NCBI GenBank assembly: GCA_039630415.1
Contig: JBCNVB010000026.1
Coordinates: 1 to 64,000 of the forward strand
Reading direction: 5' to 3'
From: a bacterium
GTDB taxonomy: Bacteria; DRYD01
Length of the DNA: 64,000 nt
The notes under the pieces were generated by a model. It did no database searches. It was not told where the DNA came from and saw only the letters and a list, made by a program, of their open reading frames with translations. The position numbers and the translations under genes were made by a program. Within the stretch, counting starts at the first letter, position 1; each line of letters opens with the position of its first letter. Below are positions 1-64,000 of the stretch, piece by piece.

Positions 1-91
1 ACTCTAAATTTTCACAACTATTGAATAAGCTTAAGTTTTTCATACTTTAGCAGGAGTATAAAGATGGTTATGATGAATTTTATCATTAGAT

Positions 92-685
92 ATGGAAAAT
101 AGTTTGGTAGAAGTTGTAAAGTGGTACATAAAAGTAGGTGGTTTACCTTTAGTATTCTTGATAATTTTCGTTGAGACGGGAATATTTTTAGGATTTTTTT
201 TGCCAGGTGATTCTTTGCTTTTCGCTTTAGGAATACTAGCAGCTGCTAAAATCATAGATCTTAACATAACATTAATTGGATGTACAGTAGCTGCTATCCT
301 GGGTAATTTTTTAGCGTACTATTTGGGATACTTTATGGCAGATAAAGTACTCTACAACATTTTACAAAAATACCAAGAACACATAAAAAAAACTAACGAA
401 TTCTACTCAAAATATGGTTCACTAGCAATAATCTATGCAAGATTTATACCATTCTTTAGGGGATTTGTACCTTTTGTTGCTGGTATGGTAAAAATGAATT
501 TTGCTATTTATACCATATTCAATATTGTCAGTGCTTTTATATGGGTTTATGGGCTTGTTTTACTCGGATACTACTTGGGAATATCTATACCCAAAATAGA
601 AAAATACTTTCATGTAGCTATATTGATGATTATCATACTTTCACTTTTACCGGTTTTTTACAAAATTTTAAGAAAGAAAGGGTAG
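92..685 (+). CDS. dedA: DedA/VTT family membrane protein
   Basis: ETGIFLGFFLPGDSLLF and ARFIPFFR motifs; several TM helices. Confidence 0.92.
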   Translation: MENSLVEVVKWYIKVGGLPLVFLIIFVETGIFLGFFLPGDSLLFALGILAAAKIIDLNITLIGCTVAAILGNFLAYYLGYFMADKVLYNILQKYQEHIKKTNEFYSKYGSLAIIYARFIPFFRGFVPFVAGMVKMNFAIYTIFNIVSAFIWVYGLVLLGYYLGISIPKIEKYFHVAILMIIILSLLPVFYKILRKKG

Positions 686-735
686 ATTTTTTGTTGAATA
701 TAAAAATGAGGAAGTAGGGGACTATCAATAGTTGT

Positions 736-810
736 GGGCTGTTAGCTCAATGGTAGAGCATTGGACTCTTAATCCAGGGGTTGCAGGTTCGAGTCCTGCA
801 CAGCCCACCA
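736..810 (+). tRNA. tRNA-Lys (anticodon CTT)
   Basis: Cloverleaf: acceptor GGGCTGT/ACAGCCC, D arm GCTC/GAGC, anticodon arm TTGGA-CTCTTAA-TCCAG, T arm GCAGG-TTCGAGT-CCTGC, encoded ACCA end. Confidence 0.97.
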
Positions 811-816
811 AACCAA

Positions 817-1074
817 GTGGTCCAAAAAGGAAAAACCTACATAATAACCTCAATAACTAAGGATAAACCCCAATATATGAACTATGGACTAATCGAAAAT
901 GCCATCATAAAAATAATCGATAAATCAATCGATAATAAAACTATATTCATCGAAATTATGGGATTTAACAGAAAAATAGCTATATCTGAAGAATTCCTGA
1001 ATGAAATAATCCTTACTGAATTTGATGAAAATTTGAAAAAGGGAGAAAATAAATTAAATGACTCAAATACCTAA
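817..1074 (+). CDS. feoA: FeoA-like ferrous iron transport protein (start moved from TTG 781 inside the tRNA to in-frame GTG 817)
   Basis: FeoA-like pattern (KGKTYIITSI, YGLIENAIIKII, KIAISEEFLNEIIL); overlaps the feoB start. Confidence 0.7.
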   Translation: MVQKGKTYIITSITKDKPQYMNYGLIENAIIKIIDKSIDNKTIFIEIMGFNRKIAISEEFLNEIILTEFDENLKKGENKLNDSNT

Positions 1075-3094
1075 AGAATGTAAGGATTGCGGATTAGTTA
1101 GTACTAGATTAATAGGTATTAAGACAACTCGTAAATTAAGAATAGCTCTAGTTGGCCAACCAAATAGTGGCAAAAGTACTTTCTTTAATTCCTTGTCCAA
1201 TTTTAAGGTAAACACTGCTAACTACTCAGGTACTACCGTAGAATATCACATAACTAAAATAAACATTAAAAACTATCAAATTGAACTTATTGATTTACCT
1301 GGAACTTTCTCTCTCAATTATACCGATATAGCTGAAAAAGTAACTTTCGACATTTTGACTAATATTAATCAGGATTTTAAGGTGGACGGAATAATTCAGG
1401 TAGTTGAAACAGTTTCTCTTCCTCATGCTTTGGTGCTCACTCTCGATCTTCTTACACTGGACATACCTATAGTAATAGCCTTAAATATGTATGATGAAGC
1501 AAGAATTAAGGGGATAAATGTAGATATCCCAGCTTTAGAAAAAATCCTAAATGTACCTGTAGTCCCAACTATATCCATAAAAGGAGAAAACACTCTCAAA
1601 GCGCTTCTCAAACTTATAGAAAAAATAGAAAAACGTTCTTCTGAAAACTTATCAGACAATACTATTCAGGATCAGTTTACAGTTGATCAAGAAAATAATT
1701 TCTTATATAGATCATCCTTCGCAAAAGAAGAATTACCTTTTGTGATAAAAGCATACAAAAAATTGTGGAAAAACTTGGTAGAGGACATATTTAGAACTGT
1801 TAACTGTCATTTTGAAAATTGTAAGCTAGTACCTGCCTGTTTGATGAATATAGAGAAATATGCTCCATCAAATAAGTCACTAGCCCAAGTAAGAGATGAA
1901 ATACTAAAACTAAAAAGTAACATAGTTATATCTGTATCTTCGTTTGTATTCAAAATAGATAAACCAAGACCAACTTTTGACGATATAGCTGATAGGGTCA
2001 TTCTTCACAAGTTTTGGGGTTATGTAAGCCTAACAATAATAATCTTTACGGCATTTTATCTATCTTACTTTATTGGAAATTGGTTAGCTGATTTGGTAGA
2101 CAAGATTTTGGGTCCATTTTCTGGCTATGTAGATAATCTGGCAAGCAATAAGGGAATCTGGGAACCATTAATTGTTGGACTTAAAGAGGGTATAATGGGA
2201 GGGATAGGAATAGTTTTACCCTACTTAGTACCATTTTTGATCTTTATATCCATTTTGGAAGATAGTGGATACATACCAAGAATGATGTATTTAATGGATA
2301 ATTTTCTTAAACCATTGGGGATAACAGGAAGAAGTGTATTAAGCTTTGTCTTGGGTCTAGGGTGTAATGTAAGTGCTATAATGAGTCTTAGGGGATCAAC
2401 TAAATATAATGAAAGAATACTAGCAGGAATGGTTATACCTTTTGTACCTTGCTCAGCAAGAACAGTTGTAATCATGAGTTTAGTTAATGGATATTTAGGA
2501 TTTATATGGGGAGTATTTATGTATCTGCTAAGTTTAATTGTGATAATGCTTGTTCTTTTGGGGGTAAATAAGTTCACAAAAAATAATTTGCCTTACTTTA
2601 TGGTTCATATTCCTCCGTATAGAATGCCATCAGTTAAATCTGTTCTAACTAAGATATGGTTAAGATTTAAGTCATTTTTATTTACTGCTTGGCCTATTCT
2701 TATTGCTGGAACCATTATCTTAAGCTACCTTTCTTTCTTTAAACTAGATAACATAATAAATTATGCTTTTTCGTTTTTAACTGTAGGTATACTGGGTTTA
2801 CCAGAAAATACTGCTATACCTTTGATATTTGGAATTCTTGCCAAGGAATATGCTTTAGTTATGCTTTTTTCCTCACTTGATAATCAAGCAATATCATCTT
2901 TTATGACAAATCTTCAAATATTCATTTTCTCAGTATTTATACTTCTCTATACTCCATGTATTTCCACTATAGCTACACAAGTTAGGGAGATAGGTCTGAA
3001 ATATACACTTATATCAATAGGACTGTCCTTCATGGCAGCTTTACTTATAGCCTTTACACTAGGAAGAGTTTTCAACTTATTAGGAGTATTTTAA
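1058..3094 (+). CDS. feoB: Ferrous iron transporter FeoB
   Basis: G1 GQPNSGKST, G3 DLPG, G4 NMYD, gate motifs EDSGYIPR, GLGCNV, PCSAR, LYTPC. Confidence 0.97.
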   Translation: MTQIPKECKDCGLVSTRLIGIKTTRKLRIALVGQPNSGKSTFFNSLSNFKVNTANYSGTTVEYHITKINIKNYQIELIDLPGTFSLNYTDIAEKVTFDILTNINQDFKVDGIIQVVETVSLPHALVLTLDLLTLDIPIVIALNMYDEARIKGINVDIPALEKILNVPVVPTISIKGENTLKALLKLIEKIEKRSSENLSDNTIQDQFTVDQENNFLYRSSFAKEELPFVIKAYKKLWKNLVEDIFRTVNCHFENCKLVPACLMNIEKYAPSNKSLAQVRDEILKLKSNIVISVSSFVFKIDKPRPTFDDIADRVILHKFWGYVSLTIIIFTAFYLSYFIGNWLADLVDKILGPFSGYVDNLASNKGIWEPLIVGLKEGIMGGIGIVLPYLVPFLIFISILEDSGYIPRMMYLMDNFLKPLGITGRSVLSFVLGLGCNVSAIMSLRGSTKYNERILAGMVIPFVPCSARTVVIMSLVNGYLGFIWGVFMYLLSLIVIMLVLLGVNKFTKNNLPYFMVHIPPYRMPSVKSVLTKIWLRFKSFLFTAWPILIAGTIILSYLSFFKLDNIINYAFSFLTVGILGLPENTAIPLIFGILAKEYALVMLFSSLDNQAISSFMTNLQIFIFSVFILLYTPCISTIATQVREIGLKYTLISIGLSFMAALLIAFTLGRVFNLLGVF

Positions 3095-3095
3095 T

Positions 3096-3917
3096 ATGTT
3101 TAAAGTAACTAGCTTTATCAAATTTGCAATACTTTACCTATTTCTAATCTTAGGTGTAGTTTATTCAAAAGCAAAGGTTGTTTTTAGTATAGAACCTTTA
3201 TTTGGTATTTTTCATCAAATCATAGGAAATAAAATTTACGAATTTGATTACACCATCCTAGTTCAACAGGATTTCGATCATCACCATTTTGATATGAAAC
3301 CATCTATGGTCCAGAAAATAAAAACTTCTAATATGGTATTCGTAGTTGGAACACTTGAAATAGAGACTAAAATACTTAACTTAGTAGACAAAAATAAAGT
3401 ATTCAAAACTACAGAATTTTTAAAAACAAATAACAATGATCCTCATTTATGGATTTCAGTAAGAAACTGTAAAATCATAATTGCTAAAATGTATGAGTAT
3501 CTTGTTAAACACAAAATTTCTTCACAGGAGATATATACAAACTACAGGGAGTTATACAGAGCTTACAGCGATTTAGATAAGATTTTTACACGTAAGCTAC
3601 AGGAAAAATTTGCTTCAAAAAGAAATATTGGAATATTTTCATACCATAATGAATTTGGTTATTTTTCTAGGGACTATAACTTAAATATGCAACCACTTTT
3701 TGAATATGAAGAGGATATATCCCCATCTGCTTTCGATAAAATTCTAAAAAAAATGACTTCATACGAGAAAAACTACGTAATCTTACCCCCCTACTACGAT
3801 GAAAAGGTTAAACAAAAAATACAAACCAAAATAAAAAATGTGCATTTTATAGTATTCAATAGCAATTCAAAGGATCTATATGGTGAGTTTAGAAAACTGT
3901 TATCAATAATGGAATAG
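3096..3917 (+). CDS. Zn/Mn ABC transporter substrate-binding protein (ZnuA/TroA family)
   Basis: Signal peptide, DHHHFDMKPS, DPHLWIS, YHNEFGYF. Confidence 0.85.
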   Translation: MFKVTSFIKFAILYLFLILGVVYSKAKVVFSIEPLFGIFHQIIGNKIYEFDYTILVQQDFDHHHFDMKPSMVQKIKTSNMVFVVGTLEIETKILNLVDKNKVFKTTEFLKTNNNDPHLWISVRNCKIIIAKMYEYLVKHKISSQEIYTNYRELYRAYSDLDKIFTRKLQEKFASKRNIGIFSYHNEFGYFSRDYNLNMQPLFEYEEDISPSAFDKILKKMTSYEKNYVILPPYYDEKVKQKIQTKIKNVHFIVFNSNSKDLYGEFRKLLSIME

Positions 3918-3919
3918 GT

Positions 3920-4639
3920 ATGTCAGTGGTAGTTTTTGATAATGTTCATTTTTGGTATGAGGAGAAGGAAGAAATACTCAGGGGTGTTAGTTTTGAAATA
4001 AATGAAGGTGAATTTATTAGTATAGTTGGCCCAAACGGAGGGGGAAAGACAACATTAGTAAAACTAATACTTGGCTTAATTAAGCCAACTTTTGGAAATA
4101 TTTATCTTTTTGGTAAATCTCCACAAAAATCAACAAAATATGTAGGTTATCTGCCTCAAATATCTAATGTAAGAAAAGATATACCAATATCAGTTCATGA
4201 ATTTGTCAAGCTCTCGTGTTATAGAGGATTACTTAGAAAATATCCTAAAGATATAGATTTGAAGGTGGACAATATCTTGAAAATGCTGGATATTTATGAT
4301 TTAAGAGATAAGGTTATAGGTGAGCTATCGGGTGGACAGTTTCAAAGAATGTTACTAGCTAGAGCTATAATTAATGATCCCAAATTATTAATACTAGATG
4401 AGCCAACTAATTTCATAGATGAAAACACAAAGAAAAACTTCTATGAAATAATAATGTCTTTCAAGCGCTCCAAAACAATAATAGTCGTAAGTCATGACCT
4501 AAATATGGTAGCTAAATTCACAGACAGAGTATTTTGCCTAAATAAAGAAATATTCTTAACTTGCACCATGAATGAAATTAGTCAAAATTTGAACTTGATT
4601 TATAGTAATTTGTTTAGCTATGTCAAGCATGAGCATTAA
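3920..4639 (+). CDS. Metal ABC transporter ATP-binding protein (ZnuC-like)
   Basis: GPNGGGKTT, LSGGQFQR, LILDEP, VSHDL, His-containing C-terminus. Confidence 0.92.
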   Translation: MSVVVFDNVHFWYEEKEEILRGVSFEINEGEFISIVGPNGGGKTTLVKLILGLIKPTFGNIYLFGKSPQKSTKYVGYLPQISNVRKDIPISVHEFVKLSCYRGLLRKYPKDIDLKVDNILKMLDIYDLRDKVIGELSGGQFQRMLLARAIINDPKLLILDEPTNFIDENTKKNFYEIIMSFKRSKTIIVVSHDLNMVAKFTDRVFCLNKEIFLTCTMNEISQNLNLIYSNLFSYVKHEH

Positions 4640-5780
4640 CAGAAGGGTATATCTGGATAATCCAAATATAGGTGAGTTAGAAAAAAAGTATGTTTTAGAT
4701 GCTTTAGAAAGTGGTTTTATATCTACTAGAGGACCTTTGATAAGAGTTTTTGAGGAAGAACTAGGTAGATATTTAGGTGGTTTTGTCGCTGCTACTTATA
4801 GTGGCACTGCAGCTCTACACCTATCCTTACTCTATAAAAAAAAGAAGCTTTCAATTCAGGATGGTGCTGGAGTAATAGTACCGAGTTTAACTTTTGCTGC
4901 TACAGCTAATGCAGTAATATACTCTAACTTGATCCCTATTTTTGTCGATGTTGATCTTCAAACTTGGAATATAGATATTTCTAAAATATCTGATACTATA
5001 AAGCTATGTAAATCAAGAGGAATAGAGATTAGATTTATAATGCCTGTTCATCTATATGGAAACCCTGTAGATTTAGAACCTCTACTAAGTTTATGCCGGG
5101 AACACAATTTAGTACTCATTGAGGATTCTGCAGAAAGTCTTGGCAGTTATTACAATGGACTCAAGTGTGGAACGATTGGAGATCTGGGTGTATTTAGTTT
5201 CAATGCAAACAAGATAATTACTGCTTCTTCTGGAGGAGCAATCTTTTCTAAATCTCAAGAAGAAATAGAGTACTTAAGATTTCTGACTTTACAGGCAAGG
5301 AATGAATCAAAGGGATATTATCATGAGGATTTGGGATTTAACTATAGGATGACAAACATAGAGGCTGCTATTGCCCTCGCACAATTACAAAAACTCAATT
5401 ACTTTCTTAAAATTAGACAAACTTTCTGGGAAATATATAATCACTACCTATCTAATTACGTCATTTTTCAAAAAATTTTGCCAAATGCAGTCTCAAATCA
5501 TTGGCTAATATCCTGTATTATCCCAAACAAAGATATACAATCTATTCAGCAAAAATTGGAACATAAGGGAATTCCAACTAGAAGAATATTTTACCCTCTT
5601 CCACTTATGGATTTTTACAAACAATATGTTGTCAAATATTTACCCGAAAACCAAATACAAGATTTTTATGCGAACTCTATGTATATATACCAAAACGGTA
5701 TATGTTTACCAAGTTCTACTAAGAATACATCCCAAGAGATTGAATACGTTTGTAGGTGCTTACTTGAGATAATCATTTAA
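4620..5780 (+). CDS. DegT/DnrJ/EryC1/StrS PLP-dependent sugar aminotransferase
   Basis: SGTAALH, PVHLYG, IEDSAES, FSFNANKIIT, GFNYRMTN. Confidence 0.93.
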   Translation: MSSMSINRRVYLDNPNIGELEKKYVLDALESGFISTRGPLIRVFEEELGRYLGGFVAATYSGTAALHLSLLYKKKKLSIQDGAGVIVPSLTFAATANAVIYSNLIPIFVDVDLQTWNIDISKISDTIKLCKSRGIEIRFIMPVHLYGNPVDLEPLLSLCREHNLVLIEDSAESLGSYYNGLKCGTIGDLGVFSFNANKIITASSGGAIFSKSQEEIEYLRFLTLQARNESKGYYHEDLGFNYRMTNIEAAIALAQLQKLNYFLKIRQTFWEIYNHYLSNYVIFQKILPNAVSNHWLISCIIPNKDIQSIQQKLEHKGIPTRRIFYPLPLMDFYKQYVVKYLPENQIQDFYANSMYIYQNGICLPSSTKNTSQEIEYVCRCLLEIII

Positions 5781-5858
5781 CTTTTTTTTTACAATTTAGC
5801 CCAATATCATACAACCAGGACTTAAAATAACATAATCAGAAAAAATAAAAAGGAGGTA

Positions 5859-6905
5859 ATGAAAATGGTTAATCCTGTTGATAAAAACATTAATACTATA
5901 AAAGACACTTTTGTAGAATCATCAAAAGTTTCAAAGCTTTCAACAAACCAACAGGATAGAGTAGAGCAAGGTAAAGTAGATCAACAAACTTCAGAAATAC
6001 AAGACGTATTTATAAGTACTGAGCAAAAAGAAGAATTGATCAAGAAAATAGACCAACTAATAGCTCAAAAACAAGAGGAAATAAAAAGAATTGAACAAGA
6101 AATTCAGAGTATACTCGATAAAAGAAGCTCTATGGATGAAAACACTAACCCTGATTTAAGAAAATACTTAGAATTATGTGATGATTTGAGATTACAAGAT
6201 TTAAACATGCAAAAAAATTCACTAGAAAATCAGATAACAGCATTAAACCAAAGAAAGCTTATGATTGATCAAGTATCTAATAATTTAAGCGAAAATAGTG
6301 TAGAAAGAAATTTTGAACAACTACAACAGGAAATATCAAGAAATTACCAAATCTCTATAGATCAGCTCAATAGTCTCAAAAAACAAATCGAAAACTATCA
6401 ACACTATATGAATGAAAGCTATAAAAAGCAAATAGAAGCAATAAATCAACACATAGAAAAGTTAAACAAGGAAATTGAAGATCTGATAAATCAACAACCT
6501 TCTAGCCCGGAAGAAGCAGAAAAAATAGCAGAAAAAATAACAGAAAAAAGAAACCTAATATCAACACTAAAATCTCAACTTGATAACCTATCCGCAGAGG
6601 TAAATAATCAAAACAACATGATTAATGAGCAAATAAAGCAGTTGAATGATCAAATATTGATTGTAAAGAAGCAGATGCAAACAGAAGCTTATAACAAATG
6701 GGCTTTTGAACAAAGCATTAGAAGAGAAATAGAAAATATCTTATGGGCTGAAATGCTTAATGAAAAAAATCACATCTTAAATATGTGGAAAATGTACTAT
6801 GATATGAATCAGAAAATAAATCAAATGTGGAGAGATATATATCTAAAGAAAGTTCAAGAAAATACTGAATTTGCATCTAGATGGGCTAAAGCTCTGGGAG
6901 TGTAA
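5859..6905 (+). CDS. Hypothetical Q/E/N/K-rich coiled-coil protein
   Basis: 348-aa ORF with AGGAGG RBS and heptad-like composition; no catalytic motif seen. Confidence 0.8.
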   Translation: MKMVNPVDKNINTIKDTFVESSKVSKLSTNQQDRVEQGKVDQQTSEIQDVFISTEQKEELIKKIDQLIAQKQEEIKRIEQEIQSILDKRSSMDENTNPDLRKYLELCDDLRLQDLNMQKNSLENQITALNQRKLMIDQVSNNLSENSVERNFEQLQQEISRNYQISIDQLNSLKKQIENYQHYMNESYKKQIEAINQHIEKLNKEIEDLINQQPSSPEEAEKIAEKITEKRNLISTLKSQLDNLSAEVNNQNNMINEQIKQLNDQILIVKKQMQTEAYNKWAFEQSIRREIENILWAEMLNEKNHILNMWKMYYDMNQKINQMWRDIYLKKVQENTEFASRWAKALGV

Positions 6906-6906
6906 T

Positions 6907-7875
6907 ATGAAAGCGATGATACTGGCAGGGGGTGAAGGAACAAGACTTCGCCCCCTAACTTATACCCTACCAAAACCCCTCGTACCTGTAAATAATCTAC
7001 CTTCCGTAGAGTATGTTATCAAGTTCCTCTACTACTTCGGAATAAGAGAATTCGCTATAAATGTTAGTTATAAAGCAGAAATAGTGAAAAATTATGCCTA
7101 TACGACATTTAAAAGGAAATTTAAAGATGCACAATTATTTGTTTTAGAAGAAGACCAATTATCAGGTACTGCAGGACCAGTAAAAAAATTACAAAATTTC
7201 TTCGAAAACCAGGATTTTATCGTTATCGGTTGTGACGATATATTTGACTTTGATTTGGAAGTACTTATCAAAGCTCATAAACAACAAAAAGCAGTTGCTA
7301 CTATAGCACTCTTTAAAGTTCAAGATCCTTCTGAGTATGGTGTAGCTCTGATAGATAAAGACAATAACATCCTTAAGTTTCAAGAGAAACCCAAATCAAA
7401 TCCAATATCTTACCTTGCTAACACGGGCGTATATATTTTTAGTCCGGAGATATTTAACTACATACTATCTGAAAAGTTCTATGATTTCGGAACGCAGGTT
7501 TTTAATAACCTTCTTGAAGATAAAGCTAAATTTATTGGAATAGAAGTGACTAACTATCCCAAATTTTTAAAGCAATCCTACTGGATTGATATAGGGAATA
7601 TGAACACTTATTTTAGGGCAAATAGAGAGTTGGCATTGTATAAACATCCTTTTATAGAGTCGAAAATAATAGAACATAGCAATAGTGTAGTTGTTTTGGA
7701 TGATAATGTAAAGGTAGATTCTAGAACTACGTTTGAAGGAGTGGTAGTAGTAGGTAGAGGTAGTGAAGTATCTGGGTATATAAGGGACAGTGTTATTTGG
7801 CCTAACAGTAGGATAGATAATAGCTATATAGTGGGAAGTGTGATAACGGGTCGGTTGGTGGAGTGGTTAAGTTAG
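6907..7875 (+). CDS. NDP-sugar pyrophosphorylase (mannose-1-phosphate guanylyltransferase-like)
   Basis: MKAMILAGGEGTRLRPLTYTLPKPL, FQEKP, YWIDIG, short C-terminal beta-helix-like repeats; start moved to ATG 6907. Confidence 0.9.
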   Translation: MKAMILAGGEGTRLRPLTYTLPKPLVPVNNLPSVEYVIKFLYYFGIREFAINVSYKAEIVKNYAYTTFKRKFKDAQLFVLEEDQLSGTAGPVKKLQNFFENQDFIVIGCDDIFDFDLEVLIKAHKQQKAVATIALFKVQDPSEYGVALIDKDNNILKFQEKPKSNPISYLANTGVYIFSPEIFNYILSEKFYDFGTQVFNNLLEDKAKFIGIEVTNYPKFLKQSYWIDIGNMNTYFRANRELALYKHPFIESKIIEHSNSVVVLDDNVKVDSRTTFEGVVVVGRGSEVSGYIRDSVIWPNSRIDNSYIVGSVITGRLVEWLS

Positions 7876-8181
7876 CCGCGGTATGACCTAAAAAGGGTTA
7901 TACCGAGGAAAGTCCTGGCTCTAATAAAAGGGTGCTGGAGGAACTCCAGGTGTGGCTTAAGGCTACAACGGATAGTGCCACAGAAACCAGACTATGTGGG
8001 GCAACCCACATACAGGTGAAACCGTGGGGTAAAAGCCCACGAACCTTAGTAGCGATACTAAGGTTGGTAAACCCCACCCTGAGCAAGGCTTCGAGCCGCA
8101 AAAAGTTCAGAGTAATCTGAACTTAAGACAAATGGCTAACGAACGACAGAACCAGGCTTACCTTCTCCACCTAACCGACCC
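7848..8181 (+). ncRNA. rnpB: RNase P RNA (type A-like, reduced)
   Basis: GAGGAAAGTCCTGGCTC (about 7905) and ACAGAACCAGGCTTA (about 8146) with a compensatory U-A pair in P4; P1 GGGTCGGTT-GGTGGAG/CTCCACC-T-AACCGACCC; P2 GTTAGCC/GGCTAAC; AGTGCCACAGAAA; GGTAAACCCC; GAGCAAG; P18 with GUAA loop. Confidence 0.95.
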
Positions 8182-9250
8182 TCACTGCCACCCAATCCTA
8201 CTCCTTCAAAAAATTCTCAACTACTCTATCCACTTTAACCAACTGCACTCTGCGCTTTCTAAACATAACACTTATCAAATACTTATAGTTACTGACACAC
8301 CCACAAGTAAAATAGACAATGACCTAGTAAACTTTATTAACTCTTTTGATTTTCCGATTATTGTTAAATCCTCTGACTACCATACTTTCGTAGTAAATAA
8401 AACTTTCCTTCAAAAAATAAAATATCACAATCAGCATGAATTCATATGGAAAGAAAGAAATTTTCAAATAGTTGACAATTTCATAATTGATCATTTATCT
8501 AGTAATGCGCAGGAGTATTATCTCAAATTAAGCTCCGAGTTTCAAAAAAATCACATAGATAAGGTTATCGATGCTTTTACAACTTATACTTTTTACCAGT
8601 TCTACAAAAAAGTTAACATGAATAAAGTCAGCATAAAGTTTCTAGTTGATAGCAAGTTTTTTTTATTGAATCCACAGGTAATTCTAGATGATCATGTACT
8701 GGGGATAAAGTTCTTTGTTGATGGTACGATTAGTTCCTCTACTGCTTGGATCAGCATGGATAAAGTAAATCTATTCTTAGATCCTAAGGAAGTTGATGAA
8801 GTAATACAAATAATTCAGAAAAACTATGTCTATCTTGAAAGGATATATTTGGCTTTTCATTGCATAGGAAGTCAAGCATTTAGATTTGTAATGTATTCTG
8901 TGCTTCCCAAAATTATACAAGTACCTAACATAATTTTGAGAATAGAACATTGCACCCTAATGGGGAAAAGTGAATTTAATGAAATAATAAGTTTAATACA
9001 AGCAAATAAGCTAAACTACAGGGTATACTTAGTATTAAACCCGGAGAGTCATGAATTTACAATAGATTACTTGTATAGGTATAAAGACTTCGTAGGTATT
9101 GGGTATGGTTCTGATTGTCCTATATTTGATTTGAACCTAAAACAAAGTATTTACAACTATATAGATGGTAATTTATGTAAGGAGACCAAGCAAAAGGTTA
9201 TAGAGTATGTCTTTGAGTGTAATCATAGGTTATTCAGAAAATCCGATTAG
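8132..9250 (+). CDS. Divergent, shortened amidohydrolase-3 (YtcJ-like) metallohydrolase
   Basis: DPHCH, GIKFFVDGTISSSTAW, FHCIGSQA, RIEHC and GSDCP occur in canonical order. Confidence 0.7.
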   Translation: MANERQNQAYLLHLTDPHCHPILLLQKILNYSIHFNQLHSALSKHNTYQILIVTDTPTSKIDNDLVNFINSFDFPIIVKSSDYHTFVVNKTFLQKIKYHNQHEFIWKERNFQIVDNFIIDHLSSNAQEYYLKLSSEFQKNHIDKVIDAFTTYTFYQFYKKVNMNKVSIKFLVDSKFFLLNPQVILDDHVLGIKFFVDGTISSSTAWISMDKVNLFLDPKEVDEVIQIIQKNYVYLERIYLAFHCIGSQAFRFVMYSVLPKIIQVPNIILRIEHCTLMGKSEFNEIISLIQANKLNYRVYLVLNPESHEFTIDYLYRYKDFVGIGYGSDCPIFDLNLKQSIYNYIDGNLCKETKQKVIEYVFECNHRLFRKSD

Positions 9251-9300
9251 TATGTGTATTATAAACAGGTTGAGTAGAGAGAATGTAGAAGATTGATAAT

Positions 9301-10071
9301 ATGAATTGGTTTAAAAATTTACTGGCGATAGCTTCCTATACGATTGATTATGAATTTAGAAGATTTTTACCTCATACTATAGTGTTTGGGGGGTTAGTAT
9401 TTGTTGGTGCTAGTTCTACGTTTAATTTCTTCGGTTTAAAGTTTCAGGAAAGAGTTTTTTATGATCTATCTTTGACTTTGATTGGAGTACTTTTGGTAGT
9501 TCTTGCTTTAAGTTTAGGAGTTTCTAATATTTCGCAAGAAATTGAAAGAAGAATAGTATATACTTTCATAAGTAAACCTCTATCTAGGGACCAGTACTTT
9601 ATTGGTAAATTTTTAGGTACCTCTTTCTTCTTATTTTTTGCTTATGTTTTGTTTAGCTTGGAGGTATTTTTTATCGTATATTTTTATACTTCTAAGATGA
9701 AATTCATTGTATTTGCCGCTTTGGGGTTACAGTTAGTAAAGTCCATGATTTTATTAGCCTTTACCATGCTTTTGTCTATTTTTGTTACAGCTCCTATTAC
9801 CATAGCATCAACATTACTCTTTTATGTATTTTGTGAAGCATCGGTACTTTACGTATCTACCATTTCTGAAGGTATCTTTAGAGATATACTTTTATTTATC
9901 AAACTGCTTTTGCCTTATTTTGATTATTTGAATATAAATCAGGGGATTATTTTTGAAAAAGGAGCACCAGTAAATATTTGGTATGTTTTCTTTGCTTTTA
10001 TTTATGGAGTATCCTATCTTATTTTCTTTTTAAGCTTGTCTACTTTGCTATTTAGTAAGAAAGAGTTATGA
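9301..10071 (+). CDS. ABC-2 type transporter permease (PilI/XapB-like)
   Basis: About 6 TM helices; EIERRIVYTFISKPLSRDQYFIGKFLG. Confidence 0.85.
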   Translation: MNWFKNLLAIASYTIDYEFRRFLPHTIVFGGLVFVGASSTFNFFGLKFQERVFYDLSLTLIGVLLVVLALSLGVSNISQEIERRIVYTFISKPLSRDQYFIGKFLGTSFFLFFAYVLFSLEVFFIVYFYTSKMKFIVFAALGLQLVKSMILLAFTMLLSIFVTAPITIASTLLFYVFCEASVLYVSTISEGIFRDILLFIKLLLPYFDYLNINQGIIFEKGAPVNIWYVFFAFIYGVSYLIFFLSLSTLLFSKKEL

Positions 10072-11237
10072 GTTATGTAGAAAAACTCTTTGATAATCAA
10101 ACTACGAGCGTACATATAAAAGAAGATAGCTTTGTTTTGAAGAAAGTTGGTTTACCTGGGAAATGGAAACTGATTCAAGAAGATAAAGTTTTCTCTTCAG
10201 AAGAAATAAAAGCAATTATTCAGGAGATCTTGGAAGCAACAGATTCTATAGTTGAAATAGACAGATCTAACACGAAAGTAGTTCAAATGGGTAAGTATAG
10301 GATAGTAATTGTATTTCCTCCTATAGCTGATAAAACAGAAATAACTATAGTAAAACCTATCAAAAAACTTTCGCTTGAAGATTATTGGAATGAATTTGAC
10401 GAGTATGTTAGGTATGAGCTAATGGATAGGATAGATGGTAAGATTGAGGGATTATTGATAGCTGGTGCACCGGGTCAAGGGAAAACTACTTTTGCACAAG
10501 CACTAACTGAATACTTCGCTAACAACAAAAAAATAGTCAAAACTTTAGAATCACCCCGCGATTTGCACGTCGAAGCAAACATAACCCAATATTCCAAAAA
10601 CTATGCAAGCATATCTGAAATATATGATATACTTCTTTTATCAAGACCAGACTATGTCATATTTGATGAGATGAGAAATGATGAGGATTTTAATCTGTAT
10701 GTAGATTTGAGATTAGCTGGTGTAGGAATGGTTGGTGTAGTTCATTCTACCTCACCCTTCGCTGCCATACAAAGATTCATTCACAGAATAGAACTAGGTA
10801 TTATACCCTCTGTTATCGATACTGTAATATTCCTAGACAAAGGTAAAATATCAAAGATTTTAACACTAAGTATATTAGTCAAGGTTCCGGAAGGTATGGC
10901 GGACCCAGGACTTGCTAGACCAGTAGTTGAAGTAAAAAACTTCATAGATAACACACTAGAATATGAAATCTACACTTTCGGCGAACAAACAATAATCGTA
11001 CCCATAGCTCAAAATAATCAAAAAATCTTAAAAGAAATTACTGAGAAAATAGAACAAAATGTAAAAACTATCCTTGGAAACAAAAAATTCAAAGTAGAAG
11101 TTATTAACTCAAGATATGCTATAATATGGGTATCTGAAAAGCATAAAAGAGACATTATAGGTAGAAAGGGAAGAATTATAAAGGATCTCGAGCAGATCCT
11201 CAACATGAGACTTGAAGTTAAAACTTTTGAAAATTAG
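10068..11237 (+). CDS. PINA-like (archaeal PINc/VapC-family) PilT-type ATPase with C-terminal KH domain, lacking the PIN domain
   Basis: FDNQTTSVHIKE, GLPGKW, GAPGQGKTT, TLESPRDL, LLSRPDYVIFDEMR, DLRLAGVGMVGVVH, YEIYTFGEQ, KH IIGRKGRII. Confidence 0.85.
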   Translation: MSYVEKLFDNQTTSVHIKEDSFVLKKVGLPGKWKLIQEDKVFSSEEIKAIIQEILEATDSIVEIDRSNTKVVQMGKYRIVIVFPPIADKTEITIVKPIKKLSLEDYWNEFDEYVRYELMDRIDGKIEGLLIAGAPGQGKTTFAQALTEYFANNKKIVKTLESPRDLHVEANITQYSKNYASISEIYDILLLSRPDYVIFDEMRNDEDFNLYVDLRLAGVGMVGVVHSTSPFAAIQRFIHRIELGIIPSVIDTVIFLDKGKISKILTLSILVKVPEGMADPGLARPVVEVKNFIDNTLEYEIYTFGEQTIIVPIAQNNQKILKEITEKIEQNVKTILGNKKFKVEVINSRYAIIWVSEKHKRDIIGRKGRIIKDLEQILNMRLEVKTFEN

Positions 11238-11279
11238 GTATACTGGCTTAAGCGGAATAAAATTGGTAGGTGGTGAAGT

Positions 11280-12173
11280 ATGAGATTATTTAAATTTTTT
11301 ATGTTGCTAATAGTTTTATTTATTCTTGGATGTGGTATCGGTTTTGGTATGTTTATGCTACTTGGTAGTGATCAACAAAAGGGAGATTCAGTGGCAGTAA
11401 TAAGGCTTCAAGGTATAATAATAAATCAAGAAGGTAAAGAAGGAACCATAGATAGCAATCAAGTAATATCGGTTTTAGATAGGCTTCATAAGGATAAGAG
11501 ATATAAGGGTATAATTTTGGTTGTGGATAGTCCTGGTGGAATGGCAGCACCTAGTTTAGAAATATGTGAAAAAATTCGTCGTATTAAAAAAGACAAACCT
11601 GTTGTAGTTTATATTGAAAGTTTAGGTGCTTCTGGAGCTTATTACTTTGCTTCAGCAGCTAATTACATAATCTCAAATCCAAAATCCTTAGTAGGAAGCA
11701 TCGGAGTTATTATCTCTGTACCACAAGTACACAAAGCAATGGATAAAATTGGAATACAGATAATAAATATCAAAAGTGGATACTACAAAGATGCTTTTAG
11801 CCCATTTAAACCACTTCAAAAAGATCAACAACAATATCTACAAAACCTAGTTATGGAATACTATTATCAATTTGTTTCTGACATATCAAAAAATAGAAAT
11901 CTAAAGACTCAACAACAGATAAAAGAGTTGTATGAGATATCAGATGGTAGGGTATTTTCTGCTAGAACTGCATTGAAATACGGCTTAATAGACCAAATAG
12001 GTTTCTTCGATGATGCAAAAGATAAAATGAAAGAAATACTTGGAAAAAAAGATATTAAGTTTATAGAGCTGAAACTTTACAAAAAAACTCCCTTAGACAG
12101 ATTATTAGGAACAAATTTGATGAAAGAAGTTTACCCTAGGATTAAGTATGGTGTTTGGATGATTGCTTACTGA
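11280..12173 (+). CDS. sppA: Signal peptide peptidase SppA (S49, short form)
   Basis: DSPGG, GASGAYY, GSIGV, SGYYKD, DGRVF; N-terminal TM. Confidence 0.92.
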   Translation: MRLFKFFMLLIVLFILGCGIGFGMFMLLGSDQQKGDSVAVIRLQGIIINQEGKEGTIDSNQVISVLDRLHKDKRYKGIILVVDSPGGMAAPSLEICEKIRRIKKDKPVVVYIESLGASGAYYFASAANYIISNPKSLVGSIGVIISVPQVHKAMDKIGIQIINIKSGYYKDAFSPFKPLQKDQQQYLQNLVMEYYYQFVSDISKNRNLKTQQQIKELYEISDGRVFSARTALKYGLIDQIGFFDDAKDKMKEILGKKDIKFIELKLYKKTPLDRLLGTNLMKEVYPRIKYGVWMIAY

Positions 12174-13149
12174 TGGATAACCAGTACTCTTTAAGAGACA
12201 TGTAGGTTTGGTACAGATTTTGTTTAAGATTGTTTGATGGATTATAAGATAGAAGGGATTTGGCTTTGGATATGTCTGCCCATGTAATTTGTGGTTCGTA
12301 GCTTTCATACTTACCCACTATTACTTTAGTTTCCTTTTGCAGAACTTCGAATATCATGTTAACAAGATCTACTACTTTTATGGGGTTATCACTCCCTATG
12401 TTGATTATTTCGAAGATTTTATGGTTTAGTAGATCCTTAGCTTTGAAAGTGGCTTTTGATGCATCTTCAACAAATGTAAAATCTCTGCTTATGTCTTTCC
12501 CTCTTATAACTATAGGTTTTTGGTTTATTGTATTCCACATGAATTTGTAAACTGCCATATCTGGTCTATTGTATGGTCCATATACTGTGAAGTATCTTAA
12601 AACAACAATACTAAAATTGTGAACTAGATGAAAATATTTGGCTATGTTTTCCGAGCAGAATTTAGTGTAAGCATAGGGGGAAAGAAAGTGATTTATGTAG
12701 CTTTCTTCTTTGTATGGTAGTGGATTACCTGAATACACTGATGAGGTAGATGCTATGATTAGTTTTTTATTAATGTTATTGTTGTTTTTAATAAATTCCA
12801 GTAAATTTTGAGTTGCTATGATGTTATTTTTGATATATTTTTGTGGATGTTTTAAACTATACTTAACTGAAGGATAAGCTGCAAGATGAACTACTAAATC
12901 AATCCCATTTTTTATTATCTTTTTTACAAAGTCTTGAAGATGTTCTAGTTGAGATTTATAGGATATATCTATTTCAAGATGAATATAGTTCGGAAAGGTT
13001 TGTAGTTTTGAAAGTCTGTATCTTTTTAGAGTTGGAGTATAGAAATTATTTAAATTATCTACCCCGAGAACTGTATAGTTTTGTTTTAGAAATTCGAGTG
13101 TTACGAAGTATCCAATAAACCCGCAAGAACCTGTTATCAATATATTCAT
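12142..13149 (-). CDS. NAD-dependent sugar epimerase/dehydratase (UDP-glucuronate 4-epimerase-like)
   Basis: TGSCGFIG, HLAA, ASTSSVY, YAYTK, LRYFTVYGP, RPDMA. Confidence 0.92.
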   Translation of the reverse strand: MNILITGSCGFIGYFVTLEFLKQNYTVLGVDNLNNFYTPTLKRYRLSKLQTFPNYIHLEIDISYKSQLEHLQDFVKKIIKNGIDLVVHLAAYPSVKYSLKHPQKYIKNNIIATQNLLEFIKNNNNINKKLIIASTSSVYSGNPLPYKEESYINHFLSPYAYTKFCSENIAKYFHLVHNFSIVVLRYFTVYGPYNRPDMAVYKFMWNTINQKPIVIRGKDISRDFTFVEDASKATFKAKDLLNHKIFEIINIGSDNPIKVVDLVNMIFEVLQKETKVIVGKYESYEPQITWADISKAKSLLSYNPSNNLKQNLYQTYMSLKEYWLSISKQSSKHHT

Positions 13150-13242
13150 AAGTTTAAGCTTCTACGTCAAAATAAATTTATCCTGTAGTAAAGGTTGGGT
13201 AAATCATGTATAGAAGTAATATTAAAGGAGGAGGTGGGAAGA

Positions 13243-14100
13243 ATGCAAACAAAATCGGCTAATGAAGTACTCGTTTCAACTGATTGGGTTATGGAAAATT
13301 TGAACAATCCAAATGTAAGATTGGTAGAAGTTAACGAAGATGTGCTTTTGTACGACACTGGGCATATTCCAGGAGCTGTAAAGATAGATTGGCATACTGA
13401 GCTGAATGATCCTATTACCCGTGATTTTGTTGATGAGCAAAGATTTTCTGAAGTATGCTCGAGTAAAGGTATATCTAATGATACAGTAGTAGTTTTCTAT
13501 GGGGATAAGAATAATTGGTGGGCATGCTATGCTTTTTGGGTATTTAAGCTTTTTGGACATGAAGAATGTAGGATAATGGATGGAGGACGAAAAAAATGGA
13601 TAGCAGAAAATAAACCACTAGCAAAAGAAGTACCTTCATATCCAAGAACGAACTACAAAGCCAAGCCTAGAGATGATTCAAAAATAAGAGCTTTCAGAGA
13701 TGAAATACTTTCCCTATATAAAAGTGGTAAGTTAGGTGTTGATGTTAAGTTAGTCGACGTTAGAAGTCCACAAGAATATACCGGGGAACTAATACATATG
13801 CCAGACTATCCTCAAGAGGGAGCACTTAGAGGAGGACATATTCCTACAGCCATTAGTATACCCTGGGGCAAAAATGTAAATGAAGATGGAACCTTCAAAA
13901 GTGTTGAAGAACTTAGAAAAATGTATGAAGAATTGGGAATAACTCCTGACAAAAATATAATAGCTTACTGTAGAATAGGTGAAAGATCTTCACTTACCTG
14001 GTTTGTGTTGAAGTATTTGCTAGGATATCCGAATGTAAAGAATTATGATGGTTCATGGACAGAATGGGGGAATTCGGTAAGAGTACCTATTGAAAGGTGA
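13243..14100 (+). CDS. Tandem-domain rhodanese sulfurtransferase (SseA/CysA type)
   Basis: [37 protein letters not shown] before ATG 13243. Confidence 0.95.
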
Positions 14101-14948
14101 TTAGAAAAAAAATATCTGAAATAACTCGGGAGGATATTGAGAATATTTTAGTTTGGGATAGGGAGGGGGATGAACTATCCCCCTTCTTTTTTGATCCTAA
14201 TCAAGAAACTCTTGTACCACTATATCATGACGTTATTCCCGCTGACTTGTACGTAAGAGCTAAATTGATTTATCAAAACCATGAATATCTTTCAATCGCA
14301 AGATACTCAAATGATATTTTCTATCAAAATAATGATTTTGAAGCTCTGGATATATGGTTTTGGGATAAAGGTTTACAAAGATTATTACCTTCTAAAAAAC
14401 CAAGTAGGTTATCAATTAATTTGAAAACATACCCTTACTTCAACGATTATCTAATATTCAGTTTTGAGAAAAGTGATTTAGAAATGATTGGGGTACTATT
14501 TTTGAAGGTTTTTACGGAGTTAGTGGATTTAAAGGGATATTTAAATGTATTGTTTACAGGTGTGTGGGGGAGTGGAAAAACCACATTAATAAGCTCTTTT
14601 ATCAAAACTAACAGCCCCTCTTTTGCAATAATGAACTCCACAAAGATAGGTAAATACACTTTTAACCATTGGGATTTATATAGAATAGAACCTACACAAG
14701 AAAATCTAAAAACCATTGATTTTTGGGAGTACTTAAGTTCAGATAAAACTATAAATCTTATAGAATGGGCAAATAAAGTAAAGCTTGAAAATTTTATAAA
14801 TAATGCAGAGAATATAATTTGTATAAATTTAATACCCTATAATCATGAGAATTCAAGAATTGCTGTTGTATCTTCCATTCCAGAATTTATTGAAAAACTA
14901 GTTCAACATTATATCTTGTTATTAAGGAATTTGAAAAATTTTGAATAA
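14097..14948 (+). CDS. tsaE: TsaE (t6A biosynthesis ATPase) with an N-terminal extension of about 120 aa
   Basis: [24 protein letters not shown] and IEWA in the C-terminal half. Confidence 0.8.
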
Positions 14949-14983
14949 TTTTTATTAGGAGGGCGAGAAAAGGGGGGTAGTAA

Positions 14984-16498
14984 ATGCAAGGTAAAGTAAA
15001 GTTTGTAAGTTTTTATGTTTGGATATTTCTGTGTATAATAGGTGCGATATTTATAATGGTAGCGTGTGGTGGTGGAGGTGGTGGAGGTGGCATTATAGGT
15101 GGTGGAGATGGAGGAGGGGGAGGAGGAGGGGGAGGAGGGCAATCATCTAGCATTAACTTTCAAATAAATTCAACTCAGGGAGCTTGGATCATAATCTCAA
15201 TAAAACAAAATTCAATACAAACTAGTCAGTACTCCTTTGATTTCTCCAATCCTAACCCTAACATACTTGCAAATATATCTGATCCAGATAATAATGAATC
15301 TCAATTTTACGGATGTGGATTTAGACCTACACGTAAGAGTGGCAACCAAAATATTCTATACTCTCAAACACCTCCAAATTTTGATGAGGAGAGAAATTTT
15401 ACCGTAAATAAGAACATGCCTAATGAAGCACAAGTTATAGCTAAATGCCGTTACATAAGTAGTAATCCTGATTTTGCTATATGGGTAGATCTGCAAGATT
15501 TTAACTTGGGCTATGTTAATCAAACTATGATAAACTCTTTGGGTGCAAGATTTATTAACGACTATCAGACTTTAGTAAACAGGCTTGGTTATACACCTCC
15601 TTTTTATGTGGATATTTTAATAACTCGTAAGGTTGATGATCAACCAAACCCCAGAATTATAGGATATTTTTATGCTGCAGAAGATATCGAAAGAATTAAT
15701 GTGCATCCAGCAACATTCTACATGGTTTATCAGGGACAGAATGGGCAATATAATGAGGCTCATGTAACTACAGTTCATGAGTTTGTTCATTTGTTGTCCT
15801 ACCATGCAAGTTCTGTAGGAAACAAAGAAGTTTGGATAGAAGAAGGATTATCCACTTACGGTGAAGAAATATGTGGGTACCTTAGTGGTGTAAGAAATAG
15901 AAGCATAATACAATTTCTTTCTTCACCTCATCAAACTCCTCTTGTTGTTGATCATCAAACAATAGAGGTTAGAAACTATGGAAAAAGTTATCTATTTGTC
16001 AAAAATCTGGAGCAAAGATTTAATAATGCATGGAGAAATATGATGAGATCATCAGTAGATGGAATAAATATGATAGAAAACATAAATGGAAATGAAGATT
16101 TTATGACAACTGTAGAAGTATTTAACACTGCAGTAATCCTGGATATACAAAATCACCCTCATTTTGGTTTTGATGGTATAGATCTAAATTCAATCGATAG
16201 GAACCAGGATGGAATCGGAAATGATAAGGGTGTTTTTAAGTTTGATGAAGTTGACAATAATGGTTTTAAGGACAGAACACTAAGACAAATGCAAAACTTC
16301 GATATAATAGAACGTTATACTTCATTTTATATATATCGAACTTCTGCACCATTCTCTGGAATGGTAACTCTCGATGTTTTTGCTAATATTTCTCTAACGA
16401 ATCTAAACACAAATTTTTCACCATTTAATACGCTGGCTAACTATACTTTTACAAGAATAGATAGTCCACCTGCTGTCATTACGGTGGTATACAGATAA
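14984..16498 (+). CDS. Lipoprotein with poly-Gly linker and gluzincin-type metallopeptidase domain
   Basis: Lipobox MVAC, Gly tract, HEFVH followed by WIEEGLS. Confidence 0.75.
   Translation: MQGKVKFVSFYVWIFLCIIGAIFIMVACGGGGGGGGIIGGGDGGGGGGGGGGQSSSINFQINSTQGAWIIISIKQNSIQTSQYSFDFSNPNPNILANISDPDNNESQFYGCGFRPTRKSGNQNILYSQTPPNFDEERNFTVNKNMPNEAQVIAKCRYISSNPDFAIWVDLQDFNLGYVNQTMINSLGARFINDYQTLVNRLGYTPPFYVDILITRKVDDQPNPRIIGYFYAAEDIERINVHPATFYMVYQGQNGQYNEAHVTTVHEFVHLLSYHASSVGNKEVWIEEGLSTYGEEICGYLSGVRNRSIIQFLSSPHQTPLVVDHQTIEVRNYGKSYLFVKNLEQRFNNAWRNMMRSSVDGINMIENINGNEDFMTTVEVFNTAVILDIQNHPHFGFDGIDLNSIDRNQDGIGNDKGVFKFDEVDNNGFKDRTLRQMQNFDIIERYTSFYIYRTSAPFSGMVTLDVFANISLTNLNTNFSPFNTLANYTFTRIDSPPAVITVVYR
15068..15139 (+). 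repeat. GGN-codon low-complexity tract encoding a poly-Gly linker
   Basis: ggtggtggaggtggtggaggtggc...ggaggagggggaggaggagggggaggaggg. Confidence 0.85.
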
Positions 16499-18225
16499 TG
16501 CTTAACATAAAAAGAAAACTAATAGGTGAAGCACTAATAGAAAAGGGGCTTATAACAAGAGAAATTCTCAACAAAGCCCTGGATTATCAAAAAAATGAAC
16601 AACCCAACAAGAGGATAGGGGAAATTTTAATAGAGCAAGGCTACATATGCGAAAAAGATCTAGCCCTTGCTTTGGCAGAATCACTAAATATTCAGTTTGT
16701 AGATCTACTAGCAACGGACATTGATGAGGAACTAATCAAAAACATACCTATTAGAATTTTAAAAGATTATAAATTCATCCCGATATCTAAAGATTCATAT
16801 GGTGTGATATTAATAGGCATGGTAGATCCATTAGACACAGAAGCAATAAACATAGCTAGGGAATATCTAAACACAATAAATGTTGATATAGCTATAGTCA
16901 CTCCAAATGCTTTTGAAAAAACTATTTTGGATATAGAGCATAAGATAATTGTAAATACAGCACTTAGCGAAATAACTCTGGAAGTTACTAAGGAAGCAGA
17001 AGAATTGATAAGCTCAATAAACTTAGATGAAGCTGAAGCTCAACCAGGAATAATCAGACTTGTTGAGGGTATTTTTAAACAAGCAATAACCTACAGAGCT
17101 ACTGATATACATATAGAACCAACAAACAACATTGTTAAAGTGAGATATAGAATAGATGGAGTTTTGTACAGAGGGTTTGAATATCCACTTGAAAAACATC
17201 CCGAAGTGGTAAGTAGAATAAAAATAATAGCTCTATTGGATATAACTGAGCATAGGTTACCTCAAGAGGGCAGTATAACCGTAACTACTAGAAACTCGGA
17301 GTACGATCTGAGAGTATCAACTTTACCCTCAAGATATGGAGAAAAGGTTGTAGTAAGAATTTTAGATAAAAGGCAAACTATAATGGATATACACAATTTA
17401 GGTTTTAGTAGGGAGAATATAAATAAGATAGATCTAATTATAAGCAGGCCTTACGGTTTTGTAGTTGTGTCTGGGCCAACTGGAGCAGGTAAAACTACTA
17501 CCTTGTTCTCTATGCTAAAAAAAATGGATTTAAGTTTAAAAAATGTAGTAACAATAGAAGATCCCATAGAGTATCAATTAGAGGGGATAACTCAAACTCA
17601 AGTTAATGAAAGGGTTGGTTTTACGTTCGATAATGCACTAAAATATATCCTCAGGCAAGACCCAGATGTTATCCTCGTTGGAGAAATAAGAGATGAAGAA
17701 ACTCTAAGAATATCTATACAAGCTTCCTTAACAGGACACATGGTATTATCTACTATACACGCTAATGATGCAATATCAACTATTATCAGAATGAAAGAAA
17801 TGAACGTAAATCAAGAATATCTTTTTTCATCATTAATAGGTGTTATAAATCAAAGGCTGGTTAGAGTATTATGTAATTATTGTAAAAAACCTGAGAAAAT
17901 TTCATCAAAAAAAATTGTAGATACTTTAACTAGATTTAATGAAAAAGATAGCGAATTGATACAGGATTTGGATTCTGAAATTACAGTATATTTTCCAACT
18001 GGGTGTCCAATTTGTAACTGGTCTGGTTACTTTGGAAGAACTAGCATTACTGAAATCATTATATTCGATGATTTTGTCAAAAATTTGATTCTCGAAAACA
18101 ATCCACACCACAAAATCAAACATATTCTTAGAAAAGAAAAGAAACAAAACTTCTTAATAAATGATGCTGTCTCAAAGATTCTTAATGGAATAACGAGTAT
18201 ACAAGAGATTGTAAGGGTAGTATAG
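16498..18225 (+). CDS. pilB: Type IV pilus/T2SS assembly ATPase (PilB/GspE)
   Basis: MshEN-like N-terminus (LIGEALIEKGLI, RIGEILIEQG), TDIHIEP, GPTGAGKTT, LRQDPDVILVGEIRD, two CxxC. Confidence 0.93.
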   Translation: MLNIKRKLIGEALIEKGLITREILNKALDYQKNEQPNKRIGEILIEQGYICEKDLALALAESLNIQFVDLLATDIDEELIKNIPIRILKDYKFIPISKDSYGVILIGMVDPLDTEAINIAREYLNTINVDIAIVTPNAFEKTILDIEHKIIVNTALSEITLEVTKEAEELISSINLDEAEAQPGIIRLVEGIFKQAITYRATDIHIEPTNNIVKVRYRIDGVLYRGFEYPLEKHPEVVSRIKIIALLDITEHRLPQEGSITVTTRNSEYDLRVSTLPSRYGEKVVVRILDKRQTIMDIHNLGFSRENINKIDLIISRPYGFVVVSGPTGAGKTTTLFSMLKKMDLSLKNVVTIEDPIEYQLEGITQTQVNERVGFTFDNALKYILRQDPDVILVGEIRDEETLRISIQASLTGHMVLSTIHANDAISTIIRMKEMNVNQEYLFSSLIGVINQRLVRVLCNYCKKPEKISSKKIVDTLTRFNEKDSELIQDLDSEITVYFPTGCPICNWSGYFGRTSITEIIIFDDFVKNLILENNPHHKIKHILRKEKKQNFLINDAVSKILNGITSIQEIVRVV

Positions 18226-18234
18226 GTAAAAAAC

Positions 18235-19791
18235 ATGCTGATACTAAAGAATGCTTACATATTAACTGGAGAAAAGGGCTCTGAAATTAGAAAAGGATCA
18301 ATAGTAATTGAAAAGGACATTATAAAGGATGTTATTTATCATGATTTAGAAAACCCTGATCCAAGTTATCAGGTGATAGATCTAGATGGGTTGTATCTTG
18401 GTCCAGGTTTTATAGATGTTCACAGTCATAGTGATTTGACAATTTTTTGTCATCCCGAATCTGAAAGTGCTTTATCTCAAGGAGTAACTACAATAATATC
18501 TGGTAATTGTGGTTTTTCTGTTTGCCCTGCTAATAAAACAAAAAAGGAAATTCTAAAAGAAGCAAGTGCTTATGGCATAACGAACATACCTTGGAAAACT
18601 ATAAACGAGTACTTCAAACATTTGGAGAATACACAGATAGGTATTAACTTTGGTTATCTAGTTGGTCATGGGCAAATAAGGGCGGAAGTAGTGGGATACT
18701 CAAACATCAAAATTACGGAAGACCATCTAAAGCAGATGAGTTATGAATTGGAAAAAGCGTTAGATGATGGTGCGGTTGGACTTTCACTTGGACTAATATA
18801 TATCCCAGGAAGATTTGCCAGTATGGATGAACTAGTGCAACTCGCCAAAATAGTTAAATCCAAAAATAAGATAGTTACAAACCATATGAGGTCAGAAAGT
18901 AGTCATTTAATTGAGGCTATAGAGGAAAGTATAGAGATATCCCAAAGGACGGGGGTAAATTTTCAGATATCTCATTTAAAAGCTGCTGGAGTTGGAAAAG
19001 GTAAAGCTCAATCTGCTTGCCATTTAATAGAAAAAGCTATAGAAAAAGGTATAAATGTAGCAGCTGATCAATATCCCTACAATGCCTCAAACACTGGGCT
19101 TTCTCAAGTTTTACCACCACACTATCTCGAAGGTTCTATTGATCAAATAATAAAGAAAGTAACTCAAAATCCTGAAAATATTGCCCAAGAAATAGAAAAA
19201 TATCCTCATACACCCTGGGATCAAATTATAATATCGGAGGCTTATAATCCAAAGCTAACAAAATACCTGGGTATGTCAATAAAACAGATTGCACAGGATA
19301 TGCGTTTACCAGAAGCTATGACTGTTTTGAAACTACTTGAAATAGAAAATTACGATTTGGGAGCCATATATTTTCTAATGGATCAGCAAGAGGTAGATTA
19401 TATAGCTTGTCAAAATTTTGTAATGGTGGCTAGTGACAGTGCAGTTAGAAACACAAACTCTCCTTCTTTCCCTCATCCCAGAACCTTTGGAACTTATACC
19501 AAATTTATCTCCTACTACGTAAAAGAAAGGGAATTGTTAACTCTATCCGAAGCTATTCATAAAATGACTCTTATGCCTGCTACAAAGTTTAACATACCAA
19601 AAAGAGGAAAAATACAAAAAGGTTATTTCGCAGATATAGTGGTGTTTAATCTGGAGAAAGTTAAAGATAATGCTACCTATACAAGTCCTAAAAATTTATC
19701 TGACGGTGTGGAAATGGTTTTTGTTAACGGTGTTTTGTCTTACAAAGATAAACGAGTTATCAATAAAAGCGGAAAAGTTTTGAGATTATAG
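18235..19791 (+). CDS. N-acyl-D-amino-acid deacylase (D-aminoacylase)
   Basis: PGFIDVHSHSD, GNCGFS, HMRSE, SHLK, HPRTFGT, ADIVVF. Confidence 0.9.
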   Translation: MLILKNAYILTGEKGSEIRKGSIVIEKDIIKDVIYHDLENPDPSYQVIDLDGLYLGPGFIDVHSHSDLTIFCHPESESALSQGVTTIISGNCGFSVCPANKTKKEILKEASAYGITNIPWKTINEYFKHLENTQIGINFGYLVGHGQIRAEVVGYSNIKITEDHLKQMSYELEKALDDGAVGLSLGLIYIPGRFASMDELVQLAKIVKSKNKIVTNHMRSESSHLIEAIEESIEISQRTGVNFQISHLKAAGVGKGKAQSACHLIEKAIEKGINVAADQYPYNASNTGLSQVLPPHYLEGSIDQIIKKVTQNPENIAQEIEKYPHTPWDQIIISEAYNPKLTKYLGMSIKQIAQDMRLPEAMTVLKLLEIENYDLGAIYFLMDQQEVDYIACQNFVMVASDSAVRNTNSPSFPHPRTFGTYTKFISYYVKERELLTLSEAIHKMTLMPATKFNIPKRGKIQKGYFADIVVFNLEKVKDNATYTSPKNLSDGVEMVFVNGVLSYKDKRVINKSGKVLRL

Positions 19792-19815
19792 GGTTTAGGG
19801 GGAGGAGTTTTTAGG

Positions 19816-21003
19816 ATGATAAAAACTCAAAAATACGATTTATTTACACCAAGTGAAGAACATCATATTTTAAGGCAGATGGTAAGAGATTTTGTAAAGA
19901 GAGAGGTAGAACCACAAGCTTTAGAACATGATATAAAGGAGATATTTAATGTTAAGTTGTTTAGGAGTTTAGGAGAGTTGGGTTTGTTGGGGTTAACAGT
20001 ACCTCAAGAATATGGTGGAGCTGGAATGGATGCAGTAGCTTCTGTTATAGCTCATGAAGAATTGGCATATTCTGATCCTGGATTTTGTCTTGCTTACCTT
20101 GCACACTCTATACTTTTCGTTAACAACTTCTTCCAAAACTCGAATGATTATCAAAGAAAAAAGTATCTGGGTAAAGTAATTTCGGGTGAATGGATAGGTG
20201 CTATGTGTATGACTGAGCCTGATGCAGGAACTGATGTTTTTGGAATGAAAACTCGTGCAGTCAAAAAAGGTGATTACTATTACATAACGGGTAGAAAAAC
20301 ATACATAACAAATGGAGCTATAGACAAAGATACACCTGCTGATATATTTCTTGTTTATGCTAAAACTGGTGATAGGGAAATAAGCACTTTTGTTGTTGAA
20401 AAAACTTTTGAAGGTTTTTCTCTTGGACAGGTATTAAAAAATAAGACTGGTATGAGATCTTCCATAACTGCAGAATTGGTATTTGATAGCTGTAAGGTAC
20501 CCCAAGAAAATTTACTCGGTAAAGAAGGAGAAAGTACCATTCATATGATGAAAAATCTCGAGATAGAAAGGTTAACATTGGCAGCTATATCCACTGGAAT
20601 AGCTTCTAGGTGTTTAGAAATAATGATAGAATATGCAAACAATAGATATGCTTTTGGAAAGCCTATAAAGGAATTTGGTCAGATTCAAAGATATATAGCT
20701 GATTCTTATGCTAAGTATATGGCTGCAAGGAGTTATCTTTACTATGTAGCTTCAAAAATAGATATGAGTAAGCCAGGGTTTAGAATTGATACTGATGGTG
20801 TAAAATTATTTGCTTCAACAGCTGCTAAGGAAATAGCAGATAATGCTATGCAAGTATTAGGAGGATACGGTTATTTTGCTGAAGCGGTAGTGGATAGAAT
20901 GTGGAGGTCTGCTAAACTTATAGAAATAGGAGGTGGAACACTGGAAGCTCACCAAAAAAACATTACAAAAGACTTAACTAAATACTCTCACAGTATACGA
21001 TAG
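19816..21003 (+). CDS. Acyl-CoA dehydrogenase (isovaleryl-CoA dehydrogenase-like)
   Basis: MCMTEPDAGTD, KTYITNG, GMRSS, QVLGGYGY, EIGGGT. Confidence 0.92.
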   Translation: MIKTQKYDLFTPSEEHHILRQMVRDFVKREVEPQALEHDIKEIFNVKLFRSLGELGLLGLTVPQEYGGAGMDAVASVIAHEELAYSDPGFCLAYLAHSILFVNNFFQNSNDYQRKKYLGKVISGEWIGAMCMTEPDAGTDVFGMKTRAVKKGDYYYITGRKTYITNGAIDKDTPADIFLVYAKTGDREISTFVVEKTFEGFSLGQVLKNKTGMRSSITAELVFDSCKVPQENLLGKEGESTIHMMKNLEIERLTLAAISTGIASRCLEIMIEYANNRYAFGKPIKEFGQIQRYIADSYAKYMAARSYLYYVASKIDMSKPGFRIDTDGVKLFASTAAKEIADNAMQVLGGYGYFAEAVVDRMWRSAKLIEIGGGTLEAHQKNITKDLTKYSHSIR

Positions 21004-21037
21004 AATATCAACAAAAAACAAAAGAGGAGTGTATTGT

Positions 21038-21793
21038 ATGGATGAATTAATTATATCCGATAAAGAGAGTGTAAGGTATATAACTATCAATAGGCCTAAA
21101 AGTAGAAATGCATTGAACTATGAGCTTATGAAAAAGCTAGCTAGTTCAATAAGACAGGCTAATGAAGATGATAAGATTAAAGTAATAGTTATAAATTCTT
21201 CTTCTGACAAGGCTTTTTGTTCTGGTTTAGATCTGAAAGAATTAAAGACGTTTATCGATAATAACAAGGTAAGGGAATATTTTAATGCTTATTCTCAAAT
21301 TATTCTTGCTTTAGAGGATAGTATAAAGCCGACAGTATCGATAGTTAATGGATATGCGATAGCTGGAGGCTGTGGTTTGGCAGTCGCTTGTGATATAACA
21401 ATAGCTTCAGAAGAAGCCAAATTTGGTGTACCTGAGATAAATTTGGGTATGTGGCCTATGATCATAAGTTATCCTCTTCTTAAATTTGCAAATACCAAAA
21501 AAGTACTAGAGCTATTCTTAACGGGTAGAATAATAGATGCTCAAGAAGCGAAAGAAATAGGTTTTGTTTCTTTTGTAGTAGAAAGCTCCAATCTTCAAAG
21601 TTTTTCGGAGCAAATAATTTCTAAACTTTCTGAAAGAAGTTTAGTTGCTCTAAAAATGGGTAAAGAGGCTTTTGGTTTCGTAGTACAAAATGGATACAGT
21701 GAAAAAATAAAGTATCTCAGGGAAATGAGTGCTATTCTTGCAGCTAACTCCAAAAACAACATAGAGCAATTCCTTCTTAAATCTCAAAAATAA
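21038..21793 (+). CDS. Enoyl-CoA hydratase/isomerase family protein
   Basis: INRPKSRNAL, FCSGLDL, GYAIAGG, FGVPEINLG. Confidence 0.92.
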   Translation: MDELIISDKESVRYITINRPKSRNALNYELMKKLASSIRQANEDDKIKVIVINSSSDKAFCSGLDLKELKTFIDNNKVREYFNAYSQIILALEDSIKPTVSIVNGYAIAGGCGLAVACDITIASEEAKFGVPEINLGMWPMIISYPLLKFANTKKVLELFLTGRIIDAQEAKEIGFVSFVVESSNLQSFSEQIISKLSERSLVALKMGKEAFGFVVQNGYSEKIKYLREMSAILAANSKNNIEQFLLKSQK

Positions 21794-21810
21794 CAAGGGT
21801 AATATTTTAA

Positions 21811-23040
21811 ATGGGTATAGTAAGAATTAAAAAAGCTATATTTTACTTACTTGTTTGCTTATTTGCTTGTTTTTGTTTTTCTTATGCTGGTCACATTAGT
21901 ATTTCTTCTTCTTGTACGGGTAAACCAATATCTTATGAGAATTACCTAATTATACCCGAACATTCTTCTTTAAGGGTAATAGATGAGTCTTTTAATACTG
22001 TTAAAAATATTACTTGCTCTCCTATAAGGTACTTAAAAGTTAATCAGAATAGTGTTGATATTTATAGTTTACATAATGATAGTAGGGTTGAGTTAATTAA
22101 TCTGGATAATAATCTCAATGAGAATAGAACAAATTTTGCAGTAATACCGCATATTGAAGTAAGCAAATTCACTTTTTTCATAGACTACAACATTATTTTC
22201 AATGACTTTAAGGTTATTAGGTTAAATGATTCAAGAATAATTAGTTTACCTTTTGATAAGATGAGATTTATAAATGCTGATGATAGATTTGTTTATTTGG
22301 TTGATGTCTATGATAAGTTGAATGTTTTTAATATAGAAGGGCAGTTAGTAGGTAAGTATAATTTGGGTTCAAGTGTTAGTGGGATAGTAATGTTGGATCA
22401 GGATCATTTTTCAATTGCTTCAATAAAAGGTTTATACGTTATTAGCAAAGGTGACTTTATTGTTAGAAGAAAGCATGATTTTCCAAAAACACCCATGGGG
22501 CTCTATTACTATCCACCTTTCGTTATTATACCTACCGTCGAAAAACTCCATATATACAATTATTCTAATGATACGTTTGTTTCTATACCGTATTCCAAGA
22601 TCACATCCGATGATATTGCTTACGAATACAGCTATGAAGTATACTGGTATAATGGTAAAAGAATTTACCTAGATCCATTGGATTGTTACACTTATGAATA
22701 TGATCCCAAACTGGTATATGTTGATGTTTCTATGTATGATGAAAAAATATATGCTATTGTCTATAGAAGGAGAGAATTTGGAATAAGATACTACTATTAC
22801 AAGGAGGGAACTAAAAAAAGAGATTATATTGAAAAAAGAGTTTACTTGAATGTAGGGGAGATTATTAGAGTCAATACTAATGGATGGTCCTACTCTAACA
22901 CTGTTATTGATAGCTACAGAAGTAGACATGATAATATATTTTTCAGAGAACCAAATTTCAGACCTTACATCGTAAAAATAGGAACAAAAATTTATCTTGT
23001 AAAGACTTATAGGGAATCGATCAGTTTTGAACCATTCTGA
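21811..23040 (+). CDS. Hypothetical exported beta-rich (possible beta-propeller) protein
   Basis: Signal peptide ending SYA; alternating beta-strand pattern; Tyr-rich C-terminus. Confidence 0.6.
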   Translation: MGIVRIKKAIFYLLVCLFACFCFSYAGHISISSSCTGKPISYENYLIIPEHSSLRVIDESFNTVKNITCSPIRYLKVNQNSVDIYSLHNDSRVELINLDNNLNENRTNFAVIPHIEVSKFTFFIDYNIIFNDFKVIRLNDSRIISLPFDKMRFINADDRFVYLVDVYDKLNVFNIEGQLVGKYNLGSSVSGIVMLDQDHFSIASIKGLYVISKGDFIVRRKHDFPKTPMGLYYYPPFVIIPTVEKLHIYNYSNDTFVSIPYSKITSDDIAYEYSYEVYWYNGKRIYLDPLDCYTYEYDPKLVYVDVSMYDEKIYAIVYRRREFGIRYYYYKEGTKKRDYIEKRVYLNVGEIIRVNTNGWSYSNTVIDSYRSRHDNIFFREPNFRPYIVKIGTKIYLVKTYRESISFEPF

Positions 23041-23660
23041 ATACAGTATAAACTTAGCTCTTTGCTGAGAGTTACAACTGTTACTTGATATTTACTACTG
23101 TTTTTCGCGTAATCTTGGACTACTGTTGGGTTTTGGGTAAAGATGAAGAAAGTTATTTTATTTGACGTTTCTTGAATTATTCTTAGCATTGTTAAATAGG
23201 ATGAGTAATCTAGGCCGAGAAATGGTTCATCTATGAGTAAGACGTCTGGTTGTACGATTATACCTCTTGAAATATGAACTTTTTGTCTGTAGCCATATGA
23301 CAAACTACTAACAGGCTTTTTCAAATAATTTTTTAGGTCCCAATATTTCAAAATAGAGTTCAATTGATCTTCAAATTTCAATCTTTTTTTAACGTTCAGG
23401 TTGAAATATATTTTTAAGTTTTCGAGAACTGTAAGATTTTCATACAAATTTTGGAATTCCCATACAAATTGCACGTCATCTGTTTTAAAATACTTATTTT
23501 TGTTAAAGAAAAGTATTTTCATGAGTGTGGTTTTGCCGCTACCGTTTGGACCTATGATAAAGTTAACCGTTGAGGAGTATATTGTTAAGTTTAGATTGTT
23601 AAAGATGGGATGATCTTTGTAGCTAAAAGAAAGGTTTTGGATATTTAATATTTCATTCAT
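23007..23660 (-). CDS. ABC transporter ATP-binding protein
   Basis: GPNGSGKTT, signature LSYGYRQK, LLIDEP; H-loop appears as TQN. Confidence 0.85.
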   Translation of the reverse strand: MNEILNIQNLSFSYKDHPIFNNLNLTIYSSTVNFIIGPNGSGKTTLMKILFFNKNKYFKTDDVQFVWEFQNLYENLTVLENLKIYFNLNVKKRLKFEDQLNSILKYWDLKNYLKKPVSSLSYGYRQKVHISRGIIVQPDVLLIDEPFLGLDYSSYLTMLRIIQETSNKITFFIFTQNPTVVQDYAKNSSKYQVTVVTLSKELSLYCIQNGSKLIDSL

Positions 23661-24412
23661 TTTATTTTTTTGCAGAAGGTGAGGAACATTGAGTGTGATT
23701 GTAATTCATGTTCTGGGCGGCTATAATTTTCTCTAACTATCCACTTTCTTAGCCATATCTCAACTGTTCTAAAGTATATAAATCCGCTTTTTGCAAAAAC
23801 TTTTCTAGCTTCTTTTACTTGTTCTATGTTTGGTACTGCAAAAACTAAATCTCCTCCCGGCTTTAAAGCAAAATTACATAACTCGCAATATACTTGAGGC
23901 TCAGCTATGTCTATTATAACGCAGTCAAAAGTATTATTTTTGAAAATCAAATGCTTTTCATTTGATAATGTAATAACCACATTTTCTTGTTTTGCGAACT
24001 TATGTATATTTTGTTTAGCATTAGATATGTTGTAGAAATTATTGTCAATTGATACTACTTTCTTTACGAAGTTCGATAAAAAAATACTTCCGGCTCCACT
24101 TCCTACTCCTATTTCTAAAACCACTGAATCTTTTGTAAGTGATGTAAAACCTAAGATTAGTGATAAATCTTTTACCGTAAAGGTGTTTGTTGTCCTGTTT
24201 AATTTTACATTAATATCCTGATGCGTAGGTATTAGTACGTAGTATTTTTTATTTGTTGAGGAGATTATAGTTGCCCCATATTCCAGAGGGTAGTTTAGTT
24301 CTATTTTCCCTTTATGCGTTGATATATGTTTGATATTAGTTCTTGTAGAAATGAGTATTGAGGATTCATCTGAATTCCAAAGCAAATAATTTTTTGATAA
24401 ACGATTACTCAT
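23657..24412 (-). CDS. trmI: tRNA (adenine-N1)-methyltransferase TrmI/GCD14 family
   Basis: LEIGVGSGA, DCVIIDIAEP, PNIEQV, RPEH..SHSMFL. Confidence 0.82.
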   Translation of the reverse strand: MSNRLSKNYLLWNSDESSILISTRTNIKHISTHKGKIELNYPLEYGATIISSTNKKYYVLIPTHQDINVKLNRTTNTFTVKDLSLILGFTSLTKDSVVLEIGVGSGAGSIFLSNFVKKVVSIDNNFYNISNAKQNIHKFAKQENVVITLSNEKHLIFKNNTFDCVIIDIAEPQVYCELCNFALKPGGDLVFAVPNIEQVKEARKVFAKSGFIYFRTVEIWLRKWIVRENYSRPEHELQSHSMFLTFCKKIK

Positions 24413-24421
24413 AGAAGATTT

Positions 24422-25333
24422 TCAAGAAGTTTTGATCAATATAAAGTCGTGATTTTTTACTATGTATGATTTGCCAAAGGATTTAAATGGTAGTGTTTTT
24501 ATATCCTGAATTTCATCTACGTTGAATACTTCAGCTTGGATGAATTTTTGAGCTATTTCTGTATGTATTTTTTCACTAGCCTTATGTACATTCGTATTTG
24601 TAGGTATAAGATATTGTCTGGCTTCTCTATTGTTAGCAGTGTAAAATATGGTCCAATAATTCAAGACAGTCTCTTTTATCAGGTTCACTAATAGTTCTAC
24701 TTTTTGCATTATATTGCCATCAACATCGTACAATTTTAGGAAATCGTCTAATTCTTGCTGAGGAATATCAAGTAACTCACTGTATAGCGATAAAGGATAT
24801 TTTACAATAGTTTTGGATATATCTTCTATTTCTTCATCAATTATAATGAGATGACTTTTGATTGATAAAAGACTTAGCTGGGTTATTACTTCTTTGTATT
24901 GATAGTTTATTCGTGCTAGTTGATGGGTATCTAAGTTAGGATAATTGTCAATATGTAATTGTAGTTCACTAAGGATACTTCTTAGAGAAGGATTTTTATT
25001 TATCGATTTAGAGTTCAAGTAGTCTTCTATTATTTCTTTATCTCTGGTTTTTATTTTTTGTATTTCGGAATTCATTTCTTGCTCAGAGTTAAAGATTAAG
25101 ATATTAAAATCGCTTGATACCATTTCCCTTATTGGTTCATTCAGCTTTGTATAGAAGGTAATTGTTTCATAGGTAACTTTTTGTGGTTTAAAGATTTCTA
25201 GGACTTTTTGAAATTGTTTGGTTTCAAGGTTTATTGTTATGGTGGATGTATTTGGTTTATAAGGTTTTTTGAGATAGAACGATATTAGTTTATAAAAGTG
25301 GTGTTTGTGGGTATGGACAAAGATTTTGAGCAT
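24422..25333 (-). CDS. Degenerate YchF-like protein (DUF933/TGS C-terminus intact, P-loop absent)
   Basis: IFYTANNREARQY, KIHTEIAQKFIQAEV, GKSYIVKNHD match the YchF C-terminus; no GxxxxGKS/T. Confidence 0.7.
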   Translation of the reverse strand: MLKIFVHTHKHHFYKLISFYLKKPYKPNTSTITINLETKQFQKVLEIFKPQKVTYETITFYTKLNEPIREMVSSDFNILIFNSEQEMNSEIQKIKTRDKEIIEDYLNSKSINKNPSLRSILSELQLHIDNYPNLDTHQLARINYQYKEVITQLSLLSIKSHLIIIDEEIEDISKTIVKYPLSLYSELLDIPQQELDDFLKLYDVDGNIMQKVELLVNLIKETVLNYWTIFYTANNREARQYLIPTNTNVHKASEKIHTEIAQKFIQAEVFNVDEIQDIKTLPFKSFGKSYIVKNHDFILIKTS

Positions 25334-25335
25334 AG

Positions 25336-27321
25336 TTATCCAAAGATCATGATTGCGAATGCTTTAGTCCAGTAATTGAGTGCCTTTGCGAAGTCTTTAT
25401 TTTGGAAGTATACTACTGCTATATTGAAGTATGAGGGCCAAAAATAGGGGTTAAGTTCTATAACTCTTTCCCATTCCATTAGGGCCAGTTTGTATTTTCC
25501 TTGTACGTAGTATGCTTCTCCTAGATTATGATGTGCTTGCCAGTGTTTCCTGTTTAAGGTTGTTACCTTTTGCCAACTTTTTATTGCTGTTTCTACGTCC
25601 CCCAACTCGAAATAGCTAACGTTTCCGATGTTCCAGTGAGCTTGCCAAAAATCAGGGTTATATAAAACTGTCCTTTTCCAATTCTCTAAAGCTTGCTCTA
25701 TATTGCCTTGAATATAGTATACATTTGCCATGTTAAAGTAGGCTTTCCAGAAAGAAGGTTTTAAACTTACACATTTGTTCCAATATTCTAGTGCTGTATA
25801 AAAATCAGAATTGTTGAAATATATATTCCCCACATAGAAATATGCTTCAGCAAAGTTGGGATTTATTTGTATACACTTATCTAGGTATTCAATTGCTTTT
25901 TCTATATCGTTTATCTCTAAGTAGTACATACCTAAACTGTAGTAAGCCATTACGAAATTTGGGTCTAGTTCTATTACTTTTTGCCAGTAATGGATAGCTT
26001 CATCTACTCTATCTTGGGAGAAATAGGCATTAGCGAGGTTGTACATAGCTTCGATTAGGTTAGGATTTATAACTAATGCTTTTTGCCAGTTTTCTATTGC
26101 TTCTTCGGTAAATCCTCTTTTGTACAGAGCATTAGCTAAGTTATGGTATCCCGCTGCGAATTTGGGATTTAACATTACTACTTTTCTATAGTGAATTATT
26201 GATTTATCTATTTCTCCTACTCTGTATAGTGCTGATGCTAGGTTGTAGTGAGCTACGAAGTTAGCTGGGCTTAATTCTACTGCTTTCGTATACTCTTTGA
26301 GAGCTTCATCTATTTTGTGTAACCCATCGTATGCTGTTCCTAAGTTGTTATGTATAAGTGGGTTGTATGGATCATATTCAGTTGCTTTCTGCCATTCGAG
26401 AATAGCTAACTCTAGATTACCTTGTTTAAAGTAGTTTGTTCCCAAAGTGTTGTGCATTACTGCTTTACTTGGTGAAGTGGTGTATTTTTTTGACTCTTTT
26501 TTTATTGAGTAGAGATTGTCAATAATTTCTCTAAAACTTTCGGGTCTATTTTCTGGTTCTTTGGATAGGCATTTATCGATTATGGAGGATAGCAGTGGAT
26601 TTATTGAAGGGATAATTTTTATAAGGCTTTTGTGTTGTTCTTTAACAATAGCTTCTAGGGTTTGGGTAACACTTTCTTTTTGGAAGGGATTTTGTCCGGT
26701 TAGAAAGTGGTAAAAGACAAGTGCCCAAGAGAAGATATCAGCTTTTTTTGATACATTGTCAGGGGATTTTATCTGTTCAGGAGCCCAAAATATTGATTTA
26801 TCTGAAAATTGCTTACTTTGAAATAAAAAACTACTATCCAAATATCCAAATGCTATGTTTAAAATTTTTATATTTTCTGTGTTATCTCCAAGTAGTACTA
26901 TATTTTTGGGTTTAAGGTCTTTATGAACTATGTTGTATTCGTGGATGTACTGTAGTATTTCTGCTATTTTTGTGAATAGGTCAATAAGTTTGTTTATATC
27001 TGCTTCAGAAGGGTTAAGGTTGGGTTTAAATATATCTTCGGCTTTAATTCCTTCAGCTTTTTCCAATGATACAAAATATATTCCTTCTTGCTCTTGAATT
27101 TCGAATATTTGGGCTACATTTTTATGCTTTATTTTGGTTGATAGTTGTATTTCTTTAAATAGTGTATCTCTTTTTTGGTCATTTTCTAGTAAGAATGGAC
27201 TTAGTATTCTTAGGTATACTTCTCTGTCTATGATAGGGTCAAATGCTAAATATATTTGTCCTAATGGTGTAGAATCTATTTCTTCTTTTAGTTGGTATCT
27301 TCCTATTGTGGAAAAAGCCAT
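25336..27321 (-). CDS. Hanks-type kinase-fold protein with about 11 TPR repeats (likely pseudokinase)
   Basis: HKDLKPKN, APEQ, ADIFSWA, KCLSKEPENRP; 34-aa repeats of the type AHYNLA...A...W.K...LNP. Confidence 0.9.
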   Translation of the reverse strand: MAFSTIGRYQLKEEIDSTPLGQIYLAFDPIIDREVYLRILSPFLLENDQKRDTLFKEIQLSTKIKHKNVAQIFEIQEQEGIYFVSLEKAEGIKAEDIFKPNLNPSEADINKLIDLFTKIAEILQYIHEYNIVHKDLKPKNIVLLGDNTENIKILNIAFGYLDSSFLFQSKQFSDKSIFWAPEQIKSPDNVSKKADIFSWALVFYHFLTGQNPFQKESVTQTLEAIVKEQHKSLIKIIPSINPLLSSIIDKCLSKEPENRPESFREIIDNLYSIKKESKKYTTSPSKAVMHNTLGTNYFKQGNLELAILEWQKATEYDPYNPLIHNNLGTAYDGLHKIDEALKEYTKAVELSPANFVAHYNLASALYRVGEIDKSIIHYRKVVMLNPKFAAGYHNLANALYKRGFTEEAIENWQKALVINPNLIEAMYNLANAYFSQDRVDEAIHYWQKVIELDPNFVMAYYSLGMYYLEINDIEKAIEYLDKCIQINPNFAEAYFYVGNIYFNNSDFYTALEYWNKCVSLKPSFWKAYFNMANVYYIQGNIEQALENWKRTVLYNPDFWQAHWNIGNVSYFELGDVETAIKSWQKVTTLNRKHWQAHHNLGEAYYVQGKYKLALMEWERVIELNPYFWPSYFNIAVVYFQNKDFAKALNYWTKAFAIMIFG

Positions 27322-27325
27322 GGTT

Positions 27326-28201
27326 TTATGTAGGTATTACTTGTAGTTCATTTACTACTTTTCGTATTTTTTCCATTTCATAATCATTTGCTTTTCTTAG
27401 TGGTGGGCGTAGGTTATTTACATCAAAACCTATTAATGATAAGGCATACTTTACAGGTATTGGATTTGTAGTTATAAATAATACTCTGAATAATTCATGT
27501 AGTTTGTAGTGGATTTGTTTGCTTTGAGTTGGATTAGTTGGGAAAGTGGTTATCATTTGTTTAATCATATCGCCTACTAGGTGTGAAGCTACAGATACTA
27601 CTCCCTTGGCTCCCAAAGCTAAAGCTGGTAAAGTCATTATATCATCACCAGAGTATATAGTAAAGTTTGGATTCATAGATAAAATATCTGAAATTTTGGT
27701 TATATCCGGATGGGATTGCTTTAGACCAATTATGTTTTTTATCTTTGAAATTTCAACTATTGTTTTTGGTTCTAAGTCTATTCCTGTTCTTGAGGGAATG
27801 TTGTATATGATTATGGGTTTGTTAGTTTGACTGGCTAAAAATGAGAAGTAGTTAATCAAAGCATCTTGAGGGGGTTTATTGTAATACGGAGTTGTTATTA
27901 AATATCCATCTAAATCTATTTTTTCTAGTTGTTCTAACTGTTCTAGTGCTTGGGAAGTATTATTGGATGATATGTTTGCTATTACTGGCATTTTGGTTGT
28001 AGTTTTAACAAACTTAGCTATTTCTATTTTTTCTGATAGTGTTAGAGTTGGTGATTCTCCTGTAGTACCAAATACTAGTAAGCTATCACTATTTTTTTCG
28101 AGATGTATTAATAATTTTTCTAATTCTTTGAAGTTGATTTTTAAGTTACTGTCAAATGGGGTTATACAAGCGGTTATTACGTTTCCAAATTTGTTTTCCA
28201 T
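27326..28201 (-). CDS. dapA: 4-hydroxy-tetrahydrodipicolinate synthase
   Basis: GTTGESPTL, PYYNKP, YNIPSRTG, GLKQS, YSGDD, NPIPVK. Confidence 0.95.
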   Translation of the reverse strand: MENKFGNVITACITPFDSNLKINFKELEKLLIHLEKNSDSLLVFGTTGESPTLTLSEKIEIAKFVKTTTKMPVIANISSNNTSQALEQLEQLEKIDLDGYLITTPYYNKPPQDALINYFSFLASQTNKPIIIYNIPSRTGIDLEPKTIVEISKIKNIIGLKQSHPDITKISDILSMNPNFTIYSGDDIMTLPALALGAKGVVSVASHLVGDMIKQMITTFPTNPTQSKQIHYKLHELFRVLFITTNPIPVKYALSLIGFDVNNLRPPLRKANDYEMEKIRKVVNELQVIPT

Positions 28202-28215
28202 TTTGCCCTCCTGGA

Positions 28216-29316
28216 TTATCCTAGAATATAGTTAAGTATGTTTGTTGCAAACCCACCTCTTGTTAAAAAGAATTCTATAGTTAATTTGTAATAACCTTCA
28301 AATATTTCATCTTTTTCAAAATTGTAATGTTTTATGTCTGGTAGTATAAATAGATTTCTTTTTTGGTAATCTTGTATTTGGTGTTGAATGTTTATTTCTT
28401 CTTCTGGATAGATTAATTCGAGTGTAGGATTGAAGTTGGTTAAAAAGTTTTGGATAACTTCCTGTGGGATAGTAATTTCATATTGTTTTACGATGTAATT
28501 ATCGGTAGTGTTTTTTATAAGTTTAGATAGTTCAGTGTTGAATTTGTATGAAAAGTAGGCTTGTTTAAAGAGAGAGGAGAATTTGTGGGGGAATTCTTTC
28601 CAAGCTTTTTTGTAGTTCCTTTTTTTAGATAGTATTTTTAGGAATATTTTTTCGAGATCCATGTATTGGGGTAATTTCAATTCTAGAGCTTGATCTATAT
28701 TGAAGTTTTGACCTTCAAAGAGATCTCTTAATTTTTGCCTAGCTTTTTTTACCTTTCGATTTTCATTCTTACTTGATGAGCAGAGTAGTAAGTAGGTGGC
28801 TTCAAAGTATTTATTGTTGAGCAGATAGTAACCTATTACATGATTTATGTATCTTTTCCCGAATCGTTGAATATCATAGTAGTTAGGGATTTTTATTTGT
28901 CTGCTTATTATTTTTTGTATTCTTTGATTTACGATATCTAGTTCTTTTATTTTTCTAGCTGTTATTTTAAAGTAATTTCCTATCATTATTTCTGGTGATA
29001 TGTTATGGGTATCGAAAAGGTATAGTAATTCAAATCCGTTTGAAGAGATTTCGGAGGGTATGATGTTGAGTTTTGGAGTATAGATTATTTGTTTAGTTTG
29101 AGCGTATTTATCTTTTTCGCCGAAAAAATTTATTTTTGCTATTGGTATTTTGAGAATTTTAGATATTCTCATTAAGCAATTAAACATTGATGTATTTTGT
29201 TTTGATAGTAGGAATAAGGAGAAGTTAGATCCTTTGTTAAATTGAGGTATAATTTTTTCGATAACGATGAAGTCTTGGTAGTGGTACTTTATTATCCCCT
29301 TTGGGTGGGATATCAT
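28216..29316 (-). CDS. truD: tRNA pseudouridine(13) synthase TruD
   Basis: DFIVIE, GEKDKYAQTKQ, GNYFKI, PNYYDIQRFG, FFLTRGGFAT. Confidence 0.88.
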   Translation of the reverse strand: MISHPKGIIKYHYQDFIVIEKIIPQFNKGSNFSLFLLSKQNTSMFNCLMRISKILKIPIAKINFFGEKDKYAQTKQIIYTPKLNIIPSEISSNGFELLYLFDTHNISPEIMIGNYFKITARKIKELDIVNQRIQKIISRQIKIPNYYDIQRFGKRYINHVIGYYLLNNKYFEATYLLLCSSSKNENRKVKKARQKLRDLFEGQNFNIDQALELKLPQYMDLEKIFLKILSKKRNYKKAWKEFPHKFSSLFKQAYFSYKFNTELSKLIKNTTDNYIVKQYEITIPQEVIQNFLTNFNPTLELIYPEEEINIQHQIQDYQKRNLFILPDIKHYNFEKDEIFEGYYKLTIEFFLTRGGFATNILNYILG

Positions 29317-29319
29317 AGT

Positions 29320-29739
29320 TTAGTAGGAGAATAGTTCATGATCTTGGAAAAAGATTTTGATTTCTCTTTCAGCATCTTGAGGAGATTCACTTGCGTGGAC
29401 TAGATTATTTTGGATGGAAGTTCCAAAGTCGAATCTAATAGTTCCTACATCGGCTTTTCTACAATCTGTAGCTCCAACCATTTTTCTTACTTGTTCTACT
29501 ACATCTGGCCCTTCCAGAGCCATTACTACTACGGGGCATGAGGTTATAAATTCTACTAGAGATTCGAAGAATGGTTTAGAAATATGTGCCTCATAATGTT
29601 TTTCTGCCAATTTTCTATCTATCCATACCATCTTCATTCCAACTATCTTATACCCTTTATCCTCAAACCTTTGAATTATTCTACCTATTAGTTTCCTTTG
29701 TACAGTATCCGGTTTAAGAATTATTAGAGTTCTTTCCAT
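29320..29739 (-). CDS. ndk: Nucleoside diphosphate kinase
   Basis: MERTLIILKPD, HYEAH..KPFF, GTIRFDFG, NLVHASES. Confidence 0.97.
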   Translation of the reverse strand: MERTLIILKPDTVQRKLIGRIIQRFEDKGYKIVGMKMVWIDRKLAEKHYEAHISKPFFESLVEFITSCPVVVMALEGPDVVEQVRKMVGATDCRKADVGTIRFDFGTSIQNNLVHASESPQDAEREIKIFFQDHELFSY

Positions 29740-30568
29740 GTTTTCTTACCTCCTTGTATGTAACGATTATTCTGTAAACCAACATTAGTTTTATTAAAAG
29801 AAGACAGATGAATGGGAAATATAGGTATAGGGATTCTTTGTTGAGGAGTATAAGTATTCCAAGTATGAATAGTTGAGTGGTTAAACCCATATTTACTGTC
29901 AGATTTAGGTAGTTTTTATTCCAGAAGACATGTGTATATTTGTTTGTCTTATCTATTTTTTTAAAGATATTTTCTTCTAGCCAGTATATTGACTTGTCTT
30001 GATACCCTAGCAGAAATTCATATAGTTTTGATAAAAGTTTGCATAAGTTGTTGTGTTCATTGTTATTGAACTGTAAGGTATCACTTTTTTTGTTTTTTTC
30101 TTTATACAGTCTTTCTAGGTTATAGTCATATGAGAGTACTATGGTTAGTGTATAGAAGCTAATTAGGCTAAGAGGAAGTAGGTTATGTTTAATCCCAATT
30201 ACGGTGAAAAGGAATAGGTTTCCCAGGTAATCCATAAGCGTGTCTAGGTATCTACCTAGGGTGGATTGTTGATTTTTGTATCTTGCTAATTGCCCATCTA
30301 GGTTGTCGAGTATAGTTTTTAGTTGTAATTTTAAAAAAGCTATCAGATCTAAAATGAGACTTTGTGAGTAAAAAATTAGAACTGATGCGGATAAAACAAG
30401 AAATGTATGAGTTATAACTATTGTTTCTGGTTTTATTTTTGTATCTTTTATAGCTATTAGTAAAATATGGGCAAGTGGTCTAAAGATCTGAATATTTAGT
30501 ATTTCTTCTACGGGTCTAGGTTTTACTGAATTTTTGAATATTGGATCATTCTTAAAAATCCATAGCAT
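29714..30568 (-). CDS. CDP-alcohol phosphatidyltransferase family protein
   Basis: DNLDGQLARYKNQQSTLGRYLDTLMD signature. Confidence 0.9.
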   Translation of the reverse strand: MLWIFKNDPIFKNSVKPRPVEEILNIQIFRPLAHILLIAIKDTKIKPETIVITHTFLVLSASVLIFYSQSLILDLIAFLKLQLKTILDNLDGQLARYKNQQSTLGRYLDTLMDYLGNLFLFTVIGIKHNLLPLSLISFYTLTIVLSYDYNLERLYKEKNKKSDTLQFNNNEHNNLCKLLSKLYEFLLGYQDKSIYWLEENIFKKIDKTNKYTHVFWNKNYLNLTVNMGLTTQLFILGILILLNKESLYLYFPFICLLLIKLMLVYRIIVTYKEVRKHGKNSNNS

Positions 30569-30569
30569 G

Positions 30570-31061
30570 CTAAATTAGTCCTTTTATAAGAGCTAAACAT
30601 ATAGCGCTAAGTGTTTTTGAATCTTCGATCTGATTTGTCGTTAATAAGTCTATTAGTTCTTCTTTAGTAAGTAATTTTATTTCAGTTATTTCTTGGTTAT
30701 CCATAGGTTTTAGGTCTGTAGGTGTTATGTCGAGATGGGTATAGTAAAGGTAGATAACTTCGTTGCAAAAGCCTGGTGTAGTGTATATTTTCCCGAGGAA
30801 GATAAGATCTTGTTGATTTACTTCTAATCCTACTTCTTCCTTTACTTCTCTGACGATACTATGGATAGGGTTTAAGTCGTTTTTATCTATTTTTCCGGCT
30901 GGTATTTCGAGAGTGAATTTATTTAGGGCTTTTCTGTATTGTTTAACAAGGATGAATTTATCTTTGATTTTGATAAGGCAGGCAGCTGCTCCGGGATGTT
31001 CTACCAATTCGTACCCCCCCTCCAAACGCAACTTTATCACCTTACCTTCGAAATAGTACAA
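30570..31061 (-). CDS. NUDIX hydrolase (ADP-ribose pyrophosphatase-like)
   Basis: VEHPGAA, KQYR, EIPAGKID...REVKEEVG, YTTPGF, DSKT. Confidence 0.92.
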   Translation of the reverse strand: MYYFEGKVIKLRLEGGYELVEHPGAAACLIKIKDKFILVKQYRKALNKFTLEIPAGKIDKNDLNPIHSIVREVKEEVGLEVNQQDLIFLGKIYTTPGFCNEVIYLYYTHLDITPTDLKPMDNQEITEIKLLTKEELIDLLTTNQIEDSKTLSAICLALIKGLI

Positions 31062-31149
31062 CTTTATTACACCTCCTATGTATTGTTATTCTATAACCAA
31101 CCGATAAATACTTCGTAAATTAACATATTTTTAACCCCATAAGCTAAGG

Positions 31150-31178
31150 TTTACTCATCTTGAGTGCAAAATTATAAT
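31150..31178 (+). promoter_or_regulatory. Putative sigma70 promoter with an inverted repeat overlapping -35/spacer
   Basis: TTTACT-17 nt-TATAAT; ACTCA-TCT-TGAGT at 31153-31165. Confidence 0.45.
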
Positions 31179-31200
31179 TAGGAAAAGCCTGTATTTATGA

Positions 31201-33030
31201 TTGAAAAAAAGTGAGGTTAATTGGACTATGAATAAGATAAATAGTGAATTAATATTTAACTTGTATATAAAATCAATAAACAAAAACTACAATATTCCAA
31301 TTGAACAAGCTCTGCAAATAAAAGATACCGTAAATGTTGTAAATACAATTGATCCATTTGATACGTCTCAGTATCAGATACTTACGAGTTTATTAGGATC
31401 AAGGTTGGTTCCTGATTTTGAATATTTATTTGTAACAGGTTTGTATTTTTCGCTAATGTCTACGATAGGTGGTGTAGCATATATACCTAAAGATTATATT
31501 CAACAGATAGCAAGTTTAATGTCATCAACTAAGGATCCGTTAAAAAAATTTCTTTTTGATGAAAAGAATAAATTCTTCATAGAGAAGCCTTTAAGTGTAT
31601 TTTCTACAACTACTCCTAGTAAGGTGTTTGAATTTTTAGGTAATAATTTTGTAGGTCAAGCACCATTCGTTGTTAAACCAGATCAACTACCAGATAGTGA
31701 AAAATTACTTGAATTATTAACTCGATCTCAACAAATAAATTTAGCTTTAAGTAAAACTCCTTTCCTAACTGAAATCTTAAAAAAAGAGATAATTAGTTTT
31801 CTTAACGAATTTTCTGGTTACTTCAGTAAGTCAGGTTATCTAAAGAGATTGATAGAAATCACGGAAAATAACTATATGACTAGAAATAATATAAACATTT
31901 GGAAAAAGCTGATAGAAAGCGCAATAAGTGTACTATCTTTTGTTAGTGAATTTACTAAACCTATTCAAATTAAGTCAGAAAAGGAATTAAAGGATTATTT
32001 TGGTTATTTAAATCTTCTGAATTGGGTTCAAAAGAATCCACATCAATTCTATCAAATTCAGCAGAATATAAAAGACGAACGATTTGCAAAACTTATTAGC
32101 AATTTCGTATCTAATGGTTACAACTTGTATTCCAATCGTGAAGAGCTAATAAAAACTGCTTGTAATAGTCTTTACTCTATAATAGTTGGCATAGTAGCTA
32201 GTCACTTTAAGAAAGCTATAAAGTCTGGGGATTTGAAAAATGGTGATGGATTTTATTTTCTACAACTTTACACTCTTTCCTCAGCTTTGATAGATATGAT
32301 AAACAATGGAAAAACCAATACCACACAGTTTTATAACATAAAATATAATCTAAAAAGTATGATGATTTCTAAAAGTTATCTTTTCCCGCTTGTACAGATA
32401 TTGGATAGTAATGATAACTCGGTAGTAATTTCTGCTTTAGAGGTAATAAGGAGAATAGGTCAGAAAGTAGCTCCGTGGGTGATACAAAAAAGTCCAAATA
32501 TGCCAAAAGATAAATCGTTCTGGCTCAGATTGAATCTATGGACTAAAATCTACCAATCTCTTGATAAAAATGATCCTAACTATCAACAATACAGAAACTA
32601 CATGATTAAAAAATTAAGAAGTATTCTAAACTCTTACTCTGATGCTGTGAAGTTAAATTCATTCCTTAACAACTTTATCATCAATCAGGAAAGCTTTGAT
32701 ATAGTTGTAAAGAATTTAGACAGCATGCTAAATACAATAGGTGGATATCCAATCGCAAGTACATACGAAAATCCAGATTATCTCTTCTCACAAGTGGTAA
32801 GACTTAATTTCTTGACTAATCAAAATGCAAATCAAAGCAATATAAAATACAAAAAGGATATGATACATAATGAATTCATAAATAAGATAATGCATAGGGA
32901 ACCTATTTTAAGTAAATTAGTCACAGACTATAATGAATATAATTTGAACTTGCGAAATAATCCTAATTTGAAAGATAATCTATACAAAGTTATACAAAAC
33001 TACTATCAAGCAAGTATGCATTACCTGTAA
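31201..33030 (+). CDS. Hypothetical alpha-helical protein (start may be ATG 31228)
   Basis: 609-codon ORF; no recognisable motif. Confidence 0.75.
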   Translation: MKKSEVNWTMNKINSELIFNLYIKSINKNYNIPIEQALQIKDTVNVVNTIDPFDTSQYQILTSLLGSRLVPDFEYLFVTGLYFSLMSTIGGVAYIPKDYIQQIASLMSSTKDPLKKFLFDEKNKFFIEKPLSVFSTTTPSKVFEFLGNNFVGQAPFVVKPDQLPDSEKLLELLTRSQQINLALSKTPFLTEILKKEIISFLNEFSGYFSKSGYLKRLIEITENNYMTRNNINIWKKLIESAISVLSFVSEFTKPIQIKSEKELKDYFGYLNLLNWVQKNPHQFYQIQQNIKDERFAKLISNFVSNGYNLYSNREELIKTACNSLYSIIVGIVASHFKKAIKSGDLKNGDGFYFLQLYTLSSALIDMINNGKTNTTQFYNIKYNLKSMMISKSYLFPLVQILDSNDNSVVISALEVIRRIGQKVAPWVIQKSPNMPKDKSFWLRLNLWTKIYQSLDKNDPNYQQYRNYMIKKLRSILNSYSDAVKLNSFLNNFIINQESFDIVVKNLDSMLNTIGGYPIASTYENPDYLFSQVVRLNFLTNQNANQSNIKYKKDMIHNEFINKIMHREPILSKLVTDYNEYNLNLRNNPNLKDNLYKVIQNYYQASMHYL

Positions 33031-33111
33031 AGGCTTTTTTGAAAAGGGATTATACATTTTCTGAAGAAAGTATTTGATAGAGAATGCTACAGTCAGAAAG
33101 GAGATTTTTAA

Positions 33112-34485
33112 ATGAAAAATGAAGTTTTTAGGTTTATCAATTTTACAATAAAAATCCTTGTCTTTTACTTTATAGTTTCTTTTGCTCTAGTAATTTTGTT
33201 ACTACCGATATACATTTTGTTGGATAAAGTCGGTATTATTTCAATGTTTAACTCAATTGTAGGTGTAAATGGTGGTATTTGGAAAAATTTTGGTACAATA
33301 GGTTATTTTATAGGCTTGTCGGTTGTTGCTTCGTTGATAATTTTAACTGTTTTAATGTTGAGTGTAATAATAGATGTTTGGATAGAGCGGAAGTTATCAG
33401 CAAAGATACAGGGTCGTATGGGACCTACTTTGGTAAACTTGCCATTCTTACTAAAGCCAGGATACAAAAACATATGGCTTGGAGGAATAATACAACCAAT
33501 AGCTGATGTGGTCAAGCTTCTTCAAAAGGAAATAATGATTCCACAAGGATCTTATCCATTTCTATATGTTTTATCACCAATACTAGCTTTTTGTACTGTA
33601 GTAATAGCTTTTGGGATGTTCCCGTTTTCAAATAATTACATAATACTGGGTGGTTTAGATATTGGATTATTGTTTATTTTTGCTGTGTCAAGCTATATGG
33701 TTTTGTCCTTAGTAATAGCTGCTTGGGCTTCTAATAACAAATACTCACTCTTAGGAGGACTTAGAACTGTAGCACAAATGTTAAGTTATGAAATACCTCT
33801 ACTGTTATCTTTCTTATCTGTTATGATTTTTACGGGAAGCTTTAAAATAGTGGATATAGTTAATTTTCAGAATCAATATTTTTGGTTAATTTTGTATCAA
33901 CCACTGATGTTTATAATATTCCTTTGGTCGATGGTAGCTGAGAATAATAGAGCTCCATTTGATTTACCCGAAGCTGAGTCGGAGCTTGTAGCAGGATTCG
34001 TCACTGAATACAGTAGTATGGTGTTTGCTCTATTTTATTTAGCAGAGTATGGATATCTATTTTTTAATAGTGCAATAATAGCAACCATATTTTTAGGGGG
34101 ATACTCTCTTATTCCACATTCAATTCTGAATCTTTTTGCACCCATACTTACAAAGCTAGGTATATACCAATATATTTTGGCTGTTAATGATAACTTTATA
34201 TGGATAATCTTAAAAACATTCTTAATCGTTGGGTTGATTATGTTCTTTAGATGGACTTATCCGAGGATAAGAATAGATCACTTAATGGACCTAGCTTGGA
34301 AAGGATTTATACCAATAACCCTGTTTCATATAATTGTAGCATCTGTTGATGTACTACTATTTAAATCCAATAGCTGGTTTATACCTGTACTTTGTTGGAT
34401 AACATTTATCGTAGTTCTCTATTTAGCTTCAATTAAAAATCTCAGATTGTCAAGTAAATATAAAAATATACCCAAGTATGCATAG
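33112..34485 (+). CDS. nuoH: NADH-quinone oxidoreductase subunit H with N-terminal hydrophobic extension
   Basis: ERKLSAKIQGRMGP, QPIADVVKLLQKE, SNNKYSLLGGLR, AQMLSYE, NRAPFDLPEAESELVAG, RWTYPRIRID. Confidence 0.96.
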   Translation: MKNEVFRFINFTIKILVFYFIVSFALVILLLPIYILLDKVGIISMFNSIVGVNGGIWKNFGTIGYFIGLSVVASLIILTVLMLSVIIDVWIERKLSAKIQGRMGPTLVNLPFLLKPGYKNIWLGGIIQPIADVVKLLQKEIMIPQGSYPFLYVLSPILAFCTVVIAFGMFPFSNNYIILGGLDIGLLFIFAVSSYMVLSLVIAAWASNNKYSLLGGLRTVAQMLSYEIPLLLSFLSVMIFTGSFKIVDIVNFQNQYFWLILYQPLMFIIFLWSMVAENNRAPFDLPEAESELVAGFVTEYSSMVFALFYLAEYGYLFFNSAIIATIFLGGYSLIPHSILNLFAPILTKLGIYQYILAVNDNFIWIILKTFLIVGLIMFFRWTYPRIRIDHLMDLAWKGFIPITLFHIIVASVDVLLFKSNSWFIPVLCWITFIVVLYLASIKNLRLSSKYKNIPKYA

Positions 34486-34517
34486 AATGTATGTTTATTG
34501 TGGGGGAAGGATGATAA

Positions 34518-36182
34518 TTGATGATAGGAACTTTGAATTTCCTAGCTGATTCTCTTCGAAGGCTCATAGAAGGGCTTAATATAACCTATAAGTACTTTCT
34601 AAAGGAACCGATATATACTGTAAACTATCCCATAACTATAAAAGAGCCTTTTGCAAGATGGAGGGGGAAGGTAAGAGTAAGAGCATTTAATACCAAAGAA
34701 ACTATATACAAAAGAACCAATTTCTTAAATTATTCATTCAATTTACCCCCATGTGTTAGAGGATGTCCTGCTAATGTGGATGCAAGAGGATATGTTATGT
34801 TAGCTGGTGAAAAGAATTTTCTAAAATCCCTCAATGAAGAAGTAGTAAATAACCCAATAGCTTTCTGCTTTGGGAATTTGTGTACAGCTCCATGTGAAAC
34901 AACATGTAGTAGGGGAGTACAAGACCATAAACCCATAGCTATAAGATTAATAAAGAAAGCCATAAGTGAGTATAACATATTAAGTCAGTATAAACAAGAT
35001 AAGACAGTAAAATATACGGTTGTTTGTGAACCTAGTAATAAAAGGATTGCTGTAATAGGTGCAGGACCTGCTGGAATAGCAGCAGCGCACAGACTCCTAA
35101 GATATGGCCACAACGTTGATGTTTTCGAAAAATATAACTTCTGTGGAGGTTATCTATACTCTGGAGTAGCATTTTTCAGATTAGATAAAGACCTTATGAA
35201 TAAAGAATATGAAAATCTGGTAACCTTTACACCAAACGGAAGAATATTTTACAATGTTACTGTAATCTCTGAAGAGGAAAAAGAAAAGTATTCTAGGGTA
35301 ATTACGGTTGATGATATAAAAGAAGCGAAAGAACAAATTAATCACTTAGAACCATGTGCTATTAGTTTCAGTGATTTGGAAAATAACTATGACGTTGTCA
35401 TAATAGCAGCTGGAGCAACTAAACCTAGAAAACTCAACCTAAAAAATGCTGAAAAAGTAAACCTAATTCAAGCAGAATGGTTCTTGGAAGATTGGAATAT
35501 GGGAATAAGAAGCTATAAAGTAGGAAAAGAAGTGGTAGTAATAGGAGGAGGAGGAACGGGAATAGACGCAGCTAGAACATGTAAAAAAGTATTTGCGGAT
35601 AAGGTAAAAATAGTAGATATACTTGCTAGAGAGGATATACCAGTAAGTGAAGAAGAAAAAGTAGAAGCTGAGGAAGATGATGATATAGAATTCATATGCC
35701 AGGTTATGCCTTTTGAAGTAGTGGTTGATGAAAATAATCAAATAAAGGGTTTAAAAGTTGCTAAATGTGTCTATGGACCAACTCTACCAAATGGAAGAAA
35801 AAAGATCATTAGAACTAACGAAGAATTTGTAATACCATGTGATACAATAATCCTAGCAGTTTCCAGAGATATAGAAATACCTTTTGCTCCAAAAGATATA
35901 GTAGGGCCAAGAGGAGAGATAGTAGTTGATGGATTTGATACTATGGTAAATGGATTTGTTTATAGATTCGGTCAAACAAAAAGAGAGAAAGTATTTGCTG
36001 CTGGGGAAGCATGTTATGGTCCTCAACCTGCTATAGTAGCTGTTGCTAGTGGTAATAGAACAGCTGAAAGAGTCCATTATTACTTAACTAATTCTTTTCC
36101 ACCTATACTAAGTAATGATTTTGTAAATATTTTGGGTCCTTTGAATGTACATAAGGTATATCAAAAGGCTGTTTCGTTTTAA
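34518..36182 (+). CDS. Fusion of the NuoI N-terminal segment and a GltD-like FAD/NAD(H) Fe-S oxidoreductase
   Basis: GLNITYKYFLK..YTVNYP..ARWRG (NuoI); PCVRGCP, LCTAPCETTCSRG; GAGPAG, GGGGTGID, VFAAGE..GP (GltD family). Confidence 0.85.
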   Translation: MMIGTLNFLADSLRRLIEGLNITYKYFLKEPIYTVNYPITIKEPFARWRGKVRVRAFNTKETIYKRTNFLNYSFNLPPCVRGCPANVDARGYVMLAGEKNFLKSLNEEVVNNPIAFCFGNLCTAPCETTCSRGVQDHKPIAIRLIKKAISEYNILSQYKQDKTVKYTVVCEPSNKRIAVIGAGPAGIAAAHRLLRYGHNVDVFEKYNFCGGYLYSGVAFFRLDKDLMNKEYENLVTFTPNGRIFYNVTVISEEEKEKYSRVITVDDIKEAKEQINHLEPCAISFSDLENNYDVVIIAAGATKPRKLNLKNAEKVNLIQAEWFLEDWNMGIRSYKVGKEVVVIGGGGTGIDAARTCKKVFADKVKIVDILAREDIPVSEEEKVEAEEDDDIEFICQVMPFEVVVDENNQIKGLKVAKCVYGPTLPNGRKKIIRTNEEFVIPCDTIILAVSRDIEIPFAPKDIVGPRGEIVVDGFDTMVNGFVYRFGQTKREKVFAAGEACYGPQPAIVAVASGNRTAERVHYYLTNSFPPILSNDFVNILGPLNVHKVYQKAVSF

Positions 36183-36207
36183 ATGTGGCTGGGAGTAGGA
36201 GGAAAAT

Positions 36208-36594
36208 ATGGCTAAAATACCAGAGTATGTAAGGCAGGCAGTGGATATAAATGAATATAGCATAGAAGAGGGTATAAGGTGTTTGAGTTGTGAGAGCGGA
36301 GTTTGTATAGCTTGTGGATACTGTGCACAAATATGTCCAGTAAAAGCAATAAGAATGGAGGTATTACAGGACGATCTTGGAAGAACAATAGTGGAAAAAT
36401 TTGAAATAAACGTAAGTGCATGTATATTTTGTGGGCTATGTGAACAAATATGTCCCACCAAAGTTATAGAAATGGAAAATACCTATGAATTTGCTGTTTA
36501 TAACCAACAGGATGTTGTAAGAATGGATGAATACTTTGAATACGATGAAAAAAAATCCTTCGATAAAAGAATAATTGTTAAAAACAAGAAATAA
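36208..36594 (+). CDS. NuoI C-terminal 2x[4Fe-4S] domain preceded by a GltD-type RCLxC motif
   Basis: EEGIRCLSC, CIACGYCAQICP, FEINVSACIFCGLCEQICP, YEFAVY; own AGGAGG RBS. Confidence 0.85.
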   Translation: MAKIPEYVRQAVDINEYSIEEGIRCLSCESGVCIACGYCAQICPVKAIRMEVLQDDLGRTIVEKFEINVSACIFCGLCEQICPTKVIEMENTYEFAVYNQQDVVRMDEYFEYDEKKSFDKRIIVKNKK

Positions 36595-36598
36595 TAGA

Positions 36599-37321
36599 AT
36601 GCCAAGAAAAAAAGTAACCAAGAATATTAGAAGAATCACCGAAAAAAGCGTTGACAAAGAAATAGGAGAGGGAATTTTCTCAGCTAATCAATTGGAACAG
36701 CAAAAAGATGAAGAATTAGTAGAACTTGCAAAACAAGGAAATTTAGAGGCTAAAAAGATTCTAATACAAAGATATTCAAAATTCCTGTTTTCCAAAGTGA
36801 TACCTTTTTACATACCTGGTGGAGAGAGAGAGGATATAATACAGGAAGCATACATTGGCTTTTTGAAAGCTATAGAAGATTTTGATAAAAATAAAGGTAG
36901 TTTTTTCAACTTTGTAAATATATGTGTACAAAGACAGATAACTACTGCAATAAAATCATCAAATAGAAATAAATCAAAAGTATTAAGGAATCCTATATCT
37001 CTTGAATCTAGCATTTTTGATGAGGATTCTGGAGAGAAGAGTCTTTATGATTATATTATGCCGTCAAAAATTATTCAAGGATCTTATCAGGAAATCTCTA
37101 TTGAGGATGCCATTATAGATTTCATAGAAAAAAATCAAATAAAAGAAACTCTATTATCAAGGCTAACTCCAAAAGAAAAAGAAATTTTGAAGTTAAGGTC
37201 TCAGGGATTAACATACCAGGAAATAGCAAACAAAATGAATATTTCCTCTAAATCAGTTGATAATGCTTTACAAAGAATAAGAAAGAAAATAAAAAACTTA
37301 ATAGATAACATGGAGGTATAG
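36599..37321 (+). CDS. RNA polymerase sigma factor, SigH (Spo0H)-like
   Basis: REDIIQEAYIGFLKAIEDFD, CVQRQITTAIKSSNR, TYQEIA, KSVDNALQRIRKK; start uncertain (36575 or 36599). Confidence 0.85.
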   Translation: MPRKKVTKNIRRITEKSVDKEIGEGIFSANQLEQQKDEELVELAKQGNLEAKKILIQRYSKFLFSKVIPFYIPGGEREDIIQEAYIGFLKAIEDFDKNKGSFFNFVNICVQRQITTAIKSSNRNKSKVLRNPISLESSIFDEDSGEKSLYDYIMPSKIIQGSYQEISIEDAIIDFIEKNQIKETLLSRLTPKEKEILKLRSQGLTYQEIANKMNISSKSVDNALQRIRKKIKNLIDNMEV

Positions 37322-37322
37322 T

Positions 37323-38531
37323 ATGCAGGTATTTCCTTATACAGAGGAATCTATACAAAAGGCTAAAGAGTATTTCAAGGATTTAATTATCGAACAATTC
37401 AAGAGGATAGAAAAAATAAAGGAGAATAGAGAAATAACTGACTTTACTACTTTAAGGCCTATAAAGATAGGCTTTATTGGTGGAGATGGTATTGGCCCCT
37501 ATATTGTAAAAGAGGCTAGAAGAATTTTAGAAATACTTCTAAAGGATGAATTAGAAAGAAAAGAAATAATTTTTGAAGATATTGAAGGGTTAACTATTGA
37601 AAGAAGAATAGAGGTTGGAAAACCAGTACCTGATGATGTGATGCAGAAGATACTTGAATGTAACGCACTTTTGAAGGGACCAACGACAACTCCAAAGGCT
37701 GGTGAGGGTGTTCCTAACATAGAAAGTGCTAACGTATACCTGAGAAAAGTGCTTGATTTATTCGCAAATGTAAGACCAATAAGTATACCTAATGAAAATA
37801 TAAACTGGGTCTTTTTTAGGGAAAACACTGAAGATATATATACCTTGGGATCTAAGGGTATAGAGTTCGAGAACTACCTCGGTATTGATTTCAGGATAAC
37901 TAGTTATATTGGAAGCTATAGGATAATAAAAATGGCTTTTGAATATGCAAGAAAAAACGGATATAACAGAGTAACAGCGGTAAATAAGGCGAATGTCATA
38001 AAGACTACCGATGGAATATTTCTTAAAGTTTTTTATGATGTTGCAAAAGAATATCCAGATATACAAGCAGATGATTGGTTTATAGACATTATGACAGCTA
38101 AATTAATTGATAAAAAGAGAAGATCAGAATTTCAAATATTTGTTTTACCTAATTTATTTGGGGATATACTTACTGATGAGGCTGCTGAAATTCAGGGTGG
38201 GGTTGGAACTGCCGGATCAGCTAACATCGGGGCAAATTATGCTATGTTTGAAGCTATTCATGGTAGTGCACCCAGAATGGTGCAGGAAAATAGGCAACAC
38301 TATGCAGATCCATCTAGTATAATTAAAGCTTCTTCTATGCTTTTAGAATACATAGGTTATAAAACTATTGCTACTAAAATAGATATAGCTCTCAATGTTG
38401 CTAGTATTGAAAGGAAGGTAGTTATAACAGGAAGAAATGATGGGGCTACTACCAGACAATACGCTGACTACTTACTTTCTCTTATAACTGATCCTTACCT
38501 TGAAGAAAAGTACTTTAAATATCTCAAGTAA
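37323..38531 (+). CDS. Isocitrate/isopropylmalate dehydrogenase family, probably isocitrate dehydrogenase
   Basis: GDGIGP, KGPTTTP, SANVYLR, RENTED, KANV, PNLFGDILTD, FEAIHGSAP; next to mdh and citrate synthase. Confidence 0.88.
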   Translation: MQVFPYTEESIQKAKEYFKDLIIEQFKRIEKIKENREITDFTTLRPIKIGFIGGDGIGPYIVKEARRILEILLKDELERKEIIFEDIEGLTIERRIEVGKPVPDDVMQKILECNALLKGPTTTPKAGEGVPNIESANVYLRKVLDLFANVRPISIPNENINWVFFRENTEDIYTLGSKGIEFENYLGIDFRITSYIGSYRIIKMAFEYARKNGYNRVTAVNKANVIKTTDGIFLKVFYDVAKEYPDIQADDWFIDIMTAKLIDKKRRSEFQIFVLPNLFGDILTDEAAEIQGGVGTAGSANIGANYAMFEAIHGSAPRMVQENRQHYADPSSIIKASSMLLEYIGYKTIATKIDIALNVASIERKVVITGRNDGATTRQYADYLLSLITDPYLEEKYFKYLK

Positions 38532-38568
38532 TACTGGCAAAATATTTTTAACATAAGGGGGGAAGAAG

Positions 38569-39525
38569 ATGATGGCTTTTAAAATCTCTATAGTTGGGGC
38601 GGGTAATGTAGGAGCTACTTTAGCTTTAATGTTAGCACAACATGAAATGTGTAATACTGTTGTAATGATAGATGTAATTCAAGACATGCCCAAAGGAAAA
38701 GCTCTTGATATGATGCAAATGTTATCACTATATGGATCGGATGTAAAAGTAATAGGCTCAAATTCGTATGATGCTCTTGAAAATAGTGATATGGTCATTG
38801 TCACGGCGGGAGTAGCTAGAAAACCTTCAATGTCAAGAGAGGATTTATTAACCACAAATGCTTCTATCGTTAAGGAAGTTTCTGAAAACATTTCAAGATA
38901 TTGTTCTCCTGAAACTATAGTCATAGTAGTTTCCAATCCGTTAGATGTTATGACTTACTTAACTTACAAGATACTATCTTCTAGAGGATGGGCCAGAGAA
39001 AAAATTATGGGAATGGCAGGCGTTCTAGATACAGCAAGATTTAAATATTTCATATCCCAAAAAATAAATGTTTCTAATGAAAATATAGAGGCATTGGTTT
39101 TAGGTAGTCATGGTGATACTATGGTTCCCATAATAAGTCACACTACTGTAGGTGGTATACCTTTAAGAAGATTGCTTAAGCAGGAAGAAATAGATTATTT
39201 AGTTGAGAAAACGAGAAATGGTGGAGCTGAAATAGTTTCTTTATTAAAAACTGGTTCTGCATACTATGCGCCCGCTGCCTCCACTCTCACTATGATAAAA
39301 TCCATCTTATTCGATAAAAAACAAATCTTACCAGTATCTGTTTACTGTAAAGGTGAATACGGATATAATGATCTCGTAATAGGTCTTCCAGTAGTATTAT
39401 CCAGGAATGGAATAGATAAGATAGTTGAAATACAACTTGATGATAATGAAAAGCAACAATTAGATAAATCTGCTCAAAAAATAGAAGCTCTTTGTAAGGA
39501 ACTCTATACACTAAATTTGGTTTGA
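38569..39525 (+). CDS. mdh: Malate dehydrogenase (LDH-like)
   Basis: GAGNVG, TAGVARKPSMSREDL, SNPLD, LDTARF, GSHGD, GSAYYAP. Confidence 0.95.
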   Translation: MMAFKISIVGAGNVGATLALMLAQHEMCNTVVMIDVIQDMPKGKALDMMQMLSLYGSDVKVIGSNSYDALENSDMVIVTAGVARKPSMSREDLLTTNASIVKEVSENISRYCSPETIVIVVSNPLDVMTYLTYKILSSRGWAREKIMGMAGVLDTARFKYFISQKINVSNENIEALVLGSHGDTMVPIISHTTVGGIPLRRLLKQEEIDYLVEKTRNGGAEIVSLLKTGSAYYAPAASTLTMIKSILFDKKQILPVSVYCKGEYGYNDLVIGLPVVLSRNGIDKIVEIQLDDNEKQQLDKSAQKIEALCKELYTLNLV

Positions 39526-39574
39526 ATAATTTAAATATCATGAACTTAACTTAGGTAGGTTGGGAGGAGTATAT

Positions 39575-40897
39575 ATGAAAGTAAAGGTTACTTTGTTTGA
39601 AAAAATGGAAGACATAGTTGAAAGCTGGAGAAAGGAGTACAAAGAAATACAGAGTACTTATGGTAGTGAGGTGATTGCAGATGTAAAAGTTTCCCAAGTT
39701 CTAGGTGGAATGAGAGATATACCTTCTTTGGTATGTGAAACCTCTTTCGTTGATCCATATGAAGGTATAAAATTCAGGGGTTACAGTATTCCAGAGGTTA
39801 TGAAATTGCTCCCTAAAGTATCGGACTTCCCTTACGTTTTGGGAATTTGGTACTTATTACTAACAGGTCAAATCCCAACCAAAGATGAAGTGGAGGAATT
39901 AGAGAGTTACATAAAAATAAGGGAGAAACTTCCACAATATGTGGTGGAAATTCTGAGGAGTATTCCCTCAAACACCCATCCCATGACGCAGTTTGCGATG
40001 GCGATTCTTTCAATGCAGAGAGAATCAGTATTTGCTAAAAGATACTATGAAGGGATGTCTAAGAAGGATTTATGGAAGCCAATGTTAGAAGATAGTATAA
40101 ATCTAATAGCTAGGGCTCCCGTAATAGCAGCATATATTTATCGTAGAACTTACAGGGATGATGTTTTTGTTATGCCTGATCAGAGTTTGGATTACGGTGC
40201 GAATTTTGCTAAGATGCTACATGTAAATAACGACTTTTCGTTAGATAAGGACTTTGCTGATTTGGTAAGATTGTATTTGATTCTACATAGTGATCATGAA
40301 GGGGGAAATGTAAGTGCGCATGCTTGTTTTAATATAAGTTCTGCACTAGCTGATATATACTACTCTGTTTCTGGTGGAATGTGTGGATTAGCTGGTCCAT
40401 TGCATGGTAATGCAAGTAGTGAATCTCTTAGATGGATACTTGATATTCTAAGATTCTTTAACGGTTTACCTTCAAAAGAAAAGCTTCACGAATACGTATC
40501 TTCGTATTTAGCTTCTGGTAAGGTCATACCGGGATTTGGACATGCAGTACTTAGGGTAGTTGATCCAAGATATACAGCTTTTGCAGAATTTGTCAAAGCT
40601 AAGAATTTAGATTCTGATGTTCTTAGGTTAGTTAGGATGCTGTATGAAGTGGTTCCAGAAATTTTGAAAGCTACGGGTAAAGTTAAAGATCCATATCCAA
40701 ATGTAGATGGTCATTCAGGAGCTACTCTTTATCACTATAATTTAAAGGAACATGAATTTTACACTGTTATGTTTGGGGTATCCAGGATAATGGGAATGAC
40801 TGCACAAGTTATATGGGCTAGAGCTGTGGGATACCCCATTGAAAGACCTAAATCTCTTACCCTAAATCATATTAAACAATTGGCAACTAAGACTTAG
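39575..40897 (+). CDS. gltA: Citrate synthase, eukaryotic-like (dimeric) type
   Basis: GGMR, EGIKFRG, HSDHEGGNVSAH, GLAGPLHG, PGFGHAVLR, PNVDGHSG, IERPKS. Confidence 0.93.
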   Translation: MKVKVTLFEKMEDIVESWRKEYKEIQSTYGSEVIADVKVSQVLGGMRDIPSLVCETSFVDPYEGIKFRGYSIPEVMKLLPKVSDFPYVLGIWYLLLTGQIPTKDEVEELESYIKIREKLPQYVVEILRSIPSNTHPMTQFAMAILSMQRESVFAKRYYEGMSKKDLWKPMLEDSINLIARAPVIAAYIYRRTYRDDVFVMPDQSLDYGANFAKMLHVNNDFSLDKDFADLVRLYLILHSDHEGGNVSAHACFNISSALADIYYSVSGGMCGLAGPLHGNASSESLRWILDILRFFNGLPSKEKLHEYVSSYLASGKVIPGFGHAVLRVVDPRYTAFAEFVKAKNLDSDVLRLVRMLYEVVPEILKATGKVKDPYPNVDGHSGATLYHYNLKEHEFYTVMFGVSRIMGMTAQVIWARAVGYPIERPKSLTLNHIKQLATKT

Positions 40898-40969
40898 CAA
40901 AAATACAAGGTAATAAAATTTATTACGTAGAATTCTATTAATAAATCCCATTGAAATGGAGGTATCGTT

Positions 40970-41296
40970 ATGGCTGAGCAAACTACTAATAAGAAACAAA
41001 AAAGAAAACTTAAAAAAAGAAAAATACTCAGAAAGGTAGCTAAAAGAACTCTCAGAAATAAGCAAATTATGAAGAAAATAAAAGTAATGTCTAAGAACAT
41101 AAAGAAAACAATAGCTAGTTTGGTTGGTTCAAATTCACTATCTAATTCAGAATTGCAACAAATACAGAATATGATAGGTAATTTCTATAAAGAAGTAGAC
41201 AGGGCAGTATCAAAGGGAGTAATGCACAAAAACGAAGCCGCTAGAAGAAAATCAAGAATAACCAAGTATTTTAATAATGTTCTTAGCAAAAAGTAA
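40970..41296 (+). CDS. rpsT: 30S ribosomal protein S20
   Basis: VDRAVSKGVMHKNEAARRKSRI. Confidence 0.92.
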   Translation: MAEQTTNKKQKRKLKKRKILRKVAKRTLRNKQIMKKIKVMSKNIKKTIASLVGSNSLSNSELQQIQNMIGNFYKEVDRAVSKGVMHKNEAARRKSRITKYFNNVLSKK

Positions 41297-41314
41297 AAAC
41301 AAGGAGAGATAGGT

Positions 41315-41671
41315 ATGAGAATAAAAAGAGGAGTTATAAAAAAGAAAGCTCATAAAAAAGTACTCAAACTTGCAAGAGGTTATAGAGGAGCAAGGAGTAG
41401 AAGATTTAAAGTAGCTAATGAAGCTCTTTTACATGCTGGAAAATATGCTCACAGAGATAGAAGACAAAAAAAGAGAGAATTCAGAAAACTATGGATAGAA
41501 AGAATTAATGCAGCGTGTAGAATGTTCAACTTAAGCTATAGTAAGTTCATTAATCTTCTGAAGAAAAATAATATAAAAATAGATCGAAAAAATTTGCAAC
41601 TTCTAGCTGTTGAAAACTTTGATCAATTCAAGGAATTAGTAAGTTCACTAGCTAATAATCCTGTATCCTAG
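41315..41671 (+). CDS. rplT: 50S ribosomal protein L20
   Basis: [39 protein letters not shown]. Confidence 0.97.
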
Positions 41672-41707
41672 GCGAATGGGTTTGTATTCCAGGTAAAGAT
41701 TATAACT

Positions 41708-42580
41708 TTATTCAACTAAGGATCTGTAGTAGTGCATTTTTTTCAGTAAGGAAAAGAAAAAATTTCTCAGAAACCTGTTATTTATACGTGTAAGATTCTG
41801 TATTAAAAAACTATACAGGAAGGACTTGGAGAGCAGGTAGTAGAAATTTTTAGCTGGGAAGTAATAGCCGGTAGCGAGTTTTACTCTCATAGTACGATAT
41901 AAATTGTAATAGATCTTAGCGCTAATAGCTCTTTTGGTTTCTGTTTCAAGAATTTTGGGGATATTATCGATAGATGGAGCAGGTTTATAATGATAGCCTA
42001 TAGCTTTGTTGTTTATAATAAGTTTAAGTCCAAGTTTTCTTAGCTTGTATCCCATTTCAATATCTTCCCAGCCATATTTTTCGAATTTTTCATAAAACAT
42101 ACCAGCTTTGATAAGATACTTTCTTCTTACTGAAACGTTACTGGTCCAGAAAAAAGAGGTTGAAAAATCTGCTAGTTTAAATTTAGGTTTTTCAGGAATT
42201 TGTAGTTCAGTTACATGATTAACCCAGCCTCTTACGACCACTTTTTCTTTTTGTCTGTGTACCTTGTAGTGTTCCAGAATCAAGTTTTTATCAGCTAGAA
42301 CGTCATCATCTATGAACAAAATTACTTCGCATTCTGTATTTTTTATTCCATTATTTCTGGCTATGGGTAGACCTAGGTTGGGTTGATTTATAAGTTTGAG
42401 ATTGTATGAAACTTTATTTGATAGTTCCTTTACTAGTTTTTCTGTTTGATCCGTACTTCCGTCGTTAATTACAATTACTTCATACAGATCTTTTGTAATG
42501 GTTTGGTTTTCCAGGGAAAGAAGAACTTTTTCAAGTATATTTGCTCTATTAAAGGTGCTGATTTGTACAGATATTTTCAT
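41708..42580 (-). CDS. Glycosyltransferase family 2
   Basis: STFNR, INDGSTD, ARNNG, FIDDD, GWEDIE. Confidence 0.92.
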   Translation of the reverse strand: MKISVQISTFNRANILEKVLLSLENQTITKDLYEVIVINDGSTDQTEKLVKELSNKVSYNLKLINQPNLGLPIARNNGIKNTECEVILFIDDDVLADKNLILEHYKVHRQKEKVVVRGWVNHVTELQIPEKPKFKLADFSTSFFWTSNVSVRRKYLIKAGMFYEKFEKYGWEDIEMGYKLRKLGLKLIINNKAIGYHYKPAPSIDNIPKILETETKRAISAKIYYNLYRTMRVKLATGYYFPAKNFYYLLSKSFLYSFLIQNLTRINNRFLRNFFFSLLKKMHYYRSLVE

Positions 42581-42582
42581 GT

Positions 42583-43809
42583 TTACCAGTTAGAATAGAT
42601 GTAGTTTAGTATTTGTTCTTCTATTACTTTCGCTTGGTAAGTATAGGGTCCATTGTATATTATGCTAAAGGAGTACCATTTATTTTTTTTAGTTTTGACG
42701 TATCCTGCAAGTGAAGACACATCATTAAGTGTTCCTGTTTTTGCTTTTATTGTTCTTGGTAGGTTTCTTTTTTGGAGTGTTCCTTCGTTGTAACCTGGTA
42801 GAGTGTAGATTAGGTAGGGTAGTAAATAGTAATCATCCATTAAGGATAGAAGCATGGCTAGTGAGTAGCAGTTTATTCTGTTTTTTCTAGATAATCCGCA
42901 TCCATCATCCATAACTATGCCTAACCCGGAGTATTCTTGATTTATATCGAATTTTTTTTCAAATTTGAGTTTATAGTATAGTTTTTGTGAAATAAAATTA
43001 TCACTCCAGAAGTTTTGTTGCTTGAGTGCCTGAATGAGAAAGCAAGTAGGAAAGGATCCAATATTATCGTAGTGATTATAATCTACAGTTGTTTTTAATG
43101 TTACGTTGACATTGTATCCCAAATCTATGAAAAGTTTTCTTATTATTTTTTTGATATACTCTTCTGGTGAGGGGTATACATACCAGTAAGCTCCATCTAT
43201 GTATGTTAGGTTGGATATTAAGTTTGATAGTATGTTTTGATCTTGTAGTTCTGGAAAAGCCGATGGGTATATAGTTAATTTGTCTTGAATTCTTTGTATT
43301 TTTATCATGTTTTGGTTAAAGGAAAAGGTTGATATGTAGGGTGCAAAAGGTTCTCCTTCGTATATTTTCCATGATTCGGGATAGTAAGATGGTAAGCTAT
43401 TATCTATTTCTACGGTTTGTATGTTTTCTATTTGATTTGCTTCTAAGATATTTCTTATTCCTTCCTTTAGAAAATTGTATGGATCTGGGATTATTTCTTC
43501 TATTAAGGAGGGATTATAGTTTGAGCTAATCAGAATCCTATTATCTCTTTTGTATATTTGAACTTCAAAGACGTAGTATGGACTTAGTACTGATAGTGCG
43601 TTTATTGTGGTTATTAATTTAGCTACTGAAGCGGGTATTAGTTGTTCTTTTGCATTCCTTTGATATACGAGTTCATTTGTGTATAAGTCAAAAACTGCTA
43701 TAGAGTTTTTGAGTTGGATTAAGTTTTCTGGTATTGTTCTTGAATAAATTGGATATAGGAGTATTATAGTTATGATTACCAGTAATTTTAAGAAGTGAGT
43801 AGGGAGCAT
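42583..43809 (-). CDS. dacB: D-Ala-D-Ala carboxypeptidase/endopeptidase (PBP4, peptidase S13)
   Basis: PASVAK, SDN, DGCGLSR, AKTGTL..VSSLAGY. Confidence 0.88.
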   Translation of the reverse strand: MLPTHFLKLLVIITIILLYPIYSRTIPENLIQLKNSIAVFDLYTNELVYQRNAKEQLIPASVAKLITTINALSVLSPYYVFEVQIYKRDNRILISSNYNPSLIEEIIPDPYNFLKEGIRNILEANQIENIQTVEIDNSLPSYYPESWKIYEGEPFAPYISTFSFNQNMIKIQRIQDKLTIYPSAFPELQDQNILSNLISNLTYIDGAYWYVYPSPEEYIKKIIRKLFIDLGYNVNVTLKTTVDYNHYDNIGSFPTCFLIQALKQQNFWSDNFISQKLYYKLKFEKKFDINQEYSGLGIVMDDGCGLSRKNRINCYSLAMLLSLMDDYYLLPYLIYTLPGYNEGTLQKRNLPRTIKAKTGTLNDVSSLAGYVKTKKNKWYSFSIIYNGPYTYQAKVIEEQILNYIYSNW

Positions 43810-44369
43810 TAAGCTCTGCTTACGTATTCTCCGGTTTCTGTGTTTACTATGATACTATCTCCTATATCAACGAAGATAGGTACGTTAATGGTTATTCCGG
43901 TTTCTAGTTTTGCTGGTTTCATAACAGTTGATACTCTATCTCCTTTGACAGCTTTTTCTGTATATTCTACTTTTAATGTTACTGTTGGTGGCAGATTTAT
44001 GCCTATTGGGTTATTTTCGTACATTATTACGTTTAGTACGTCTCCTTCTTTTATGAAGCCGATTTCTTTTTCGATTAGGTTTAGGGGGATTGAGTATTGT
44101 TCAAAAGTTTCGTTATCCATTAGGTATAGGTTATCTGAGTCTTTGTATAGTGCTTGCATTGGTTTGGTTTCTATTATAGCTCTTTTGAATTTTTCTTCGC
44201 TATCGAATTTTTTTTCGAGCACTTGTCCAGTTTTTAGATTTTTTATTTTGGTGGAGACGAAAGCTCTTGCTTGTGCTATTTTGGTATGTTGGTATTCTAT
44301 TACTTGCCATAGGTTACCTTCATATTCTATTACTATTCCTTTGTGAAAGTCGTTAGGAGTTATTAGCAT
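43809..44369 (-). CDS. efp: Translation elongation factor P (non-canonical loop)
   Basis: KIKNLKTG, MDNETFEQ, LPPTV, KPAKLETG, VPIFV, VNTETGEYVSRA. Confidence 0.95.
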   Translation of the reverse strand: MLITPNDFHKGIVIEYEGNLWQVIEYQHTKIAQARAFVSTKIKNLKTGQVLEKKFDSEEKFKRAIIETKPMQALYKDSDNLYLMDNETFEQYSIPLNLIEKEIGFIKEGDVLNVIMYENNPIGINLPPTVTLKVEYTEKAVKGDRVSTVMKPAKLETGITINVPIFVDIGDSIIVNTETGEYVSRA

Positions 44370-44406
44370 TTGTTACCACCTCGTTTATTATTAATGTTTG
44401 TGGTTT

Positions 44407-44661
44407 TTATTTAGTTTTTAGTAGTTTTTGTTGGTATTTTTGAACTAATTTTTTGACACTTTCGGTTGGTTGTGCACCTTTATTTATCCAGTATTTAAAT
44501 CTTTCTAAGTTTATTTCGAGGACTTTAGGTTGCATTCTTGGGTTGTAGTAGCCTATTTTTTCTACATATTTGCCATCTCTTTTTGTTTTTGCATCTGCGA
44601 CTACTATTCTATACCATGGGTTATGTTTATGTCCATATCTAGATAGCCTTATCTTAAGCAT
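44407..44661 (-). CDS. rpsP: 30S ribosomal protein S16
   Basis: [33 protein letters not shown]. Confidence 0.97.
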
Positions 44662-44678
44662 ATTGCACCTCCGTATGA

Positions 44679-46055
44679 TTATTTTTTAAACATGCTAAAA
44701 ATATCTTTAATATTTTGGTTTGGTAGAGGTAGATTTAATTCTGGTATATTTTCTTTTTTAACTATTCCTCCCATTTTTTTGAGTACTTTTCTCATTTCTC
44801 TGAAGTGTTTGATAAGATTGTTGACTTCTTTTATTGAGGTTCCACTTCCTCTGGCTATTCTAGCTTTTCTGCTACTGTTTATTATGTCTGGTTTTTTTCT
44901 TTCTTCTTTAGTCATTGAGTTTATGATTGCTTCTATTCTGTCGATTGCTTTTGGATCTACTTCTACTTCTCTTAGTGCTACTGGGTCTATTCCGAACATT
45001 TTTAGGGGTAGCATGGATAGAAGTGATTTAAAATCTCCCATTCTTTTTATCATTCTAAGATAAGATAGGTAGTCTTCGAAGGTGAATTCTCCTTCTAGGT
45101 ATTTTTCTACTTTTTCCAGTTCTTTTTCTTCTATTTGTTTTTCTATTTTTTCTATGAAGGTTAGTATATCTCCCATTCCTAGTATTCTAGAAACTATTCT
45201 GTCTGGGTGGAATACTTCGAGATCGGTTATTTTTTCGCCTGTTCCGATGAAGTAGAGTGGTTTTTGTGTTACGTATCTAATGGATAGAGCTATTCCTCCT
45301 TTTGTATCGCCATCCATTTTTGTTATTATGAAGCCTGAAAGGTTGACATGTTGATCGAAGGTTTGTGCTACATTTACTCCTTCTTGCCCTATCATTGAGT
45401 CTATTACCATTATAGTGTGTTCGACATTGAATTTTTGTTTTATTTTTGATATTTCATTTAGTAGGTCTTGGTCTAGGTGTATTCTTCCTGCGGTATCTAC
45501 TATTATTGGATTGTAATTTGTTTTTTGTGTTTCTTCAATAGCTTTTTGAATTATTCTTATGCTATCTGAATTTTTGTCGTGGATAATTGGGATTGAGTTG
45601 GAGTTGCATAGATAGACTAATTGGTCTATAGCAGCTGGTCTATTAAAGTCGGCTGCTACTACTAGTGGATTGTAGCCTTGTTCTTTGAAATAGTGGGCTA
45701 ACTTTGCGGTAGTGGTTGTCTTACCTGATCCTTGTAATCCTACCATTAGGATTATTGAAGGGGTATTGTTTATTTCTAATTTTACTGCTTCTTTACCAAG
45801 GATTTCTAGAATCTTATCTCTAGTGGCTCTTATGATCAGTTGGGAAGGAGTAAAGAGTTGGTTGGATTCGAGATTTTCAACTTCTTCCCTTATTTTGTGT
45901 GTTAGATCACGTACTACATTTAAGTGTACATCTGCTTCTAGGAGAGCTATTCTAATTTCTCTTATAGTTTGATCTATTTCTTCTTTTGATATTTTGCCTT
46001 TGCCTGATAGGGTTTTTACTATTTTACTGAAACTGTCAACTAGTTTTTCAAACAT
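44679..46055 (-). CDS. ffh: Signal recognition particle protein Ffh
   Basis: [48 protein letters not shown]. Confidence 0.97.
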
Positions 46056-47419
46056 TATGTTCTCACCTCTTGGTTTATTATATTTTGGACTTGTATTATT
46101 TTTTGTTGATCTTGGGATTCTATGAGTATTCTTACAACTTCTTCAGTACCTGATGGTCTAACGAATATTCGTACGTCGGGAAAATTTTGTGATATTTTTC
46201 TAAATAGGTCATTATTTTGATTTATGAACTTTTTCTTATCTGTTACGGGTATGTTTATTAGTTTTTGTTGGTATTTTTGGAGGTTTTGGATGATGGGGTA
46301 GGGATCTATTTTTTTGAGTGAGGTTAGTAGGAAGAGTGAGGATAGGATGCCGTCTCCGGTGTAAAGGAAAGGAGGGATTATTATATGTCCTGATTGTTCT
46401 GCACCCATATCTACACCATTTTCTAGGATTTGTTTTGTTAGATATTTATCTCCTACATCAGTTCTTATTACTTTAATTCCTTCTTCTTGGAAAGCTTTTT
46501 CGATTCCCAGGCTGCTCATGTGGGTTAGGGCTACACTTTTTATAGACATCTTGAGTTCATTTTTCAAGTACTTTGATATTATTAGCAGGATGGTGTCACC
46601 GTCTAATGTGATTATTTGTCCGTTATGTTTATAAATTGCTATTACTCTATCTCCGTCTCCATCAAATGATAAACCTATGGGGTTGTTGTAGTTCTTGGAT
46701 AGTTTGATGAATTGCTTTTTGAAGCTTTCGATATTAGTGGAGCCACAATTTTGGTTTATATTAAAACCGTCTGGTTTATTGTTTAAAGTTATTACCTTAG
46801 CTCCTAATTTTCTATATATAACTGGTGCATACTTACTTAGAGCTCCATTTGATAGATCAAGTATTATGGTGTACTTTTTTAAGTTATCCAGGTAGTTTTT
46901 AATGTAGACCAGGATTTTGTCGATGTATATTTTGAGTAAATCGGATATTTTAAAGTTGTTATTTGAATTTGTAGGTTTTTGGAAAAGATTAAGGTAGTTT
47001 GAGAAATCTTCATGGATTGAATCTAGGTAGGAGTTGAGTGTTAGTTCTATTTCTTTTTCTAATTTTTCGTCTATTTTTAGTCCTTTGAAGAGTATTTTAA
47101 TACCGTTGTAGTTGTAGGGGTTATGGGAAGCTGTTATTTGGAACCCATAGCAGTTATAGTATTTGGTTATGAATGCCAGAGCTGGGGTTGAGATATAATC
47201 ACGGGATAATTCTACTTTAAATCCTTCTGATACTAAAGCTGAGGCTATTGCCAAAGCCATTGAATAACTGTTAAATCTCGTATCATAACCTATTACGACT
47301 TTATTTTTTTTGTTTATTGCTTTGCAAAAGCTTTTACCTACTAGATAGGCTATTATTTCGTTTAGGAAGGGATGTTTTTCCCTTATTCCATCTGTTCCAA
47401 AAGTGTATATCAGCTTCAT
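46055..47419 (-). CDS. glmM: Phosphoglucosamine mutase / phosphohexomutase
   Basis: FGTDGIR, TASHNP, DGDGDR, VGDKY, AEQSGH, RPSGTE. Confidence 0.85.
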   Translation of the reverse strand: MKLIYTFGTDGIREKHPFLNEIIAYLVGKSFCKAINKKNKVVIGYDTRFNSYSMALAIASALVSEGFKVELSRDYISTPALAFITKYYNCYGFQITASHNPYNYNGIKILFKGLKIDEKLEKEIELTLNSYLDSIHEDFSNYLNLFQKPTNSNNNFKISDLLKIYIDKILVYIKNYLDNLKKYTIILDLSNGALSKYAPVIYRKLGAKVITLNNKPDGFNINQNCGSTNIESFKKQFIKLSKNYNNPIGLSFDGDGDRVIAIYKHNGQIITLDGDTILLIISKYLKNELKMSIKSVALTHMSSLGIEKAFQEEGIKVIRTDVGDKYLTKQILENGVDMGAEQSGHIIIPPFLYTGDGILSSLFLLTSLKKIDPYPIIQNLQKYQQKLINIPVTDKKKFINQNNDLFRKISQNFPDVRIFVRPSGTEEVVRILIESQDQQKIIQVQNIINQEVRT

Positions 47420-47531
47420 GCTTCTATACTTATTCTACTCATAGTTTTGTTATTCCTTTTGTTATGCTTGTTGTTGCTTTATGGAAGGTTTTTGGGTTTT
47501 TTGGCTAGAAATAACTATTTGAGGTGATAGC

Positions 47532-49262
47532 ATGTTTAAGCAGCTATTTGAAGAAATTCTTGGTGATATAATGATAGATTTAGGTATTTCAAAACCTCGT
47601 AGACCTGATAAGCTTTCATGTCCTAACTGTGAATATACCATGAAAGTTATTTCTATAAAGTTTAAAGGTAAATCAGACATTGATATACTTAAAATAGATT
47701 TTTGTGATAGTTGTGAGGGGATATGGTTTGATCGTGGTGAGCTTGTAAAAGCTCTTGAGATCAACATTAAAGATATTTCTAAGTTTTTCCCTTCCAGCAC
47801 CAAAAGAAGTGAGAAGGGTAGTGGAAGGAGAGTTTGTCCTATATGTTCCAAGTATTTAAGCTTGATAAATTATTCTAAGGATAGTGATATATGGGTAGAT
47901 GTTTGTACTAATGGATGTGGAATATTCCTGGATGCAGGTGAGCTTGAATTGTTAAAACTATACTCTATTGATCCTAACTACTTGAAAACGACAACTACAC
48001 AGGTGTTGGTTCCTGTTGAAAAACCTACCATGGCTAATTTACAAAAATTAAACGAACTGCAATCTAGATTAAATAATCTAAAAGATACTATCCTTAATAA
48101 ATTGAAAGAAGCAGAGGATTCCATAAAAAATCAAGATATATCAAAATTAAAACAACTAATTGACAATGGAGTATTCAGACAAGAGCTCCAGGAACTTAAT
48201 TCTATTAGTTCTGAAGTTAAACAACTGTATTCTATGCACTCAACTGATAATCAAGTTGTGGAGCTTCAAAACTCTTTGGAAAAAATCAAAAAGTTTATAG
48301 ATATAAAGCTAGATTCAATAAACCAAAGACTTTCTTCATATGTAAAACAACCTTCTGTAGTACAAGAAAAAGTGGATCAAAAACAAGTAGACCAAAAAGT
48401 AATTGAAAAGCTTCCAGAAAAGCATGAAAAGGTCGGTAAACAAGAAAAATTTGAGAAAATTGAAAAGATTAAATTAAGTGGATATGAAAACCTTCATTCC
48501 TATCTGATAATCAATAATAACCTTTACATTTTCTCAGAAAACAAGATATACAAAAAAGTTCAAAATAGTTTTGAAGAGATTAAACTCAAGGAAATCAACT
48601 TTAGAATTAAAAGGGTTAAAGTGGTAGATGGTAAGATTTATCTGATGGGTTCTTCTGGTAATATAGCTGAACTAAATGACTTATCGCAAGTTAGTAAGAT
48701 TTACAGAATTGGTTACAGTGATATCAATGATTTGGCTAAGGTAAATAATAAATTTTATGTTTTATCAAGTGGGAGAGTATTTATTCTTGACAACGAATTC
48801 AAGATTTTACAAGAAAAAACTCTGAATGCTTCTTTTGTTGAAGTTATAGATGATAAAATCTTAATGGGTTATAGTAGTTTGTTTTATGTTGATGAAAACT
48901 TGAATAAAGTTCATGAATACCAGGTGGGTACATATAAACAATTCAAAAAAATGAAACAGATTATTTCAAATCAGTATGGTTCTGAGTTTTATGTTTGGGG
49001 TAGTGGGATATTGTCAAAATTCACGGGTAAGGAGATTCAGATGCTTAATCTACCCAAAAGTTATGTTGAGATAAATGATGTTCAATTTATGAGGGATGAG
49101 TATTATGTTTGTTGTAATAGTGGTGGGTTATATGCTACAAAGGACTTTAGTAACTATCAAGAGATAAAGCTAAATACTTTTGATAATTTATACTCGATTT
49201 TTGAATTTGAGGGTATGATTTATGTTATTTGTTCTGGATCGAATGTTATGATTTTAAGTTAG
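47532..49262 (+). CDS. Protein with two zf-TFIIB-like zinc ribbons, a coiled coil and a beta-rich C-terminal domain
   Basis: CPNC..CDSCEGIWFDRGEL and CPIC..CTNGCGIFLDAGEL. Confidence 0.75.
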   Translation: MFKQLFEEILGDIMIDLGISKPRRPDKLSCPNCEYTMKVISIKFKGKSDIDILKIDFCDSCEGIWFDRGELVKALEINIKDISKFFPSSTKRSEKGSGRRVCPICSKYLSLINYSKDSDIWVDVCTNGCGIFLDAGELELLKLYSIDPNYLKTTTTQVLVPVEKPTMANLQKLNELQSRLNNLKDTILNKLKEAEDSIKNQDISKLKQLIDNGVFRQELQELNSISSEVKQLYSMHSTDNQVVELQNSLEKIKKFIDIKLDSINQRLSSYVKQPSVVQEKVDQKQVDQKVIEKLPEKHEKVGKQEKFEKIEKIKLSGYENLHSYLIINNNLYIFSENKIYKKVQNSFEEIKLKEINFRIKRVKVVDGKIYLMGSSGNIAELNDLSQVSKIYRIGYSDINDLAKVNNKFYVLSSGRVFILDNEFKILQEKTLNASFVEVIDDKILMGYSSLFYVDENLNKVHEYQVGTYKQFKKMKQIISNQYGSEFYVWGSGILSKFTGKEIQMLNLPKSYVEINDVQFMRDEYYVCCNSGGLYATKDFSNYQEIKLNTFDNLYSIFEFEGMIYVICSGSNVMILS

Positions 49263-49297
49263 AAATTTATGAAAGGGTATTGAGGGGGGATGATTAA

Positions 49298-50383
49298 ATG
49301 CAAGAAAATCCTGTAGATATACTATTGAAGATGATGGTTGAGAAAAATGCTAGTGATTTGCATATAAAAGCTGGTTCTCCACCGATGTTGAGAGTAGATG
49401 GAGATTTGCAACCTGCTATAGATCAGGTGCTCTCTGCAAATGCTGTAAGAAAAATAATCGAGAGTATGTTAACTGAGCAGCAAAAGGCAAGGTTGGTAGC
49501 TGAAAGAGAATTAGACTTTTCTTACTCTATCCCAAACGTGGCCAGATTCAGGTGTAATGCATACTTTGAAAGGAATGGTTGGGCTTTGGCTGTAAGAATT
49601 ATTCCTTCGAAACCATATACGATAGATGAGCTTGGGTTGCCTTCTATTTTCAAGCATTTGGCAATGAGACCGAGAGGATTAGTACTTGTTACAGGTCCTA
49701 CTGGATCAGGTAAGTCTACCACTTTGGCTGCTATGATAGACTATATAAACTCTAATAGAAGATGTCACATAATAACGATAGAGGATCCAATAGAGTTCAT
49801 ACACAAAGATAAACAAGCAATGATATCACAAAGGGAGCTGGGGACTGATACCCATAGTTTTGCCAATGCTTTAAGAGCTGCATTAAGACAAGATCCTGAT
49901 GTTATACTAGTTGGAGAGCTCAGAGATTTCGAAACAACACAAACCGCAATAACTGCTGCTGAAACGGGACACTTAGTTCTGGGGACTTTACACACTACTG
50001 GTTGTGCTAATGCAGTAGATAGAATTATAGATATTTTTCCTCCTCATCAGCAACATCAGGTAAGAATTCAGTTATCGATGGTTCTTGAAGGTGTAGTATT
50101 CCAAAATCTGATTCCCAAAGCTACTGGAGTTGGAAGAGTACTAGCTTTGGAGATAATGGTTGGAACACCCGCTGTAAGACATCTAATAAGAGAAGGTAAA
50201 ACTCATATGCTTCCTAATTTGATTCAATCGGGTGCAGAAGATGGAATGATATCTTTTGATCAAAGTCTCAGGGATCTGTATTTACAAGGATTAATATCCT
50301 ACGATTATGCTATGCTAGCTGCCTTTAATCCAGAAGAACTGGATAGGCTAATACAGTCATCTCCTACATATCGAAAAAGATAG
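49298..50383 (+). CDS. pilT: Type IV pilus retraction ATPase PilT
   Basis: ASDLH, GPTGSGKSTT, TIEDPIE, ALRQDPD, AETGHLV, VRHLIRE. Confidence 0.95.
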   Translation: MQENPVDILLKMMVEKNASDLHIKAGSPPMLRVDGDLQPAIDQVLSANAVRKIIESMLTEQQKARLVAERELDFSYSIPNVARFRCNAYFERNGWALAVRIIPSKPYTIDELGLPSIFKHLAMRPRGLVLVTGPTGSGKSTTLAAMIDYINSNRRCHIITIEDPIEFIHKDKQAMISQRELGTDTHSFANALRAALRQDPDVILVGELRDFETTQTAITAAETGHLVLGTLHTTGCANAVDRIIDIFPPHQQHQVRIQLSMVLEGVVFQNLIPKATGVGRVLALEIMVGTPAVRHLIREGKTHMLPNLIQSGAEDGMISFDQSLRDLYLQGLISYDYAMLAAFNPEELDRLIQSSPTYRKR

Positions 50384-52371
50384 TGTGGGATAAAATATTT
50401 GTTAAACAAATACTAACGAGTAGAAACTTTACTCCTAACGAAATAAACAAATATATTGATCAAGATCAAAACTTATCAATCTCAATTCCTTCCTTTGATA
50501 AACTCTTAGGTATACTAGAAAGAAGTAATTCTATACTCATTGTAGGGGACTATGATGTTGATGGTATAATATCTTCGTGTCTTTTATACTATACCTTGGA
50601 AAGACTTTACAAAAATAAGAGGCAAATCAAAGTTTTTATTCCTAACAGGTTTGTTCATGGTTATGGAATGAATGCAAAGACTTTAAACTTTATTTTGTCT
50701 AATTTTGCAGGTAAGATAGATACTGTTATAACTGTGGATAATGGTATTTCGTCTGTTGAGGAGATAAGGGTGTTAAAGGAAAATGGTTTAAGAGTAATTA
50801 TCATTGATCATCATAAATTTGATAAAACTTTACCCAATGCTGATTTGATTATTCACCCTGGTTTTGGTGATTTAGGGTATAGTTATTTATGTGCTTCTGG
50901 TGTTGCTTTGAAAGTTTGTTTATATTTGGCAAATTGGATTGAAGGTAATCAAGATTTAGAGAAGTTATTTATGTTTCTTGCTGGTATGGCTACTATAGCT
51001 GATGTAGTGCCTTTATTGGAAGACAATAGGGTTATTGTAAAAAGATTATTTAAAATGACAAGAGAGGGATTTGTACCTTATGTAATACACAAACTATTTT
51101 CAAAGGCTTATGGTAAGGATATTTTGCCATATGATATTTTTCATTTTTCGTACATAATCATACCGCGTTTGAATTCACCAGGCAGGATAGATAACCCTTA
51201 TCTTTCTTTCAAATTGATCTACAAATCTTTAAGTAACCAATGCGTAATGGTTGAAAAGGATATAGAAGCTATAGAAGCCATAAACAGAAAGAGGCAAAAA
51301 ATACAAGGGGATGTTTTTGATTTGGTTATAGATGACATAGAGAAGAACAAATCTTATCAAGACAATATAATTATACCTAAGTACATAGAGGAAAAAACGG
51401 GTTTGGAATTAGGTGTTATAGGGATAGTTGCTGGAAAAGTTTGTCAAATATATAAAAAGCCAACTTTTATATTCGTAAGAACCAATGGTAATCTTCTTAA
51501 GGGTTCTGTTAGAAATCCAATAGAAGAAGTTGATATAACCGAGATAATATCTAACTACAAGGATATAGTTCTTAAGTTTGGTGGTCATAGGAAAGCGGCT
51601 GGAGTAGAGATAAAACTTGAGGATTTCCAAAAATTCAGGCAAATGTTATCTAGTACTCCTCTTAAAAAATATCGTTATAATGTGGATTTAAGTTTAACTC
51701 CATTTTTCTGGAATAAGTTTGTAAAATACATAGATGATATAGTGAAATTAATGGAGCCGTTTGGAGAGAAAAATGAAAAACCAATAATAAGGCTTTCCAA
51801 TTTAGATTTGCAACAAATAGAATATTTATCTAAGCTATCAAAAGATGTATTTGTTAATGGTTTACCTTTGATACAGACTCTGCAAGAAAATTATTCTGAT
51901 ACTATCTATCTGAAATTTACGAGAAATACCTCCAAAGGAATACATTTTGAGAGTTTGAGTTTTAGGGAATCTGATAGTAGAGATTATCATTATCGTGCTA
52001 TAGGTGAAGCATATCTAGATTTTTTTACTAGGGGTGTTCATTTTGTAACTGCAAGTATGAAAAGTCTTTCTTCGTTAGAATTACTGTTAAACTCTTATCG
52101 TGATTATGTTTTAGTTGCGAATTATGAAAGGTATTGTAAAATAAAACAACTAGTTAAGGTTAAGCATTTTGCACTCCATATCCCTGATTTGAAACTACTA
52201 GCTGAATACGTACTAAATGCAAAAGAAGATTATTTTATAACCAACTCTAACTTTTTCAGAGGAGTTTTGGTGTTTTGTTTTGATTTTTATAGCTATTTTA
52301 ACGGTCAAGTTTACGATGATAATTTACAGAGAAAAGGGATAATTTTTGTCAAAATTGAAGATTTATTATAG
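50383..52371 (+). CDS. recJ: ssDNA exonuclease RecJ (DHH/DHHA1) with C-terminal extension
   Basis: GDYDVDG, PNRFVHGYG, TVDNG, IDHH, TIADVVPL, PRLNSPGR, GGHRKAAG, EPFG. Confidence 0.9.
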   Translation: MWDKIFVKQILTSRNFTPNEINKYIDQDQNLSISIPSFDKLLGILERSNSILIVGDYDVDGIISSCLLYYTLERLYKNKRQIKVFIPNRFVHGYGMNAKTLNFILSNFAGKIDTVITVDNGISSVEEIRVLKENGLRVIIIDHHKFDKTLPNADLIIHPGFGDLGYSYLCASGVALKVCLYLANWIEGNQDLEKLFMFLAGMATIADVVPLLEDNRVIVKRLFKMTREGFVPYVIHKLFSKAYGKDILPYDIFHFSYIIIPRLNSPGRIDNPYLSFKLIYKSLSNQCVMVEKDIEAIEAINRKRQKIQGDVFDLVIDDIEKNKSYQDNIIIPKYIEEKTGLELGVIGIVAGKVCQIYKKPTFIFVRTNGNLLKGSVRNPIEEVDITEIISNYKDIVLKFGGHRKAAGVEIKLEDFQKFRQMLSSTPLKKYRYNVDLSLTPFFWNKFVKYIDDIVKLMEPFGEKNEKPIIRLSNLDLQQIEYLSKLSKDVFVNGLPLIQTLQENYSDTIYLKFTRNTSKGIHFESLSFRESDSRDYHYRAIGEAYLDFFTRGVHFVTASMKSLSSLELLLNSYRDYVLVANYERYCKIKQLVKVKHFALHIPDLKLLAEYVLNAKEDYFITNSNFFRGVLVFCFDFYSYFNGQVYDDNLQRKGIIFVKIEDLL

Positions 52372-53118
52372 ATGAATAGGATAAGGGTTTTGATTAGTGC
52401 TCTTGGGTTTTCTATAGGTTTTGGTTTTATGTTTTTAGCTATTTCTGTTCCATTTTTGGGATTATCTATGGTACAGGGTATAAAGAAGGTTTTACCTGTG
52501 GTGGGTGGGTTGATTCTTATATTGGTAGGATTATTTTTGCTAGGTTTTTTTAGGATACCTGCACTTGCAAAATACTATAGAATTTTCAATTACGGTTTCA
52601 AGTTTGGAAATAGTCTGTGGTCTGTGTTTACAGGTTCTTTGTTAGTAGGGTTGAGTTTTGCCAGTGGATGGGCACCATGTGTAGGGCCTGTTATGCTTGG
52701 TATTTTATCATTAATATCTAATCAGCAAGAGTTTTTTATGGGGATTATTATGCTCTTATTCACTACTTTAGGTCTTATTAGCTCATTTATGTTGGTTTCT
52801 GTAGGGATTATAATGTTTGGTAACATTGTCAGTAAGATACATAAGTTTTCCATAGTCATTGAAAAATTTTTAGGCTTGGTTTTTATTGTCATTGGATTAG
52901 GTTTATTATTTTCTGGTGTTGATTGGGTTTTTGTTTTACCGATTGGTGTTGATTGGTTACAAGGTTTGACTTATCAGCTTAGTACGTTTTCCATTTTTAG
53001 CTTGTTAGTTTCTTATATTGCTGGTATATTTTTGTTTATTTCTCCATGTACATTGCCGGTGGTTATTCCTTATTTGTTTTTTTTGACGGGAGTAGGTATT
53101 GAAGGGCATGATAGATAA
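52372..53118 (+). CDS. ccdA: CcdA/DsbD-beta thiol-disulfide membrane transporter, circularly permuted
   Basis: GWAPCVGP (52669-52680) precedes AGIFLFISPCTLP (about 53041); 6 TM helices. Confidence 0.85.
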   Translation: MNRIRVLISALGFSIGFGFMFLAISVPFLGLSMVQGIKKVLPVVGGLILILVGLFLLGFFRIPALAKYYRIFNYGFKFGNSLWSVFTGSLLVGLSFASGWAPCVGPVMLGILSLISNQQEFFMGIIMLLFTTLGLISSFMLVSVGIIMFGNIVSKIHKFSIVIEKFLGLVFIVIGLGLLFSGVDWVFVLPIGVDWLQGLTYQLSTFSIFSLLVSYIAGIFLFISPCTLPVVIPYLFFLTGVGIEGHDR

Positions 53119-54883
53119 GATAAGAAATTTTTCGATAATAGCGCATATAGATCATGGTAAATCAACTTTAGCTGATAGATTTTTGGAAATAACTGGAACG
53201 GTTAACAAAGATAAGCTTCAAGAGCAATTTTTAGATCAGATGGATTTAGAGAGGGAGAAAGGAATAACGATAAAGTCGCATCCTGTTAGGATGAATTATA
53301 ATGGGTATATTTTGAACTTGATAGATACGCCTGGGCATGTAGATTTTTCATATGAGGTTTCGAGGGCTTTGAGATCTTGTGAAGGAGTAATACTGCTTAT
53401 AGATGTTACGCAGGGAGTACAAGCTCAGACGTTAGCTAACTATCTACAGGCTATTAACTTGGGATTAAAAGTAATACCTGTTTTTAACAAAGTTGATTTA
53501 CAAGGTTATAACGTTGAAATACTCAAAAAGCAAGTAGAAGATATTTTGCTTATTCCTTTTGAAGATTTTCATATGGTTAGTGCTAAAACGGGCTATAATG
53601 TTCAAAGTTTATTAGATAGGATTATATTGGATATTCCTTGTCCAGTTGGTAGTATTGATAAACCTTTAAAAGCTATAATCTTTGATGCTGTGTATAATTC
53701 ATATAAAGGAGTTATTGTTTATGTTAGAGTTTTTGATGGGAAGATAAGGAAGGGTGATAAGATAAGGTTTTATTCTACTGGTAAGATTTTTGAGGTAGAG
53801 GAGGTAGGGGTTTTTGCACCTTTCTACACGCCTAAGGAATGCTTGTTTGCTGGTGAGGTAGGTTACTTGTGTGCAGGTATAAAGAATTTAGAGGATACGA
53901 AAGTAGGGGACACGGTGTGTTATTCTGATTCGAACATAGAACCTGTTGGTGGATTTAGGGAACCAAAGCCAATGGTATTTTGTGGGCTTTATCCTGCGGA
54001 TGGGGATGATTACTCTCGATTGGAAGATGCTATAATGAAACTGAAGCTAAATGATTCTGCCCTTTTTTTTGAAAGAGAAACTTCAGTAGCTTTGGGGTAC
54101 GGATTTAGGTGTGGGTTTCTAGGATTACTTCATATGCAAATAGTTCAGGAAAGGCTTGAAAGACATTTTGGAATAAACGTAATATCCACTACTCCTAATG
54201 TAAAGTATAAAGTAGAGTACAGTGGTATTCAGAAGGAGATAGAATCACCTGCCTTATGGCCAGAGAATGTTAAAATCGACAGAGTTCTTGAACCATATAT
54301 AAAGGGTAAAATAATAACTCCTCATGAATATTTATCGGATGTATTAAAATTGGTTCAGGATAAGAGAGGGCAAGTAGTACATATGGAAAAGGCTGGTAAT
54401 TTGTTGATTGTCGATGTCGAAGCTCCATTGTCAGAAATAATAGTTGATTTTTTTGATAAACTAAAATCATACACTAAAGGATTTGCTAGTTTTGATTATG
54501 AGTTTTTGGATTATAGGGAGTCAGATTTAGTTAAGGTGGATATTTTGGTGCATGGGATTAAGGTAGATGCGCTATCATTTATAACACATAGACATAAGGC
54601 TTATTATTCTTCTAGAAAGATAGTGCAGAAATTAAGGGAAAGTATAGGTAGGCAGTTGTTTGAGTTTAAGATTCAGGCTTCTATTGGGGGAAGAGTTATA
54701 GCAAGTGAGTCGGTTAAACCTATCAGAAAAGATGTACTTGCTAAGTGTTATGGAGGAGATGTAACTAGGAAAAAAAAGTTGCTTGAGAAGCAGAAGGAAG
54801 GTAAAAAAAGGATGAAAACGATAGGGAAGGTTACTATTCCTCAAGAAGCTTTCTGGCAAATACTCAGTATTAATGAAGAATGA
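53108..54883 (+). CDS. lepA: Elongation factor 4 (LepA)
   Basis: IRNFSIIAHIDHGKSTLADR, GFRCGFLGLLHM, KCYGGDVTRKKKLL. Confidence 0.98.
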   Translation: MIDKIRNFSIIAHIDHGKSTLADRFLEITGTVNKDKLQEQFLDQMDLEREKGITIKSHPVRMNYNGYILNLIDTPGHVDFSYEVSRALRSCEGVILLIDVTQGVQAQTLANYLQAINLGLKVIPVFNKVDLQGYNVEILKKQVEDILLIPFEDFHMVSAKTGYNVQSLLDRIILDIPCPVGSIDKPLKAIIFDAVYNSYKGVIVYVRVFDGKIRKGDKIRFYSTGKIFEVEEVGVFAPFYTPKECLFAGEVGYLCAGIKNLEDTKVGDTVCYSDSNIEPVGGFREPKPMVFCGLYPADGDDYSRLEDAIMKLKLNDSALFFERETSVALGYGFRCGFLGLLHMQIVQERLERHFGINVISTTPNVKYKVEYSGIQKEIESPALWPENVKIDRVLEPYIKGKIITPHEYLSDVLKLVQDKRGQVVHMEKAGNLLIVDVEAPLSEIIVDFFDKLKSYTKGFASFDYEFLDYRESDLVKVDILVHGIKVDALSFITHRHKAYYSSRKIVQKLRESIGRQLFEFKIQASIGGRVIASESVKPIRKDVLAKCYGGDVTRKKKLLEKQKEGKKRMKTIGKVTIPQEAFWQILSINEE

Positions 54884-55569
54884 TGATATATAAAGTTTTT
54901 GCTTTTTGTTGTTTAATAATTAGTTTTATGATTTCGATTGTTTTGTGGAACTTAAATTACTTAGGTTTGAAGTCGCAGTATGAGCAGGATATGAAATTTT
55001 ATGATATTTTGGTTACTAGCCTGGGTAATGTAAGATACACATTAGCTGCGTATTTATGGATAAGAACTGAGTTTTACATTCATTACTCAGGTCATATAGC
55101 TATAAATCAGCTTCCGGAGATAGTTTACTACACTAGGTTTATAACAATATTAGATCCCAATTTTGTTGAAGCTTACGATTTTGGGACTTATCAGCTAGCT
55201 TTTTTCCTTGACAAACCACGAGAAGGATTAGATTTCTTAAAAGAGGGAATAAAAAATAATCCTGACTATTGGAAATTGTATTATACCGCAGGTTTGATAT
55301 ACTCTCAAAAGTTTAGAGATTATAAGAAAGCTATGGATAATTTTCTAAAGGCGGAGGAACTGATCTTTTCTCCTATTACTCAGAAAAAATACTCAGATTA
55401 CAAGATAGATCCGATGGAGTATGGACGTTTATATAGATTTATATCGAAGTGTTTTTATGAGCAAAGGGAATACAGTAAAGCTCTTGAATATTATAATAAA
55501 AGCCTAAACTACATTAATGTAAAAAGCAATCTTTACTATGAAATATTACGACAGCTATATGGGAGGTAA
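54880..55569 (+). CDS. Membrane-anchored TPR protein (PilG/XapA-like)
   Basis: N-terminal TM, ITILDPNFVEAY, EGIKNNPDYWKLY, TPR-like helices. Confidence 0.65.
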   Translation: MMIYKVFAFCCLIISFMISIVLWNLNYLGLKSQYEQDMKFYDILVTSLGNVRYTLAAYLWIRTEFYIHYSGHIAINQLPEIVYYTRFITILDPNFVEAYDFGTYQLAFFLDKPREGLDFLKEGIKNNPDYWKLYYTAGLIYSQKFRDYKKAMDNFLKAEELIFSPITQKKYSDYKIDPMEYGRLYRFISKCFYEQREYSKALEYYNKSLNYINVKSNLYYEILRQLYGR

Positions 55570-55571
55570 AA

Positions 55572-56291
55572 ATGGATTTATTTGTTAAGTTTTTCAAGGA
55601 TTTGCTAAATTACCTTAATGGGTACACGAATGACTATGGGTGGGCGTTGATATTATTGGGTGTTGTAACAAAAATTATAATACTACCATTGTATGTAAAG
55701 CAAACTAAAATTATGTATGAAATGCAGGTTAAGATGAAGGCTATCCAGCCGTATTTATTAAATTTGCAAAAGAAGTATGAAAAGGATCCCAAGACGTTAG
55801 TTGAAAAACAAATGCAGTTATATAGAACATTGGGGTTCAATCCTTTTCATGGATGTTTTACTTCGCTTTTGTTGAGTTTTATTCAGATTCCAATTCTTTT
55901 TGCAGTTTTTTTTGCTGTAAAGGATGAGATTCAAATATTACAGAATACATCATTTTTATGGATAAAGTCGTTGGCAAAACCTGATTTTTTGCTTTTTGGA
56001 TTATATGTTTTGTCGATGTATTTAAGTTTTAAAATTACGCCATCTAGTTATAGTAATCCTGAGGAGAAAAAAAGTGCAGAAACTATGCAACTTATAATGT
56101 TATCCCTTTTTGCTATTATTTTTTATGGTTTTCCATCTGCTTTTATCCTGTATTGGTTTTCTTTTAACGTAGTGGGTATTATATCTGGGTGGTTAATATA
56201 TAGGCTAATTAAGGTAGAAGAGGTAGATAAGCAAAAACTGAAGGAATTTGAGGAAGAATCTTCAGAAAAACAGTTGGAGAAGGTCACTTAA
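55572..56291 (+). CDS. yidC: Membrane protein insertase YidC (short form)
   Basis: YGWALI, IILPL, IQP, MQLYR, GFNPFHGC, QIPI, FLWI, LYW; upstream of jag. Confidence 0.9.
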   Translation: MDLFVKFFKDLLNYLNGYTNDYGWALILLGVVTKIIILPLYVKQTKIMYEMQVKMKAIQPYLLNLQKKYEKDPKTLVEKQMQLYRTLGFNPFHGCFTSLLLSFIQIPILFAVFFAVKDEIQILQNTSFLWIKSLAKPDFLLFGLYVLSMYLSFKITPSSYSNPEEKKSAETMQLIMLSLFAIIFYGFPSAFILYWFSFNVVGIISGWLIYRLIKVEEVDKQKLKEFEEESSEKQLEKVT

Positions 56292-56343
56292 TAAGCCCTA
56301 ATTAAAAGACCATTATAGCTACTAATATTTGGGGAGGTAAGTT

Positions 56344-57087
56344 ATGCAGGAATTTGGTGGAAAAACGTATGAAGAAGCTATTAAAAAGGCAGTGGATTAC
56401 TTTAAACTTCCTGAAAGTGAATTAATCATAGAAAAAATATCGGATAATCCCAAAAGTGTACTTGATATATTGAGGGAGAAACAGACGGGTCAGGTATATA
56501 TAAGGGTGAGGCCAAAGGAATTAGGCGAGCATGAAAAACATGAAATAGAGTATTTTGAATCATACAAGTCTGAAGTGAAGTCTGAGCCTGATAAGGAAAC
56601 GTTGGTTCCTGATTATGTTCAGAAGTCTTTAGAAGTTATTCGTAAAATTGCTGAGCTTTTGGAAGCTGAAGTTCAAATTACCTTTGAAAATAGATCTGGT
56701 GAGTATATAATTCGTATAGATGGTAAGGATAAGGGCATGTTAATAGGAAAGCATGGGAATACTCTTAACTCTATACAAAATTACATAAATTTTATCATAA
56801 ACAGGAATCTTTCAAAGGATCAGAGGAGATATGTAATAGTGGATAGTGATAATTATAGAGAAAGAAGAAGGAAACATTTAATTGATCTGGCTTTAAAGAC
56901 GGCTAAAATTGTTCAACAGAAGAAAGAGCCTGTCACTTTACCTCCTATGTTAGCTTTTGAAAGGAAGATAATTCATTTAGCTTTAAAGGATAATCAGTAT
57001 GTTACCACGTATTCTGTTGGGGAGAATCCTTATAAGTCAGTTGTCATTGCTCCATTATTAGATAGTTCAGAGAATACTTTTGCATAG
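56344..57087 (+). CDS. jag: Jag/EloR/KhpB RNA-binding protein
   Basis: GKTYEEAI, KH LIGKHGNTLNSIQ, R3H ERKIIH. Confidence 0.93.
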   Translation: MQEFGGKTYEEAIKKAVDYFKLPESELIIEKISDNPKSVLDILREKQTGQVYIRVRPKELGEHEKHEIEYFESYKSEVKSEPDKETLVPDYVQKSLEVIRKIAELLEAEVQITFENRSGEYIIRIDGKDKGMLIGKHGNTLNSIQNYINFIINRNLSKDQRRYVIVDSDNYRERRRKHLIDLALKTAKIVQQKKEPVTLPPMLAFERKIIHLALKDNQYVTTYSVGENPYKSVVIAPLLDSSENTFA

Positions 57088-57112
57088 TGTGCATAGAAAT
57101 TACTTATAGTGT

Positions 57113-58477
57113 ATGAAAAAAAAATCGACTGAGTATATATGTGTGGAGTGTGGTTATATTTCAAGAACATGGTTAGGAAGATGTCCCAATTGTCAGAATT
57201 GGGATAGTTTTGTTCTTAATTATCCGCAAAATCAATCTGGATTGAATGATAAAATAGATCTTGATTTAAAAGATCTTAAACCATTGAAAATAAGTGACAT
57301 AAGTGGTTCATCATTACAATTGATAAACACTGGTTTTAATGAGTTGAATAGGTGTTTAGGTGGTGGGATTTATTCAAATACGATAGTTTTGTTAGCTGGT
57401 AATCCGGGTATTGGTAAGTCAACGCTTTGTTTGCAAGTGGCTCGTAATATTTCTTTGTCTAATAGGGTTTTGTATGTTTGTGCGGAGGAAAACTATGCTA
57501 ATATAAAAGCTAGATTTGATAGAATATTTAGTAGTTATCCGGAGAATTTATTTTTATTTGATTCAAGTAATATTTCGTACATTTTGCAAGTAGCTAAAGA
57601 TTTTGATGTTATTTTTATTGATTCTATTCAAGCTATAAGATCTATGGATTTGGGGAGTCCAGTGGGTTCAATATCTCAGGTTAAAAATTGCATAGATAAG
57701 ATAATTGAATTTTGTAAAGAATACAGGAAAACATTTATTATTCTTGCACATGTAACTAAGACGGGATATGTTGCAGGTCCTAAATTTTTAGAACATATGG
57801 TTGATGTAGTTTTACTTTTTGATAGTCGGGATGAATATAGGGTTATAAGGGTTTTGAAAAACAGGTATGGTAGTACTGACGAAGTTGGGGTTTTTACGAT
57901 GACTGAACAGGGTATAAAAGAAGGGGAGTATTTTCATTTTGAGAATATCGGCAAAAAACCGGGGTCTATTCTATGTTTTCTCCCTGAAGGAAGTAGATTT
58001 ATTCCAGTAGAGATACAGACTTTGGTTAATCGCTCATATTCTGATAAACCTCGCAGGATCATTTGGGGAATTGATAATATCAAGGTAATGGTTATAACAT
58101 CAATTATTGAGAAGTTTCTAAGGTTTAATTTGTACAAGTATGATATTATCATGTCGATAATTGGAGCTTTGAGAGTATTTTCAAATGCTTTGGATTTTTC
58201 TATTGCTGTATCTATTATCTCTTCATATTTAGCTTATCCGGTTGATAAATCTATTTTTATTGGTAACCTTAGTTTATATTCGGATATACATCCAATTTCT
58301 AGGGGTAGATTTAGGGTTTGTTTGCTAGAAGCTGCTAAATTTGGAATTAATAAAGTTTATTCAAGCTATACTGCTGAAAATGTTCACAAGGATAATCCAG
58401 ATTTGGAAGATTTTTTAAGAGAGATTGAATTTATTAAGGTTGATAGTTTAGAAGATTTGGTTAGGATGTGGGGTTAG
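57113..58477 (+). CDS. radA: DNA repair protein RadA/Sms
   Basis: CVECG..CPNC, GNPGIGKST, IDSIQ, AGPKFLEHMVD, KNRYG. Confidence 0.95.
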   Translation: MKKKSTEYICVECGYISRTWLGRCPNCQNWDSFVLNYPQNQSGLNDKIDLDLKDLKPLKISDISGSSLQLINTGFNELNRCLGGGIYSNTIVLLAGNPGIGKSTLCLQVARNISLSNRVLYVCAEENYANIKARFDRIFSSYPENLFLFDSSNISYILQVAKDFDVIFIDSIQAIRSMDLGSPVGSISQVKNCIDKIIEFCKEYRKTFIILAHVTKTGYVAGPKFLEHMVDVVLLFDSRDEYRVIRVLKNRYGSTDEVGVFTMTEQGIKEGEYFHFENIGKKPGSILCFLPEGSRFIPVEIQTLVNRSYSDKPRRIIWGIDNIKVMVITSIIEKFLRFNLYKYDIIMSIIGALRVFSNALDFSIAVSIISSYLAYPVDKSIFIGNLSLYSDIHPISRGRFRVCLLEAAKFGINKVYSSYTAENVHKDNPDLEDFLREIEFIKVDSLEDLVRMWG

Positions 58478-58509
58478 AATGAGTTTTTATGAATGTGAGG
58501 TGATGAGGG

Positions 58510-59409
58510 ATGAAGTTTCTCAGGGATTTATATAGTCCTGTTGATTCGAGAATGATAAATGAGAGAGTTGAGGTTTTATCAAAGAGGAGTATAAAAAGAG
58601 AGAGTAAGATTTGGGTTTTGAAGTTTATAATTTCTTGTTTGGACTTAACCACGTTAGAGGGTAAAGATACTAGTGGTAAGTTGAGAGATTTGATAGCGAA
58701 AGCTATTAATCCTATGGAGGGTGTTCCGAGTGTAGCTGCTATATGTGTTTACCCTAGTTTAGTTAGAGAGGCTAAAGAGATAATTAGTAGGTTTGGGGGG
58801 AATGTGAAGGTTGCTACCGTTTCTACGTATTTTCCAAGTGGGCAAGTTGATTGGCAGGTAAAGCAGGAGGATTTATTGATAGGTCTTAGGGAGGGTGCAG
58901 ATGAGGTAGATATTGTTATAAATCGTAAGGCTTTTCTAGAAGGTAAGTATCATGTTGTATATGATGAAATTGCTAGGGCAAAGGAGTTATGTTCAAAATA
59001 TAATGCCTGTTTGAAGGTTATTCTTGAAACTGGTGAGTTGCCTACTTATGAGCATATAAGATTAGCTAGCTTACTAGCTATGTTTGCTGGTGCCGATTTT
59101 ATAAAAACTTCTACTGGAAAAATATCACCTGCTGCAACTCCACAGGCTTTTCTTGTTATGCTATATGCAATCAGAGATTTTTACTATCTTACGGGTAAGA
59201 AAGTTGGAATAAAGCCTGCTGGAGGGATAAGATATTCTAAAAATGCTATAACCTACACTGTTATTCTCAATGAGACTTTAGGTGATTTATTCCTATCTCC
59301 TGAATACTATAGAATAGGAGCAAGCACGTTAATAAATGATTTACTAATGCAGTACAAGAAAGAGATTGAAGGTTACTATCAAGCAGATGAGTATTTCTCG
59401 CTATCTTAA
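58510..59409 (+). CDS. deoC: Deoxyribose-phosphate aldolase
   Basis: DLTTLEG, GADEVDIV, LKVILETGEL, DFIKTSTGK, KPAGGIR, RIGAS. Confidence 0.95.
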   Translation: MKFLRDLYSPVDSRMINERVEVLSKRSIKRESKIWVLKFIISCLDLTTLEGKDTSGKLRDLIAKAINPMEGVPSVAAICVYPSLVREAKEIISRFGGNVKVATVSTYFPSGQVDWQVKQEDLLIGLREGADEVDIVINRKAFLEGKYHVVYDEIARAKELCSKYNACLKVILETGELPTYEHIRLASLLAMFAGADFIKTSTGKISPAATPQAFLVMLYAIRDFYYLTGKKVGIKPAGGIRYSKNAITYTVILNETLGDLFLSPEYYRIGASTLINDLLMQYKKEIEGYYQADEYFSLS

Positions 59410-60097
59410 TGGATTAAAAGTAAACTTATGGGACTTATATTTCAAAGTTTATAACTTTTTTCTCTTTGATAGTATTTGTAGCTTTTGCAAATCGTTTTGT
59501 TTGAATGGAATATGCAATGATTGTTTGAAAATTTTCATAGATAGGGCTAGAGTAACGAAGTTACCTTCTCTAGTTTTTGAGAAAACTCTCGGAAAGGTTT
59601 ATTTTGATAATTTAATCTTTATTTTTAATTATGAAGATTTTAGAGATTTTATGATTCTTTACAAGTTTGGTGGTAGAATTGATTTTGTAAAGTATTTAAG
59701 TTTGTTTTTAAGTTACGACGTTTTTGAAGGATACGATTTGTATACTTTTGTACCAAATCATGAAGGTTATAGTAATTTTATTTGTGTTCATTATCTTTCA
59801 GCAAAATATGGTATTAGATTTGTTAGTTTTTTGGATATAAATCCTAAAAATAAAAAGAAGCAACATTTAGTAGAAGATAGGAAAGAGAGGATTTCAAACG
59901 TAAGAGATAAATTTTTTGTAAAAGGGGGTATGGATAAACTGTTGGTTAAGCTCGTAAATGGAAAGGTATTAATTTTTGATGATATTTGCACTACTGGTAG
60001 TACAATTAATGAGGTATCTAGGGTTTTGAAGAGGATCAATAAGGATTTAAGGATTGATTGTTTAGTTATATGCAAAGCTATGACTAAATTGGGGTAG
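59366..60097 (+). CDS. comF: ComF family phosphoribosyltransferase-like protein (start uncertain)
   Basis: CSFC..CNDC, YKF, ERISNV, IFDDICTTGST. Confidence 0.8.
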   Translation: MKVTIKQMSISRYLNGLKVNLWDLYFKVYNFFLFDSICSFCKSFCLNGICNDCLKIFIDRARVTKLPSLVFEKTLGKVYFDNLIFIFNYEDFRDFMILYKFGGRIDFVKYLSLFLSYDVFEGYDLYTFVPNHEGYSNFICVHYLSAKYGIRFVSFLDINPKNKKKQHLVEDRKERISNVRDKFFVKGGMDKLLVKLVNGKVLIFDDICTTGSTINEVSRVLKRINKDLRIDCLVICKAMTKLG

Positions 60098-60103
60098 TAG
60101 GGG

Positions 60104-62182
60104 GTGTCGAAGATGTTTGAATTATCTAAGTGGGCTAAAGAAATTTTGAGATTTGTTTCGATAAAATCGCAGTTTGTATTGGAGGGTAATGTTTATGATA
60201 TTTATCCTATAGAGGTTTCTCTAGTGGTTTCTAGTGTTGGTGATAGTCAGGTAGCTAGTTCCACATTGTCTACTGATCAAGGGAATCAGACACATAGTGG
60301 GCAAATGCAGTCGGGACAACCGGTATCAGGACATATGGTGTCAGGGCAGATGCCAAGCGGTCAAATGTCAGGAGTACAAATGTCGGGTATGCAGGGGCAA
60401 GTAGCTGTTGTACCACAGGTTAGTTCTTTACAAAACCCTCAAAAACAAGTCATAATAGTTAAGTTAGTAGATTTTATTGCTTCTCTACTTACAGAGTATG
60501 AAAAATATGATTTAATAGTTTCTTTTGAACCTATTTTTGGTTTTAAATTAGTCAAAGGAAAGGAAGAGGATTTCAAAAAGTTTGTAAAGGAGAATCCAAA
60601 TAAGGATGGATATGTACCTGCTATTTTGTCTAGAGCTTATGAGTGCATAGAAGGAATGGTAAAAACTAATGAAATGCACGTTGCAATAATTTTGAATTTT
60701 GCTAGTAGATTGAGGGAGATTGCTGAGAAAGATATCAATGAATTTTTATACAAGATGTTCAGATTATCTATAAATTCTACTCCTAAGATAGCATCAACAA
60801 ATACTACTAGACAGCCTAAATACAACGTTGTATTTTTGCTAGTGGATAAAGAAACTGATTTACCTGCTTGGTATTGTGTGGATAATCATAAGGTTAAGGT
60901 GATATCTATTCCTAGACCTGATAATATTGTAAGAAGAACGATAATAGAATCGGTACTACCGAGATTGGATGGTTATGAAAGAATAAAGGATGATCATAAT
61001 AAGAAGGAAGAGATTATTGATTTGTTTATAGATAATACGCATAAGATGTTTGGTTCAGAGATAGTTGGTATAGCTTCTTTGGCTAAGAAGGAAGGTATAG
61101 ATGTAAATGATATAGCTGAGGCGGTGAGAAGATATAGGGTAGGTGTAAAAGATAATCCATGGAATAAGTTGAATTGGAATGATATAATAAATGCTGAGGA
61201 GATACTAAAGAGAAGAGTAAAAGGCCAGGATAAGGCTATAAGGAAAGCTTGTGAAATCATAAGAAGGTCTTTTTTTGATATATCTGGTTCTCAGTTTGGT
61301 ATAGGTTCATCTAGGCCTAAGGGAGTTATGTTTTTTGCTGGTCCTACGGGTGTGGGTAAAACAGAGCTTGCTAAAGCTATTACGGAGTTAGTTTTCGGTA
61401 ATCAAAGTAGCTATATAAGGTTTGACATGTCGGAGTATTCTAAAGAGCATACTGATCAGAGGTTAATAGGTGCTCCACCGGGGTATGTTGGTTATGATGC
61501 GGGTGGTCAGCTTACTAATGCTATAAAGCAGAACCCATTTTCTATCGTTTTGTTTGATGAGATAGAAAAGGCGCATCCTAGGATATTGGATATTTTCCTG
61601 CAGATCTTGGATGAAGGTAGACTTACATCGGGTAGGGGAGAAACTGTATACTTTACTGAGTGTATCATTATCTTTACTTCAAATCTAGGAATTTATGATA
61701 TGGATGCTAGTGGTAATAAAATTATTCGTGTGTCACCTGAAATGCCGTATGAGCAAGTGGAGCATGAGATAAGGAATTTCATTCAGGATTACTTTAAGTT
61801 TAGGATAAATAGACCAGAGATACTTAATAGGATAGGGGAGAACATAATAGTTTTTGATTTTATTCGTCCTGAATCTGCAAAACTGATTTTTGAGAAGATG
61901 ATAAATAACGTGAAACATAGGCTTTATGATACGAGAAAGTTGAGGATAGAAATTTCGCCTGAGGTTTATGAATTTGTTCAAAATTATTGTACTAAGGATT
62001 TGACTATGGGTGGTAGGGGTATTGGAAATAAGATTGAAGAGATTCTTGTTAATCCTCTGTCTACTCTTCTTTTTAAGCTTAATCCAAGAGAAGGACAGGT
62101 TGTTGAAGTATATAATATCTATCAAACCAAGTTAGGGTGGGAACTTGAGGGTAAAATAAAGGATGTTGTTGCAACTATATAG
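60104..62182 (+). CDS. ClpB-D2-like AAA+ ATPase with divergent N-terminus and low-complexity insert
   Basis: RVKGQDKA, AGPTGVGKTELAK, RFDMSEY, LIGAPPGYVGY, LFDEIEKAH, RPEILNR; no intact first AAA module seen. Confidence 0.85.
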   Translation: MSKMFELSKWAKEILRFVSIKSQFVLEGNVYDIYPIEVSLVVSSVGDSQVASSTLSTDQGNQTHSGQMQSGQPVSGHMVSGQMPSGQMSGVQMSGMQGQVAVVPQVSSLQNPQKQVIIVKLVDFIASLLTEYEKYDLIVSFEPIFGFKLVKGKEEDFKKFVKENPNKDGYVPAILSRAYECIEGMVKTNEMHVAIILNFASRLREIAEKDINEFLYKMFRLSINSTPKIASTNTTRQPKYNVVFLLVDKETDLPAWYCVDNHKVKVISIPRPDNIVRRTIIESVLPRLDGYERIKDDHNKKEEIIDLFIDNTHKMFGSEIVGIASLAKKEGIDVNDIAEAVRRYRVGVKDNPWNKLNWNDIINAEEILKRRVKGQDKAIRKACEIIRRSFFDISGSQFGIGSSRPKGVMFFAGPTGVGKTELAKAITELVFGNQSSYIRFDMSEYSKEHTDQRLIGAPPGYVGYDAGGQLTNAIKQNPFSIVLFDEIEKAHPRILDIFLQILDEGRLTSGRGETVYFTECIIIFTSNLGIYDMDASGNKIIRVSPEMPYEQVEHEIRNFIQDYFKFRINRPEILNRIGENIIVFDFIRPESAKLIFEKMINNVKHRLYDTRKLRIEISPEVYEFVQNYCTKDLTMGGRGIGNKIEEILVNPLSTLLFKLNPREGQVVEVYNIYQTKLGWELEGKIKDVVATI
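60296..60400 (+). repeat. Degenerate 15-bp coding repeat (SGQMx pentapeptide, about 7 copies)
   Basis: SGQMQ SGQPV SGHMV SGQMP SGQMS GVQMS GMQGQ; locally GC-richer than the flanks. Confidence 0.8.
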
Positions 62183-62957
62183 ATTGGTGGTTTTATTGCT
62201 TTTTTTAGTATTTATAAATTTATTATGTTTAGCAAATGATAGTAGAATAGAGGGTTCTTTTTATTATAATCAGTTTAATCCTTCTAGTGTATATGGTAAT
62301 AATAAAGTTTATAGTTTGAAGTATTATAAAAGGATCAATGAATATCAAACTAATTTTTTGGAATATTACCATAATGATGGCTATAATGAAAGGACATCTT
62401 CTTTATTAGTCTGGGGAATGTATAAGGATTGGAATGAGAATTTATATACTTACTCTACAATTTCAGCTGGTACAAAAAGTGATATTATACCTAAATTTAG
62501 AATTCATAATGAATTTAACTATAAGTTAGGGAAAAACAAAAACTTTGTGCTTACGCTTGGTTTGTCCTACACGAAATACCACAATAATTATGAGGACTTT
62601 AGTTTTATATATGGGTTTTCTTTCTATTTTAGTGGTGGTGTTTTTACCTATAAGAGATTTAGCAGTAATATTAATCCTGGAAGTACAAATCCGAGTACAA
62701 ATCTTCTAAGTTTAGGATTAGGTAATGAGAAAAAGATGTGGTTGTATTTGGATTATAGCTTTGGTAATCAATCATATTTGATTAGTAATGTGTATTCATT
62801 ACCCTTTATATTTGATGAGGATTTTCGTTTCTATAAAATAAGTTACAGAACTTGGATGCGTAATAATCTTGGATTAATTCTTGAGTATGATTATTTAGAT
62901 CTAAAAAATTCATATATCAAGAATGGTATTATGATAGGTTTGTTCTATGAGTTATGA
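62163..62957 (+). CDS. YaiO-family outer-membrane beta-barrel protein
   Basis: Signal peptide, amphipathic aromatic-rich strands, YKDWNENLYTYS, SNINPG; upstream of a GT2 gene. Confidence 0.65.
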   Translation: MLLQLYRLVVLLLFLVFINLLCLANDSRIEGSFYYNQFNPSSVYGNNKVYSLKYYKRINEYQTNFLEYYHNDGYNERTSSLLVWGMYKDWNENLYTYSTISAGTKSDIIPKFRIHNEFNYKLGKNKNFVLTLGLSYTKYHNNYEDFSFIYGFSFYFSGGVFTYKRFSSNINPGSTNPSTNLLSLGLGNEKKMWLYLDYSFGNQSYLISNVYSLPFIFDEDFRFYKISYRTWMRNNLGLILEYDYLDLKNSYIKNGIMIGLFYEL

Positions 62958-63759
62958 TAAAGAATTTGAAAAAATGAAAAATGATTTAATAAGGTATATT
63001 CAATTTCACAGATTTGGTAGAAAAATACATTTAAATTGGTTTTACTGTTTATTTAGTTTTATTCTAGTTTTACTTGTGGATATTTTGCTATTCATTAATT
63101 ACTATGAGAAAATTAATGAATTTTTTATTGATTTTTTTTCTAGATACTTTGATGAATTTAAGATTGAGCACTATTGTTTGAATATGATGGTGTATGAGAT
63201 TGATTTCAATTATTTAGTTATTTTTTCAAGATACCCTAACAATTATGATATTCTTTGGGCTGTTTTATTATGGGGTGGTGTTGGAATATTATTATTTTTA
63301 TATAGAAAAAAAATATTACCATTCCTGTTATGGTATCTTATGTTTTTTATTCCTCTGATTTTTTCTATCATTTATTTTACTTTTTTTAGCTCCTATTTCC
63401 CTTACACCACTTCTGATTTTTCAATTTTGTATTTTTTACTTCATTATGGAATAGTATTTTTTATGTTGTTACTTGTTAACTTTCTTATTTCATTGTTTAC
63501 GATAGTTGGGTGGCAAGTAGTATTCAACTTATTTTTCTCAATCTTTCTAATTTGGTATTCTGTTGTTTTTAGTTATTTGAGATACTTAATTTTTCTGCTA
63601 ATTTTGAATAAATTTTCCTACTTGTATATGGCAAGTTTATTTTTTACATTTGGTCCACTTTTGGATTTTGTCTATGTGGTGTCGTTTTATTCTGTATACT
63701 TATCTTATATTATGAAAATTATTTTTAAGGACAATACTTTATGGAGGTTTTTACTGTAG
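62947..63759 (+). CDS. Hypothetical multi-pass membrane protein
   Basis: About 6-7 hydrophobic helices; overlaps both neighbours. Confidence 0.75.
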   Translation: MSYDKEFEKMKNDLIRYIQFHRFGRKIHLNWFYCLFSFILVLLVDILLFINYYEKINEFFIDFFSRYFDEFKIEHYCLNMMVYEIDFNYLVIFSRYPNNYDILWAVLLWGGVGILLFLYRKKILPFLLWYLMFFIPLIFSIIYFTFFSSYFPYTTSDFSILYFLLHYGIVFFMLLLVNFLISLFTIVGWQVVFNLFFSIFLIWYSVVFSYLRYLIFLLILNKFSYLYMASLFFTFGPLLDFVYVVSFYSVYLSYIMKIIFKDNTLWRFLL

Positions 63760-64000
63760 AGGGTGTTAAAATTGCTATAAAAGGTTACTTAGTATTTTTA
63801 ATGATTGTATTGAGTATATATTCTCTAAGACACATTATATTCACTTTAAATAGGGTTTTTTCTAGTCAAAGGTTATACTATCAGGATATAATCGATAGCG
63901 ATTTACCTATGGTAAGTGTACTAATACCTATGCACAATGAAGAAAAAGTTGTGCATAATATAGTCAGATCATTAATAAATTCTGACTATCCTGCAGATAG
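63741..64000 (+). CDS. Membrane GT2 glycosyltransferase (IcaA/YaiP/cellulose-synthase-like), 5' part, truncated by the window end
   Basis: Not in the ORF track; manual translation MEVFTVEG..(TM)..LPMVSVLIPMHNEEKVV..SDYPAD. Confidence 0.85.
   Translation, partial: MEVFTVEGVKIAIKGYLVFLMIVLSIYSLRHIIFTLNRVFSSQRLYYQDIIDSDLPMVSVLIPMHNEEKVVHNIVRSLINSDYPAD

Follow-up and report, generated by a model that had tools for sequence, protein, structure and literature searches.

The locus raises the question of how electrons enter complex I when nuoI, canonically found directly after nuoH, appears to be interrupted by a flavoprotein related to GltD. The window, which is the whole 64,000 nucleotide stretch of DNA analysed, comes from a hot-spring bacterium (Calescibacterium). 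ORF prediction placed three genes in succession at 33112-34485, 34518-36182 and 36208-36594, the coordinates given in the original prediction, with the following features:

33112..34485, + strand: nuoH, 457 aa (Pfam NADHdh, 1.9e-99)
34518..36182, + strand: whole gene for a NuoI arm plus GltD/Nfn-type flavoprotein, 554 aa (stop codon TAA at 36180-36182)
34518..34700, + strand: NuoI N-terminal arm, aa 1-61 of the 554-aa ORF, GLNITYKYFLKEPIYTVNYP...RWRG (matches NuoI families only)
34746..34976, + strand: Fer4_20 Fe-S domain, aa 77-153 (Pfam Fer4_20, 5.1e-10)
35043..36053, + strand: dinucleotide folds for FAD and NAD(P)H, aa 176-512, containing the motifs GAGPAG and GGGGTG (Pfam Pyr_redox_2, 2.5e-23)
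36197..36202, + strand: AGGAGG ribosome-binding site, 5 nt 5′ of the next ATG (read from the sequence)
36208..36594, + strand: NuoI core, 128 aa (TIGR01971 NuoI, 2e-22, model positions 41-116)

NuoH is the membrane subunit on which NuoI normally rests. The top NCBIfam matches of the nuoH product were NuoH models, every one below its equivalog cut-off, and it was the sole match to PF00146 in the genome. Canonical nuoI lies between nuoH and nuoJ; in the window the split gene comes directly after nuoH, with nuoJ-K lying on a different contig because the nuo genes are scattered in this genome. The spacer between the two genes is 25 nt (36183-36207) and contains the AGGAGG sequence, which points to separate translation of the second half. 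Among RNA runs, none was found to contain the locus. For the 554-aa ORF the ATG at 34521 is the more probable start, since a length of 553 aa is seen in its orthologs and in the database copy. Pfam matches confirmed icd, mdh and citrate synthase downstream on the same strand, with a sigma-70 family gene (36575-37321), which had gone unmentioned in the original prediction, lying between them and the NuoI core gene.

In keeping with the claim that ORF 34518 opens with about 55 aa of the NuoI arm, NCBIfam matches to its first 60-80 aa were all NuoI (five of the five families listed, best E 0.0017), with residues 13-61, which carry the T.xYP...RxRG feature of NuoI, aligning to NuoI model positions 13-60. 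Likewise, all 16 PDB matches of the arm at E<=10 were complex I TYKY/NuoI/NdhI chains, the best (E 0.0015) being to residues 20-67 of 7ar7_I. The support from a single sequence is weak (E about 0.002), with the arm alone scoring 11.9 bits against TIGR01971; residues T34, Y37, P38, R47, R49 and G50 are invariant across 30 split and fused homologs, and the canonical NuoI of another locus (L118) matches the arm region in fused homologs.

The rest of NuoI had been assigned to the next gene, and this too was borne out. ORF 36208 contains CIACGYCAQICP (aa 33-44) and CIFCGLCEQICP (aa 72-83), the two CxxCxxCxxxCP motifs at a spacing of approximately 39 aa, followed by the YE tail of NuoI (aa 93-94). 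It matched positions 41-116 of the 121 in TIGR01971 with 79 bits, below the whole-protein cut-off of 113.05 as expected because it represents only part of the subunit; a whole-length NuoI score in one polypeptide was missed, the subunit being spread over two genes. Comparison with the NuoI/TYKY chains of E. coli, T. thermophilus and mitochondria gave E values of 2e-17 to 1e-11, and the ORF aligns to residues 65-141 of 7ar7_I, immediately beyond those matched by the arm. That arm and core align to abutting parts of solved chains upholds the view that a GltD-like flavoprotein interrupts NuoI, and a profile of the fused family (see below) matches TYKY/NuoI chains at about 7e-33 in two separate stretches. 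Ten Cys of the NuoI core are invariant among homologs, and the N-terminal helix of ORF 36208 carries an additional invariant C25xxC28 ahead of the two cluster motifs.

Beyond the arm, ORF 34518 continues as the anticipated FAD/NAD oxidoreductase with Fe-S cysteines, scoring above the Pfam gathering cut-offs for both Fer4_20 (39.6 vs 25.8 bits) and Pyr_redox_2 (83.4 vs 26.1 bits). The Fer4_20 match covers profile positions 30-108 of 113, the first 29 or so being absent together with the usual leading CxxC. Residues C79, C83, C122, C126, E127 and C130 of this domain are invariant in 30 sequences, as are G181, G183, P184, G186, G343-G345, D350, A352 and R353 of the dinucleotide folds. The label GltD-like held for the type of flavoprotein, the module itself belonging to the NfnABC/StnABC type and not to glutamate synthase GltD proper. 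The nearest solved sequences to the FAD/NAD(P) core were 8oh5_C (4.4e-50) and 9bov_A, and fold comparison of the GltD core placed the NADPH-binding module of NfnABC/StnABC closest (7.3e-41). The scores of ORF 34518 against the models for the glutamate synthase small subunit are far below the cut-offs (TIGR01316, 172.7 vs 471.75; TIGR01317, 126.7 vs 447.7; TIGR01318, 140.4 vs 482.95), and it is no glutamate synthase subunit. The GltD-ferredoxin protein PRK12771 (NF009410) was likewise rejected, with a score of 261.1 against a cut-off of 516, ORF 36208 matching positions 499-564 only of this model (34 bits). On a tree of GltD cores the arm-bearing proteins form no single clade, with seven changes of which at least three are forced by starred branches, and the branch of the Calescibacterium clade is long (1.86), its members carrying lineage-specific insertions.

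In NADPH-type enzymes a 'YRR' following the second Rossmann strand binds the 2′-phosphate. At this position ORF 34518 has 'KIVDILARED', the 8oh5_C alignment setting 'iiyrrtidempa' opposite 'ivdilaredipv', and as such the alignments with relatives confirmed the original observation that 'DIL' stands for 'YRR'. Across homologs the position reads 'VDIL' in the window protein, 'CLE' in the fused class and 'YRR' in the fused relatives P0013, P0123, P0127, P0129 and P0135. The acidic 'VDIL' suggests that the window protein would use NADH over NADPH.

The genome of the window is an 89% complete draft in 31 contigs. A profile search for a second intact nuoI, one of the checks originally proposed, found none in it, the best NuoI match being ORF 36208 and the next scoring 32.6 bits. 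The other complex I genes are present and intact (nuoA-B, C, D, J-K, L and M-N), dispersed over the genome, and NuoD passes the equivalog cut-off for quinone-type NuoD (NF004739, 444.9 vs 360). The genome also encodes nuoE, nuoF and a short, HoxU-like nuoG of 244 aa, all conserved in the family, so the module would work alongside the classical input and not instead of it. Of the two options first raised, electron input without or alongside NuoEFG, only the latter is open here.

The order nuoH-gltD′-nuoI′ and the split itself are kept in all ten family genomes, from two genera, with a spacer of 15-51 nt, no internal stops and the C-terminal part of NuoI standing alone at the locus; the sigma factor gene follows in the nine other than that of the window (9/9). 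The flavoprotein orthologs are 551-561 aa long with 74-87% identity, no lower than that of NuoH (63-80%). A protein of the 554-aa type was found in 10 of the 11 genomes of the phylum, always stopping before the ferredoxin part. No intact nuoI was found elsewhere in nine of the ten family genomes, the tenth, a relative that is 73% complete (G008), having a full-length NuoI (131 bits) on a small contig that could be contamination or a second copy.

Searching for the same architecture in other genomes, as had been proposed, revealed a fused form as well as the split one. Of 201 genomes sampled from one actinobacterial class, a group for which two cultured isolates exist, 79 encode the fused form at near full length. 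Fused orthologs of approximately 680 aa fill the nuoI slot in operons of the form nuoD-H-[I::GltD]-J-K-L at all seven loci examined (L024, L124-L129), in agreement with the placing of the flavoprotein at the NuoI position. The arm motif was present in 45 of 120 database matches, of which 12 are split and lack Fer4 motifs and 33 are fused and carry two, spaced by 38-40 aa; many of the 120 matches are arm-less relatives, with a median NuoI score of 13 bits as against 49 bits for the arm-bearing proteins. The operon of the fused actinobacterial orthologs lacks nuoEFG. In the one fused-form genome checked for NuoF (G011, carrying L024) none was found, the sole PF01512 match being an RnfC beside RnfD, and the flavoprotein module is therefore the only candidate nicotinamide site there. 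Among the orthologs retrieved, the source annotations are 'FAD-dependent oxidoreductase', 'NADPH-dependent glutamate synthase beta subunit-like oxidoreductase' or 'hypothetical protein', none of which names NuoI.

Modelling the 554-aa and 128-aa proteins together, part of another proposed check, predicted that the two halves bind, with a score of 0.77 against 0.00 for the best control, although this score may partly be memory of solved NuoI and Nfn/Stn structures. In calibration, 116 of 157 solved complexes attained that mark, as did 2 of 215 mismatched pairs; the present run differed from the calibration in using its own alignments and riding ligands. The runs shared at least 81% of contacts with a partner pLDDT of at least 69, the predicted interface pairing residues 44-79, 90-101 and 131-152 of chain 1 with residues 14-35 and 59-95 of chain 2. 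In the AlphaFold model of a fused homolog only the GltD core was confident, with pLDDT below 50 over residues 1-80 (the arm) and 576-683 (the C-terminal domain).

Taken together, the two genes probably encode the NuoI (TYKY) subunit of complex I with a built-in NAD(P)H-oxidising flavoprotein that would act as a site of electron entry. In ordinary NuoI the arm lies on NuoH and packs against the ferredoxin core. Residues 1-61 of the 554-aa protein would form this arm and the 128-aa protein the ferredoxin core holding clusters N6a and N6b, with the inserted GltD-like module of the NfnABC/StnABC type contributing a putative FAD together with a nicotinamide site and a pair of [4Fe-4S] clusters. The two halves would meet first through the arm against the core, as in ordinary NuoI, and a second time where the N-terminal helix of the 128-aa protein would carry its extra CxxC into Fer4_20 beside Cys79, probably completing a cluster that is beyond the reach of the truncated Fer4_20 alone. 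Electrons would pass from NAD(P)H to FAD, through the two [4Fe-4S] clusters to N6a/N6b, and on via N2 (NuoB) to quinone. Since the Calescibacterium genome keeps NuoE, NuoF and the HoxU-like short NuoG, the module would there add a second site of entry to the classical one at FMN, while in the fused actinobacterial orthologs it may be the only nicotinamide site.

A more tentative extension is that complex I of Calescibacterium is a single proton pump with two sites for nicotinamide, the FMN of NuoF (with NuoE and the HoxU-like short NuoG) and the FAD of GltD in NuoI. An enzyme of this kind could oxidise NADH as well as NADPH, or could link NADH/NADPH transhydrogenation or confurcation with proton pumping and the reduction of quinone. 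The two gene products would be joined by a shared [4Fe-4S] cluster, to which the 128-aa protein would contribute Cys25/Cys28 and the flavoprotein Cys79/Cys130.

Other explanations of the locus have to be weighed against an entry module within NuoI. With the genome a draft in 31 contigs, an assembly error, a frameshift or decay of the gene might be suspected behind the split, but this is extremely improbable given the same two-gene layout, with its short spacer and uninterrupted frames, in all ten family genomes, the strong ribosome site before the second gene and the high identity between genera. It is very unlikely that the pair forms a soluble NAD(P)H:acceptor oxidoreductase of the GltD-plus-ferredoxin (PRK12771-like) kind that merely lies beside nuoH outside complex I. 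Soluble proteins commonly combine GltD with a two-cluster domain after it, both ORFs match NF009410 (261 and 34 bits) and arm-less relatives are many; against this, complex I would be left without any NuoI, the arm is specific to NuoI, the 38-40 aa cluster spacing and the higher NuoI scores go with the arm-bearing proteins, the fused form replaces nuoI within nuo operons (7/7 loci), and the NF009410 score falls well short of the cut-off.

The canonical NuoG C-terminal domain is a degenerate enzyme fold. By analogy the flavoprotein domain could be mainly structural, replacing the C-terminal domain missing from the short NuoG, with no nucleotide turnover and all electrons entering via NuoF. In keeping with this, NADH input has no need of the module because NuoE, NuoF and the short NuoG are kept, and the clade combines its long branch with lineage-specific insertions. 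Such a role is nevertheless improbable, for no variation is seen between split and fused forms in either dinucleotide motif, in the Fe-S ligands or in the extra CxxC, and in G011, where NuoF was not found, the module is the only candidate nicotinamide site. The last alternative, somewhat less improbable, is that the module is an outlet, NAD(P)+ being reduced at the GltD flavin by electrons from ferredoxin or from reverse flow from quinol. Known GltD/Nfn-type modules are reversible and the nearest solved relatives are transhydrogenases; NAD(P)+ reduction was proposed for the Mbx-like case in passages of a 2015 study (PMC4758237), and the fused forms occur in anaerobes that are described elsewhere as lacking NuoEFG and thought to use ferredoxin (PMC9686372). 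Against an outlet, the relevant sections on Calescibacterium describe an aerobic heterotroph with a haem-copper oxidase and a TCA cycle (PMC4791363, PMC11696919), the locus adjoins icd, mdh and citrate synthase, NuoD is of the quinone type by its equivalog match, and no ferredoxin-docking element was identified.

Compared with canonical NuoI/Nqo9/TYKY (NDUFS8), the window subunit shares the arm motif, the two CxxCxxCxxxCP motifs about 39 aa apart, the YE tail and the position directly after nuoH. In contrast to the single canonical polypeptide of approximately 160-180 aa with contiguous arm and core, it has a flavoprotein of approximately 490 aa inserted, its gene in two and the extra invariant CxxC on the core. 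In the NuoEFG N-module and the HoxEFU diaphorase, to which the NuoE, NuoF and HoxU-like proteins of this genome belong, electrons likewise run from nucleotide to flavin and along an Fe-S chain to N6a, but the fold differs, with FMN in NuoF as against FAD in GltD, and the subunits are separate and dock via NuoG. The module would mark a new place for attaching an input module to complex I, beside N6a/N6b, and complex I of Calescibacterium might have two flavins.

A search for published descriptions of a NuoI/flavoprotein design found none, the nearest being a remark on Mbx-like operons of Thermotoga and proteobacteria in which a gltD-related flavoprotein stands for NuoI (Degli Esposti, 2015; PMC4758237). 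The claim of a new module has to be moderated, in that the fused form is common in public genomes of one actinobacterial class and a GltD-related flavoprotein in place of NuoI had been remarked upon in passages of that paper (PMC4758237). The underlying idea, of a GltD-type flavoprotein in the NuoI position of a complex-I-family enzyme supplying the NAD(P) site, is common to both (PMC4758237). The complexes described there, compared by description only, are non-quinone enzymes of the Mrp/Mbx type with a NAD(P)+-reducing outlet, and the same passages carry no dissection of arm and core, split form or nuo-operon form (PMC4758237). An Mbx-like complex, with an Mrp/Mbx-type membrane arm and hydrogenase-like NuoD, was rejected for the window organism, where NuoD passes NF004739 and NuoA, H, J, K, L, M and N are present. 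For complex-I-like enzymes without NuoEFG ferredoxin is the usual guess as donor, and it has been suggested for the same actinobacterial group that commonly has the fused gene (PMC9686372). The identity of this donor is a long-standing question, to which a nicotinamide flavoprotein within NuoI offers a concrete and testable answer for that subset, and the design may be an overlooked route for electrons into complex I, hidden by current annotation.

The large subunits of NfnABC/StnABC (9bov_A, 8oh5_C and 9n5u_A) are the nearest solved relatives by both sequence and fold. They share with the window protein a Fer4_20 domain beginning 'PPCxxxCP' without the leading CxxC and an 'RCLxC' after the flavin domains, RCLEC being visible in the 9bov_A alignment and C25/C28 invariant in the window-type core. 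In both, the module is inserted in an Fe-S electron-transfer protein; NfnABC/StnABC have it in a HydA/NuoG-like subunit, which belongs to a soluble complex together with NuoE- and NuoF-like proteins, whereas its host in the window is the NuoI of a membrane proton pump. The relatives carry 'YRR' where the window protein has 'DIL', and their N-terminal [2Fe-2S] and C-terminal HydA/formate-dehydrogenase-like domains are absent from ORFs 34518 and 36208 by Pfam. The design shows the Nfn/Stn-type GltD unit behaving as a cassette for insertion into differing Fe-S proteins. In a Chloroflexia MAG locus (L094) NuoI is likewise broken, between nuoH and nuoJ, by an input module with a GltD-like domain, unlike the window in that NuoI is cut beyond its first cluster motif, at model position 67, and the insert is a NuoE-, NuoF- and StnC-like set over three genes. 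NfnABC/StnABC, which are soluble bifurcating transhydrogenases, have the same four building blocks as the tentative two-site complex I, and L094 encodes all of them within nuoI.

The gene after nuoH and the gene that follows it encode complementary parts of one NuoI, as indicated by alignments that abut on the complex I chain 7ar7_I, with residues 13-61 of the first product aligning to 7ar7_I residues 20-67 and the second product to residues 65-141 (PDB alignments), the latter also covering NuoI model positions 41-116 of 121. The genes of the locus are:

33112-34485, forward strand: nuoH (Pfam NADHdh, 1.9e-99)
34518-36182, forward strand: ORF of 554 aa, NuoI arm and GltD-like flavoprotein; the true start is probably the ATG at 34521
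between the 554-aa and 128-aa ORFs, forward strand: spacer of 25 nt in the sequence, with AGGAGG five bases ahead of the next ATG
36208-36594, forward strand: ORF of 128 aa, NuoI core
36575-37321, forward strand: sigma-70 family gene, 3′ of the NuoI core gene
3′ of the sigma-70 family gene, forward strand: icd, mdh and citrate synthase, by gene order

The original prediction assigned about the first 55 residues of the 554-aa ORF to the NuoI arm, and this was borne out, with NuoI models making up all of the NCBIfam matches to its first 60-80 residues (5/5 families, best E 0.0017) and TYKY/NuoI/NdhI chains of complex I all of the PDB matches to its N-terminus (16/16 at E ≤ 10, best 0.0015). Two domains above the Pfam cut-offs, Fer4_20 at aa 77-153 and Pyr_redox_2 at aa 176-512, separate arm and core, such that NuoI is interrupted by a GltD-like flavoprotein as had been proposed. 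None of the glutamate synthase equivalog scores was reached, indicating a GltD-like module and not a glutamate synthase subunit.

The host genome (G000) comprises 1.40 Mb in 31 contigs and is 89% complete, the window being its contig C19. Close homologs of the flavoprotein carry the NCBI name Candidatus Calescibacterium, described in passages of two papers as an aerobic heterotroph of alkaline springs at ~80 °C (PMC4791363, PMC11696919). A search for sequencing runs containing the locus found no RNA run and one DNA run, which may be the source sample. If the listed TTG is taken as its start, the sigma-70 family gene shares its first 20 nt (36575-36594) with the 3′ end of the NuoI core gene; its homologs only begin to align at about residue 5-37, and translation may therefore start further downstream. 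The 609-aa ORF directly upstream of nuoH (31201-33030, forward strand) matches no Pfam family at E ≤ 0.01, and a Ser/Thr protein kinase domain and a long TPR array occur together in a 661-aa protein (25336-27321, reverse strand).

Structure prediction of the two window proteins as a complex, with custom alignments and four 4Fe-4S clusters, supports binding of the two halves to each other. The prediction scored 0.77 against 0.00 for the best control, a level reached by 116/157 solved complexes and 2/215 mismatched pairs in a calibration whose alignments and ligands differ from those used here, with at least 81% contact agreement between runs and a partner pLDDT of at least 69. Solved structures of NuoI and Nfn/Stn may have contributed to this result. 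In one part of the predicted interface the ferredoxin core (aa 59-95) is contacted by the terminal stretch of the arm (aa 44-79), as in NuoI; in the other, the 128-aa protein touches the Fer4_20 helices (aa 90-101 and 131-152) and P77/P78, next to C79, through its N-terminal helix and CxxC (aa 14-35), an arrangement that would fit the two chains sharing one cluster. The AlphaFold single-chain model of a fused homolog (P0016) is confident for the GltD core only, with pLDDT below 50 for the arm and the NuoI core.

The nuo genes of G000 are spread over at least nine loci among unrelated housekeeping genes, with no single nuo operon:

C4: nuoA-B
C23: nuoC
C6: nuoD
C8: nuoJ-K and nuoL, 18 kb apart
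C16: nuoM-N
C19: nuoH and split nuoI
C5: nuoF and nuoE, 21 kb apart
C4: Fe-S protein of 244 aa

NuoD and NuoB scored above curated cut-offs, with a 488-aa protein having NuoF as its best match and the 244-aa protein HoxU, the counterpart of the N-terminal Fe-S part of NuoG. Across the phylum, all 11 genomes carry NuoF-like genes and 10 of them the 244-aa protein. The presence of NuoE, NuoF and a short NuoG indicates that the classical input module is kept, with a NuoG without the large C-terminal domain, and that the GltD module is an addition. As such, of the suggestion that the flavoprotein feeds complex I "without or alongside NuoEFG" only the second part stands. A HoxEFU-like trio linked to a NiFe hydrogenase was considered and rejected, with no large subunit of this hydrogenase found in G000 (89% complete). 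Unlike G000, several relatives (G004, G005, G006, G007 and others) carry an additional NuoF-like frame that is longer (624-650 aa), and most of them also have a HoxU/HydA-like frame of 412-585 aa (a partial one of 239 aa in G008); together these frames may represent a HydABC-like soluble enzyme.

The split itself could in principle be an artefact, a reading that is scarcely credible given its conservation. A full-length ortholog of the 554-aa protein is present in 10 of the 11 species genomes of the phylum at 74-87% identity, all belonging to one family with two genera, and both the two-gene split and the order nuoH-gltD′-nuoI′-sigma are kept in 9/9 other genomes of this family. The remaining genome belongs to another family and contains only a generic GltD-ferredoxin gene. 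In all ten family genomes the NuoI at this locus is the C-terminal part only, and the check for a second, intact nuoI found none elsewhere in G000 (89% complete). In the Calescibacterium-genus draft G008 (73% complete) a full-length canonical NuoI (C159:179-556, 131 bits) lies near the start of a small contig besides the split one, perhaps as a contaminant, perhaps as a genuine second copy. Two lineage-specific insertions in the flavin domains, of ~32 aa (~252-283) and ~10 aa (~477-486), set the Calescibacterium flavoprotein apart from the fused homologs.

The two proteins probably serve together as the NuoI of complex I, with the flavoprotein providing an entry beside the NuoF route. NAD(P)H, probably NADH, would reduce the FAD, whose electrons would pass via the two Fer4_20 clusters to N6a/N6b of NuoI and from there to N2 and quinone, in parallel with those from NuoF. 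That the built-in module acts instead as an outlet for electrons is thought unlikely, and that the flavoprotein domain is a structural relic decidedly so; a soluble enzyme formed by these proteins is very improbable.

Outside the family the same architecture occurs in fused form. The second tier of database matches (about 30% identity) consists of ~680-aa proteins, the length of 554 and 128 combined, that align end to end with both window proteins. The arm motif was present in 45 of 120 database matches, 12 of them split without Fer4 motifs and 33 fused, with the two Fer4 motifs spaced 38-40 aa apart in the 33 fused forms as against 28-72 aa, mostly 45-66, in arm-less GltD-ferredoxin matches. 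With the canonical NuoI of locus L118 as query, arm-bearing proteins gave two matches, to arm and core (median 49 bits versus 13 for others). In the Actinobacteria MAG locus L024 the fused gene sits between nuoH and nuoJ in the operon nuoB-(C)-D-H-[I::GltD]-J-K-L-M-N. A near-full-length fused copy was found in 79/201 sampled genomes of this MAG's class (58-73% identity), with fragments in three more, and the order nuoD-nuoH-[fused]-nuoJ-K-L in 6/6 further loci checked. Among the best 150 of 1.84 billion cluster representatives searched, 12 extend over the profile from the arm through the core. A search for related loci returned mostly arm-less GltD-ferredoxin genes, with the arm covered only in L024 among the 80 loci listed and a different design in L094. 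L070, a match from residue 68, was rejected as an arm-bearing candidate, being an arm-less, FlpD/MTHFR-linked protein, and the 9.5-kb contig of L037 (Thermotogae) held no complex-I neighbours.

The L024 MAG (G011) has two nuo operons, L024 with the fused NuoI::GltD and L118 with an ordinary NuoI. No NuoF was found in it, its sole PF01512 match being an RnfC adjoining RnfD and hence rejected as a detached NuoF. The Rnf cluster adjoins the C-terminal end of a NiFe hydrogenase large-subunit gene.

A quick maximum-likelihood phylogeny of the GltD core (71 rows, midpoint root, support by SH-aLRT only) groups the Calescibacterium clade (100) with two fused proteins as its sister (99), inside a set of further fused proteins, which suggests that the split form arose by fission from a fused ancestor. 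The branch leading to the clade is long (1.86). Arm-bearing proteins did not form one clade, requiring 7 changes of which at least 3 are forced. In a Chloroflexia MAG (L094:7025-12202) three genes between nuoH and nuoJ interrupt nuoI:

gene 1: NuoI arm and first cluster motif fused to a NuoE domain
gene 2: NuoF
gene 3: 862 aa, [2Fe-2S], GltD module, NuoG-type ferredoxin domain (Fer4_Nqo3) and NuoI second half

Here nuoI appears to enclose the genes of an Nfn/Stn-like set of three proteins. In P0203, a cluster representative of 633 aa, the GltD module follows the arm and first cluster motif of NuoI (aa 13-64), and the second motif comes at aa 561, a design that suggests independent insertion points in NuoI. 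The four building blocks of Calescibacterium are thus physically tied to NuoI elsewhere, and this lends appreciable weight to a putative two-flavin complex I in Calescibacterium.

In full-text searches of the literature outside subscription journals, no account of NuoI fused with GltD or split around it came up, and the searched parts of a complex I survey make no mention of either (PMC4453560). The nearest precedent found is one sentence on Mbx-like operons (PMC4758237). For the first OPB41 isolates a passage lists nuoNMLKJIHDCBA with NuoEFG absent and suggests ferredoxin as donor (PMC9686372).

By sequence the closest solved relatives of the flavoprotein are 8oh5_C (4.4e-50) and 9bov_A, the GltD-like modules of the Nfn-ABC and StnABC large subunits, and by fold, using the modelled fused homolog, 9bov_A (7.3e-41), 8oh5_C and 9n5u_A, followed by NfnI/NfnB, GltD and DPD. 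Nfn-ABC and StnABC are electron-bifurcating transhydrogenases. Invariant in 30 sequences were the FAD and NAD(P) glycine motifs, C79, C83, C122, C126, E127 and C130. The YRR of 8oh5_C is replaced by DIL in the window protein and by CLE in the large fused class, and is kept in some fused relatives; an acidic residue at this position would point to NADH, by textbook Rossmann-fold reasoning and as in NADH-type GOGAT. The N-terminus of ORF 36208 matched Pfam Fer4_20 without significance (E 0.5, profile 15-78). As in the NfnABC/StnABC modules, Fer4_20 starts at profile position 30 with PPCxxxCP, without the leading CxxC, and an RCLxC segment, seen in the 9bov_A alignment, lies C-terminal to the flavin domains. 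In the window the 128-aa protein begins with the equivalent segment (C25, C28), invariant in 27 sequences, and the invariant CxxC, the shortened Fer4_20 match and the predicted contacts raise the idea that this start is a relocated beginning of Fer4_20.
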